Below the pieces are notes generated by a model. That model was not told where the DNA came from and did not search any database. It was given only the letters and a program-made list of their open reading frames with translations. Shown here one piece after another: positions 1 through 64,000 of a DNA stretch of 64,000 nt. The position numbers and the translations under genes were made by a program. Location of the stretch: positions 1,929,583-1,993,582 of the forward strand of contig NC_068983.1 of NCBI RefSeq assembly GCF_001194135.2. The letters run 5' to 3'. The stretch is from Octopus bimaculoides. Its lineage: Eukaryota. The stretch's first letter is position 1; the number at the start of each line of letters is the position of its first letter.

Positions 1-310
<310 letters not shown>

Positions 311-339
311 AGTCGTCGCGACTAAGACTGTTCGTGGCT

Positions 340-790
340 TTGTCGAGACTTGGTAAGCTTTCTCCATACCGGTTAGTTTTTCGCTTGAGTTTTCCCTTTA
401 TTATGATCACTTCCTTTCCACTTCATGTTCCCTTTTGCAATATCTTTGAATCTCAGCCTAGGCTTCCATAGTTTTTTTTTCCTGTGGGCAGTAAAGGAGT
501 TGTCTGGTGAGTCTGCTGTTCTGCATCCTCTGTACGTGTCCCATCCAGCATAAACTTCTATAAATGAGTATTTCCATCATAGTATGTCGTAAGATCTCTT
601 CATTCCTGATTTTATCAGAGAGAGTAAATATTCATAGTTGTCCCATCATATATGCATGTAACTTGTCTACTTCAACTTTATAGACTGTCCAGGTTTCAGC
701 TCCATACAGCTGACACCCCATATAACATGTGTGGGAAAGGAGACGAAAGTATTAGCCATTTCTTAAGTGAATGCAGTCAGCTAACATAAA
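340..790 (-). mobile_element. Degraded RTE-clade LINE fragment (RT C-terminal region)
   Basis: Minus strand 709-689 encodes LYGAETW, followed by TVYKVEVDKLHAY, matching the LLYGxETW motif of RTE ORFs; stops and frameshifts are present. Confidence 0.7.
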
Positions 791-2269
791 AAGAGTGGAA
801 GTGGAGGCGCGACTTTGTCGATGAAAGTAGTGTGTTGGGAAGCGAGCCGAGTGTGTGTATTCAAAGTGCCAGAAGTTAGAATCTGTAATAATGAATAATA
901 ATTACCGGATTTTGAGAGTTTCCCCCAAAATGATTGACATGCTGTTGAAGAAAGGCGACAAGATAAAATTATATAGGACAAAAAAAACCCCAAAAAAACA
1001 GTGTATGATCAGATACCTTACTTATACTTTCATATTGCCATATGATAATAGAAAAGTTACCAAAGAAACTGCAGCAAAATAATTGATACTAGCACCTAAC
1101 AGAAGAATGAAGGTTTTGTAGAAGGCTAAGATGATTATTCTTGTGATAATCGGTGCAATTTGAATAACACCTAAACAGCTAAGACGCTAAATGATATTGG
1201 AACTGAGACAAGCATTGCCATAAATATATCGTTTCTTAGAATAGATTTACTGCCATCCAATTCCTTATATCATTGGCTGCACATCTCATAATCTCACTGA
1301 GATATAAAAATATGTTACATACATTTGGCTTAAATAAATAATTTCCCCTATTTTTGCTGCTCTTGGTTTGAAGCGAGACACAACCACTTGTCAATAACAT
1401 GATTATTAACAAGCTACAGAATAACAACAACAGTATCAGTGAAAGTAGCAGTAGTAGTAGTAGTAATATAGGATCACAGTTACGAAGTTAGAGAGATCTC
1501 TGTATTCGTATGCATATAAGCAAACATTTGGGAAGCAAAATGCACAGTAAACGGGGGTAAATATCTAACAAAAGACATAGTAAGCCCCAACGAAGAAATA
1601 TCTATGAATATAATAAATAAATACATAAGTTTCAGAATAATATATGCGCAATATATTTTATGTGCATAGTCATAAATCTCAAGAGAGCATAAATATGAAG
1701 ATAGCAGGTAGAAATGCTTGGAGATATGATAGAGAGGATATGTAATGAAATAGAAAAAAATGGAAATAAAAGAAATATTCTCAAATGAAAGTAAGAACAT
1801 TTAAAATAAATGTAGCAAAATAAGACATCTTCGATTTTGCAAAAGACATTTAAATATATGTGAAAATAAATAACACCGAAAAATGTCAGTGTTTATAGTT
1901 ATCAAACGATAGAGAACTGAAAAGGAATACAAGCGATAGAGAAATGAAAATGTAAATCAAATAACATGCTCTTTTATTAACTCATCAGACAAACATAATT
2001 CTGTCGTTCAGAAGTTCGATCCGCAACTATACTTTTAAGGTTTCAGTCGCACTAGAAAGAAACCTGAAACAGGCGTTGCTGTGTAGTAAGAATATGCTTG
2101 CCAACCACACTAAACATTATATGTGTGAACCTTTTTCAAGACCTACAAATCGTACGAGAGCCAACTCCCTGTCTGCATTAAATAAACTCTTCCAAGTGTA
2201 AGGAACTTATTATAATGGTGAAGAGGCTCTAGAGATTTATCAAATCTTAATTTCAAATTGTTTTATATT

Positions 2270-2460
2270 TCACTTGCTTCAATCATTAGACTGTGGCTAT
2301 GCTGGGGTAATATCTTGAAAGATTTTACCCGAATGAATTAATTCTAGCGCTTTCTTTCATCCTGCTACTTACTCTATCGGACTGTTTTTGCGAACCGCAT
2401 GATTACTAGAACGTAAACACAATAACTCCTGTTGTCAAGCGGTAGTGGGGGGACAAACAA
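2270..2460 (-). mobile_element. SINE family B, 3' half
   Basis: Matches 42111-42330 (TTTCAATCATTAGACTGTGGCTATGCTGGG...TTTTGCGAACCGC...TTGTCAAGCGGTAGTGGGGGGACAAAC), followed by a CA tract. Confidence 0.75.
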
Positions 2461-2468
2461 ACAAACAA

Positions 2469-2506
<38 letters not shown>

Positions 2507-2518
2507 GTATATATGTAA

Positions 2519-2554
<36 letters not shown>

Positions 2555-2679
2555 GAGTTAAGTAATTGTGTAGATAGCATCGGAAGTGGTAAATATACAA
2601 GCGAGGTGACAACCGAAGACTCCTGTTCAGGCCATGAGTATCTTAACTGAATAAAATTTTAAGACCCTTGGACCGCTGA

Positions 2680-2859
2680 AATCTACAAGTTTCTTTCTTT
2701 CTTTCTTTCTCTCTCTCTGTTTGCTTTCTCTTATTCCTTTCTGCTGAAGAGTGTAGGCTCGAAAGGTAAAATACAATTTCGTTTTTCCGGAGCGTCGAAC
2801 TAATACACTTGCTAGTTGTTCATACAGCTGTCTTCGTCTTTTGTGTTTCTATAAATTTC

Positions 2860-2865
<6 letters not shown>
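2680..2865 (+). mobile_element. Penelope-like terminal fragment with a degenerate hammerhead-type core
   Basis: TTTCTGCTGAAGAGTGTAGGCTCGAAAGGTAAAA at 2738-2771; an inverted homologue lies at ~10500-10680; both end in (TA)n. Confidence 0.5.
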
Positions 2866-2919
<54 letters not shown>

Positions 2920-3878
2920 CCGGTCAGATTGTGACCACTGATGTCGAACCTATAAGACGCTTAGTTGTATAGGCAACTCCTCAGCCTTAAGTGGCCGGAG
3001 GTATAAAACCTTCCTACAACTGGAGAAATGGATGTCATTTTGAGAAAAAAATTCCTAAAAACATTCGGAAAAGATTCTACTGGCAAAGCTTTGGACGAGG
3101 CAGAATCATCCCCTTACATCAGTATCAGCTATATCTACGACAGGCCAGGCAAAGGTGCCCGAGGCTGGCAGCATTTCCATTCTTGGTAAATGAAGATTTC
3201 TATGTTTTCCACATAAATTCCGTCTAATGTGGGCACTGACTGAACACATATGTTTTCGAGTTTAAAATGTCCCCGGACTAAAAGAGTCCTTCAGGATTCT
3301 TGCTCTTTCGGACCTTATCGATTCAGCAAAACATACCGATGGGTTAAGTTCCAAGTTTGAATAGAAATAGCTATTGGTGTAGATTTGTTCGACTAAAATT
3401 CTTCAAGGCAGTGCCCCAGCTTGGCCGCAGTCTAATGACTGAAACAAGTGAAAGGTATACGGTGGTGTTATCACAGATGCACTGCGTCTGGAACAGGTGC
3501 AGAATGCTCACAGCTAGATTCACTTTGCTCATTCATTGATTTATACGATGTGGATTACCAAATGTTAGACCTTTGATCTGTAAAATGTCTTTGCCCATAC
3601 GATGGAAGTAATATTATCGTTCTTGTTATGTTTGGGTTGGGAAAACACAGAATTTATTTTCTTCTTGTAGCTACGTTTCTTAGATGTTTGTATTTTTGGC
3701 ATTCACCTACTCAACATTCCGGATCTCATTTATTGTATATCGTTATTGTAAATTCTATCGTACCTGGCAAACGTGGCGGTTAGCGCGTGCCTCATTTCAC
3801 ACCATTCTTGAACAGTTTTCTTAAAGTGTTTGTGCCCTTTCGTACTTCCTCTGATTTAAACACACCAAACATATTATT

Positions 3879-4091
3879 CTTTTCTACTCTAGGCACAAGG
3901 CCCGAAATTTTGGGGGAGGGGGCCAGTCGATTATATCGACCCAAATACGCAACCGGTACTTAATTTATCCATCCCGAAAGATGAAAGGCAAAGTCGACCT
4001 CTGCGGAATTTGAACTGAGAACGAATAGACAGACGAAATTCCGCTAATCCTTTGGTCCGGCGTGTTAACATTTCTACCAGCTCGCCACCTT
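3879..4091 (-). mobile_element. SINE family A, near full length
   Basis: TTCTTTCTACTCTAGGCACAAGGCCCG...GAAAGATGAAAGGCAAAGTCGACCTC...TACCAGCTCGCCAC, collinear with 113-310. Confidence 0.85.
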
Positions 4092-4520
4092 ACAACAAAC
4101 ATATTGAAATTTCTACGGGTATTCTACTCTCTCAAAATTTAACAAACTGAAAGAAAATGTTATTCTAATATAATTGCGGAGATTTATTTGAAAAAAAATT
4201 TTAAGATTTATTCCAGTAGAAATTATTGCTCCCTATTCAAAGACAGAGAACAACATTTTTCAGCCATAATGGTGACCTATTTTGAAACAAAAGCTTGAAC
4301 GCTTGTGCGCAGTTATGCGTCTTTTATAAATATTTAATATTTGCTAAATGGCGTTTGTCAACATCCAAAATACTATTTTTTGAAGGGAAATACAATGATC
4401 CGTTCTTTGTTTCTTTAACATATTTTTAGATTTGTCTTGTAAAAATCTGTTTCCAAAACAAAATAAAAACACAGGAATCAAATGTAAGTTACAAATAGTA
4501 TTCAGGAATTTTCCTCTTTG

Positions 4521-4886
4521 CGGCACTCCGTCGGTTACGACGACGAGGGTTCCAGTTGATACAATGAACGGAACAGCCTGCTAGTGAAATTAAGGTGCAA
4601 GTCGATGAGCATTCCACAGACACGTGTACCCTCAACGTAGTTCTCGGGGAGATTCAACGTGACACAGAGTGTGACAAGGTTGGCCCTTTGAAATACAAGT
4701 GCAACAGAAAGAGTGAGAAAGTTGTGGTAGAAGAGTACAGCAGGGTTCGCCACCACCACCCTACCGGAGCTTCGTGGAGCTTTAAGTGCTTTGGCTCAAT
4801 AAACACTCACAACGACCTGTCTGGGAATCGAAACCGTGACCCTACGACTGCAAGTTTGCTGCCCTAACCACTGGGTCATTGCGCCT
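4521..4886 (-). mobile_element. tRNA-derived SINE, family C, full length
   Basis: Reverse complement of the copy at 38400-38756 (AGGCGCAATGACCCAGTGGTTAGGGCAGC head; GATCAACTGGAACCCTCGTCGTCGTAACCGACGGAGTG tail). Confidence 0.85.
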
Positions 4887-4989
4887 CTACATTCAGGAAA
4901 TTAACAGTATTTCAACACGTATAATGACACAGGGTGAATATTTAATATCACCATATTTTTACATTACTTCCAATATGATACTATTTTTC

Positions 4990-5140
4990 TTGAGTTCAAA
5001 CGCCGCTGGAATCGATTTTGCCTTTCATCCTTTTGGAGTCGATAAAATAAGCACCAATTGATCACTGTAGTCGATGTAATCGAATTACCCACTCTTTCGA
5101 AATTGCTGGCCTTGTGCCAAAATTTGAAGCTAATATGATA
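4990..5140 (+). mobile_element. SINE family A, 5'-truncated, plus strand
   Basis: GAGTTCAAACGCCGC...TTTTGCCTTTCATCCTTTTGGAGTCGATAAAATAAGCACCA...GGCCTTGTGCCAAAATTTGAAG. Confidence 0.8.
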
Positions 5141-5909
5141 GAGTTTGTGAGTATCCCTGATTAGTGACAATGTAAATTAATAAGCTGTCATCTATTCTAG
5201 TTTGAAGTGAAATCATATCCTATGTCTTAAGTGGATTCACTTACACAGCTTCTTCGCTTTTTGCTTTGTAAAATACACAAAGATTTGACTTAGTAGCACT
5301 AGCGCAAAAAAATAAGAGCAAAAATTAAGTATATAAGGTCACGGAAGGGTAAAAAGGAGTCAACGACTCAATCGAATGGATTTATTTCTACTGCAATATT
5401 ATTTTTAGAGAAATTAAGAACACAGCGGGAGATCATGTTTGTTTCTCTAACAATCATTTATTTCTTTTCTACTGAAATAACAAATGGCATTAAAGATTGG
5501 GCCATGGTGTTTGAGGTGACGACTAATTAACTGTTTTCAATAATTTGGTACAGTTCAATTAAACAGCTTATTCATTCTGGAAGGGAAAAATATCACATAT
5601 TCACGCACTAAAAATGGCTATTGACATCTGACCCATTTCGCTACCATTAGCCCAACAAACAAACAGGCAATATTGTCTTCGAAACGCCTAGTCTAGAATA
5701 GAGGCAGCTGATAAAGGAATAATTCCATAAGTGGTTTGTCTGTTTTCCTATGTGTTCGTTCTGTTGTCTGTAAACAAAGTCCGTTTTTGTTTTTTATGTC
5801 CCCGTTCACTTTTCTGACGTTCTGTACCCGGATATGCATATATATATACATGTAGATGTAGGTATGTACATGTATGTATGTATACATGCATATGCTCATA
5901 TATCATTTG

Positions 5910-5940
<31 letters not shown>

Positions 5941-6980
5941 TATATTGATTAGTGTGTTCTAAAATTAGCAGGACAATATTGTCGTGTGATTTATATTTTT
6001 GCTATTTTAAGGAAAGGTATGTTAATTGTATTTGGATTTATGATAAAAGTCCATTTGTGTATAGTGCTAAAAGACACCTTAAATTTTCTAACAGTAGAAC
6101 AAGGCCTCAGATTTTGAATGACGCGTGCAACTGATTTAATCGAGATGAGGGATTGGTAGTTATTTAATAAATGCTGGAGCATCAGGAGCAAAGGTGATCT
6201 TAGTGTGAGATGAATGGAAGATAAAAAAATAACGTAAACCAATCCTAGAAGGCATTGAATCGATCATACAACCAGTTTCTTACTCGATGTCCTTTATATT
6301 GAATTAATATTATTATCAGAATGCCTAGCTTAGCAGATGAAATGCAATTTGCTTTCCTCTAAGGATAAATGTTTTTGTTCTTAGGAAAAATATGATACGA
6401 TGTTATAAACGAAAAGAAATGGAGGTTTTGATTAGAAAACCGGTACTACGTTGGTGTGAAGTAAAACAGTCAACTAAAGGCAAAATCCAAAACTAGTTTG
6501 AAAATGAGAATAGGTTTGGTTGATGTGAGAAGACAAATATTGGAATGTTTCGGAAAGAGTCCTTCAACAAAGGTCCGTCAGGTTCTTTCGTTCATGAAGC
6601 CAACCAAAGTTACTGGCGCCAACAAATTCGTATAGAATTATATTGCCATTTTCCCCGGAATAGATTCTCTCCATTTTACTCAGTCTGCTAAGATTCTGAA
6701 TTTTAACCAGTTTAAATCTGCACTTTTATGTATTTTAATTACGTAAATCATTTTACTTCAGTATCTGATTGAAGTACCGTTAGAATACCGACAAAATTTA
6801 ACCATAAAAGAAAACTTGTGCCACAAAACGAGAAACACAATGAATCTTATTTAAATGTATAAATTGCTGTTGATATCTGAGGTTTACTTCAATTGTCACA
6901 CATCAAACCAATATATCATGCGAACGTCTAAAAGCAACGGGATTAAAATTATAAACGAATATAAACAGTCTCTCTCTCTT

Positions 6981-7030
<50 letters not shown>

Positions 7031-7339
7031 CATATATATATTTATTTATTTATATAACAGTGATCAAAATTATGTGTATAGCATTCAGAGCACACAGCAA
7101 ATCTTGAACGAATAATAAGAAAAACAGAACAGCAGAGTCAACTAACTACATCTATAGGTATTTAAGAAAAACTTAGAAACATGTTTCCGAATCTTTATAC
7201 GTAATCAAGCAAATTATACGAAAACAGATACATGTAGAAGTTCATTGTTACTGTCTCCGAAAAGTTACTTTCTTTGGCATGTATCGAATTTTCTTCTGGA
7301 AATGTCAAAATGGCAGCTTGGCCATCTCGCTGAAATTTC

Positions 7340-7480
7340 ATTCAATATATAATGTAAATAGTAAATGTGGCCAGCCATCTGAGACTATACACCACATTGC
7401 ATCAGAATGTTCAATATTAGCCACTGTAATTATATTCTTGGAGACATAACACCAAGTAAGTATGTTTAACATAGACAGGG
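7340..7480 (+). mobile_element. RLE-type non-LTR retrotransposon fragment (CCHC knuckle plus RHN motif)
   Basis: Translates to KCGQPSETIPHIASECSILA, then after a frameshift to WRHNQV, the zinc knuckle/RHD(N) motif that precedes the RLE nuclease. Confidence 0.6.
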
Positions 7481-8085
7481 TCAACTAACATTTTACAAAA
7501 ATATAAGTAATCCACTACCTTCTTAGAATATAACAATGTCTTCCTATTTTGGTGTGGAAAATGTTGTCGCTTCTACTATTCCACTGCACTAGGATTTAAT
7601 TACTGACATCGAGATTATCTTTTAAGTGGATATTGGGCATTTAGTTCACGGATTATTTGTTATGAAATTGAATAGCCTCATGGCTGTCATTTATGCGGAT
7701 AGAAGAGATACTTTGGCCGGTTGGCCGGTTTAATGCCATCGCTTACCAGCTTGGGTGAATTTAGCAGAGTACAGTCTGTTCCATACATTCAGATCAACTC
7801 TTTAGTTTAAAAAGTATTCCTCTTCTTCTCACTACCCTCAGACGCTCTGTAGAAGGTCAAATGCACTATCTTTTCTGTCTGAGTAAAATAAAAAAATAAT
7901 TAGTCAAACGCGCTTTCTACAACACATACAAGAAGAATGCACACCTACTTCAAATAGGTTTCATTTCATTTTTTTCTTTTTCTCTCGCTTTTCACTCAAT
8001 TTTGATGAAGGATTCACCGGGAAAGTTTGCCTACTACTTTTCCTTTTTTCAGCAATTACTCATTCTGTATAACTTTTATTCTTAC

Positions 8086-8120
<35 letters not shown>

Positions 8121-8807
8121 CTTCTTTTCATTTTGTCCGTCAGTTTCCGAAATGCTTGTCTCTCATGTGAAGGCGGGTAGCCTAGTGTTAAATTTGTTGC
8201 ACCCACGATCATTAGATCATGGGTTGCGTTCCCAGACTAGATCGTGTATTGTGTTCTTGAGCAAACTACTTTCTTTTACAATGTTCTTGTGGGGTGGGGA
8301 CTGTTGCGTCAAAGAATAGACCCAAAGATTTCCTCTGCGTGTCGTAAAAGGCAGCTAAAAGAGGTTGAGGTAGGATTTGCAATCCGACTTCGTAAAACCC
8401 TTACCAGCAGCGACTACCCAAAAGACAAACAAATGGATTGAAGGATTGTAACCCGAGTTGTGCAAAAACATCACCCCTGCTCCAGAAGTAGTAGGGAATC
8501 ATCAACAAATGTTGGACGCAGCGATGCGCTGTTACAACGCATGCAGCCATGCTGCCAATACTACTACTGCTACTATTACTACTACTGATGCTGCTGCTGC
8601 TGCAACCGTTGTCCGTCTCTTGTTCCTATCGTTGTACTTGTGCTATTTCACTGATAAAAATAATCTACTGCTTATCTCAAATTTCTTGCTCATTTAGTTT
8701 TAATCCACTGCAACTTTTGAAATAGCGACGGTGGCCAATTTACAGTATTCCTTGAAAACAAGGAAACCTGAAGACATTATTGTAGTGGAAAACATGATGG
8801 TCATGTA

Positions 8808-9142
8808 AACACTCCCTTCGGTCATGAATGACTATGGGATTGCGCCCAGAAAGTTCCCTTCCAAGGCACAGTCCGCGCAAGTTTGTTTTATGGAAGACCA
8901 ACAATCATACATGCATACCAGCCTCCTCTCTCTCCACGTCACTGATGTTATCCAAGGGTGAGGCAAAGGTTGATACATCTTGGCAGCAGTGCGTTCGCAA
9001 CTTATTTCTGCAGCTCAGTGAACTGGAACAACGTGAAATAAAGTATCTTGCTCAGGAGAACACAATACACAGTCCGGTCCGGGAATCGAATTCACTACCT
9101 CATGATTATTAGCCTGACGCTCTAACCCCTGAGCTAGGCGCC
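8808..9142 (-). mobile_element. tRNA-derived SINE, family D (CORE-like centre)
   Basis: Minus-strand head GGCGCCTAGCTCAGGGGTTAGAGCGTCAGGC...GTGAATTCGATTCCCGG carries A and B boxes, followed by CTGAGCAAGATACTTTATTTCACGTTGTTCCAGTTCACTGAGCTG. Confidence 0.75.
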
Positions 9143-10055
9143 ATCACCATGAACGCCTTTGATAATTATCTCTCTGAGTACTGCTCTCTGTCAGTCAATA
9201 ACTCTTGCAAATATTCAAATATTGGTTTTTAAGCAGATTCGTTGCGAATCATTCTACAGTGTCTGAATTTCGAGGAATCTGCATAGAAACCGCACAAGTA
9301 CGCCCCACTCAATTACAAAATATGTGTGTCTGTTATTACGAAGGTGTTATTGCCGATTATAATATTTTGATCTTTAGCAGGCTATGTTTTGTGAAGGAAA
9401 TTTATTTCCACTTGCAAATCCCTATAAAAATGCAGAATAATCTTGCGTTTGTGTAAGGCACGCTCTTTAATCTCGTCTTGAACTCAAGCATATCTGCACA
9501 ATATATCCAAGGTATTAATTATTCAGGATATACATTATATTTCTAATTTCGCTGATATTTCGAATCGCTTCCTGCCAATGTGTGCCTCCAATAAGTCTTG
9601 TTAAGTATCCCTTTTCCCAAATCCTTATTTATATAGCTTTCTCCAAATGCGAACCGCCAGTAAATACCAAACAAACACCTGTACCCTCTCTTTTGTGTCA
9701 TATCTACGAAAAGCGGGATCTCGTCTGTCACTCAGCCAAAGCAAAGTTTTCGATGGAACAATGCCATGGCGTTGACAAGAAGAGAGGCCATCGAGTGTAC
9801 CAGACCAGAATTTCCGTCTAGTTAAATGTGCTGCCTTTCGTTTATATTCCTTCGTCTATGAAGTGCCAGAAGGTTGTCTTCAGCCTTGCAGTGTTCGCTG
9901 ATCTTACCATGTTTCACTGACTTCGCGCTTATATACTTTGGGCGGGAGGCAAAATATACAGTTACATATAATACAAATATGACAACGTCCGCCTTTCAAT
10001 GTTGTTTTTTTATCTTTCTCTTGTATATTCTCTCTCTCGCCTCTCATTCTGTATT

Positions 10056-10108
<53 letters not shown>

Positions 10109-10499
10109 CATACACATTTAGATTAGCTGAAATATGTTTGTCACATGTTACAACTGCTAAAAGACAAATACACTGCAGTTACCGCGGAGAAAAAATCTCT
10201 CTTATGATAAAAAGGTGTTAAAACACCCAGTTTCTTCAGTGTCGCCGTCTCTCGGGAATCTCAGACATCGATGTTTCGAGTTTTTGACTCTTGTCAATGA
10301 GATGTATGTACGACAGGCAACTCGGAACGAACTAAATAAAACTTGTATCTTTATAAATAATTCAGTCAACACGTTGACTGATTTGTTCTATTAGGTTGCC
10401 CGATCAAATTAATTAACAGAGCATAGGCGAAAAGCAATGTTTAGGTATGACCAGAATTTAGGTTAGTTGAAGTATTTCAACTAACCTGAATTCTGCTCA

Positions 10500-10680
10500 T
10501 ATCTAAGTAGTTTTATATATAGTTGAAATTTACAGAAAAACAAAAGACGAAGACAGGTTATTAGCTTAACGCTCGAGAAGATGAGAAAGTATTTTACGTT
10601 TCGAGCCTACGCTCTTCAACAGAAAAGGACGCGATGAAATAAACAGAGAATATATAAAAAAACCTTTGAGCTACAGGTCA
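10500..10680 (-). mobile_element. Penelope-like terminal fragment with hammerhead-type core (inverted copy of 2680-2865)
   Basis: Minus strand 10626-10592 reads TTTTCTGTTGAAGAGCGTAGGCTCGAAACGTAAAA; it shares GTCTTCGTCTTTTGTTTTTCTGTAAATTTCAACTATATATA with the 2.8 kb copy. Confidence 0.5.
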
Positions 10681-12499
10681 ATCATGGCGGCTGGACAAAG
10701 ATAGTTAGACAGGAGAGCTAGGAAGAAGGGGAGATGTTAAAGTATTGTTGAACCCCAAACGAAGGGTGTAAGTGTGTATAGGTGCTGTAAATGTGTGCGT
10801 GTGGATGCGTGTGAGAATGAGTTAGTACGTGTATGGGATGGCGTTATAAAATACATATTCAAACATATTTCTATCACATCTCTCTCCCTCCCCCGCCTCT
10901 ATTTTTCTCTCTCCCTCCTCCGCCTCTATTTTTCTCTCTCTATCTATCTGTCTTTTTTACTCGTTACTATATGTAGCCAAGTTTCCACGGTGTCGCCCTC
11001 ACACTCTATCTCCCCTAACGCAATATATCAGATATTACAATGTCACAAAGCTTGAAACCTCACTGCTATCTTCTAAATAAGACGATTTCTAGGAGCTAGT
11101 TTTGTGTCATTAAAGTTGGTGACGCCTGGATGTCTAACGCCTTCAACAACGACGACAACATTCAATAATGTGGCACGAGGCCAATATAAATTCTTTTATA
11201 TTTGATAAAGCTGTTTAATCTCAAATCACTTCCTGTGTTAATTTGGGAAGGTAAATGGCAAATTGCTTTCGTTTAACAGATCGTTCTGTTATTTTGTAAA
11301 CATCCTGTCATAATGATTGCTAATACTGTAAAGAGCATATAGATAATTACGGGCTAAGTACAGGGATCATAGTTTGGTATTTCTATGAAATCATTTTATT
11401 TAACCCATTAAAACACTTCTCGTTATTTCTACCGGATTTTCGATACTGTTCAACGTTGTTACTTAGCTCTGCAGTATTCCTAATAATAATAATAATAATA
11501 ATAATGAACAGCAAAATTATTAGATATTATTGAAATGTCTGTGACAGAAGTCTCCAGGTTTTGAAGCTTTGAGGAAATTGCTTTTCAATTGGTTGTGTTG
11601 CCACAGAGTCTCCTAAGAAACTATTCATTTGGTTGTAATTAGATTCTTTGACAGAAGATGATTTCCAAAATGTTTCTAATGATATTTTCCTTAATGCTAA
11701 ACTTTTCTGCTCTGCTCTTTACACATTAATCATTTTAAACAAATTTTGATGGCTTATTTTCAACTTTGTAGTTTTGAAAGACTATTCAGATATGTAATTG
11801 AATGACTATTAAAATATGTAGTTTTGAAAAAAAGAAAGAAGAAATATATTTATTGAATATTTGATTTAAGGTGAATTTTGTTAGTTTTAGATATTTTAAT
11901 ATCTTAATTCGCGTTTTAGTATTTCCTTATATTGTACTTACTTCTATTCAACGTAGTTTTATTTCTTTTAATTTACCTGGAAGGAGAGTTAGTATCATTT
12001 GAATTATCTTACATCTCAACTTTCAATATCTATTTCACTATTTTACTTTCGCCTTCCGGTAATATTATGTATGTTGTTGTTGTCTATCTTCTCTACTATC
12101 ACATTACATTCTTTAACGTCGATATGTAAGAATAAGAGTTTTAAAAATAAACTTACTTTCATGTTTATTCAAAGAAGTTCTTAATTGTTTGGCGATTGTC
12201 TGTTTTTCGTATAATTGATTTTACTAATGATAATAATGTCTTACACTAACTCACATGATAATACAACGGTATACAACTGGTTCTGAAGCTTCAACGCTTT
12301 TCAGAAAAAGACGCTGTGACATTCATATGAGCTGTCACATTTCTTGAAACTCACAACACAAATTTCATGTGTTAGTCACTTTTTAGTTCATGAATGATAT
12401 GTAATGCTATTTCAAACGTTCTGTTCTTTGTATTATACAGTTTAAGGTCTACCATGCTTATTTTCCTTTTCCCGTTGCTTCTTGTTTAGTCTCGTTTAG

Positions 12500-12800
12500 C
12501 ATGGTCGTCGAGTTGTCAGCAGCAGAGAGGTAAGAAGCTAACATGAGAAGGCCTTTTGGAAGAGTCACCTTCTTGTAGACATCTCTTTGACTATTTCATA
12601 TTTCGTTTGGGTCGGTGAAATCTCCTGCTCTTTATTCGTAACATGTCCTGTGCAGCTGGTGTTGCCTCGATTATGACAAATACATTTGGAATGCCTGATT
12701 AGGGAAATTGTCCAAATATTTCTGGCAATTCCGTTGTGCCAATGTCAGATCATATTACAGCTTCATATTTGCTTTAGTGGAAGCATAACAGGTACCTTAC
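12500..12800 (-). mobile_element. Heavily degraded RLE LINE fragment
   Basis: Minus strand gives WHNGIARNIW (RHN/RHD-like motif) and a downstream HNR-like motif; many stops. Confidence 0.35.
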
Positions 12801-13452
12801 ACACACATGCATAAAGACTGGAATTGATCATTACTCACGGAAATTAATCTATATATATATATATACATAGATAGGTAGGAAAATAGGTAAATAAATATAG
12901 ATAGACAAAGAGATAGATATTCAGTCTTATATTATTGTGCATTGGGACCTTATTTTAACTATAGAGACTTCCCAAATATTTACGGAGCATATCTCGAACA
13001 CACTCGCGCGTGCGCGCGCGTGTATATGTGAAATTATGTTTATGCGATGGGTTTGTTCATTTCAACAGTCTTATATCCACATATATGTTGATATTGTTCA
13101 TGCATGCCTTCAGTTATTATTAAAAGAAGCTCTCCTTCCAGGGCATAATATTGTTGCTACGAATTATGTAGCTGTATTAATAAAATTTATGAGTCTTGTT
13201 TTACGAGAATTAACATTGATTTCTCCACAGTAAATCTCAAAGTTCTGTTTATAGATAATGCAGTAGAACATAAACTATTTCGAAACCAATTTTTCGATGC
13301 CCATTAGATATGGTAGAAAAATCTTTAGCAAATAGCGCTTTCTTGTACTTGTTATATGTGTATTTTGTGGTAGGCCGGTTAGGTCTTGGAATACACACTA
13401 CACCTCAAGTCAATTTCTGTATTACTGTGATCTCTTCGGTCTTCCAACACAC

Positions 13453-13483
<31 letters not shown>

Positions 13484-14016
13484 CTAGCAGCTAATCCCGG
13501 TTTCACCCGGCCTGTTTGGATAATTTGGCTCTGATCGTTTTCGGTTAGGTATAATCTATAACCGCGTTTCTCAACCTTATCATTTCGGGTCCCCTGTTTC
13601 GATTGGAGCCTCTAGCTGTATGAAGATCTCATCACCCCACTGTCAGAAAATGGCTTCAGGAGTTGTGAAGAAAGAATTTGTACGTATTCTGTTTCTGAGA
13701 GCTATTCTATTGGACATCTGTATAATCATTAAAACATTTATTTAATTATGAACATAGAAAAAAATTATACATTAATCCCAATTTTTGTAAGCAGTTGTAA
13801 CCGTAAAATTGTATTTTCAGAGAGCAGAAATTGAAAGATGTATGAAATGGACGTGTGTGCGTGCATGCGTGCGTGCGGGAAAGAGAAGGAGGGCAAGATA
13901 GAGTGAATGAATGAAGTTGTGTGTCATTGACTTACGTTGGCTGGCACGGCAAGTACGAAGCTTTTGAGGCGGCAGATGACTGGGTGATTTGGAAGCTGTG
14001 AAGAAATGCCGTCTTT

Positions 14017-14400
14017 TCAGTGGAGCACTTCTTTGTAGGCAACGTTTCTCGTTTTCCCTTCTGATGCAGAAACGTACAGACTTTCTGGCCTGCCAACAAG
14101 GGAGCATTCAACGTAATGTTGACCGAGGGAGAACACTTGCTCTGTTAGATTTAAACCAACCATTTGCACTAATTCACCCTGTACCTTATTTATTGCCATT
14201 TAACAGGAAATTGAAGCCGCTTAGACTTGTGGATCGGAGGGAGGGAGGGACATTGGAGTTATAAGAACATCTTGACCAGCGGCAGTTCCGTTGAAGATGG
14301 TTGCCTGAAGAACACGTGAGTATAAATTTTGATTATCATGCGCTTGCTGAAACACGTTATTGGCGCTTCCAATTGCCGTAAGAGCATGATGGGCGCCCCA
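14017..14400 (-). pseudogene. Helitron Pif1-family helicase C-terminus (frameshifted)
   Basis: Three frames give GAPIMLLRQL, VLQATIFNGTAAGQDVLI and MAINKVQGELVQMVGLNLTEQVFSLGQHYVECSLVG...EGKTRNVAYKEVL, matching the Pif1 GAPIMLLRNL / AMTINKSQGQ / VFSHGQLYVA motifs. Confidence 0.85.
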
Positions 14401-16160
14401 TCTCGGAACTTTCCAGGAAGTAATTTTTCCACCTCTTCGGACCTTTCCAGGAAGTAATTCCTCAACTTCCTCCCCTTTCTTGGATCTTTCCAGGGAGTAA
14501 ATCCTCCCCTTCTTCATCACCTTGGAACTTTCCAGGAAGTAATTCCCCTTCCTCGAAATGATCCGGGAAGTAATTCCTCCCCGTCTTCGGACCTTTCCCA
14601 GGAAATAATTCCTCAACTTGCTCCCCTTCCCTGGGAATTTCCAGGAAGTAACACCTCCCCTTCCTCACTCTCCTTGGAACTTTCCAGGAAGCTCCATCGT
14701 CAGATTTTTGCAGGAAGTACATCAACGTAGAATTTTGCAGGAACTTGCCAGGATGACATTTTCAGGAATTACTAACCTCGGAACTTTCCAGGAAATAGTC
14801 AATCCGGATATTTCTAGTAAGTCCCATCCCTGGAACTTTCCTGGAAGTAGTTAATCCTTGGAGCTTTCCCGAAAGACATTTGAACTTTGCAGGAAATCCA
14901 CGAAGCTCCATCGTCGGAGTTTTGCAGGAAATAGTCCATCCTCGGAAATTTCCAGGAAGTCCCATCCCCGGAACATTCCAGGAAGTATTTAATCCTCCAA
15001 ACTTTCCAAGAAGTCGCATCCTTGCAACTTCTCAGAAAGTAGCTCTTCCTCGGAACTTTCCAGGGAGTTGCCCATCCTCGAAACTTTCCAGGGAAAGCCG
15101 TGGAAATTTCCAGGAAGCTCTATCGTCAGATGTTTGCAGGTAGCAGATCAACCTTGGAACTTTCCAGAAAATAGAACTTTGCAGGATCTTTCCAGGATGA
15201 CATCAGATATTTTCAGGAATTACCATCCTTGGAACTTTCCAGAAAGTCACATCCCCGGAACGTTCCAGGAAGTAGTTATTCCTCGGAACTTTCCAAGAAA
15301 TACCATCCTTGGAACTCTCCAGGAAGTAGCCCATCCTCGGAAATTTCCAAGATATCCCATCCTCGTAACTTTCCAGGGAGTAGATCAACCTAGGAACTTT
15401 CCAGGAAGTTGCTCATACACGGAATATTTCAAGACGTTTCCCATCCTTGGAACTTTCCAGGAAATTCGTGGAGCTTTCCAGCAAGTAGAACTTTGCAGGA
15501 ACTTTCCAGGACGACATCAAATATTTCAGGAACATTCCGGGAAGCTGCTAATCCTGGGAACTTCCGGGATGACATCGGGACTTTGCAAGAATTACCATTC
15601 TCGGAACAATCCAGGAACTAGCTCATCCTCGGAACTTTCCAGTAAGTTGCCGATCCTCTGATCTTTGCACGAAAGCCGCAGAACTTTCCAGGAAGCTCCA
15701 TCGTTGGATTTTTGCAGGAAGAAGTTCATCCTCAGAACTTTGCAGGAACTTTCCAGGACAATAGATGTTTTAAGGAATTGCCATCCTCGGACCTTTCCAG
15801 GAAATAGTCCATCCTCGGAAATTTCCAGGAAGTAATTCCTCTCCTTCCTTGGAACATTCCACGACGTAATTCCCCCCACGGAATTTTCCGTGATGTATTT
15901 CCACTTCATCGGAACTTTCCATGAGTTATTCCTCCTCTTCCTTAAAAGTTTCCAAGAAGTAATTCACCCCCTCGGAACATTCGAGGAATTAATTCCTCCC
16001 CTTATGAACTTTCCAGTATGAAAATCCCCTCCTTCCTTTCCTCAGAATATTCCATGCGGTAATCGCTCCCCTTCTTGGAACTCTCCAGGAAGTAATTCCT
16101 CCCTTACCCTTGACGTTTCCAGGAAGTAATTCCACCCCTTCGGAACTTTCCATAGCAGCC
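14398..16160. repeat. Minisatellite array, ~27-33 bp units with core CCTCGGAACTTTCCAGGAAG
   Basis: Core repeated throughout (roughly 50-60 units by eye). Outer blocks use a ...GTAATTCCTCCCCTT linker; the inner block uses ...ATAGTCCATC and GCTCCATCGTC variants. Confidence 0.95.
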
Positions 16161-17280
16161 AAATCTCCCTGAAAACCTCTTATGTATTAATGCTACAATT
16201 CTGCGTCCTATGTAGTTTGAATGAGAAACTGTAAGGTATGTGAGCAACTGGTTGTGTTAATTGTCGAAGAAAGGGGAATTGCATTAGAAAAAGTTTTAAT
16301 CGCTGTTCTCGGTAAGTATGGGGGTTAGGAAAAAAGAAAAGAGGCATTAAGAAGTTGATGCTTAGAATTGCTTTAACAGAAAATGAAGCTGTAAGAATTA
16401 ATTGGGAAATTGTATATAAGAATTAATAGCAGGCGTATCCAATTTAAGAAAAGTGAAGTGAAAGAAGTATGGAATAATTATTATACGCTGTTGAAGATGA
16501 AAATGCATGGGAGAGCTATTGTATTTGACGTGTGTGTAATCATAGAGAAAGTGAAAGACATGAAATGGACTTACGTGTGCTTGTGTGTTTTGCGGCTAAT
16601 TTGGCGGGTGTTTTGCAGTCAGCAGGAGGTAGTTTGTGTTTTATCTCTCGATCAATGGCCGGAAAAGTGAAAATATTCTTTTAATGTGTTTTGGGGAAAG
16701 GGGATCTTTTGAAGTGGGCGTCAAATGAAGAGAGACATAAACTGAACTTCTCTTCAAGTTGGCGTGAGACAGAATAATTGGTGTGCGTGTGTACATGTGT
16801 GTGTGTTTGATGAGGTATGCGAGACAGAGAGAGTAATGTTGATGGTGTGTGTGTATATGAGAGAGAGAGAGAAAGAAAGGGAGAGGTAACTGAAATTTTT
16901 TTTTAGTTTTTGTAGTGAGTGAATGTGAGTGATTAATAGAAAAACCGAGAGAGTAATTATGTATGAATGGCTTCAGTGTCACACACTCACATATACGCAT
17001 GCACACAGGTTGTTTTAATCGATTTTCTCGGTAACTGTGGGGAATAGGAAAAAATATAAAGCGCGTTCCAGTCTATGCACCAGTCTCCACATGTGTGCCA
17101 TTTTTCACGCGAATCCACCCAACCGTTTGGCCATGAACCTCGAAACAAGAAAGAATACAACGGTCGCGCATGTTCAATTTATATTATAGGTAGATATACA
17201 ATTCAATATAGACGATCGTGCGCAATGTTTTACCAAAAAGGAAAACTATAGTAGTCATTAAGTATGGCTTGGGTGTTAGA

Positions 17281-17765
17281 GCACATACATTGCTAGACGT
17301 CAGAGCTAAAAAGCTTCTAATGCTGTAGTCAAAGCACATTATTGTATACATATGTACTGACATGGATCGTAATTGCCCGAAAGCACTGGTCGAAATTTCC
17401 CTATAATAATCGGTCAGCTTCGGCTAATTCCGTAGCCTCATTGGTGAGGAAGGCTCGATTCGGTTGATTCCGGACTTGCTTCTCTGTTAGTACATACGTA
17501 TTCGCAATAAAAAATCTATGGCTGATTTAGCAAATCGCTAATGTATATACACTTATACTAACGGAGAAACAAGTCCGAAATCAGCCGAGTCGAGCGGTCC
17601 CCAGTGATGAGGCTACGGAATAAGCCGAAGCTGACCGATCATTATAGAGAATTCTCGTCCTGAATTTTCGGGCATTACAGATCTTGTCAATACATATGCA
17701 TATAATTATGTGTTTTAACTACAGCATTAAACCGTTTTAACTCTTATTTCTAGCAATGTAGGTGT
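17281..17765. mobile_element. Fold-back element with ~220 bp imperfect inverted arms
   Basis: TAATGCTGTAGT at 17318 mirrors ACTACAGCATTA ending 17729; ATCGGTCAGCTTCGGCTAATTCCGTAGCCTCAT mirrors ATGAGGCTACGGAATAAGCCGAAGCTGACCGAT. Confidence 0.8.
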
Positions 17766-18790
17766 TCCAATCCTCTAGTTATAAAATCATCGATTTACGA
17801 TCACAATTGGTTCCGACTGACTGGTCTCAAGTCGATTTGGTCGTAAGTTGGCTTAGAAAGCCTACATAGTTTGGTTTTATATTTTCACATCCTTAAGATG
17901 TATTCTTAGGTAAAAGTCAGACAGCATTCTGAATTATACTGGCGTTAGTCAAACATTTCGCAGTCGTCTTACAAACAAATACGAGGCTGTCTCGATGTCT
18001 CCACGACAGTATATTAACCTAATACTTAGGATAACCACGGTGGCGATTGATAACCAAACCTAGGCACATCATCCGTAGACGGGTTAATTTCTAAAAGATT
18101 AAACCCATTAGATTTCAACTTAACTATTATTGCTGCCGGGAGCTGGCGCACCAATCGTCGTAAAGTCGATTGATGGTAAGTGGGATAAGTCGTAAGTCGA
18201 CCACGACTTGTGTATGTATGTATGTATGTATATATATATATATATATATATATGCATGCATGTTTACATATTTATACATACATCTTTTGTTTTTTTCTTT
18301 TACGTTTCAGCCATTAGACAACGGCTACAATGGGAATGGGACAGTGTTTTGAATAATCTTTAGTCGAATGAAGTGGCCCCGGTACTTACTTTTTTAAAGC
18401 GTGGTCCCTTTTGGCAAATCGCTAAGTTACGTGAATATATATGTGTGTGTGTGTGTGTGTGTTTGTGTGTGTGTGTTTGTGTGTGTGTATACACACACAC
18501 ATAAATTCAGCATTCAAATGAATCCGGTCTTTAAATAGTGAAGTACCAAAGAGGTCGCGTCAGTGAAATTTTTATCGTGAACGAGCAATATTGAAACACA
18601 ATAAACTAAACACGGATTTATAATCCGGCTGTGTGTAATCGTAAATGGCCGACTGAACTGAGATGTTTTAAGTGTTTAATTCTTATACGTGTTCACCTGT
18701 TGAATGCATATTTTTTTCGCATGATGTAAGAATTTTATTCGATAATACAAACATTTGAAACAGATGTAGTAAACCCACGATCTATCTGTT

Positions 18791-18846
<56 letters not shown>

Positions 18847-18847
<1 letters not shown>

Positions 18848-19238
18848 GTATTTACATGTGACAGATATTTGTCCTCATCTTTTTCAACGTTTCGGCTGAT
18901 ATACCCTCCACCCTTCATCAGGTGTCTTGGGGGAAAAGTTCTAATCTGGGTTCTCATGCCTAAGGTATTTTTCAATTTTGTTGTTATTATCATTATTTAT
19001 TATTATTATTGTCATTAAGAGCGCGGGCTACTAAGCCCAAAATTCCGACTTATATTCCAGGCAGTGACCTGATTAATGATAATAATAGTAATAACAAAAT
19101 CGAAAAATACCTAAGGAATGAGAACCCAGATTAGAAATTTCCCCCAAGACACCTGATGTAGGCTGAAGGGTATATCAGTCGAAACGTTGTTAACAACAAA
19201 AAAGATTAGGACAAATATCCGTCAAATGTAAATAATGT
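18847..19238. mobile_element. Inverted pair of Penelope-like pLTR fragments, each with a hammerhead-type core
   Basis: Arms ~18847-18992 and ~19086-19238 are reverse complements. Cores: CTGATGA AGGGTG GAGGGTATAT CAGCC GAAACGTT (minus, 18921-18886) and CTGATGT AGGCTG AAGGGTATAT CAGTC GAAACGTT (plus, 19153-19188). Confidence 0.65.
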
Positions 19239-19273
19239 ACATTATTCCTCATCTCTTNNNNNNNNNNNNNNNN

Positions 19274-19307
<34 letters not shown>

Positions 19308-19619
19308 GCACACATATATCAATAGTAATAATAAAACTTTGATGAAATTCATAAATATTTTATCGCATCGTTACGCGAGTTCCTCGAATCACATGTTAGA
19401 AAAGCGCGTAGCGATGCATTAAAATATTTACAACTTCTATCCCGAGATAATTATTGTTATTACTACATTATCCTGTATTATATCGGCAGAGCTCGGTGCT
19501 GCCCCCAAAATCCGCTATCGCCAATTGGCATCATTTGTCTGTGGCCGGCATAAAAGAAAAGGTGCTTTGATATGATTATTCAAAATGTAAACAAAATTAA
19601 AAGATATATGTCTGTATAT

Positions 19620-19780
19620 ATATATGGGATTCTTTCAGTTTCTGTCTACCAAATCCACTGACAAGTCTTTATTCCTTATTTGTAGGCTGTTGAAGAAGAC
19701 ACTTGCTTAAGGTGTTACACAGTAAAACTGAACCCGGAACCATGTGGTTGGGAAGGAAGCTTCTTACCACATATGCACAC
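19620..19780 (-). mobile_element. SINE family B, head fragment
   Basis: CTTTCAGTTTCTGTCTACCAAATCCACT...GAAGACACTTGC...CTGAACCCGGAACCATGTGGTTGGGAAGGAAGCTTCTTACCAC, as in 42380-42540. Confidence 0.8.
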
Positions 19781-20294
19781 AGACATACGGGTAGACAGAT
19801 AGATAGATAGATATATATATATATAGATAGGTAGGTAGGGAGGTAGGTAGGTAGAGCGGTACGGATAGATAGATAGGGAGGTAGATAGATATGCAAATTT
19901 GTTTGGGTTTCGATGCAATGAGAATGTTTACAGAGTGAAACTTTTCCCTTTGTGTCTACGAGATCAGGTGCATAAACGAGTCTGTCGTGCTGATATCATT
20001 GTTTGCATGTGTTTCCTGTACATCTATGATTGCCAGGTGTGCGATTCTCTCGTTATTTACTTTTTATCGATGAATTTTATCGTTATATGTGTTTGTCGTT
20101 AGGACATAGAAAGATCTATCGATTTCAATTCTTTAACTATTTCCAACTTTAGATTATTTGCAGATATAGAACTTTCTACTTATTGATTTTTCTCATATTC
20201 ACTTATCTCTAAATTTCATGGAGTTTATTGAAACACAAACGCCAAGAATGACAGCAACAACAAAAACCACAACAACAGCAACAACATTAACAAG

Positions 20295-20722
20295 AGTCCT
20301 TTTTACAATAAGCACAAGGCCTGAGATTTGGGGGATGGCATAGTCGACAACATCGACCCCAGTGTTTAACTGGTATTGTTTTATCAACCCGAAAAGGATA
20401 AAAGACAAAGCGACCTCGGCGGAATATGAACTTAGAAAAGACGAAGTGCCGCTAAGCATTTCGCCCAACGTGTTAACAATTCCGTCAGCTCACTGCCTTG
20501 ATAGCAATAGCAGGAATACTAATAATAATAATAATAATAGCTATAATAATAATAATAGTAATAATAATGATAATCCTTTCTACTGGAGGCGCAAGGCATC
20601 GAATTTGGGTGTAGAAGACTTGTCGATTATATCGACGCCAGTGTTTCATTGGTACTTAATTTATCGGACGAAACACCGCTAAGCATTTCGTCCGGTGTGA
20701 TAACGATTCTGCTAGCACATCG
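20295..20722 (-). mobile_element. Two tandem SINE family A copies separated by an (AAT)n tract
   Basis: Copies at ~20295-20497 and ~20570-20722, each CACAAGGC...GATT...TCGAC(C)CCAGTGTT...CCGCTAAGCATTTCG. Confidence 0.8.
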
Positions 20723-20760
20723 CTTTAACATCAACAACAGCAACAATAATAATAATAATA

Positions 20761-21245
20761 ATGCTTGAAAATGATCACATCTCACTCCTCTGGAACTTCA
20801 CCATTCAAACTGACAGAAAGATGGATGCGAAAAGGCCAGACATTATATTGAAAAAAAAATTCAGACAAAACTCATACCTCCTCATTTATATGACCGTCCC
20901 AATCAATATAAATGTATCTGTCAAGACCTACCAAAAACTGAGCAGGCATAAAGGTCTTGAAAATGGAAATTGGCAGATACCAGGACACCCCAAAACGGCA
21001 GAAATTCAAAAGATAGTGCTAATGGGAACTGCCCATATCCTACGTAAAATACTGTTTATGTAATCTCAAATTTTAAAACAAACTCATATTTTTCTTGTTT
21101 TCTGAAACATTCTCTAGAACAATACTATGTGCGAAACCAAATATATGACACCCTAGGCATAACACCAACATGAACCTCTAGCTTGTTTGTCTCTTGTGGT
21201 CTCTGGGTGAGACTTGATGTCAACTTGTACAAATACAAAGCTAAA
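20761..21245 (+). mobile_element. R4/Dong-like RLE LINE, 5'-truncated copy (nuclease plus 3' UTR)
   Basis: ORF 20761-21063: LLWNFTIQTDRKMDAKRPDIIL...MTVPININVSVKTYQKL...IVLMGTAHILRKIL is the PD-(D/E)xK RLE domain; it starts directly after an (AAT)n run. Confidence 0.85.
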
Positions 21246-23355
21246 TTATTAACTGAATTAGAGATTGACCAAATTAAACAATTAGTAAGAGATCAAATGA
21301 ATGGAGTTGCAACTAAAGCAGATACCACTGAAGAAATAATTACAGACCAACACAGGTCTGATGAAAATGCAGTAATGACAGAAAGAGTCAATGTAACAGA
21401 TAAGCAAAGTGAAATACTTTTTGAACCAGCCATAAATATCAAGAAAGACGAAAACATCTGTCTTGACTGAATAGACGTATTACCTTTTAATAGAAAGTCG
21501 CATCTTTCCTAATGAGCATAGAGGATTTAAATGTGGGCCCTATGCTTGCAAAGCTCACCTACTCACCAATAGGATAGTTTTAGAAGATTCTCACAAACAA
21601 CACAAGAACTTACCAATAACCTGGATAGACTATAAAAATCCTTCGATAGTCTTCACACAACTGGATTAGAAAATGTTTGGAAATTTATAAAATAGAACCT
21701 ACTCTGCGAAACATGGTAAACGGCACTGACTTTGAATAGTCAAAATGAATCTTTCAATGCTGAGGATGTAAGAATTCCATGTGTTATTTTCCAGGGTGAA
21801 TCTCTATCACCTCTCCTCTTTTGTCTAACCTTTATACCTTTTTCGAAATTGTTTGATGATGTACAATATGGCAATAACATTTTTTTGAAAAAAATATAAA
21901 TCATGTCTTTTACATGGATGTTGTAAACTCTTTGCAAAAAATGACCGACAACTAGAAGGTTTACTGGCAATTGTAAAACAGTTCAGTGATGAATTCAGGA
22001 TGGAATTTGGCCTAGGTAAATGGGCGGAAGCTTCCTTTATCAGAGGAAAATGATAATAACATCCACCGTTAACCCTAAACAACAAAATGCTATAAACGAA
22101 TTGGAACCAGCGGAGGGATATTTGAACGTGATAGAATCAAACATTCATGAGGGAAACGATTAGAAACGAATGTTATCGCAGGGTTAGGGCAATACTAAAG
22201 CCAGAGCTGAACGCAAGAGACAAGATCGAAGCGATCAATATTTTAGCCAAGCTTGTCGTGACTTACAGTTTCAATATTATAAACTTGTCAATTACTGAAA
22301 TCAGAAAACTTGACAGGAAATTACGAATATTGTTGACAATGCATAAAATGCACCCACTTAGGGAGATATTGAACGATTTTACCTGCCAAGAAAGAGAGGG
22401 GCGCTGTGAACATTTTCTAATGGAATTGGCAATGAAGATCGCCACAATTATTGGCCTAAACACCTACCTGAAAATCTCCGATGAATAGACGTTAAAACTT
22501 GTCTTAAACCATGAAAACAAGAAAACAACAGTAACAAAACAGTAACAAACCCAGCAGCGCAATATCAATGCCTACCTATAAGAAGCAACCTGGCTAACAT
22601 CTCAAAGAACGGTAGTAGCCCAACATGTCGTGTATGTAAACAACAAAATGAAACCATCGATCATGTTTTCTTCATGTGCAGCCTTCTTGCTCCTACACAA
22701 TATCTCCACATGCACGATAGAGCAACACAGTATGTTCACCGGATAATTTTCAAAGACTTAGACCTGCCCCATGATAAAATCTAATGGGAACACAAACCCC
22801 CTCTAGTGCTTAAAACTGATCACATCTCAATCCTTTGGTACTTTACTATTCAAACTGACAGAAAGATAGATGCAAATAAGCCAGATATTATATTGAAGGT
22901 TTACAGAAAAAAACATACCTTCCCATCGATATGACTGTCCCATACCGAATGAATCTATCAAGACCTATCAAAATCGGAGCTAATATAATGATCCCAGATA
23001 CCAGGAAATCCAGAATCGGAAGAATTTCTAAAAATAGTGCTCATGAGAACTGCTCATATCCTAACAAAAATATTTTTTATGTAATCTCAAAAACATTTTA
23101 ATCTATACTTTTAAGTGTACATAATAGCAGACACCTTTCACTGTTATCTTAAAAGAAGACTATCGTCTTTAATCAAATTAATTTTAGAACAGACTTCTTA
23201 TCTTCTTATGTTTTTACAGACATTCTCTAGAACAATAATTTGTGCAAACCCAAAATATGGCACCCTAGTTATAACATCAACTTCAACTTCTAAATTCTCT
23301 CTTCAGGTCTTTGGGTGAGACTTGGAGTCAACTTATACAAATCCAAAGCGAAAGC
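21246..23355 (+). mobile_element. R4/Dong-like RLE LINE, longer decayed copy (N-terminal remnant, RT, CCHC, RLE, 3' UTR)
   Basis: IFQGESLSPLLFCL at ~21786-21825, YMD(D) at ~21911, CRVCKQQNETIDHV at ~22626, W.FTIQTDRKIDANKPDII at ~22836; the 3' UTR resembles 21060-21245; many frameshifts. Confidence 0.9.
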
Positions 23356-23364
23356 CAATGCACA

Positions 23365-23839
23365 CTGTCTTGGCACAAAAGATGGGCTACGGTAAATATT
23401 CTGTTCAATACCACAGGTTTACTTGTCAGTTGTTTGGCCTTAACCAGTTGAAAATTATCCTTAGTGGCTGGAAATATGTGCATATCTGATCATAAACAGA
23501 AGCTGTAGGGGAGAGGCATAGTCATGTGTTGAGAGGAATTCTTTGGGGTTTGAATAATTCACCTCTGGAAACATAGGTGCTTCGTTCAACAACCTTAAAC
23601 AACCCTTATTCAGGGATCATTTGAACGAGATGGGCTATCGACCTGAAAAAAAATTCTTACTGGGCCCTACCTGCAACGCCATGCGCTGTTTACTTTGATA
23701 TGAGAGCACTATGTCGTACACATATGGTTGCGATGCATGTGCTTGGTGTACAATTAGACGCGTAGTCATGATGGGTGTAATGGACGTCGTATATTTTACC
23801 CCAATGTCACTTTGATGGCATGCACTGCTCTCTCACTCA
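23365..23839 (+). repeat. Unclassified ~500 bp interspersed repeat, copy 1
   Basis: Collinear with 58930-59374 (AAAGATGGGCTAC...GCCATGTGTTGAGAGGAATTC...TATTCAGGGA...TATTTTACCCCA.TGTC.CTTTGATGGCATGC...CTCTCT.ACTCA). Confidence 0.85.
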
Positions 23840-23899
23840 GCGGATGTTAACATAAGGCTGAAGATCAATGAAAACGAGAACACCTATGCTGAAATAGTG

Positions 23900-24170
23900 A
23901 GAAATTTGTGCAGCTGCTCTATTTTGATTACAAGTTCAGTTTTATACCTGTTACTTTTGTGGGACTTGTAATTATACGTAACACACTGCCTAAATACCAT
24001 CTTGAGAAATTAGGTTTCTCAAAACCAGAAAGGAGAAAGCTGGTTCGAAGACTACAAATCCAATCCATCAGTGGAACTGTAAAGATCTGTAAAACTTTCC
24101 AGAAGTTCTTTCTCTAATTATATATGAGCATATCTACATGTTGGCCCGACATACATAAAACAAGATGTAC
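23900..24170 (+). mobile_element. 3' end of a second RLE LINE family
   Basis: YKFSFIPVTFVG...LEKLGFSKPERRKLVRRLQIQSISGTVKICKTFQKF* resembles the IPVIIGALG...LQxxxIxGTxxI C-terminus of RLE ORFs; a short UTR and CA tract follow. Confidence 0.55.
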
Positions 24171-24172
24171 AA

Positions 24173-24237
<65 letters not shown>

Positions 24238-24244
24238 CATGCAT

Positions 24245-25480
24245 TCATTCATTCATGCATGAATAAATAAATAAATACTTATTGAAATCTTTATCTCCAG
24301 GGAAAGCTCGCTTACACCTAAATATTTCCTTGACCACCAATGTACTCCGTGCTTCATTTCGGAGCGCTTTCCTAGTAACGCCTGTATAGCCCTCACCCTT
24401 AATGTTCATACAGACCAATCCTCCACATAGCTTTTCACCTTTTGTTTGTATGAGTTCCACAGAAAACACTTGATTCCTACTACAGCTCGTATCAGGAATT
24501 CTCTCCATCCTAATTTTAACCGTTTAATTCTATGCAACTTCGTGGATCTCCTCCTTTCCAGGGAACCCTCAACTGACGCTGGCATTGCCCCCATCCTTGC
24601 CTCCATTATATCATTTATGCAGCTTACATTCAACATACAAATCCTTATGTAATACTGATTAATCCTGATAATCCTGATCCCTTCATAAAATCCACTCACG
24701 TTCAAAATTTACCGATATTTTCTGTTATTTGACTATAATCTCTGGTATACTCAGCCATAATATATACGTATGATACAATCAAAATTAATCAAACCTGGAT
24801 TTGTTTTCTGTTAGACACCTGCATGCAAAGCTTTTTGTGAATTCAATGATTAATCTAAATAATAACAGCTACATACGGTTTGACTCGGGACTTTCGTCTG
24901 CTAATCTTCTCCCAAATGTTATTACTTTTAGAATGAAACAGCGTGCATCTCACTAATATTGCCGTGAAAATCTAGTATGACTTGTATAAACAATTCTTTT
25001 ACCCGTACTCCAATCCTCCCACCGTCAAGTTTTACAGCTTCGAAAACAAGACACTCACACCGAGAACTATCTAATTTACATTGACGTGTGGATTAAGTCA
25101 CCATTGCTGCTTTGCAAGAGAAGACGTTGATTTACAAGTACAGCTTAATTTCTTCGTTCAATAATTCGATTATCACCAATACTTGGTGAGGATAATGTTT
25201 TAAATGTCTTAAACAGTTTTTATTTTCAATTTTCCTTCAAGCGTTGCAGATAATTTGTCTGTCAACAATAATGTTAGTTTTGTGGATTTCTCATTTTATT
25301 AACAATCATAGCGCTCCACAAACCTAGCCTTACCACGCATCAAACAATGCCAATATTTTGTACCATATTTCCAACAGTCTAGACCAGTAGAAAAATTGCC
25401 CATTAGTTTTCTAACCTTACCTGTTACGATTGCTTTAACATTTGACATACCATAATTTATCTGTTCAAAATTATTGTTCA
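24245..25480 (-). mobile_element. Old LINE remnant (CR1/L2-like) with (ATTT)/(ATGA) tail
   Basis: Simple-repeat tail at 24245-24283 on the minus-strand 3' side, plus weak coding-like text (CFLWNS); no clean motif recovered. Confidence 0.3.
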
Positions 25481-25580
25481 CTGAGTTGAGTTGAACTGTA
25501 TTTTGCTATTCAGTTCGGTTGAACTTGTCATGAAACTTCAGCTTTATTCTATCCCTTACTTTCTCCCCTTCAGGAATATA

Positions 25581-26571
25581 CAGGGGTTTGACAAAATAAT
25601 GGAAACACCTACCCTCATAGTATCATAATTTTCAAATATCTATAAAACGGTCATTTATTTTTATGGTTTTTGATTTATTATCAGTGTTGCTTAATATGTT
25701 TTGCTAAAATTGCTGTTTCTCTTCAGATATCATCAGAAAAAGGTAATTATATTTCATTAAAATGACAGATATATCGGCCTTTCAAAGAGGTCAAATTGTT
25801 GGTGCTCGTATGGCAGGCGCTAGCGTAAGGAAAACAGCCGATATGTTTGGTGTATCAAGAATTACTCTCTCGAAAATAATGACAGCTTTGAGAATGTGGG
25901 GGAAAACTACTTGCCGAAACAAAACTCCGGAAGAAAACCAAAACTTCGGATCTTCGGACACTTACGCAAATAGTTAGAAAGGATCACAAAAGTACCACTT
26001 CGAGAACCCAGTTTCCACAAAAACTATTCGCCGGGAGCTTCACAAAGGCGGATTTCATGGGAGGGCTGTAATCAGAAACCACTACTTTCAAAAACAAATG
26101 TTTCAAACCGTTTAGAGTGGACTGAAAACCTATAGAATTGGTCCCTAGAGCAGTGGAAGAATGTTATTTTCTCGGACGAGTCATCCTTTACCTTATTTCC
26201 GACCACCGGCCGAATATACGTGTGGAGTTAGCCAAAAGAAACATTTGACCCAGATTGCCGAATATTTAAGCATTTTATCGGATTAAATTCATACTATGGT
26301 TGCGGAACTGTTTCTGGAGGGAAACGCAATATTTCAGCATGATAATGCACCAATTCACACAGCTGAATTTGTTACTGAATGGTGCATTTTAGAAAAGCAA
26401 TTAAGGAATCGAGAACTGGAGACCTTTGTAGCTGGAAAGGATTCAAACTTTGTACGAGTCCATACATCATAGAATTCAAGCTATAATTACTGCCAACTGC
26501 GGTCCTACCCCATATTAAAATTGATTTTGTTTCAAATTTTAAAGTGTTTTCATTATTTCGTCTAACCCCTG
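25581..26571 (+). mobile_element. Tc1-family DNA transposon, internally deleted, with TIRs and TA target duplication
   Basis: TA|CAGGGGTTTGACAAAATAATGGAAACAC ... GTGTTTTCATTATTTCGTCTAACCCCTG|TA (28 bp imperfect TIRs). HTH region MTDISAFQRGQIVGARMAGAS, WKNVIFSDESSF and FQHDNAPIH are present; the SPDLNPIE region is missing. Confidence 0.93.
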
Positions 26572-28566
26572 TATATCTTTTCTTTTAAATGATTTACTAG
26601 CTTTAAATCATTTTCTGATCATAGACTCCAAATCGTCTTCTGTTGATGGACAGTAGTGGACCGTTTTGTGTCTACACAGTTTATAATGTAATTCTGTTTC
26701 CAATTTAGGTAATGGTTTAATGTGATTCCCTTTAAACATTCCTCCATTTCTATATAAAGTAAATATTTCTATCTGTTTCTCTTATATTCATTTGCATTAT
26801 CACCAGTCGTTTTACCGATCAATGTTGTCCTAGAGCCTGCTTTGCTAGAGTTAGATTACTTGCTGTTAGGTTCTACGAACGATTCATTGTGGCTGGTTGG
26901 TCTAACAAACAAATAAGTTTTCCCTAGTATCCGTCCATTATTTTCTATTATCGATTTTGGTCTATGAAAATTAAATTACAAATCTTCACATTTTTCTTCA
27001 AACTGTCTCGTAGACACTAATCAGTAATAGGAGTTTCCGGCAAAATTTCGTCCAATATTGGTTTTCACAAACCATTAAAATTCTATTATTATTTTTATAA
27101 TTACGTTTTACCGATCTGTAACCGCTGAAGTTTAAGGTGTCCGTTTCTCCTTTATATGGCTTCAGTATTGGTTACAAATGGCTAGTAATAATACCTTTCT
27201 AATGTTTTTATTTATCTCAAATTCTTCACGAAACGTACTAGAAATATTCTGCTACGTTTCCTTCCTTATTGGTGTATTTACAGCACCATATTTTCGTAAT
27301 CATTCGAGGAATTCCCATCTATCATGTGTCATTGACATTGAATTTACATCAGCAGCTTTTCTTTCTAGATTCTTCAAAGAAATAATTTTTGAATTATTTT
27401 AAGTTTGTTCTAAGGAACCAATTGTTTATACTTAATTTACATTTGCTGTAAATTATACATAACTATGTGAGGCTTTGCTTCCTCAGCAATGCTCCATTGT
27501 ATTATGACGTGTCTTCGCCTCAGTTGTAAAACGGCAATATATATACTGCTCCCTTCGCGGTACATGCAGGGATTCTTATTGTTAAAAACACATAATGTCC
27601 CTAGAATCTGTTGTTCTGACGTTTACGCTATACAATACTTCTGACTGCTATTATAAATGTACAGCTGCATTTATGTGGTAATACTGCTGTTATTATACAA
27701 TCCTTTCGATTGTTATTGAATATTTATTACCTTATCCAAATTAATTTATTGAACTTATTTGAATTTTATAGATCATTTTATGGAATTTACGTATCTGTGA
27801 AACGGTAAAATGTTTTCTCCCCAGTATCTGAACATTCTTTGTGGAAAAGTTTTCTTTCGCTATGGAATATCATGTGTTCATCTTGTTTCAAGTTTTAGTA
27901 TTTTGGTATGAATAACTTGCTCTGTGCACTTTAATTGATCTTTGAAGCTCTTGTGAAGTTTTATTAAATGTTTCTTTATTTGATCATAGTGCTGATGCAC
28001 TTCTATTAATATCATACATGGAATATTTCTTTGTAGGGACGATGTTTGCAGTATTTATATATGTATATACTTTCCTTCGCTAGCTTTACGATAGGCATGG
28101 CATTTTTCTGTGGGTAAATAATGTTTTATTCTAATTGCTTTTCATACAACCGTTCATACAACTATAACTCCACCTCCATTTTTAATAAGCTTGATTTGAC
28201 GATGTATAGCATATTTTAAATCTAGACAAATATTAAATTTTCCAGCTGTCAGAGATAACCATGGCTACATAGAAAAGTTAATTTCCGTGTAATTAATATA
28301 ACACGAGTTATATTCATGACAGCGTTAATTATAATTTTTTTTTTATTCTAAGGGTTTTCTATCAAATCCTTAAGCGGTTGGTGGGTTATATTCTAAAATT
28401 TTGTACAGTCAACTTTTACTAAATTTTTTTTTTCACACTTCATAAAATCGGAATTAACTCACTAGTACTGGTCCACCACAGGAGTGTCTGTTTTGAGTCC
28501 AGCATATCTCTAACAAGTACGCCCAGTTTAACTCCGTGTTTAGGCTTCATCATTAAAATTGTTATA

Positions 28567-29041
28567 TATAACCACCACTCAGCAACCGTTATTGTTTAGT
28601 CTACGTATACGTTACTTAATATTTCCGTAACAAAAACCGAAAAAGTTTCAGGCTTCAAATAAGAACTGAGTTTTGTCCGTTCGGTAAAAGCTGTTCAGAT
28701 TTATAACTGACACAAGTAAAAGATAAAAGAGAAATGTGTGTGTGAGTGAGTGAATGTGTGTGTGTGTCTGTGTGTGTTACAGCTTTGCTCACCATGCAAA
28801 GAAAGACTACGTCTTTGCATGGTGAGCAAAGCTGTAACACACACAGACACACATTCACTCACTCACACACACATTTCTCTTTTAGCTTTTACTTGTGTCA
28901 GTTATAAATCTGAACAGCTTTTACCGAACGGACAAAACTCAGTTCTTATTTGAAGCCTGAAACTTTTTCGGTTTTTGTTACGGAAATATTAAGTAACGGA
29001 TACGTAGACTAAACAATAACGGTTGCTGAGTGGTGGTTATA
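28567..29041. repeat. Near-perfect palindrome, ~235 bp arms, 9 bp loop
   Basis: Arms 28567-28802 and 28812-29041; by eye they differ by only two substitutions and one (TG)3 length difference. Confidence 0.97.
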
Positions 29042-29056
29042 CATCTATATAATGTA

Positions 29057-30858
29057 CCAGCAGTATAGCACGGCGTTGCTCAGGATTAAGCTATGATTAT
29101 TAAGTGATCAAGCGCTTTATTTCAAAGCAAAATAAGTGACACCGACATCAAATTTGAGCGAAATCTGTTGAAATTGGTAAACGTTTGTCTGAAAATGGGT
29201 TGCAGCAATTTGATTGGGAAATTCCATGAGGAATCGGTTTATCGATTATTTCCACTCATCAAATGTTTTTTTTGTTTTTGAGAACTCAAAGATCGTATGA
29301 GTCCTAAGTAATGCTGGCATCAGGTTTGAGCAAAATATGTCAAAATTGGTAAAAGTTATCGTTGAAAATGGGGTGTAGCCAATTTTAGTGGGAAATCCTA
29401 TAACGAATTGGTTTATCAATTTTTTTTATCCTGACTGAATGGAAAACCCAAAATGGATGCATGCCACCGATAGTGTTTGGCCTTGGGATTTGTTGATGGA
29501 CATGGTGAAGCGTGGTCTCACCGAGAACTGCGATCTGCGGAAGTTAAACGGCATGTCTGACCCCGAGGGATAAAGCTGCATCCTTGAAACGAAAACATGT
29601 TCACCCGTTCCCGCACCCTGTAACAATGGTGGCCTGAATCAAGTGGGGCGTCAAGGACTTGGTTACTAAGCGGGTCCCGTTGCACTGATTAAGCGTGAGC
29701 AAGTTTCTGATTAGCATAACTGGGCATCCAACCCTTAGCTAAGAGTGTGAGGTGGAAGCGCTGCTGGCTCCAATGAGTTGAGATAATCGATAGGGTAATT
29801 GACAATGTCTTGTGGGTGAGATGTCCGGTCAATCGATTTGTAAATGCGCTCCTCACCTGGAATTAGGCTTATGAACCAGTCATTGATAGCATTGACAGCT
29901 ACGTTTTGTGGGGTCAGGATGGTTCTTTCACTGAGCCAATTGGTGTCTGCATAGTTATTTTCCAGATTGGGGAACATTGTTTCCAAAGGATCGGAAGGAT
30001 TGTCCACAGTGTTGCACAGTTCAGAGATGGATATGCCGCCCCTATCATTCCTAGGGACCTTGCCTTCTCCAAGGGCTAAAATGCTTTCATCAAATGCTGC
30101 AGACATGCTATCACCAAGCAAGTGCGCATGTTTGTTTGTGCTTAGGCTTAAAGTCTTAACCTGGGGCCATAAAGTGGATGAGTTAACGCATGCGCACACC
30201 TCATCAGCCCGGCTCCCTTTAGGGATGACAGGAAGGGTTTGCCGGAAATCTCCTGAAAGCAATAGTTATACCACCCATAGAAGCTGTAGAATCCTTGATT
30301 CCTTTCAGTGATCGGTCTAGTGCCTCAAGGGCACCCTTATTGGTCATTGTGCATTCGTCCCATACAATGAGACGGCACTGTCTAAGAACTTGAACTTGAA
30401 CTTGCTCTGAATTTTTACCAATGTTGGAAGTAGCCCTCACCAAATCTAAAGGCAGCTTGAATGCCGAATGCGCCGTCCTACCTCCCGGCAACAACGTAAT
30501 AGCAATTCCTGAGGAAGCAACGGCTGGCACAATTTGTTTCTCGCGACGAATCTTACTAAGTATTAATTGTGTTACAAAGGATTTGCTCGTACCTCCAGGA
30601 GCATCGAGGAAAAAAAATGCCGGCCGCCTGTTTTTCAATGGCACTGACGACAGATTCATACAGCAGCCTCTGATCAGGGGTCAATTTCGGTTCATTTACC
30701 CTCAGGTACTCCGCAAGGCTATCAGCGTCATATGACAACTCCAGAAGTAACTTTGGTGGGAGTGTGTTAACGACCTGTCGCAATGAGGATGGCAAACCGA
30801 ATGTGTTCAACGCTGCCCCACCCATTTTGAGCTGGACATCCTCGATTTCAATCAGCAC
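29057..30858 (-). mobile_element. Helitron remnant: 3' terminus plus Pif1 helicase region (5' end not found)
   Basis: Minus-strand 3' end AGCAACGCCGTGCTATACTGCTGG|T at 29057 (hairpin plus CTRR); a tandem ~180 bp subterminal repeat at ~29130-29430; helicase ORF pieces at 29426-30858. Confidence 0.85.
29426..30858 (-). pseudogene. Helitron RepHel helicase (Pif1 family), frameshifted
   Basis: FFLDAPGGTSKSF (Walker A, G to S), AVASSGIA.TLLPGGRTAHSAFKLPL, IVWDECTM (Walker B), LSGDFRQTLPVIP, FRRSQF...MSINKSQGQTL, spread over four frames. Confidence 0.95.
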
Positions 30859-30890
30859 ATCTCTCTCTCTCTCCCCCTCTCTCTCTCCCC

Positions 30891-30921
<31 letters not shown>

Positions 30922-31109
30922 ACTTCGTTATGGCATGAATGGACTTAGCTCATGTTGGCAAACTTTAAAATTGATAAAAGGTATGGCTGGAAATCGATTT
31001 CTACCGCTATCCGTGGGTACCTCGGGAAAAATAATGTGATGAAAATACAGCTAGCGGCATGGCTGCTAATGTGTGGACGTGCATAAATTACTTTCACGTA
31101 CACATACAG

Positions 31110-31142
<33 letters not shown>

Positions 31143-31148
31143 AATAAA

Positions 31149-31182
<34 letters not shown>

Positions 31183-31311
31183 AACATAATAATAATACAA
31201 TGACAACAAAAGATTGAGACCTCATTATTAGGTAAATAGAGGAATTTATATATGCATAGTTTAGGACAATCAGTAAGTCCTATTATGACAACTTACTGAT
31301 TGTCTTATACT

Positions 31312-31346
<35 letters not shown>

Positions 31347-33199
31347 CATGTAAACGGTGAGCTTCTTTCAGTTTCCTTCTACGAAATCCACTCACAACTA
31401 TTTAGTCGAGACGGAGGTATACTAGAAGACCCTTGCCCAATGTGCTATGCAATGGGATTGAAGATGGAACTATGTGCTTTGGAGTACAGCCTCTTATCAT
31501 CATATGGAAACACCGAGAGGGATACTTTTCTCGAAGAACTCTCAAACTATGAAAATATCTTTTCAGGTTATGCAAAAGGTGCTGGCTCTCCATATATATA
31601 ACTTTTCTGCGGCATAAACCTTCTTAGGATATTCTTTCTCATTATTATTATTAGTATTTCAAGTTTTATTTCGCTATATTTCTTGTTAGCTTGTACACAT
31701 GTACCGTTAAGTATATTTGTATGATGTTTTGCCGCCGATCAAATAAAAAATATGAAATATTGAGTTACTGTGGTATGTTACTGGCTGATTTCGCTCCCAA
31801 TTCTATTTCATCAATTAGAATTCAAGTTTGGAATTTACTTTTAACTATGCCAGTTTTTTTGCCAAATACACTGTATTTGGCCTACACCCTGCTAGCAATA
31901 CGACGTAGGAGGTTGTGTTGCTCTATAAAGTGTTTCATATCTATTTTTATGTTTGATGGAGTAAATGGGCTTAGATATCCTTCTTATGCGTTTTATTATC
32001 ATTAAATTTGTATTCCGTAACATTCCTACGTTGTCTCTGCGCAGATTGTTTGCCAGTCTACACCAATCCTGTTTCTTTCTTTCTCATTCATTTTAAATCC
32101 CTTGCACTTCCCTCTTGTATCATTCTGTATTTCTCATTCTTGTATCTCTTTTTATCGACCACAAAATTCAATCAGCTTCTTTACTCCTTCTTCCAATCTT
32201 TTACATTAATTCTATGATCATAATGAAAACGATTGTTTCTTTCATTAGTCATTTTCTAATATCCTTCCCACAAACTTTACATTTCTGTTACGTTGCCCTT
32301 TAATATTTAAACGCAGACAGCTTCATCGCAGCTTCCTTAACTTTCAATAGACCAAATCAAATCCATATGTACAACCAAGATTATGATTAAAAACTATACA
32401 CCGTAAAATAGATGCGACAAGATGACCGCTCAGAGCCGGCAGCATGAAATTGTTTTCGTCCAGTATCAAATTATTTACGCTTCTATATCATGCATATAAG
32501 ACGATTTTAAATTATCTTATCAATATAAATGAATAAAGAAGCACTATTATAAAATTATAATAAAAAAAGTTTACAGTCTATACAAACACATCTTTTAAAT
32601 ATTAAAATATATAAACTACAACATCCTAGAATATCCAAATTCGGCAAACGCTCTGAGGTCAAGAATGAATATGAGACCGAAAAATTTTGAAATCAAAGCG
32701 CAGGCGATGAAACTAATAACAACTGAATTGCTTTGAAATAATGTCTTTTTTTAATTTTTTATCGTGCATGTTCATAATATATGTCTTGAAAGCTGTCTTA
32801 GAAGCCTGTTGTGTACAAAACCTTTCAATAACTCCTTTTTTGCAGCAGATTTTTAATATAAACAGATATGCATTTCAGTAGGCTAATAGAAATTAATCAA
32901 AATTCGTTACACGTGATTTCAATTTACTGTACTTTAAAAAGAAAATTGTGGGTAGGGGGATATTTTGCTAATCAATTTTCGTTCTTCGACATTTGCTGAT
33001 ATGCAGCAATCGACGACATCTTATTTAAGGACATTTTGATATGAAACGACATTGATTAATCTTGGAACATATTAGCTCACGATTTTTTTTTCAATATTCC
33101 ATTTCATAAAATACAAAATTAAGTTTAAACGTAAATTCTGAGTTGCCAAAGTCGTGGAAACATTAAGTCAAATACTCGCATACACACACGCATATATAT

Positions 33200-33345
33200 A
33201 TACACGGGCTTCTTTCAGTTTCTAACTACTAAATCCACTCACACTAATGAGGCAATAGTAGAAGATACTTGCCCAAAGTGCCACACAGTGGGACTGAACT
33301 AGCAACCATGTGGTTGGGGAGCAAGCTTTTTACCACACAGATACG
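33200..33345 (-). mobile_element. SINE family B, head fragment
   Basis: ACGGGCTTCTTTCAGTTTC...AAATCCACTCAC...GAAGATACTTGCCCAAAGTGCCACACAGTGGGACTGAAC...ACCATGTGGTTGGGGAGCAAGC. Confidence 0.8.
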
Positions 33346-33346
33346 C

Positions 33347-33397
<51 letters not shown>

Positions 33398-33434
33398 TGT
33401 GTGTGTGTGCGTGTGCGTGTGCGTGCGTGCGTGC

Positions 33435-33484
<50 letters not shown>

Positions 33485-36400
33485 AAATATATATATGATT
33501 GCATATGTGAACATATACATGCAATTATATATGCATAATTAATTGCCCTCTGTGAAAGGAAAATAATTTTTAATCATTTAGATTAATTTGTATTCAGAAG
33601 CCGGTTCTATCATAGAACATTACTTAGAAAAGATATGAATAACTAAATGAAAACATGCAACGGTGAGAGATTTTGAACTCTGGCAGTAATGGTTACATTA
33701 GCGGGGTTGTTTTTCTTCCTATTGTACATCCTGCGCACAGCCTTGTTACAATGGAAGCATATATGAACACCTAATAGGTCTATGTCTGTGAAAATAAATG
33801 AAAAGAAAATGTGCCTGGATTCGGTTTTTGGCGGATAGTCTCCTCCTGATTAACGGAGAAATAAATACTTAGATAATGAATCTTTAACTATAATATATGA
33901 AGATGATATTAGCAATGAAGAAAAAATTGCGATAACGTATACATGTATATACAATTATAAGCATGCCTGGTCAAGATGTCGTATGAATGACAGTTAAGTC
34001 ATTTAAACAAGCGTCTGATTACTGATAGCTAAGTGAATAGTAGTGCACGTGAGGCGCACAAAAGAGGTTGTTTAAAGCTTTAGAGTAAATTTGTCTGCAA
34101 TGTGTGCGCATGTGAATGGTTGGCAAATAACTGTAAAAAGCGAAAACGGATCATTGCTGATATAATCTACGAATTCGACACGGAACCAATAATAAAGGTG
34201 CATGCTAAAAGGCGGTCGAAGCGTCTTATACAAACGTCTCTTTTGCCCTCCAAGAAAATAAATGCCCAGTTTTTGAGAACACACACGTTAATACATTAGA
34301 GTATACATACATGATTGTAGGCTTGCATACACAACAGATGTCTGTGTGAGAGAGAGGAGGGTATCAATCGATCGATAGATAGATTGATTCGCTAAAATTT
34401 ATATAGTGTGTCCCGAGAATAAAAAGCTCCAATTAAACACGTACAATCTTCCTCTCCCTTTTTCCTTCTTTCTCGCTCTAATACTTTCTTCCATTATTTC
34501 TTTCAAACTATTTTTCCTTTATTTCGCTCTTCTTCCAGTTACAATTCATTTCATTGGTTTTATATATTTCAAACATTATTTCCTGTTGTTTGGTTACTTT
34601 TTGGTTTATTGAAATCGACTTGTTTTAGTTATTCAGATAGATTCAGAAATGCCAAGTCTTGTGAAGATTCGAATCTCTCTGGATTACTTTTATGTATATA
34701 TAATACACATACATATATATGACTTATACCGGGCTACCGGTAACATGTAATGCGGTAGAACCTGTTGCATGGTCGGGTTGTCGGCGATTAACTGGTAAAT
34801 ACACCGAGCTTGCTTGTTGAAGAGAGTGATTGTTGGACACACTTGGGAAAGAAAAGTAAAATCCGAGAAAATCCAACACTGTGTACATATATATATTTAT
34901 AATTTTCTTATGAAACACAGAGTAGAATTGTTCAAGTCGAGCTTGAGGCGTTAGATAAGTATAGTGGATAGAATGGAAACATTCAAATAAGGCAGACAAC
35001 AATTAATATGTATACATACGGGTTTAGTTAAGATAAAATAAAGATTACGTGATGTTTTGTTGCCAACTTAATGTGGATGTCCCGTGAAAGGGAAGAATGC
35101 TACTGTTATTTAGCCCTATGAAACAACGTTTGCAGTTGGCCTTGGCACATTTTCTGTGTCCTTATGTTTTCAAAGGAGGAGATTAGCACCTCCACCCTGC
35201 AAAGCCAGCATCCAGAGACTAGTTTCAGAGTCATTGCCAATCTGGAGTAGCATGGCTTGCTAGCTGTCGATGTTTATTCACATTTGAAAACATATATTTC
35301 ATGTGATATATATAAAGATTGTCCGAACTGAAACATATATTGATATATTAGAATTATATAAAAATATACAGAAATATAAAAATATATGAATACCAAAAAT
35401 ATACATGAACATATAGTTATATAGATATATAAACATATGATTTGTAGTATTTATTCTGGGTACGAAATGTGAAAATCCCACTGATGTTTAGCCTATGTCT
35501 TATCAGACGATATTTATATTCTCGAGAGAAGCGTTTATTTATAATATTAAGGAAAATATTTGAAATTTGGAAGTAGTCTTTAAACTAAATGGTAGATTAT
35601 ACCGTATAATGTTTAATTTCCTACTTTTACTTATACAGTTTTTAGGTTTATTGTTCATTCTTTGTATTCCTCCTTCGTAGACTTTGTATTTTAACACGTC
35701 ATTGGCATAATGATCCACACTCTTAAATGTGAATATACAATTATTAATGTTATAAAGTTCATTAAAGGTTATTGGACAATGGCTGAAACATTTGTAATAT
35801 TTGGTAAATTCTCGTTAGACACACTAATGGCTGTAATTTGCAATACATACATTTAGAGTTATCATTTACTAGCTAAATATATTTAAATTTGTACCTACTG
35901 CTATCACTGTAAATATACTGATAATAGCAGACCCTATTTGGCCATTTGTGCCACGCTATATCACATGCTAGACCATCTGACACAACTTAAACTCTGCAGA
36001 AAAGGTCAGAGCCTCAAGTAGAACTTGAACGTACAATCTTAACAATCCGAGTCATGATTATTATGGGTACATCAAGAAATTTCTGGCTATTAAGTTTAAT
36101 CTAAAAATGAATTATGGCCAATGATATTAATATTCGAAACTTCACGGGATTAAGATATTTACTGGATCCGCATGGCTTTTCAAGAAAAGATTTCTTTGTA
36201 GATGTCTGAAGTTTACTAAATCGAAATGCATTAACTTTTAAAACGTGCGAGTGCTCCATGTTATAAATACATTTAATAATCGATAATCTATACGTGAGGT
36301 GAATAAATGTACTCAGTGTCATAAATAATGGAACTTAAAGTATATTTTTTTGTTCCTACCTACCTCATGTCACCAGGATTTATAAATCTATATTTGGGAG

Positions 36401-36689
36401 TGTCTAGAAATTAATCACTCTGATCTTGCTAGATAATTTAATAGATCAAGTAGAGCTAAAGTTTCCACTGTATTGTTAATTGTGTTTCAGCTAAAATGTT
36501 GTTTTGCTTTTGTAGCAAGGGAGTAGTGAGTGTTAGCTTTAATTGAGTATTGATGATTTTGTAGGGAGAAGGGTGCTGTACGAATGTCTATTAGCTTTGT
36601 ACAGATGAAATCGTGATTGGTTGTTGGAAGTCACATTTCGTCGATAAAGTTCACTAAAGATATCAATCTAATATTTTATCATATATATT

Positions 36690-37100
36690 TTTACCGGTTT
36701 CAGCCATTATGTTGCATCATGCTGTGGAATGTGTTGGAGCATTTCAGTCGAACGAATAGGCCCCGGTAATTTTATTTTCAAGCCTGGAATTTACTCCATT
36801 CGTGACTTAAACGAAAATGCTAAGTTACGGGGACGTAAATGCACTAACACCGGTTATCAAACGCTGGTGAGGGACAACCACAGACACAAAGGCATAAACA
36901 CGCACACATGCACATGCACACGCACACACATACACACAACGAGCTTCTTTCAGTTTCCGCCTACAAAATCCACTCATGTCTTTGGTCGGCCCAAGGCTAC
37001 AATAGAAAACAGTTGTTCAAGGCACCACGCAGTTGGGCTGAAACCGCAATCATGTACTTGGGAAGCAAACTTCTTACCACACAGTCACATATGCCGAAGT
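36690..37100 (-). mobile_element. SINE family B, near full length
   Basis: Collinear with 42111-42541, including GCTAAGTTACGGGGACGTAAA, the internal CA tract and the tRNA-like head. Confidence 0.8.
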
Positions 37101-37644
37101 ATGTTCTATTTTAGGTAAATCCGCATTTAGCTAAATAATGACCATAAAGAGATTTGACGACATAATGCAGAATATAACAACTCATCCTAACCATTTCTTT
37201 GTATTTCATAAACATTTAGGTCCTACTGTTTAAAAGGACACACTCCAAGGGGTCATAAATTTCATGAGATCTGTCATAGAAATAGCGTTTTCATGTGTTA
37301 GAGTTGTACCAAACTCACTCTCGCTTCTATAGTCATCATAAACATTAAAATTCATTCCATTATTAAATCGAATCCATTCCGCGTTGATATGCAAGGAATT
37401 ATTCAAATGTGTAACCTAACAAAGATTTATGTCTATTGCTAAAGGGTGTGTCTTGCAAACAAATGAAAACACAAAAGAACATACACAGTGATCAGACACT
37501 TCGAAAGATATCACGCAGCCACCCTATCCAGACATAGAGATTTAAGTGCCATGACGTCAACAATTATAAAATTACTATGTTAGAAAATTTCTGTAAGAGA
37601 TGAAAGCAGTAACAATACTAGGAGGTAAAGTTTATCACCCTCTA

Positions 37645-37917
37645 AACATGGCTGTTTAGCATTTTAACCCCAGGAGGACACCTCCTCCAGCTGGTTAGTC
37701 GATGGAATCTGCACCCGATATCTATTGCAAGAAAGAAAGTGAAACACTACTATCATCCAGCGACCCTACCATCTTCCCTTCGCTGGTAGATGATAGGGGT
37801 TCGCCCCGCTGCTTGCAATATACATCATGTGGAAATTGCATTGAATAACCAGCTGGATGAGGCGTCCTCCTCGGGTTAAAATTTTAGTAGCGTCGGTTAC
37901 TACGTAACAGCCATGTT
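37645..37917. mobile_element. MITE-like fold-back, ~270 bp
   Basis: Terminal AACATGGCTGTT / AACAGCCATGTT; inner TTTTAACCCCAGGAGGACACCTCCTCCAGCTGGTTA mirrors TAACCAGCTGGATGAGGCGTCCTCCTCGGGTTAAAA; central CTATCATCCAGCGA / TCGCTGGTAGATGATAG. Confidence 0.75.
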
Positions 37918-38399
37918 GAGTTGGCGATAAACAACATTTCTCAGTATAAAATCCGCTACGTTAACGTGTACAGAATACAGCATCTTTATCTCTTGTAAAG
38001 TACAACATCCAATTACAGTGATTTGAAATTTCAAATCAAATATTGCAATGTATGAATTCTTGTAATGATATAAAAAGAAAATTATTTAGAAAATAATTTC
38101 GAGAAAAGACCTCGTCAAAATGCTGCTGACTCGCTCAAAAAAAAAAAAAAAAAAAAATTCAACACCCTCAAAAGATGGTTATTCGTTTATTCTATTATTC
38201 TTTTACTTGTTCCAGTCATGCTGGAGCACCACCTGAGAGGGTTTCAGTCGAAAAAAATCGCCCCCAATTACTTATTCTATCAATCTCTTTGCAGAACCGC
38301 TAAGTTACGGAGACGGAAACACACCAGTATCGGTTGTCAAACGATAGTGGAGGGGGACAAGCACTGACACAAACACACACACACATATATATAGTGTGT

Positions 38400-38756
38400 A
38401 GGCGCAATGACCCTGTGGTTAGGGCAGCGGACTCGCAGTCGTAGGATCGCGGTTTCGATTTCCAGAACGGGTGCTGTGAGTATTTATTGAATGAAATTAC
38501 CTAAAGCTCCACGCGACTCCAGCAGGGGTTATGGTGAACCCTACTGTACACTTTCACCAGAACTTTCTCTCTTCGTGCTTCTGTTGTACCTATATTTCAA
38601 AGGGTCAGCCTTGTCACGCTGAATCTCCCTGAGAACTTCGTTAAGGGTACACGTGTCTGTGGAGTGCTCAGCCACTTGCATGTTAATTTCACGAGCAGAC
38701 TATTCCGTTGATCGGATCAACTGGAACCCTCGTCGTCATAACCGACGGAGTGGCAC
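38400..38756 (+). mobile_element. tRNA-derived SINE, family C, full length
   Basis: Head AGGCGCAATGACCCTGTGGTTAGGGCAGCGG (A box) and GGTTTCGATTTCC (B box); homologous to 4521-4886. Confidence 0.85.
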
Positions 38757-39958
38757 GTATGTATATATATATATNNNNNNNNNNNNNNNNNNNNNNNNNN
38801 NNNNNNNNNNNNNNNNNNNNNNNNNNNNNNNNNNNNNNNNNNNNNNNNNNNNNNNNNNNNNNNNNNNNNNNNNNNNNNNNNNNNNNNNNNNNNNNNNNNN
38901 NNNNNNNNNNNNNNNNNNNNNNNNNNNNNNNNNNNNNNNNNNNNNNNNNNNNNNNNNNNNNNNNNNNNNNNNNNNNNNNNNNNNNNNNNNNNNNTATATA
39001 TATATATATATGTCGTTGAAAGCTCGAAATAGGGAGTAATTAGCAGCCGACAATTGCGAAGGTGGTTAGACTTCTGTCGCTATTTTGTCCCGTTACTTCT
39101 CTTTAATTATGTGTTTATGTATTGTTCATTCGTTGGTGATGTCCTGAATTTTACGTATTATGTGTATATATATATATATATGCACATGGGATGGGCTTTT
39201 GTTTTAGTTTCCACTCACAAGGCTTTGGTCGGCCGATTGCTGTGGTAGAAGACACTTGCCAAACGTTCCACGCAGACAGACTGAACCCGGAACCATGTGG
39301 TTGGGAAGCAAACTACTTACCACACAGTCACGCCTGCGCCTATACATCAAAACGCAATGAAAATTTTATTCAAAATAGTCTTTACTTGCTTTAGTGTTTC
39401 TTTAGATATATGGTACTGAAACAATGAATAAAAGATGAATCTATCACGAGTTCTACGTATCTGAGTCTCTAACGTTTCTTAACACACATTCACATCACGA
39501 GTGTTGATTATATTCTGATATGTATATAAAATCAGTTTGTAAATAATTTAAAATATATAATCATTATAACGTTTCTTTCGTGATACCCTATTTCAAACTT
39601 TTGATAAATTACGAAAGTGAAACTCAGTGTTACGGTACAAGAATTCTCCGCAATAAATAATGAAAATTATTCATAAACAAATCAGTATGTAATTATTTGT
39701 CGATGACTGATTGATTCTGAAGAAATATTAGAAACAATGGCCCTCATTCATTTAGTCATATTTCTAATAAAACATGATCTACAATTTATGAGTATGTGCA
39801 TGCGGGTGTATATGTATGTATATATATAAATATGTACATGCATATGCACATATCTTTGAATAGATATACAAAGATATGTCTGCGTGTGCTTATGTCTGTG
39901 TGCGTACGTGTGTGGTTGCGTGTATGAGTGCGCGTATGTATGTGTGTGTGTGTGAGAG

Positions 39959-39989
<31 letters not shown>

Positions 39990-40399
39990 GAGACAGACAG
40001 ACAAATAGACAGAGGGTATGTGTGTATAACTATAAATTCATANNNNNNNNNNNNNNNNNNNNNNNNNNNNNNNNNNNNNNNNNNNNNNNNNNNNNNNNNN
40101 NNNNNNNNNNNNNNNNNNNNNNNNNNNNNNNNNNNNNNNNNNNNNNNNNNNATGAGTGCGCGTATGTATGTGTGTGTGTGTGAGAGAGAGAGAGAAAGAG
40201 AGACAGACAGAGACAGACAGACAGACAAATAGACAGAGGGTATGTGTGTATAACTATAAATTCATATATAGATAGAAACTCGAATATTCTATATTCTGAA
40301 TTTGACATTTGCACATATAGTAACGGAATCACGATATCGCATCAAAAGAAACTTTAAAAAAAAAATCAAAACATATCGAGTAGATTTTGGCTGGGAGAT

Positions 40400-40950
40400 T
40401 AGTTTATGCAAAAATGTAGCCGCCCTCGGCTTCCACTACAGACTCAAAATGGCCCTGGAACCTCCTGGCGCATTTATTCCTCACTATCCTTGAGATGATC
40501 TTGGTTTTAGCCACTGGCTTGATGTTGCAGGCTTAGCTGTCGGTCCTTTCTCAACCGTGGCCCACACAATCGAGGCAATTAGGAGACCAGATACTGAGGC
40601 TGGTGAAGTTGTAGAAATTTCCCGACAACCAATTCTGACAGTATCAGCAGAAGGAATGGCAAGGAGCCGAACCCTGCGGCCTCTTAGCAGCAACCTTCTA
40701 CGGTTAGTAATTGATCATAGTCTCCAGCAGGTTTACCTAGCCGTCTGAATTAAGCTTGGAGCGCTTTTCAAAGATGTGGGGATTATCTCCGACGTTGCGG
40801 ACGCAGTCAGAACGCCTGCTGTGTCCCTTCCTGTTGGCCTTCCTCGTCGCTGTTACAGCTGTCCCTGTCATCCTTTACACTGTTCACAGAACAATCAGCA
40901 AGTCATTTTGTTGACATTTATTATGGCTGTTCTTCAAAAAAGAGGAAACA
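40400..40950 (-). mobile_element. Tc1/mariner-superfamily transposase remnant (maT/DD37D-like)
   Basis: Minus strand gives NPHIFEKRSKLNSDG, QGSAPCH (40676-40656; QDSAPxH motif), QNWLSGNFYNF, WSPNCLDC (WPPNSPDxNP motif), VWATVEK and ESVVEAEGGY. Confidence 0.75.
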
Positions 40951-42110
40951 TGCAAAAATCGTCATATTTAGTTCGAACACTGTATACGCATTAAAACATC
41001 TCCCTACACACACACACCTATATATGTATATATATATATTAACTCTTCGAAACGCCAGTGTTATAATGGTGGCAACTGATGAAGGAAATGTTCTCTATGT
41101 GGCCTGCGTGTTTTCTGTACCATGTTTATCATTTTGTCCATGTTTTTTGCAACGTCATGTACCCAGATATGCACCTATATATACATGTAGATGAAGATAT
41201 GTACATACATGTACATATATATGCATATACTCATATATTATTTGTGTGTGTGTGTGTACACACACACACACACACACACACTGTGTGTATGAAGGTAGGC
41301 TAATTGACAGTGTGTGAGCCCGACTTCTGCAATGGGTTGTAATTTGTGACATTGAGCAAAGTACTCCACTCTCTTTGCTCATGTCTTTTCCACTGAAAAT
41401 GAGAATCAGCATAATACTGCTACATCGATCTTTCCACAACGCCGATAGTTTCGTGATTCGGTTAACTTCAGGTTGGGAAGACCGACACACTGCCTACATC
41501 TACCTGCGACTAAATTGGCAGCGGAATCTTTTAGTGAAATTACTGCATATTTTACCAAGTTTTACTGGCTTACAAATGTCGGCGACGGCTTATCGAGACG
41601 TGTGTGTGTGTTAGAGAGAGAGAGGGGCGAGGGAGATAGAAAGAGAGAGAGAAAAGAGAGAATGTGTGAGTAGTGAAACGATATGCTTAGTTCTTCATGA
41701 AAGAACGGGATGAAAGAGAGAGCTCCTGACGAAATGTATTCATTGGTGTCTAATCGACTTAATTTAATTAGTTCGAGAAAATGAATTAATGAAGAAAGAG
41801 AAAAGATACTATTTTCATAGTTCTTGTAAAATGTAACAAAAAAGACTCAGAAAATTGTAATCGTTTAAAAATGAAATGGATGCATGTAGTGGTGTGTACG
41901 ATTACTGTACATTTAGTATAGTCAGAGGGATGATTCGTTCCTATAACTCTTCACCAGCGAAGCTTTGTCACATTAATAAATTGCAGAAATTTAGAATCAA
42001 TGTCTAAGTCTTTCAGAATTCAGTGAAATCTTTTTCACTGATTAAAATATTTCCAAATATGGCGTGTGAACATTTTCCAAGAACGCCTCAGTACGTGCTG
42101 AATATATATT

Positions 42111-42339
42111 CTTTTATTCTTTTACTTGTTTCAGTCATTTAACTACGGTCATGCTGGAGCACCACCTTTAGTCGAGCAAATCGACCGCAAGACATTTTTC
42201 TTTTGCAAGACTAGTACTTATTCTATCGGTCCCTTTTGCCGAACCGCTAAGTTACGGGGGCGTAAACACACTAGCATCGCTTGTCAAGCAACGGTGGAGG
42301 TAGAAACATGGAGACAGACAGACAGACACATACACACAC

Positions 42340-42378
<39 letters not shown>

Positions 42379-42541
42379 GATGGGCTTCTTTCAGTTACCA
42401 TCTACCAAATCCACTCACAAGGCTTTGGTGGTCGGCCCGAATCTATAGAAGATACTCGCCCAAGGTGCCACGCAGTAGGATTGAACCGGGAACCATGTTG
42501 TTGGTTAGCAAGATACTTATCACGCAGCCACTCCTGTGCCT
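42111..42541 (-). mobile_element. SINE family B, full-length reference copy
   Basis: Minus strand: head AGGCACAGGAGTGGCTGCGTGATAAG...CCCGGTTCAATCC, CORE-like GGCACCTTGGGCGAGTATCTTC, internal (TA)/(TG) tract, tail GGTGCTCCAGCATGACCGTAGTTAAATGACTGAAACAAGTAAAAGAATAAAAG. Confidence 0.88.
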
Positions 42542-43683
42542 ATATAGTTAATTCTGCTACAGTGCACCACATGCATTTTTCGAATCAAAAGATTTGATCA
42601 ACCAAAATTTACGTCCGTTCTTTATTTTCAACTGAGTGTGTAAATTCAGGGATATTGGTTTGCGATTTCTTGTAATCTCTCTATTACATGGAAACTTTCT
42701 TTAAAATATGTCATTGGTGTATCAGAAATGGTTGATTGCGTTGGACCGTTTCATTCGGAGCATGTCAACGCAATAGTGTTGCCGATAAAATGTCAGCTAG
42801 TCTATTTGTAACTGATGTCTTGAAATAATGTCTAAGATTGGTGCAGGTGCAAACGCTGAATAAATAGTCAGATAAATCGGTGTTCTTTGTGAAGCATTTT
42901 TTTATTGTCCTGAAAAGCGATGCTGGAAAATTGTTGGTTGATTATATTTGAATGATTTAAATGAATACGAAAAGTGTCCAATAGCATTTCAGATCCTCAT
43001 AAGCTGGTAATATTGATATGGTTGATGTTCAGTTTAACTGTAGTAAATAAGAGAAAATAATAGGAAAGGAAAACCCCAAAAGCAGAGAGGCGTTGTTTCA
43101 CAAGAGAAGTTTTAGGATGAATTGTTTGGTACAATGTATGTGAAGTGAAATCCTGCGAGGAAAGAGCGTTGTGTATAGTTAAATCTGGAAAACACTCATT
43201 ATTTCAGTAGCAATAGAGAGAGAGACAGACAGAAAGCTTTCAGGAACCACTTGTTGAATCTTGATTGATTTCGATTAAATCTTTTTTTTTCTTCCGTATT
43301 TGTTCTCGTGTTTATGAATGCAGCAGCCAGTATAGTCCTAAATTTACTGACAGTGTAACAGAATAGTACTTATATGAACTGTCAGACATGTGATCTATTT
43401 GCTGATTAGACAACTGAATGTCTCACGAGGTGCGTTTTATTATCAAAGCATTGAAAATTAACTGTTCAAACATAAAATTTCCAATTCTGGAGTGAAAAGT
43501 TGCATTGCGAAATGTTTTAGGAGAGTGAAACATTTCTGTAATAGAACAGTTTCAACACTATCCTATTTCCAGATAGAATAGATACGTAGCAGTTTTAATG
43601 TCGCAATTTGAACCTAAATTCTTTTTTTTCAATTAAACGGTTTTAACAACCAACGAAACAATATCTTACAAATTGAGTGATAA

Positions 43684-43830
43684 TGACGTCATGACCAAAT
43701 GTAACCATTGATGTGTAACCAGTTCATATCGACCACACCCAAAGTTGTTGATTGGAAATCAGTTAAGCTTTCATTAAACTAAACCCGATTTATAAAACAG
43801 AAGCGAACAACAGGAAGACGAACAGTGCTG
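43684..43830 (+). promoter_or_regulatory. Candidate Pol II promoter (CRE, CACCC, inverted CCAAT, TATA)
   Basis: TGACGTCA 43684-43691, CCACACCC 43733-43740, ATTGG 43751-43755 and TATAAAA 43791-43797, in canonical order and spacing within non-repetitive sequence; motif evidence only. Confidence 0.35.
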
Positions 43831-46084
43831 GACAGTGCTGCACAGATAGTGATGCAATCGTGGATTGCTTTCAACAACCTGACTGGTCAACAATTTCGCA
43901 AAATATAATGGTCAAACAGATACTAATTCAAAACCAACCATGCACCTCTCTCTCTCACTCTCTTCTACTTTCTCTCGTCCTCTTACTTTTTCTTTCTCTT
44001 TCTATTTTATTTTCTCTCTCTACCTACCTATCTGTCGATCTATCATTTTACCTATAGCTATCTATCTGCCATCTACACAGAATCACACAAGCAGCTCAAC
44101 TAAATTATCATGAGAACATTCTGCTATAGAATTAGGCCACGACATTAAACTCGTCATTCCGACTCCATTCAGCATTTGTGTTCTATTCAACTACTACCAA
44201 TAATAAAACAGAAGAACTTAAGACGACAAACTTCTATTATTTTGCATTTAACCCTGATGTCGAGTGTCATTCATATTGTCAGCCGATGAAATATAATTTT
44301 ATCAATGCATTCGGCCAAACAAATGTTGCTGCCTTTAATATTCCCGTCAGAGTTGACCACCAGGTCTAGCGCACATGTACATTTAGAATGTGAATATTTC
44401 ATGTTAAAGATGTATGTTGAATAGTATTTGTGTGGTAACACAGTATCTAAATAATAGAATGTTTGTAAAAGCTCAGTGATAGGGGAGAAATATTTCTTGT
44501 CTTAGGATTAATATGAATCAATAGTTACAGAATAATATTTAAATTGTGTCCATTTCAGAAATAATAACACGTACAACTTAGCGTATTCACATTCACTGTA
44601 GATATTTCACAACGAATTAATGTAGAAGGTTTGAAAATTTTATACAATTTTCTCGCAAAATAAAATTATAAATTGAACTGCATCTATTCGCCATTAAATG
44701 CAGGAGGGAAAGCAATTGTTTACAATTTAGCGGAACGATGTGCCTTGCAACGGGTTGCGAAGACACTTATTGTAGGATACATGTTATCTTATATACGAAG
44801 AAATGTGTGTACTGTAACCTTTCACTGTGAATATGTATGTGGTGAAGAAGTAACTTATCAACCATATTTAAATCTATTTAGAATGTGAACCATACCCAGT
44901 GAAAACTTTTCAATACTGTTCATTTTCCTTATCTATTGCATATGATTCCAGAAAGATTTGTGTCGAATCAATGAAAGTGTATTATTAGAGCAAAAGTGAA
45001 TAGGTACCAAGATAGAGTGACAAATTGCGCATCTGTGCACTAACTGAGCGCGTACAGATACTCACGTACTTAGTAATGTAAGTTCGGATTTGTCCTTCAC
45101 GTTGTGTATACATTCACAAGTATGGATCAATTACACAGGAGTATAATCCGGCACGTATTCCACGGTCCGCTATAAGCTCAAGGTCCAACGCAGGAAAATT
45201 TCTGAATGTGGCAAAGTATAAACTATAGCACAGATCGGCTGAAGTTCACTACAGTTGTTTCAGACGTGTGTTTTATTAATGAACAAAACAATTACATAGT
45301 GTAAAGGAACCGTTTTCTTCAGGTAAATTAAGAGTAAAATTAGGCTTCTGGAATTTTTCATACAAATAGTATAGAATGCATAATAACTCTCTCATCTCGG
45401 TTCCAGCAGAGAAAATGAATAGGGAACGTTATTTTGATGTTGAATATACATGGTAGTAAATTTATCAACACGTTCAAGGAATTGAAATAGAGGAAAAAAC
45501 AAAAAAGAGAAATAGGATGGGGAAAAAATAAAAAAGAAGAAAAGGTAAAGAGAAAAAAAACTCATCCCACTTCAAAATGTTAAAGGATTTCTCTCGGGCC
45601 TAAGAGACAAGAGGACAAAATAGCTCGCCAACACCTGCACGTTATCAAGATAAACACAAGAATAAACAACTAGGAATAAAATTAAAATGAGATGATGTAA
45701 AAAAAAAAATCACCTCAAAATAAGAGTAGATGGGGCGCCAAGGAAGGGGCCATAAATAGAAAGCTTGTATATAAGCGGAGCATGCAGCACACACAGACTC
45801 GAAAACACACGCACGCAAACACACACATGCATACATATATATATATATATATATATGTATACTATATTGATATGGCGATAAACATTAATTCTCAGCAGAG
45901 TAACTACTTTTGTCTCTTAGAGATTTTCGAGCTATAAATATATATATGCATATGTGTATATATATACATGTGTGTGTGTATATATATGCATACAAGCACA
46001 CATACAAACAGTCAGGCAGACATATACACACACACACACAATATGTATATAATGTGGTCTGGAGATTGATATAAGCAACGACGT

Positions 46085-46730
46085 TTTGTTTCACGTACAG
46101 ATGGTGGCCATGTGCAAGCAAAAGGCCGGATGAACTCTGAGGACCTTCAAAACAAGGGACCAGGGAACAATGCAGGTCCTATAGAGCACAATTCTACTCA
46201 GTTGTCTGGGCTAGTGTTCTTAACTGTGGTCACCCTATTGTGTCAAATTAGTAGTGGAACTTGAGTCAGTTCAGCGGTGCTACCCCAAGACGATTGCGTC
46301 AATAGGACACCTGACCTATTGGGAAATACTGAAATAGCTCCGGCTCTACACCGCCGGAGCGAAGACGGAGGAAGTATGGGTGATATGGGTGTTGGAGATC
46401 CTAGACAAGCTGGCACCAAGCCTTGGTATCGAAAGTTATACTAACCCCGAATCGGACGTCACTGATCTCTTCCATAAACCCCAAGACCTTGCCAAATGAG
46501 CTGCGGGATCTTCAAGGAGTAGGGGTAGATGTTTTCAAGAGACACATTGGTCTCACTCCGAACCTATATCACGGCAAAAGCCTCAAAAGAGGACAGCAGA
46601 AATATCAAAATCCCTCCTTCGTCGAAAGACAATTATATATGAATGGCCACTGAAAAGGTGATGGCAAGGAAGGTGCTCCAGGATGGCCACAATCTCAGGA
46701 CTTCAACACATAAAGGCATAAGAGAATTAA
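46085..46730 (+). mobile_element. CR1-clade LINE 3' end
   Basis: Frameshifted text CKQKAG..LRTFKTRD, WSP, LEAxQR-like, YWEILK, TLPNELRDLQGVGVDVFKRH; the 3' end GGTGCTCCAGGATGGCCACA resembles the SINE B tail. Confidence 0.75.
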
Positions 46731-48113
46731 AGAATATATGTATGTATTTGTATGTGGATATGCATATATATATATATATGTGTGTGTGTGTGTTTATATG
46801 TATACATATATGCGTATCTAACTGCAGATGTATATATGCATATATATGTATTATATACATGCACAACATATATATGTGTTCTGTGTGTATTTAATGGGAG
46901 CGAAAAGAGAGGGAACTGTAAATCTGACTAGAGAGAGAGAGACGTGTAATCAGTGTATCCGAATTTATTTATGTTTAACAGCTTTGTACAACTTCGCTCT
47001 GGGGAAAACTAATTTGCCATATACTCCAGCTCCTTGAAAACAGTGTCCAAACTTGGAATTACCGATATTTCTTATTAATTGATTTTAGTCAATGATCATT
47101 CGATCCAGCTTTACAATGAAAGGAAAACAGCTTAAGGCCACATAAAAAAGGCTTCACATATTACACCTGGCTCAGCCAAAGTTCATTATGGCGTTCTTTG
47201 GATAAACAATTTATATATATTATGAATAGAAAGTCACTGCAGAACTAGATACGTGTATGTGTGCTTGTGTCTGTTCACACACACACACACACACACACAT
47301 ATATTATACATACATATACACATTTTTAACTCATACACGCAGACGCAATCACTCCGAAAACGCAGATGCATACACGTTCAATTTACATATGTATATACGC
47401 TGGCGCTAGTATAGTCGTTTGCTTTCATTTGTTTATCATATTTAAAGATTTTCACCGTTCTATTAAATTATGGCACTTTTAACAAATGAACTATGCCGCA
47501 GCGTCTACATCTCTGCTTCAGAACAGAACATCGTGAAGAAGTTTAATAAGCTGGCTTCCAAACACTACAAAGGTCATCAGCCCTTGTGAGAAAATGAGTT
47601 TCTTTACAAATATGTTCACATGCAATGGGAAGAGTAATGACAGAAAGGATTAAAAAAAAAATAATTTGTAATGGAATTTCAATCAATTGACCGTATCAAT
47701 TTGAAAAGAAACCTCTCTTTCTCTGTATTCCCTTTTATCTATCTCGCTCTATTTATCTATATTATATTATATTATATTATATATATATATATATATATNN
47801 NNNNNNNNNNNNNNNNNNNNNNNNNNNNNNNNNNNNNNNNNNNNNNNNNNNNNNNNNNNNNNNNNNNNNNNNNNNNNNNNNNNNNNNNNNNNNNNNNNNN
47901 NNNNNNNNNNNNNNNNNNNNNNNNNNNNNNNNNNNNNNNNNNNNNNNNNNNNNNNNNNNNNNNNNNNNNNNNNNNNNNNNNNNNNNNNNNNNNNNNNNNN
48001 NNNNNNNNNNNNNNNNNNNNNNNNNNNNNNNNNNNNNNNNNNNNNNNNNNNNNNNNNNNNNNNNNNNNNNNNNNNNNNNNNNNNNNNNNNNNNNNNNNNN
48101 NNNNNNNNNNNNN

Positions 48114-48153
<40 letters not shown>

Positions 48154-48169
48154 TACAAGTATATATCTA

Positions 48170-48380
48170 TGTGCGCGTGTCTTTGTGCCTGTGCTTGTCA
48201 CCCATCACCGTTTGGCAACCGGTGCTGGTGTGTTTTCGGTCCCGTACCTCATCTGTTCAAAAGATAAGTACTAGGCCTAAAAGATAATTCCTGGGATCGA
48301 TTTGTTCGACTAAAACCCTTCGAGGTGATGCTCCAGCATGGCTGCAGTCAAATGACTGATACAAGTAAAAGGATAAAAGA
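48170..48380 (+). mobile_element. SINE family B, 3' half, plus strand
   Basis: GGCAACCGGTGCTGGTGTGTTT...GGGATCGATTTGTTCGACTAAAACCCTTCGAGGTGATGCTCCAGCATGGCTGCAGTCAAATGACTGATACAAGTAAAAGGATAAAAG. Confidence 0.8.
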
Positions 48381-48715
48381 ATATATGTGTATGTGTGTGC
48401 ATGTGTATGTCCATGCGAATGTGTATGTGTGTGCGAATTTATAAGCGTATAAGTTCACACACAGAGGCACATGCCCACACATACACACACGCACATACAG
48501 ACGGACGGATGGATGGCTATGTTTGTGTGATTGTAACAAGTACAGGGGCATGTATATATGTGTGAATTTTGAAGAATGGCTGCACAGGTGTTTTTACTGT
48601 CTTCGTTCCAGGTCCCTGCATTCCGAGGTAGAGTCATGCCGAGTTTGACTCGTGACATCTCACGTTTTTTGGTTGCAGTACCGGTCATGATCTGCAAATT
48701 ATCGCACACCTATGC

Positions 48716-48779
<64 letters not shown>

Positions 48780-51709
48780 ACATGTATCTATCAATTATAT
48801 ATATTTACAATATTGCATGTTTTGATATTTGGAATATAGCAATGGTGGTCATCCTCATTAAAGTGATTGAGTGTTCAGATCGACCGAAATATTGACTTTA
48901 ATCCGTTACGAAATTTTTCACTCTTTCTTTGTCGAAGCGTTACTTCACGAGATTTGGAATGAAAGTTGGGTGAACTGGAACTTAGAGGTCGGAAAGCGAG
49001 ATTCTTAGTCGAACATTCATAACTATCTATTGATACAAATTTGATAGACATAAAATAAGATTGATTGTTAGCATGTATCGTTCAAGTGTTGTGAAATGTT
49101 GGAGATGGAAGCAACGTGACACTTGTTTTATTTAAATTAATTCATGCTAGGAATCTTATCTAAATTTCCAAATATTAACAAGATTTTCAAGAAATAATCA
49201 ACTTTTGGTAAAGGAGGAAGTTAAAGTTTCATCTGGCAAAAAGCAAGTCGGCGTATGACAATCTGTGAAACCCCTCCAGCACTCATTAAATATCTCTTAA
49301 CACATGTTTGTATTTAACGTTGTCCACTCAATTTAAAGTATTCGGGTTGTTGTTGTTGTCTGATGGTAATTCATTACCACCACCACCCTAACCCTATCAC
49401 CGTCTAGGGCAATTACCTCACTAGTCTATTTTAGCGATTAGAGTAAACAATTAGACGTAGGTGTATTTCACGGAAAGAATAGGATTTAACGGTTCTTATG
49501 TTTACCAAGATGTGCGCGCTATTAGACCGATGACGTAAACCATGCTCCATACGTCACCACGGCCCTGATACCTAAATATACTCAGAAAAACAACGAATCA
49601 TCATTGTATTTCTAACCACTATACAAACGTAACAAATATATGACTACGTATTCTATCTTTTTTTTTTATTTGCTGAAACGGAAATAATAAACAGCATAAC
49701 ATGATAAGATATGTTTATGTGGTTTTACTTCCTGTGAAGTATCAACGTGGATGTAATTATGCACGCTAAAGTGAAGGCAATGGCATTATTTAATGTGTGT
49801 GTGGGTTAGATGTATGTGTGAGTGTGTGCGTGTGTGAACTTTCATGATATAAAATAGATGCGAATAGCAATTTTGTTTCCAATTGTATTTTTGTTTTTGC
49901 ATATGATTTGTTTAATTTTAGTTTAAGGCAATAAATATTTTTCTTTCAGCAATTAGTATTCGTTTCATCATTTTCTATAAGCACCAAGAAATTTAAGAAA
50001 GGCTAAATCATAATTAATAATAAATCTCTGAACGAGGTATAAACAGTAGCTGCACGACAAGCTACAGTAGCATCCACCCTTAGTGGTTAGCCACACTTAA
50101 GTGGCAAATATACTTCACGTTAAATTATAATTATTGTACGTATGCCATATTTCCTGATAGTATCCATATTTCCTGATAATATCCATATTACAAATGTGTG
50201 TTTCTAAAGTTCCGTGTCATATGGCGAGTAATACACTAGTTTATATGGGTATATATAATTACATTACTATTGTCCTATCGCTTCATTACACAATGAAATC
50301 ATAATGCATTTGTGTTCGTTTGAGTTTCTGTCAAGCTTCAATACAAGCTTCAAAAGCTGGTAAGGTTATAGCGAGCTCTGACTGTAGAACTTTAACTCAG
50401 CCTCTGTACTGGCTTCATACAACACCATAAAGGCTTTCAATGGATTTTGTGTTTTACGGAAAATAAAAAAAATTGCCTCTGCTTTCAGTTTATAATTAAT
50501 TATTTTTTCAGTTTTTTTTGTGATTTGCAATATTTGTTGTCATAATTATAACACATACACACATACATACATGCTGATATGAATATATATGTATACATAT
50601 ATACATTTATGCGTGTAATGCATGTACACACACATATGCGTATATATATAAATGTATATACATATATACATGCATATATTGTGTGTGGAGTGTTAGGTGT
50701 GGTGTACTGAAATTCAATATTGAGAAGAAAAATCGTCAGAATTTTTGAAAAATCTATCTGTCAGTCTGACTACCTATTTATCTATCTAACTATCTGCCGA
50801 CCTATGTTTCTATCTATCTGTCTCTATTGTCATGGAACCTCACCCCCACCAAAACAAAATGTGTTCTCTTCTTCTAAACAAAACCCCCAAACCAAAAGAC
50901 ATGTTTTCTATAAAAGAACAAGCTGTTTGTACATTCACAAAATTTTATTTGACAAGTTCGAGAAAGAACGAACGCGTTAATAATAATGAAGAAATAAAAA
51001 AGATTTTTTTTCCTAAATTCTGACGGCCTCTCTCTCTCNNNNNNNNNNNNNNNNNNNNNNNNNNNNNNNNNNNNNNNNNNNNNNNNNNNNNNNNNNNNNN
51101 NNNNNNNNNNNNNNNNNNNNNNNNNNNNNNNNNNNNNNNNNNNNNNNNNNNNNNNNNNNNNNNNNNNNNNNNNNNNNNNNNNNNNNNNNNNNNNNNNNNN
51201 NNNNNNNNNNNNNNNNNNNNNNNNNNNNNNNNNNNNNNNNNNNNNNNNNNNNNNNNNNNATATATATATATATATATATAGTAATATTTGGGGATGGTGA
51301 TTTCTTTTTGTGCTTGCCAAATAGACACACGCATTATATATTCGTTGTTCACTAGTTTATTACTTTTCTTTTGACATTAGGAATCTTGCGACACAGATTC
51401 ATAAGCATGTATATATACGTGTGTGTGTGTGTGTGTGTGATATCTTGGTCCTCTCCATCTCAAACTCTAACCTACAGTCTAGAAAAAGTATATATAAATA
51501 TGCTAATCCCGCCAATTTTCCAATCGCAACTTACCTGCATATCTTTTGTGCGTACAGTTGAAACTCGGAGTAGCGAGGGCCTGACTGATGTTATAGATGT
51601 AAATATAGATGCGTTATTGTTATAGACATATATTGTGATGGAGTTATATAACCATCATATGTTTATATATTATCACATTAATATATTTTCTTCGTTTGTT
51701 TAATTTCAG

Positions 51710-51778
51710 GTGATTCAACGACTTCCAATTTCTCTCACAAGAAACCTTCTACGGATATAAAGTCACTACAACACAATG
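51710..51778 (+). other. Candidate 69 bp internal exon of the GPCR gene
   Basis: Strong acceptor TTTTCTTCGTTTGTTTAATTTCAG|G and donor AATG|GTTAAG; open only in phase 1 (DSTTSNFSHKKPSTDIKSLQHN, with an N-F-S sequon). Confidence 0.5.
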
Positions 51779-52198
51779 GTTAAGACAGTGCATCTCTCAA
51801 AAATGTGTTTACAACACCTATTATTCTTATAGAATGTCTAGCGCCGTGTAACTAATATAACACAACGATCGCAATAGAACTATCAAAATTCACTTCATAT
51901 TCCAACTTTTTCTTTTCCTCAAATAATTCACCATCATTGCTGAATTAATAATTTCATCCAATTTCAATATTAAAGATTGCTTGATACATTTGCGATATGG
52001 ATCATATTAGGACGTAATACACACACACACACAAATATATGTAGTGAGATTATATATATACATATGTATATATGCATGCATGCATGTGCAAAATATGTAC
52101 GCACTACATAATAATGCTTTAATTTCATAAAGATAACTTCACGGTAACTGTTGAGAATTTAAACATTGAAATCTGTTGGTAATTCATTGACAAGAAAG

Positions 52199-53515
52199 AT
52201 GCATATATTTGAAGTTTCCACAGAGTTTAACCTCAAAAACGGTTCCGGTTTCGATATGAATGAAAGCTCCTATGAAACTGATATTAAATCTCCTGCTTGG
52301 ACAGCAGACATAGTGGAAAGGATTATGTCCGTAGCTATCATCATGATTGCAACGATTGTTGGAAACCTAACTTTAATCGCAGCCATATTCTGGAAACGTT
52401 CTCGTCTTGTAAAAAGAGTAAATATATTTCTTGTGAACTTAGCTATTGGCGATTTGACAGTCGCAATGATTACAATGACCACAGAAATACTTTTTATTGC
52501 ATTCGGAGAATGGATATTAGGAGAAGTCGTCTGTAAGATCAGCGTCTATCTGCAAATTGTAACATTGGCAAGTACAACATTTCTGATGACTGGAATGAGT
52601 ATAGATCGATACCAGGTGATTGTCAAACCTCTGCAGTCCCTGAGAAAACGTCCAAAGATCCGAACGAAAGTTATTCTAGCCTGGGTGATGGCGTTTATAT
52701 TCGCACTTCCACAGCTCTTGATTTTTGTCCAAGTAAAGGAAACAAAATCTGATGGCAGCACGCAGATGAAATGTGTCAGTAAAGGTTATACAGACGAATG
52801 GCAACGCAAAGTGTACTTCACCTTTCTCACGGCATACATTTTGGTCGTACCAGGAGCAGTGATGTTTTATTGTTACTCGAATATAACACGTGTTGTGTGG
52901 AGCAGAGCAAACCATATACCACAAATAACCTATAACAACAAATCTATACAAACGACGAACCGCATTTCGATAAACCAGTCTCTTGTTTCGGCCTCCAAAC
53001 GGCGCGTAGTCACAATGACTTTGACTGTGATTATTGGTTTTCTAACATGTCTCACCCCATATTTCATAGTGAACCTCATTAGAATATACAGTAACTACAC
53101 CATAGGTATGAAGAAATCACTGCACGTTTCCGAAGCCATCTTTATGACACACAGTGCTCTCAACCCGATTCTTTATGGGATATTTTCATTACGAATGGAA
53201 CATTTCTACAGAGTAATTAACGTCTGCTTATGCTTTATACCAGTGAAGAGCGTCATAGAAAGGGACACAAGCGTGGACAGTCTAGGTCATATGAACACTT
53301 TAAGTATGTTACAGATTAGGTTTTCACGACTAGGAAACAGAAACGCTGTTCAAAGTATAAATCAAAAGAAACAATCGTTCCAGAGGAAAAGTTTTCTGCG
53401 AAAGAACGTCGGTCATGCAATTAAGACTACGTTTCATCCGAAATCAAATTCAGTTCAAACAACTTTAGACAATACAAACCTGCGTCCGGTGAGTGGGCTA
53501 TCGCCTAATGTTTAG
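52199..53515 (+). CDS. Class A neuropeptide GPCR, vasopressin/oxytocin-GnRH-CCAP receptor superfamily; start codon uncertain (ATG 52199 or 52256, or an upstream exon)
   Basis: Seven hydrophobic segments with GN (TM1), NLAIGD (TM2), C-K...LQ and DRY (52604-52612), AW...LPQL (TM4), ECL2 Cys, VVP...CY (TM5), CLTPYF (TM6) and NPILY (TM7). N-terminal sequons NGS and NES. No stop over more than 1.3 kb. Confidence 0.95.
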   Translation: MHIFEVSTEFNLKNGSGFDMNESSYETDIKSPAWTADIVERIMSVAIIMIATIVGNLTLIAAIFWKRSRLVKRVNIFLVNLAIGDLTVAMITMTTEILFIAFGEWILGEVVCKISVYLQIVTLASTTFLMTGMSIDRYQVIVKPLQSLRKRPKIRTKVILAWVMAFIFALPQLLIFVQVKETKSDGSTQMKCVSKGYTDEWQRKVYFTFLTAYILVVPGAVMFYCYSNITRVVWSRANHIPQITYNNKSIQTTNRISINQSLVSASKRRVVTMTLTVIIGFLTCLTPYFIVNLIRIYSNYTIGMKKSLHVSEAIFMTHSALNPILYGIFSLRMEHFYRVINVCLCFIPVKSVIERDTSVDSLGHMNTLSMLQIRFSRLGNRNAVQSINQKKQSFQRKSFLRKNVGHAIKTTFHPKSNSVQTTLDNTNLRPVSGLSPNV

Positions 53516-54459
53516 ACCTGCTTCAAAATGGCAAAAACTAAAAAATGGAACCAAACAGATATATCCCTCACCTGTCTTCGTCTTTGGTTTTCTGTACATA
53601 CACGTACATACATATGTATATATATATATGTATATATTTATATGTTCATTTCTTAATCTTTCCTTACAACCTGGTCCTTTCTGATAAACCTTTTGGATTC
53701 ACAGAGGATACTAATTCCATAATTCAAATAAACTCTTACATAATATCTCATAATTGGAAAAAAAGTAATGTTATCTAAAAGCTTAGACAGGAGCATGTGA
53801 GTGCCCGAAAGAAAGAGAAAGTATAAAAATAGAGGGAGGGATGCTGGAGAGTGAGTATTGAGTACGAAAAAGATGAGAATGAATAATAAAGAGAGAGAGA
53901 AAGAGAGAGAGAGGAAATAAAAACATTTTTTAAAGAAATCAAGGAAAAGAGTGTCCTGCTAAGTGGACAAAACTGATCTGAAAATCTGAATTTTGTTGTC
54001 AAGGAATGAATAAATAATGAGCAATGACTAATTAATGTCATTAACTACTGAAGAAATAGCTAATAAATATAACACAAATTGTTCAGAATTTAGGCACAAT
54101 CTAACAGTCTTTAAATAAGGGATTAGCCTATAGCATCGACCCCAGTAACTCGTTGGTTCTATATTTTGCCGATGCTAGAGTCGTGGAAGGACAAGTTGAG
54201 TTCGGTGAGATTTGAACTCAGAACGTAAAGAGCCATCACTGTTGTGGCTCTGCATATGTCACTGACCGTTAACTGTAATATTAAGTAGGATAGAAAATAT
54301 AACTTATTTACATACTCGCATACACACACGTATATATACTGATATACACGCATACACACACATATATATATATATACATACACGAACCTTGTTTTTATAT
54401 GCATAAATATATATATATGTGCGTGTGTGTGAGTGTAAAAGAATATGTATTTATGCTTG

Positions 54460-54492
<33 letters not shown>

Positions 54493-54677
54493 ATACATAC
54501 GCGTTAGTATATATATGATTAAGTATATACCTACATAAATATATATAAATAGAGCAATATACACATTCATACAGATATATGTAAGTTTATATAAAACACA
54601 CACACGCATTTTTATATACTAATACTTGTATATCTTTATACGTATGCATATGAGTATCTATCTATCTATCTATCTAT

Positions 54678-54718
<41 letters not shown>

Positions 54719-55732
54719 CACGTATATTTATTAAGCGAATTATTGGTCAGCCTACCACATACCAATGAGCACTCACTGAGTACGTCTATTCTTCTTCCAA
54801 CTGTGAAAAATGTCTCAAATTTTCCATTTCTTGCAACTCTTTGAATGAGCAATGCAGCAGTTATTAGCGTTTGTCAAGCTCTGTGACCCGATTAACCAAC
54901 GTCAGGCCACCAAAATTTCTCACATCCCTCACGTGATGGCAAAAAACGTGATCTAAAATACCCGTTGAGTTATTTTACCCACAATCTGTTTTCATTGACA
55001 CACATCTAAAGGAGTTTATGTCCCCAAAATTCCACACGACGGTCTCTTACGAGAGTATCATTCTTTCTTTGTTATATCTATTATTTGACGATACCGTTTC
55101 CTGTGACAACCCAGTCATGTCAGACAGGAGATTATCTTAATAAAATTACAGAATTATACGTTATTATCCGTCTCTCATTTTTTACATAGAACGATTGTAT
55201 TGAACGCGTTCGATGAAGCATGTTTCAACAGGGCTTTCTCAGTCTTGCATTCGCTGCATATAATCTGTAATATTATGATGAAAATACCCGTATGCAGCAA
55301 TCATTATTATTCAGACGATGCACTCTAAAATTTCTTATTAAAACCCCACAAGTTTCATCTGCATACAAACTAGTTTACCACGTGCATGGTTTATATCTGT
55401 AATATTTTGCTTCAGTGGAGGCATCACTACGTTACCTTAAACAATAAATATTATGGTTATTTAATATCGTCTAATTACAGTTGAAAATAAAATGCGTAAC
55501 ATGTCAACACTATACATCCGATTCTGTCGTTGTAACAGCATATATAAACATTCAAATCTTATATCTTTTTTAAGTCTACTTCAACCCTGTTGTATTGATA
55601 ATATTCCTTAAATCTCTTGAATGATGGAATAGGAGTTCAGAGTTCGGCACTGCTGCAGGCGTCATTGCACCCGTCAAACAACTTTAAAAAAAATGAAATG
55701 TAGTCAATTTGGAACTGCCAAAAAATGTCAAT

Positions 55733-55789
<57 letters not shown>

Positions 55790-56711
55790 TTTTATAAGCT
55801 TAAAGCAAGCCACCAACGTGCAATGACTAAAGAGAATAGCTGAATAGAGAGTATATATATAATATATATATATATGTATATATATAATATATTTATGCAT
55901 GTATGAAATATAAACTTTTTCAAGAAGAGAGTTTATGGTGACTTCGAAATTTAGGCCTGCTAGCCTTCATTGGACAAAAGCTAAGAGACCGAAGTTTCGA
56001 AGTCACTGCCACCACTTTTCTTGCAAAATCATCATACAAAGAAAAAGTACCAAGTAATTATTTAATTTAGCGTTAACTCGAATTGAAAAAAAGCATGTGT
56101 GCGTGCATGTCGTTTATATATATATATATATGCATGTGTGTGCTTGTGCGTGTGTGTGTGTGTGTATGGGTGCACGCACGTACGTATGTATGTATTATGT
56201 ATGTCGTTGTGTGCGTCTGTGTATTAATAACGCTCTCACAAGAGTTACGTAATTCCTTTGTATTTTAACTACTGCCTCACACAGATATTGTTTCCTGTCA
56301 ATGGGATTTCTAAAACTATTATAAAGTATTCCATACTCATCCCTACAAAGCCATCTGCTCAGTAGCCCCTCCATCCAATAACATTTTTCTCTCCCTCATG
56401 TGTTTCCCTCGGCCCACTCTCCATTGATCATTTGTAAATTATTTCACCCGACAGACAATGCACTAAATATTTTCATTCATCCGTATTTCTATTCCTACGT
56501 ATCGATAAAAAGAAATAAGATGAATATCAACCCAGTTCATGACAGAGAATCGTCAACATCACAACAACAATATTCTCCATATGCGTTATAGAGTGTGCAT
56601 ACAATATTAAGGAACCAAACTGAACCAAAGAATCACGCGTACCCATGGCCCACAAGTCGCTGGTGGTGAACAAACCCGCCATGAAAATAAAATGATAATT
56701 GTTTAAAAGTT

Positions 56712-56905
56712 TGGCACCACGTCAACCATATCAACGGGGACGGGATCGAATATTACATGGATCCCAGCATCTCACTCATACTTTATTTTATCGAACTCCA
56801 AAGGATGAAAGGCAAAGTTCAAGCTGGCAGCATTCGAAAGAAAGAACGATAGAAGAAATGCTGCTAAGCTTTTTGTCCGATATGCTAACGATTCTGCGAG
56901 GAAGC
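56712..56905 (-). mobile_element. SINE family A
   Basis: GGCACCACG...GATCCCAGCAT...AAAGGATGAAAGGCAAAGT...CTAAGCTTTTTGTCCGATATGCTAACGATTCTGC. Confidence 0.7.
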
Positions 56906-58808
56906 TGCCATAGATACCATCAACACGTTTTTCTAGTTGACTAGAAAACCCGACACATGCAATAGGTGAGACGCGAAATTTCTGTCACAAAACGTATGCA
57001 TTTATATTTATAACTAATGGACGAGAGTGGGGTTATAAGGAAAATGGTATAACGTTGACGGATTGATTTAAAATTCGTTAAATTAAAATTTAAAGAGAAA
57101 TTAAAAACGTAAAAAATTTAGTATAAACTATCCAAAGTGTATAGAAACCTCCAACTATTTAGACAGGATCAGACAACTTAACGATTACGACAATTTTCAG
57201 ATACGGTCCTTGTCTTGAAGCTTGGTACCGCAATAATATGTCCTTGAATCAGAGCCGCGTTAGCTGAACCATGAGTTACCTCACAAAGCTCAATCACAAT
57301 TTTACCACTACAAATGGATCCCAGACATATTTTTCAACAATTCATCACCTATGGTAACTAGAATCGAAACCCATCTTCTTAAGCAGCGTATTATTACTGG
57401 CTCTCTTCTCTGAGACTTTGCTGTAGTTCTTCTTTCGAATTGTAAACTACAGGCAGCCAGCGCTGTCGGAATCTTCTTTGTAAGTGGCATCCAGTGATTT
57501 GTTTCATTTGTACCTGCATTCACCGCTTTTGGCCCTCAGCGGGCAGAGTTCAAATCTAAGACCTGCTATTCTTATCCGAAATTCTCATTTCTGTATTTCC
57601 TTGCCATATGACTCATATATATTTTATTGTCGCACTCATTGTAACTGATCCTTTGGCTCTGTATCACTAATTTCACTCTAACTTTGTGTCTACCCTTGGC
57701 TATATATAGTTTGCAGGTAGCATTGCGATGTTTGAGGATCATTAGCATCTGGATGGTCCAAGCAGACATAAATGACCCTAGCAGACAATTGCTTTCTGAG
57801 GGTAATCACTCTAGTCACATATATGTCTACTACTATGCAAAGGTAAGACCAAGGAATGCTAAAATTATGAGGAAATACATCTGTTCATGGTTTTAGTATT
57901 AGAGATACTCATGCATTTCTTCAGAAGCCATTGAAGAAATGTATACCACGTGATCTCCACACTCCTCGCCACCCCCTCCACATACTTTGAACTTAAAGTT
58001 GAAACACACACTTCCATATACACTACGTTGTTTTCATCATCTTAAGTACTAGCTCTTTTGAACCATTATTATAGACAGCATATATTTTTGGAAACTAGAG
58101 GTATACAAAATTTCAACTTGTGCTTTCTTTCATAAATTGGTCGGAAATAAAAAAAGAAAACACCCCTTTTTTTCCCACCTCTTCATTTACTTCTTTTCCT
58201 TGAATTCACATGTCCTGTCGTTTCATTCAATCAAAGGTTTGTAAAAGAATGCTTATTGTTATCATTATTGACGTCATTCCGGTTTGTATTGGTTTTCTTT
58301 CCCTCAATCATGATGATATTTCTGGCGGCACCATGTTTTCCGCCCTTCTCTTCTACAAGTATATGTATATCCGTTTAAACGCCAATCTTTAGTCGCGTAT
58401 TCTTTTTTTTTATATTTTGGTTGTCTCTTTGAAAAGAAAAGTTTGATTTGATTTTTTTCATTTGAAGACACGGTGGTGCACCAGCATGACCGCAGCCACT
58501 TGGCTGAAACACATAAATAAATAAATAAAATATAGAGTGCGTTCGTTTGCTTAATTGTGGATGCTGCTGCCTTGACAGTGTCAAATATTTCTTACAGTTA
58601 CTCCAGACGTAGGGGACTAGCAACACCCGTAAATGTTGCTAATTATTATTTGTTTAATGAAGAAATAAATAAAACGGAATCAGGTAAATGTCTAGAAACA
58701 GACAACAACTGCTGCGTAAAGTACTGTCTGACAGACGGCCTTGTTCTAACTAAAGAGGCTGTACAAATCCTCGGTGCACAGGATATATTCAATCTGCGAC
58801 ATCAATAA

Positions 58809-58843
<35 letters not shown>

Positions 58844-58849
58844 TCATTT

Positions 58850-59374
58850 TTCAAATATGCAATAGCAGGTAGTTGCTCTCATGGCTCCTGATCTTAACTG
58901 ATTCGAAGTGTTATCACAAACATTGTTTTATCTTAGTATAAAAGATGGCTACAGAAAATATTCTGCTCAATATCACATAGTTGCTTGTCAATTGTTTGAC
59001 CTGAATCAACTGAGCTTGTCCGTTCGTGGCTGACGATGGGTGTATCACTGACCACGAGCAGAAGTAGTCGGGAGAGCGTCACAGCCATGTGTTGAGAGGA
59101 ATTCTGTGGAGTTTGGATAATTCATTCATCAATTTTAAACAAACTTTATTCAGGGACCTTTTGAGCTGGATGGGTTACTCGACCTGAAGAAGAGTCCAAT
59201 TGGGCTCCATCTGCAAGGCGATGCGCTGTTGATGAGAGCATCATGTACCGCCCATATGGTTGGGATGCAAATGCCTGGTATACCCTTATCAGACGAGTAG
59301 TTATGATGGCTATACTGGGCTTCGCATATTTTACCCCAGTGTCGCCTTGATGGCATGCGATGCTCTCTGACTCA
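58850..59374 (+). repeat. Unclassified ~500 bp interspersed repeat, copy 2
   Basis: Homologous to 23365-23839; (AAT)n on the left, (AAG)/(AAC)n on the right. Confidence 0.85.
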
Positions 59375-59599
59375 ATAAGAAGAAGAGGAAAAAGAAGAAG
59401 AAGAAGAACAACAACAACAACGATAACAGCGGCGGCGGCGGCGGCAAATACAATTTTAAAAAATTAGAAACACGGAGGGTAGGCATAAGGAATATAAACA
59501 ATGCATCAGACAGAATTTGCTGAATAAGAGGAATAACAGTTAAAAGGTAATCGAGGAAATCGCATTAAACCTTAATGGCCGTCTCCACAAAAAGCAAAT

Positions 59600-61850
59600 G
59601 TCGTCGTTTATTGACTGACTCTTAGACTCAAGAAGCATACTCAGAAGATATCTGTTCAATCGTACCATATTTGTTTCTCTCACCTCAGCCCCACCTTTTA
59701 GAGAAACTTATTCTGGGCAGCATCATGCATTTATCCTTATATTCATTTTTCCTGTGTAAGACAATGACAGCTGACCAAAAAGTAAAATGTCTATCTTCCG
59801 TGGCTTCCATCTCGTTCACCACACAAACGTTTTCGAGATAGCCAACAGATAGAGGTGATTTGACTGCCCTCCCAGGCCAAACGAGGGTGCTGTGGGGATC
59901 ATTACGATAGACTCAGCTAAAAGCCAGATCCATTCCAGGTACAACAGCAGCTGTTTGGCAAACTCTACAGATCAGTAATGCCGGGAGACTAAGCGAATGA
60001 TTGAAGATTTATTTCGTTGCTCTGCGTGAATTTTATATAAGTCCGGCTGGCGGTACTTCGGTGTACCTAAACCTTATTCCTACTCGCACTGCCAAGACAA
60101 GCCTTTCTGGAACTTATCCCAAGTTCTTTGGTCGAAAGCTCTTTGGGAAAGACCAGCCAGTAGACCTTAATCCATACCTAGAGTTTCTGCGAGAAACTCT
60201 TCATTTCCGCCATCACAAGTCTTGTATAGAATTACAAAGTGGGAGTTCTACTGACCGTATTGACCGACCAGTAGAAAACAGTAAGCATTTGGTAGCACCA
60301 CATGCCCTTCTTGTACTCTGTTTGACGCAAAATTGTAGCTCAGTCAAAGACAAAGACGGAATATCTGACAAATGGCCAATACATCAGTTCATATCTGTAT
60401 ATCTGTTTCTCTGTATATCAGCAGTCACAATATATTGAGTGGGCACAGTATCTCTAGGTAATGGAATTTACTTCAGTCGGAAGCTGAATAGTTAAAATGT
60501 TACTTTAGTTTCTGTTTAATCTACTCGTCAGGAATGAGGCGTTCAGCTTCTAGTAGCCAGGTCTCTGTGAAATCTATCTAGGTCAACCTTGCAACTAAAA
60601 ACGTTGTAGTGTGTGTGGCCGAATGGTTGAAATTGGGGAAATCTTATAATGTTCCTGGCTGCAACCTAAATAAACGTCCTATCAAAAATAGGTTCTAGTA
60701 GAATGGATTACTCCGCGTCGACACTGGTACCTTCCGGAATTCTAATTGGTACCTCTCCGTCAGTTGCAAACGTCTGCTCAGGTTATAGAGCTTTTGCACC
60801 ATGCACTCCTATCGACAAGCCTCAATTAATCTGGTGTGCATTATAGATGATGATGTAGTGGCCCACTAGTACTAAAGAGAGAGATGCTTTCAAAGACACT
60901 TCCAGCTGACTGAAGATATCTAGCAATCCTGCTAAGGTCGAGGTATATACGGCCACTAGACCGACAGTGCTATCTTTACTATTGGAGACGATCTATACCT
61001 CCGATTTACAGTCCGAAGCCAGGAAGATTGTTCACGATTTGAGATCGAGAACTTTCTGAATCAACATTATTATTCCTCCTGATCCAGGTCGGACAAGAGG
61101 AGCGTACCTGTCGTATCATCGATGGAAATCTTCGTATTACTCATTGCTTCTACATCAATATCCAATAACACAAAATCGTTCTGTAAGAAGATTTACTTCA
61201 AAGCCAACCTCAAGTTACGTGCTATTTTTCCATGTAAATCAGAAAAAAATTACGTAAAGACGATCCCTTGCTTTGGTTTAATTGAAGAGCGGAGAATCCA
61301 GTCTTCAATATGGGTTGGGCTTCCTTCAATGGATCCCTTGCGTCTGGTATGTGTCCGAGTCAAAGGTCTGACACTTCATGACAATGTTTGCAATATCAAT
61401 ACGACAAAGGAATGGCATTTCTGCTGTATGGTCAGCACATCTTTCCTCGTGTGTATCTATCGTTTTATATTTCTCTTCTATGTATTTCCTCGATTCACTG
61501 CTGTTTTGTCTCGATCAGGGAAGTCGAATCAGGTGTCTTTTGTGCATTTGGCTGTTGCTCTTCTTTTTTACTGAGGTTGTTATAGTGTTTGTTTTCCTGA
61601 AATGTTGTTGTTTCAATTTCATTTGTTGTTGTTGTGCGTTTCCCTATTGCTCTCAAGTGATGACATGGAGAAGCATAGAAATAAATACTGGTATGTTTCT
61701 ATGTCTGTTCTTATGTGACGCCGTGGATGAGGGTAAAAAAGGGAGACGTTATGACAGGTTTGGTGGTGCGTTTTGTTGTTGCCTTTGTGACTGCACCTCT
61801 CTGTGGAAGTTCTTGATATTGTGGCATTGAGAAAAATAACGGATTCTCCT
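59600..61850 (-). mobile_element. Degraded CR1/L2-group LINE, 5' part of ORF2 (AP endonuclease region)
   Basis: In order on the minus strand: GGIIM, VGLVAVYTS, LVGH...YNAH (GDFNAH-like), PIRIPEG...SILLEPIF (PTRIP...ILDL-like), then FWSAV; all heavily mutated. Confidence 0.45.
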
Positions 61851-63414
61851 TTCATATTTTTTTAGCCGTAGGCAGAGATCTTTTAGACAGTAAGTAGCCT
61901 AACATATGTAACATATTGGCTGTCAGCTTTCTAACGCCAATAACAACTTCAAACCAAAGGGCTCTATCTGGCAAGTGAATCAGGCCGGTCATGCTTTAGG
62001 TTCCCTGCTGGTTGATCTAGTTCAAACCCTCCATCCCTTTCCACGAGTACTTTATTTGCTATGTGCCAGCAAAGATATGAGGGTATCAGTATAAATTTCT
62101 CGCTTCTGAGAGAGGCTATGCTGCGGTCTTTTCTCTTCGATACTCGTAGACAGTCTGCCAGCAATTGTGCAGGATTACGTGACATGACTGATAAGAGTCA
62201 GAACGGATGTGACGCACTTTTCTACTGAGGCTTGAGCCGTCCTTTCCTTTCGTCTATACAACCCTAGGCTATCATGCCTCTCCTGGTTTCTTCTATAATG
62301 CATTCAGGAAACGCAAGGCTTTTGCTTCTTCTTCTCCTCGTTAGCAAGGTTTTCGACTGCGATGTGTTTTCCAATTCTACTTCAATCTCTTCCCATATCC
62401 TCGATGCTCTGGCAAACTACCCACATTTTTCCCATTCTTCATAGTAGACTTTGTTATCGTTGCTACTGGTGTTGCTTCTGCTGTAGCCTTTGCTGCTCTT
62501 TGTGCTTGCATCACTGGACGAGTGAGTGGATGCAGCAGTCATTATGGGGGTGGCGGTGGCGGTGACGTTTTTCTTTCTGAATGGAAGAGCGGTGACGTTG
62601 GCGGTGACGTTGGCGGTAGCGGCGATAGTTTTAAAACTGTTGCAGTGTCGACTGCTGTGTTGGTGAAAGTTGTGGTATTTCTCTTCTCTGTAAGAAATCA
62701 GTTGCTTACAATAAAAGAGGTAGTTCTTCAACATATTACTCTTTGCTGTCGGTGGTGGTGGTGGTGGTGGTGGGTTATGTTATTATTAAGTTGTTTTGAA
62801 TATCCAACACGCCTTGTCACAGCTACTTATACAATTTGCAATGGATATTAATACAGGGAAATCATTTCCATCACCATTGTTCTGGCTGTGACAGCCCCTC
62901 CTTCACAATCATCTCGTCACTGGATCTGACATTTACTATGATACGATTTGCTTTTGAGATAATTCGGAATAACATTTTTTTGAAAGATATTTTTGCCACT
63001 ATGTGGCAATCGAGAGAGTTTCCAGCAGGCCCAGGTGGGTATTGGTTGGCTGCGACACGAACCAGAAAACAAAAATATAACATTAACACGTTTTTAGATA
63101 CTTAACCGAATAACAGCTTGCAAACCGTGTTCCAGTGTGTTTCGCAGATGCATACACTATCAACAACAACGGTAAAAATGACAAGGTTGCCCACAGTAAT
63201 TTGAGGGGACGGAGCAAGTCTATTAAATTGACGTCAGTAGATGATTGCCCCAACATTTCATTGACACCGAAAATTTGAAAGACAAAGTGCATCTCGGCTA
63301 AACTTAAACTGTCAGAAGAAAAGCCGCTAAGCATTTTGACAGAAGGGTCAACGATCCTGCCAGCTCCACGCTCAAATAACAATAACAACTACAACATAAC
63401 AACAGCTATAATAA

Positions 63415-63625
63415 TAATCTCTTCTACTATAGGCCAAAGGCCGGAAAATTTGGGGAGGGGCTGGTCGATTACATCGCCCGAAGTGTATAACTGGTACTTA
63501 TTTCATTGACCCCCGAAAGGATAAATGGCAAAGTCGACCTCGGTGGAATTTCAACTCAGAACGTGAGGACGGACGAAATACCGCTAAGCGTTTTGCCTGG
63601 TGTGCTAACGATTCAATCAGCTAGC
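63415..63625 (-). mobile_element. SINE family A, full length, flanked by AAT repeats
   Basis: CTTCTACTATAGGCCAAAGGCCGG...CCCCGAAAGGATAAATGGCAAAGTCGACCTCGGTGGAATTTCAACTCAGAACG...CCGCTAAGCGTTTTGCCTGGTGTGCTAACGATT. Confidence 0.85.
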
Positions 63626-63639
63626 AGCCTTAATAATAA

Positions 63640-63752
63640 TGAAGCAGAAGGAGAAGAAGGAGAAGAAGAAGAAGAAGCAGAAGAAGAAGAAGCAGAAGAA
63701 GAAGAAGCTGAAGAAGAAGAAGCAAAAGAAGAAGAAGCAGAAGAAGAAGAAC
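63640..63752. repeat. Compound (GAA)n repeat with 15 bp periodicity GAAGCAGAAGAAGAA
   Basis: Directly visible in the sequence. Confidence 0.9.
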
Positions 63753-63759
63753 GGTTTTT

Positions 63760-63950
63760 ACGAAATATCGCCATAGAGATTCACCATACTATAAAAGAAA
63801 AGAAACGAAATAATATGGTAGAGGCATGAAATAATATACAAGACAACATCAGAGAGATGAGAATGTTGAGAAGTATGAGGGCCTCGCCATAGAGATGAAA
63901 TGATTATGGAGCACAGGGATGAAAAATGTTCCACTTGTAATGAAGTATTA
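63760..63950 (+). mobile_element. RLE LINE C-terminal fragment
   Basis: EKYEGLAIEMK*LWSTGMKNVPLVM resembles the KYxDLAIEIKRLW...VPVVIG RLE motif. Confidence 0.55.
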
Positions 63951-64000
63951 ATATACACGGCGCCAATTACAGCAAAAGTCATTTCCGTGAATGAGCTCCA

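Follow-up and report, generated by a model that had tools for sequence, protein, structure and literature searches.

The window analysed here is a stretch of 64,000 nucleotides of the Octopus bimaculoides genome, and one gene stands out in it. A complete intronless coding sequence of 438 aa plus stop lies on the forward strand at 52199..53515, and the chromosome locus, identical to the window, was called as a single 1317-nt gene. Apart from it, the longest open reading frame of the 64-kb window that is free of N runs encodes 197 aa. An in-frame stop is located 11 codons 5' of the ATG, which has an A at position -3. The ORF listing gave a TTG start at 52166, which was rejected as a bacterial-code artefact; the orthologs of Argonauta and Octopus sinensis begin at the same Met. 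The protein matched Pfam 7tm_1 with E = 4e-49, and the AlphaFold2 model showed a 7TM fold with an ECL2 hairpin (pTM 0.72, core pLDDT mostly >90, and pLDDT <50 over residues 1-29). The features of the gene are as follows.

52199..53515, forward strand: complete intronless CDS assigned to a type-B achatin-family GPCR, 438 aa plus stop, chromosome CM046603.1 of Octopus bimaculoides
52238..52267, forward strand: N-terminal extracellular segment with the N-glycosylation sequons N14-G-S and N21-E-S; the model shows it as disordered, and no other part of the protein evolves as fast
52304..52504, forward strand: TM1 (aa 36-65) and TM2 (aa 73-102), with N1.50 (N56), D2.50 (D85) and the family-signature residues T2.57 and F2.67
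52523..52624, forward strand: TM3 (aa 109-142), with C112 (3.25, disulfide partner C192), K113, Q119 (3.32) and DRY 136-138
52604-52612, forward strand: DRY, aa 136-138
52658..52720, forward strand: TM4 (aa 154-174), with W4.50 and LPQ (aa 170-172)
52727..52816, forward strand: ECL2 beta-hairpin and top of TM5, with the achatin-family signature C192-x-S-x-G-Y-T-x-x-W-Q-R203-K204-x-Y
52772-52816, forward strand: CVSKGYTDEWQRKVY, aa 192-206, ECL2/TM5
52796..52912, forward strand: TM5 (aa 200-238), with P5.50 and Y5.58
52976..53089, forward strand: TM6 (aa 260-297), with CLTPYF, Y6.51, F6.52 and R295 (6.58)
53048-53065, forward strand: CLTPYF, aa 284-289
53051-53053, forward strand: L285 at 6.48, replacing the toggle-switch Trp, aligned to the CWTPY motif of GnRHR
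53111..53188, forward strand: TM7 (aa 305-330), with E312 (7.39), F315 (7.42), H318 (7.45), S7.46 and NPILY
53141-53143, forward strand: F315 (7.42), paired with L6.48 in molluscs
53147-53176, forward strand: THSALNPILY, aa 317-326
53150-53152, forward strand: H318 (7.45), diagnostic of type B
53162-53176, forward strand: NPILY, aa 322-326
53195..53512, forward strand: helix 8 (aa 333-345, then Cys343/345) and a long disordered C-tail without the type-A 'NG[FY]RLRVRF' motif

The hallmarks of class A (D85, DRY, NPILY, and C112/C192) were present, and the sole exception was the replacement of CWxP by CLTP. A first-pass annotation, made from the letters alone, had picked out the motifs CLTPYF, THSALNPILY, and CVSKGYTDEWQRKVY, the retained anchors C112-K113, Q119, LPQ, and DRY, and the basic residues K113, R203/K204, R295, and K305/K306. 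All of these were recovered, with CLTPYF at exactly the position that it had given.

The family of the protein was then examined with BLASTP, using 38 labelled references taken from the set of Thiel et al. (2021). Two references labelled Achatin, Lottia 94997 and Capitella 24678, were matched with 375 bits (64% identity) and 341 bits (60% identity), respectively, and the deorphanized Platynereis receptor with 266 bits and 44% identity over the 7TM core. The best non-achatin reference, the NPS/CCAP receptor Lottia 126859, reached 158 bits at 29% identity. A neighbor-joining tree, which is distance-based only, was built from 156 taxa and bootstrapped 300 times. The window protein and the deorphanized Platynereis receptor were both placed inside the achatin-receptor clade in 300/300 replicates. 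The sister clades VP/OT, CCAP/NPS, and GnRH/Crz, each without the window protein, were recovered in 300, 298, and 285 of 300 replicates, respectively, and a joint clade of Achatin and CCAP/NPS appeared in just 28/300. Moreover, profile HMMs trained without cephalopods scored the protein at 558 bits for type B and 418 bits for type A, compared to 165-176 bits for the other families (176 bits for NPS/CCAP and 175 bits for GnRH/AKH/corazonin). This grouping excludes the VP/OT, NPS/CCAP, GnRH/AKH/corazonin, and GPR150 receptors. The first-pass annotation had set the gene apart from the cephalotocin/octopressin, GnRH, and CCAP/NPS receptors, and had named nesting within the VP/OT, GnRH, or CCAP clade as the result that would speak against it; since the protein nested in the achatin clade in every replicate and the HMMs agreed, no such nesting was seen. 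The clade was named 'b-unchar-3' (Mirabeau and Joly, 2013) and has the VP/OT, NPS/CCAP, GnRH, and corazonin receptors as its sisters. The earlier statement that achatin receptors adjoin the VP/OT-CCAP-GnRH assemblage was correct. We therefore assign the window gene, on its sequence, to the class-A neuropeptide GPCRs of the achatin-receptor ('b-unchar-3') family, type B.

The names in the databases point in another direction. The orthologs of Octopus sinensis and Argonauta are called 'neuropeptide S receptor-like' at NCBI, the best solved-structure sequence matches were GnRHR, CCK-A, OXTR, and V2R, and the nearest solved fold to the model was V1aR, with a TM-score of 0.88 on the target. If these labels were right, the gene would encode an NPS/CCAP-type, a VP/OT-type (cephalotocin/octopressin), or a GnRH-type receptor, which we regard as extremely improbable. 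The structure matches are merely the nearest solved relatives, because the PDB has no achatin receptor, and the protein was never placed inside any of the three clades. The VP/OT receptors, to which the octopus cephalotocin and octopressin receptors belong, share with the window protein C3.25, Q3.32, the TM4 PQ, DRY, NPxxY, and the same beta-rhodopsin superclade, but they are only ~26% identical to it and have K3.29, the CWA.F...WG..AY ECL2, W6.48, and N7.45; at 3.29 the window protein carries V, its ECL2/TM5 reads C-V-S-K-G-Y...W-Q-R-K-V-Y, and membership in this family was rejected. Membership in the GnRH/AKH/corazonin family was rejected as well, with a separate clade in 285/300 replicates and, at position 5.35, R in the window protein in place of the E of that family's W-Q-E at the TM5 top. 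The NPS/CCAP receptors, although the best-scoring non-achatin family, are without the ECL2 S-x-G-Y and WQRK signature and formed their own clade without the window protein. Both 'neuropeptide S receptor-like' for the window orthologs and 'GnRH II receptor' for the second octopus gene described below are thus assessed as misleading names.

Within the achatin clade, the window gene, Lottia 94997, and Capitella 24678 formed a type B subclade with 300/300 support. Type B comprised ~70 proteins of molluscs, annelids, and nemerteans. The position of this subclade was variable: it was sister to the rest of the achatin clade in 87/300 replicates and grouped with deuterostomes in 85/300, and for the timing of the A/B duplication every arrangement had at most ~30% bootstrap support. 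The Lottia and Capitella orthologs share H7.45, R6.58, and the ECL2/TM5 signature with the octopus protein. Lottia gigantea LOTGIDRAFT_94997, a partial gene model, has CLTPYF and THSALNPILY identical to those of the window protein, while Capitella teleta CAPTEDRAFT_24678, also a partial gene model, differs from it in having S at 6.48 and keeping A7.42. The window protein further carries V3.53, V3.55, V6.33, and V6.40. It did not conform to type A, as it lies in the other subclade and has L6.48, H7.45, and no tail motif. From these sequence comparisons the gene is identified as the representative in cephalopods of a second subfamily, so far seen only in lophotrochozoans. The comparisons show that molluscs, annelids, and nemerteans, as judged from their protein sequences, carry two conserved achatin-family receptors and not one. 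'Orphan', the term used at first, still holds in the functional sense but not phylogenetically, given ~70 orthologs.

The residues of the clade were compared in a census of 125 sequences, 72 of type B and 53 others. From these members we derived a family signature, which is not a published one, consisting of T2.57, F2.67, S3.38, the ECL2 S-x-G-Y, R5.35, K5.36, and Y5.45. Each residue was shared by 97% or more of the achatin clade but by no more than 15% of the sister-family references, and all were found in the window protein (T92, F102, S125, S194, G196, Y197, R203, K204, and Y213). In ECL2/TM5 the residues S, G, Y, W, Q, and R were invariant, and K nearly so, across the 125/125 members; this S-x-G-Y...WQRK pattern is common to types A and B and absent from the VP/OT, CCAP/NPS, and GnRH/Crz references. 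A 'basic pocket' had been proposed from the basic residues on the extracellular side. The residues exist, but WQRK is mostly family-wide (R203/K204 were invariant or near-invariant in the 125 sequences), position 3.26 (K113) is occupied by K or R in the entire superfamily, and KK305-306 before TM7 was not conserved beyond cephalopods. R295 (6.58), on the other hand, was present in 72/72 type-B sequences.

Other sites separate the two types. V140 (3.53) and V142 (3.55) at the cytoplasmic end of TM3 and V270 (6.33) and V277 (6.40) in TM6 are specific to type B, and the differences from type A fall near the cytoplasmic, G-protein-facing end (3.53, 3.55, and 6.33), in the C-tail, in four conservative helix changes (1.53, 3.42, 4.42, and 6.40), and on the pocket floor (6.48, 7.42, 7.43, and 7.45). 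The type-A 'NGFRLRVRF' motif of the C-tail was missing from all 65 full-length type-B proteins. H7.45 was found in 71/72 type-B sequences across three phyla, which bears out the suggestion that it is diagnostic of the clade. The same suggestion for L6.48 did not hold beyond molluscs: W6.48 was absent from all molluscan type-B sequences, its loss being paired with A7.42F, and L6.48/F7.42 was kept across all mollusc classes sampled, while most annelid-like and nemertean members retained W6.48. The (6.48, 7.42) pair was L-F in 37 and W-A in 17 of the type-B sequences, compared to W-A in 48/53 of the clade outside type B.

As W6.48 and N7.45 are near-universal in type A and the sister families, their loss could mean that the gene is decaying or non-signalling, as a pseudogene, a decoy, or a constitutive scaffold. 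We consider this very unlikely. Compared with Argonauta hians, dN/dS was ~0.05 overall, 0.03 in the 7TM core, and 0.36 in the N-terminus; nucleotide similarity to Argonauta was restricted to 52195-53481; and the reading frame was intact in Octopus bimaculoides, O. sinensis, Argonauta, and one more distant cephalopod. These results indicate that the window gene is under strong purifying selection. Moreover, the replacements themselves are conserved, H7.45 across phyla and L6.48/F7.42 across mollusc classes, and D2.50, DRY, Y5.58, and NPxxY have all been retained. Some class-A receptors function without W6.48, such as the glycoprotein-hormone receptors with M6.48, and others function with H7.45, as chemokine receptors do. 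Logan contigs encoding a 97%-identical protein were colinear with the window and had a (GA)n repeat at the end; they may be genomic or transcript assemblies and therefore give no evidence on expression. An origin of type B as a retrogene was also considered and rejected, because an intronless CDS is usual in the family: the type A genes of octopus and Lineus and the type B gene of Haliotis have one as well, and an apparent intron was seen only in type B of Lineus. Taken together, we are almost certain of the family and subfamily placement and of the gene being functional.

A functional receptor would be expected to signal through the usual D2.50/DRY/Y5.58/NPxxY machinery. The core cluster under the binding pocket differs from that of type A, with H in place of N/Q at 7.45, a position in the sodium pocket, and in molluscs also L6.48 together with F7.42. 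In class-A geometry 6.48, 7.42, and 7.45 are adjacent, so the combination suggests that the toggle switch has been repacked in a compensated way and has not lost its function. It was also noted that the pocket-floor changes at 6.48, 7.42, 7.43, and 7.45 could alter what binds, which weighs against an achatin ligand.

A second achatin-family gene was found in the same genome. XP_014770942.1 (P0199) of Octopus bimaculoides is of type A, with a counterpart (P0096) in O. vulgaris and O. sinensis; like the window gene it is intronless, and the two are 46% identical but lie on different chromosome-scale contigs. It showed 54% identity and 434 bits to the Platynereis receptor, where the window protein had 44% and 266 bits, and 72% identity to Lottia 65275. 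It has CWTPYF (W6.48 kept), LLQSGLNP, and the type-A C-tail motif. When it was used as the query, sea-slug proteins named 'achatin receptor 1' were returned, all of type A, and no Aplysia-named entry was among the matches. Two Platynereis orphans in the Thiel set were leucokinin-like and NPF-like. XP_014770942.1 is accordingly the gene that is truly orthologous to the deorphanized Platynereis receptor, and the window gene is its paralog. The first-pass annotation had gone further, describing the window gene as 'the' receptor arm of an octopus D-peptide system; this does not stand, as the foremost candidate for a receptor of octopus G-dF-G-D, which we take to be Ocp-1, is the type A gene. Type A alone could account for all achatin signalling in octopus, an observation that counts against an achatin ligand for type B.

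The Platynereis receptor AKQ62997 is described as activated only by D-Phe2 achatin (Bauknecht and Jekely, 2015), and the achatin receptors of Platynereis and Aplysia as responding to the D-form only and not to the all-L form. In a 2023 paper, the receptors of endogenous neuropeptides that contain a D-amino acid are put at only three: the achatin receptor, ATRPR1, and ATRPR2. An achatin transcript has been reported in the cephalopod Sepia, and the achatin precursors of molluscs contain more than one acidic tetrapeptide species. Our search with a nemertean precursor as the query did not find a cephalopod achatin precursor, giving two weak matches of which neither was from a cephalopod; short repetitive precursors are not recoverable by such a query. 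Brachiopods and phoronids are without an achatin precursor and without any receptor of the achatin clade (0/40 beta-rhodopsin GPCRs in Lingula), and therefore both receptor types vanish along with the peptide.

The Platynereis receptor differs from the window protein in W6.48, A7.42, L7.43, N7.45, A3.53, C3.55, T6.33, I6.40, and the C-tail 'NGFRLRVRF', while the two have K3.26, Q3.32, T2.57, F2.67, S-x-G-Y, WQRK, Y5.45, Y6.51, F6.52, and E7.39 in common. Because the window receptor and type A agree in their extracellular half (T2.57, F2.67, Q3.32, S-x-G-Y, R5.35/K5.36, Y5.45, Y6.51, F6.52, and E7.39), we infer that the window receptor would most likely bind an acidic achatin-type tetrapeptide (G-x-x-D) from a cephalopod achatin precursor, although we put an achatin-type ligand as such at about an even chance. 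The other possibility is that the receptor is an achatin-family member by ancestry but has since changed its ligand to another neuropeptide, perhaps one specific to lophotrochozoans. Type B is old and well separated (300/300) and just ~44-47% identical to type A, its pocket floor has changed with R6.58 fixed, and no type-B receptor has been deorphanized as far as the literature consulted shows. Paralogs in the sister families have distinct peptides, and paralogous receptors in the superfamily often differ in ligand, as GnRH, AKH, and corazonin receptors do. Against this stand the residues T2.57, F2.67, ECL2 S-x-G-Y, R5.35, K5.36, Y5.45, Q3.32, Y6.51, and E7.39, (near-)invariant in both types, and the distribution of type B, which is confined to exactly the achatin-bearing phyla; where the peptide does not occur, neither type A nor type B does. 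Such a change of ligand is conceivable, but we think it rather unlikely. The reading that we prefer as a whole, a functional type B receptor of the achatin family with an achatin-type ligand, is moderately probable in our judgment.

The two octopus receptors would be expected to differ in ligand selectivity, activation threshold, or coupling. In Aplysia, the paralogs ATRPR1 and ATRPR2 divide the L- and D-diastereomers of one neuropeptide; the parallel is one of function only, since these belong to the orexin/allatotropin family, different from the achatin receptors. By this analogy, the octopus pair might split the achatin system, with type A for the D-Phe2 peptide and type B, whose pocket floor is remodelled (H7.45, L6.48/F7.42), for the all-L diastereomer or for a second tetrapeptide of the precursor, a speculative proposal that we hold to be improbable. 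The all-L diastereomer of achatin has long been regarded as inactive. If the split were true, L-to-D isomerisation would select between receptors, and would not turn signalling on or off, in what is the oldest D-peptide system known. Type B also provides a natural experiment in GPCR activation, in which the toggle Trp and the sodium-pocket Asn are replaced in a gene that is strongly constrained. Furthermore, a concrete gene pair and a short list of peptides make a target for deorphanization in a cephalopod.

The receptor gene was located near 1.98 Mb of chromosome CM046603.1 (assembly GCA_001194135.2) and carried a Pfam 7tm_1 match with E = 4e-49. Since both this gene and its Argonauta hians ortholog were annotated as one range (1317 nt in O. 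bimaculoides), the coding sequence was regarded as intronless. The ORF and the motifs reported in the first-pass annotation were all recovered in place, including the TM3 C-K...Q, the TM4 LPQ and DRY. The features were as follows:

52199-53515, forward strand: receptor coding sequence, a single unbroken reading frame of 438 codons
52772-52816, forward strand: CVSKGYTDEWQRKVY, the ECL2/TM5 stretch of the translated ORF
53048-53065, forward strand: CLTPYF in the translated ORF
53147-53176, forward strand: THSALNPILY in the translated ORF
29735-30659, reverse strand: PIF1-like helicase remnant, two overlapping ORFs of 175 and 146 aa (PF05970, E = 1e-13 and 8e-32)
15068-15661, forward strand: 197-aa ORF with reiterated '...PWNFPE / PRNFPR / PRKFPR...', no Pfam match

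An in-frame stop lies 11 codons 5' of the ATG, and position -3 is an A. A TTG start at 52166 given by the ORF tool was rejected, since it reflects the tool's bacterial code and the orthologs start at the same Met. The next-longest ORF free of N runs across the 64 kb had 197 aa. The ORF at 15068-15661 seems to be a translated degenerate tandem DNA repeat, not a gene. The two helicase ORFs match consecutive parts of the PF05970 profile and form a frameshifted remnant unrelated to the receptor, probably from a Helitron-type transposon. Five assembly gaps (N runs) were present, at 19258-19273, 38775-38994, 40043-40151, 47799-48113 and 51039-51259; the last ends only ~940 bp 5' of the receptor ATG, and the promoter/5'-UTR region is therefore incomplete in this assembly. 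The gene is bordered on either side (50100-50800 and 53600-55900) by dense AT/TA-rich microsatellites and short tandem repeats, and the Logan contigs from a related octopus each end at a (GA)n tract equivalent to about position 53913.

The homology search returned at the top a Logan protein with 97% identity, the Argonauta ortholog with 88% and another likely cephalopod protein with 79%. Many mollusc, annelid and nemertean proteins followed at ~42-64% identity, most of them bearing the automatic name 'neuropeptide S receptor-like'; an Octopus vulgaris 'GnRH II receptor-like' protein was in a second tier at ~37-48%. Among the top matches were Lottia 94997 and Capitella 24678, which are labelled as achatin-receptor clade, together with the deorphanized Platynereis receptor AKQ62997, in the GPCR database that supplements Thiel et al. 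(2021; PMC8557429). The 38 labelled references used here (achatin, VP/OT, NPS/CCAP, GnRH/AKH/Crz, GPR150 and outgroups) carry labels resting on this single paper's supplement (Thiel et al., 2021; PMC8557429). In BLASTP the window protein scored 375 bits (64% identity) against Lottia 94997, 341 bits (60%) against Capitella 24678 and 266 bits (44%) against the Platynereis receptor, while the best non-achatin reference reached only 158 bits (29%). Saccoglossus g12245 was taken, on our assumption, to be the deorphanized hemichordate receptor.

A distance-based neighbour-joining tree (156 sequences, 355 columns, 300 bootstraps) placed the window protein in the achatin clade in 300/300 replicates. 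The VP/OT, CCAP/NPS and GnRH/Crz receptors, within which nesting would have spoken against an achatin-type receptor, formed separate clades without it (300, 298 and 285 of 300). Moreover, profile HMMs trained without cephalopod sequences gave 558 bits for one achatin subfamily and 418 for the other, compared to 165-176 for the three sister families. The first-pass annotation had proposed an achatin-type rather than a cephalotocin/octopressin receptor, and these results bear it out at the family level; its placing of achatin receptors beside the VP/OT-GnRH-CCAP group also agrees with the literature, in which they ('b-unchar-3') adjoin the VP/OT, NPS/CCAP, GnRH and corazonin assemblage. The family and subfamily placement is close to certain.

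The achatin clade divided cleanly into two subfamilies, which we call type A and type B. Type A comprised the Platynereis receptor, Lottia 65275, deuterostome and arthropod sequences, and sea-slug proteins source-named 'achatin receptor 1'. Type B (300/300) comprised about 70 proteins, among them the window protein, Lottia 94997 and Capitella 24678, and its named members were all from molluscs, annelids or one nemertean. Its branching varied between replicates, as sister to all others in 87/300 and with the deuterostomes in 85/300. Octopus has both types. The type-A gene of O. bimaculoides (XP_014770942.1, 'GnRH II receptor') has counterparts in O. vulgaris, O. sinensis and Argonauta; its chromosome-scale contig differs from that of the window gene, and the two proteins share 46% identity. 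The Platynereis receptor matched octopus type A with 54% identity and 434 bits, compared to 44% and 266 bits for the window protein; the window gene is therefore a paralog, not an ortholog, of the receptors with known ligands. A retroposition origin of type B was also considered, and intron content offered no hint of it: octopus type A, Haliotis type B and Lineus type A (loci L003, L005 and L007) are intronless like the window gene, and Lineus longissimus type B (L006) takes up 1759 nt to encode 494 aa, implying ~270 nt of intron sequence.

Public names contradict the tree, octopus type A being called 'gonadotropin-releasing hormone II receptor' and the window-protein orthologs 'neuropeptide S receptor-like', although both are achatin-family. 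Type-A-like members of the clade were also seen in chelicerates (spiders, scorpion, horseshoe crabs) and decapod crustaceans (P0092, P0105, P0111, P0113-P0116, P0167, P0176-P0178, P0181-P0188). These are auto-named CCAP, GnRH II, NPS or V1a receptor-like, and thus the family exists in arthropods under wrong names.

The clade signature (at least 97% of 125 members, at most 15% of sister-family references) consisted of T2.57, F2.67, S3.38, ECL2 S-x-G-Y, R5.35, K5.36 and Y5.45, all in the extracellular half except S3.38. Q3.32, Y6.51, F6.52 and E7.39 are likewise common to both types. The basic extracellular residues pointed out in the first-pass annotation were present, with differing distributions: the RK atop TM5 is family-wide and CVSKGYTDEWQRKVY represents the achatin-family signature, because ECL2 S-x-G-Y, R5.35 and K5.36 belong to it, and the KK before TM7 occurs only in cephalopods. 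The equivalent of R5.35 was E in 7/8 GnRH/Crz and W in 8/9 CCAP/NPS references. R6.58 was invariant in type B; in type A it was found in only 17/39 lophotrochozoan and in 7/7 chelicerate sequences. The types were discriminated by 1.53, 3.42, 3.53, 3.55, 4.42, 6.33 and 6.40, each conserved within each type, and also by 7.45; 3.53, 3.55 and 6.33 sit near the G-protein-facing end. A C-tail motif, NG[FY]RLRVRF, was present in 15/46 full-length type-A-group proteins and 0/65 full-length type-B proteins. Its longer form, [IV]I.E.N.NG[FY]RLRVRF, was seen in lophotrochozoan type A including Platynereis and octopus (e.g., aa 431-452 of P0096, the O. vulgaris/O. sinensis protein).

Residue numbers were anchored on N1.50, D2.50, R3.50, W4.50 and the prolines 5.50, 6.50 and 7.50, and cross-checked on a HMMER alignment to GnRHR. 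Both altered switches had been put forward as possibly clade-diagnostic. H7.45 proved to mark the type-B subfamily (71/72 sequences); type A has Q or N there, and every VP/OT, CCAP/NPS and GnRH/Crz reference has N. L6.48 marks the molluscan branch only: of the type-B sequences, 40 had L and 20 had W, the others carrying M, Q, H, E or S. W6.48 was absent from every named mollusc type B (cephalopod, gastropod, bivalve, chiton), and kept in the nemertean Lineus and most sequences nearest Capitella. Type A and all sister-family references had W, except one GnRH/Crz sequence with C. The (6.48, 7.42) pair was L-F in 37 and W-A in 17 type-B sequences and W-A in 48/53 of the rest of the clade, counts that are non-independent because the coupling probably arose once, at the base of the molluscs. 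In class-A structures 6.48, 7.42 and 7.45 are mutually packed below the ligand pocket, next to the sodium site. From this general geometry, we infer that L6.48/F7.42 may be a compensated repacking in which aromatic bulk shifted from TM6 to TM7. Some receptors without Trp at 6.48 (glycoprotein-hormone receptors) or with H7.45 (chemokine receptors) are known to be functional.

Loss of receptor function is disfavoured by strong sequence constraint. The gene shared 88% aa and 81% nt identity with Argonauta hians, and dN/dS (Nei-Gojobori) was 0.051 across the gene, falling to 0.032 in the 7TM core and rising to 0.36 in the N-terminus, with synonymous sites near saturation (dS ~1.4). Nucleotide similarity between the two species was detectable only at 52195-53481, essentially the ORF. 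The receptor keeps D2.50, DRY, Y5.58, NPxxY and both cysteines of the TM3-ECL2 pair. An AlphaFold2 model built from a 105-sequence family alignment was a standard 7TM bundle (pTM 0.72; pLDDT >90 across most of the core) with an ECL2 beta-hairpin, helix 8 and disordered termini; the nearest solved folds were the V1aR, orexin, CCK, OXTR and GnRH receptors. A search for expression evidence yielded nothing usable, since the Logan (sequencing-run assembly) contigs that encode the 97%-identical protein may be genomic rather than transcript. The window gene is almost certainly functional.

The extracellular signature conserved across both types suggests that the type-B ligand is of the same chemical kind as that of type A. 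Oyster achatin precursors give two acidic tetrapeptides, GFGD and GFWD, and known achatin receptors respond to the D-form only. Octopus Ocp-1 is reportedly G-dF-G-D, for which type A is a better candidate receptor than the window protein. An achatin transcript has been reported in the cuttlefish Sepia officinalis; a search with a nemertean precursor, of a kind that short repetitive precursors escape, recovered no octopus achatin precursor. Neither the achatin precursor nor any achatin-clade receptor is present in brachiopods and phoronids, none of the 40 beta-rhodopsin GPCRs of Lingula belonging to the clade, and the reference set covered both subfamilies (Thiel et al., 2021; PMC8557429). Both receptor types are thus missing where the peptide is missing, a pattern that links type B with the achatin system. 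For the window receptor, the predicted achatin-type ligand would have about an even chance, because superfamily paralogs often switch ligand and the floor of the pocket has changed.

Public databases already list the window protein with an automatically assigned, misleading name, and its Lottia and Capitella orthologs are already within the published achatin clade. No paper in the literature searched was found to describe the A/B split explicitly, H7.45 as a diagnostic residue, the W6.48L/A7.42F pairing of molluscs or that cephalopods have both genes. The window receptor would be a second functional receptor of the achatin system, differing from type A in selectivity, activation threshold or coupling. 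Only three receptors for endogenous D-peptides are known; the window receptor represents no new class of system, and is a well-defined, cheaply testable candidate in this small field.
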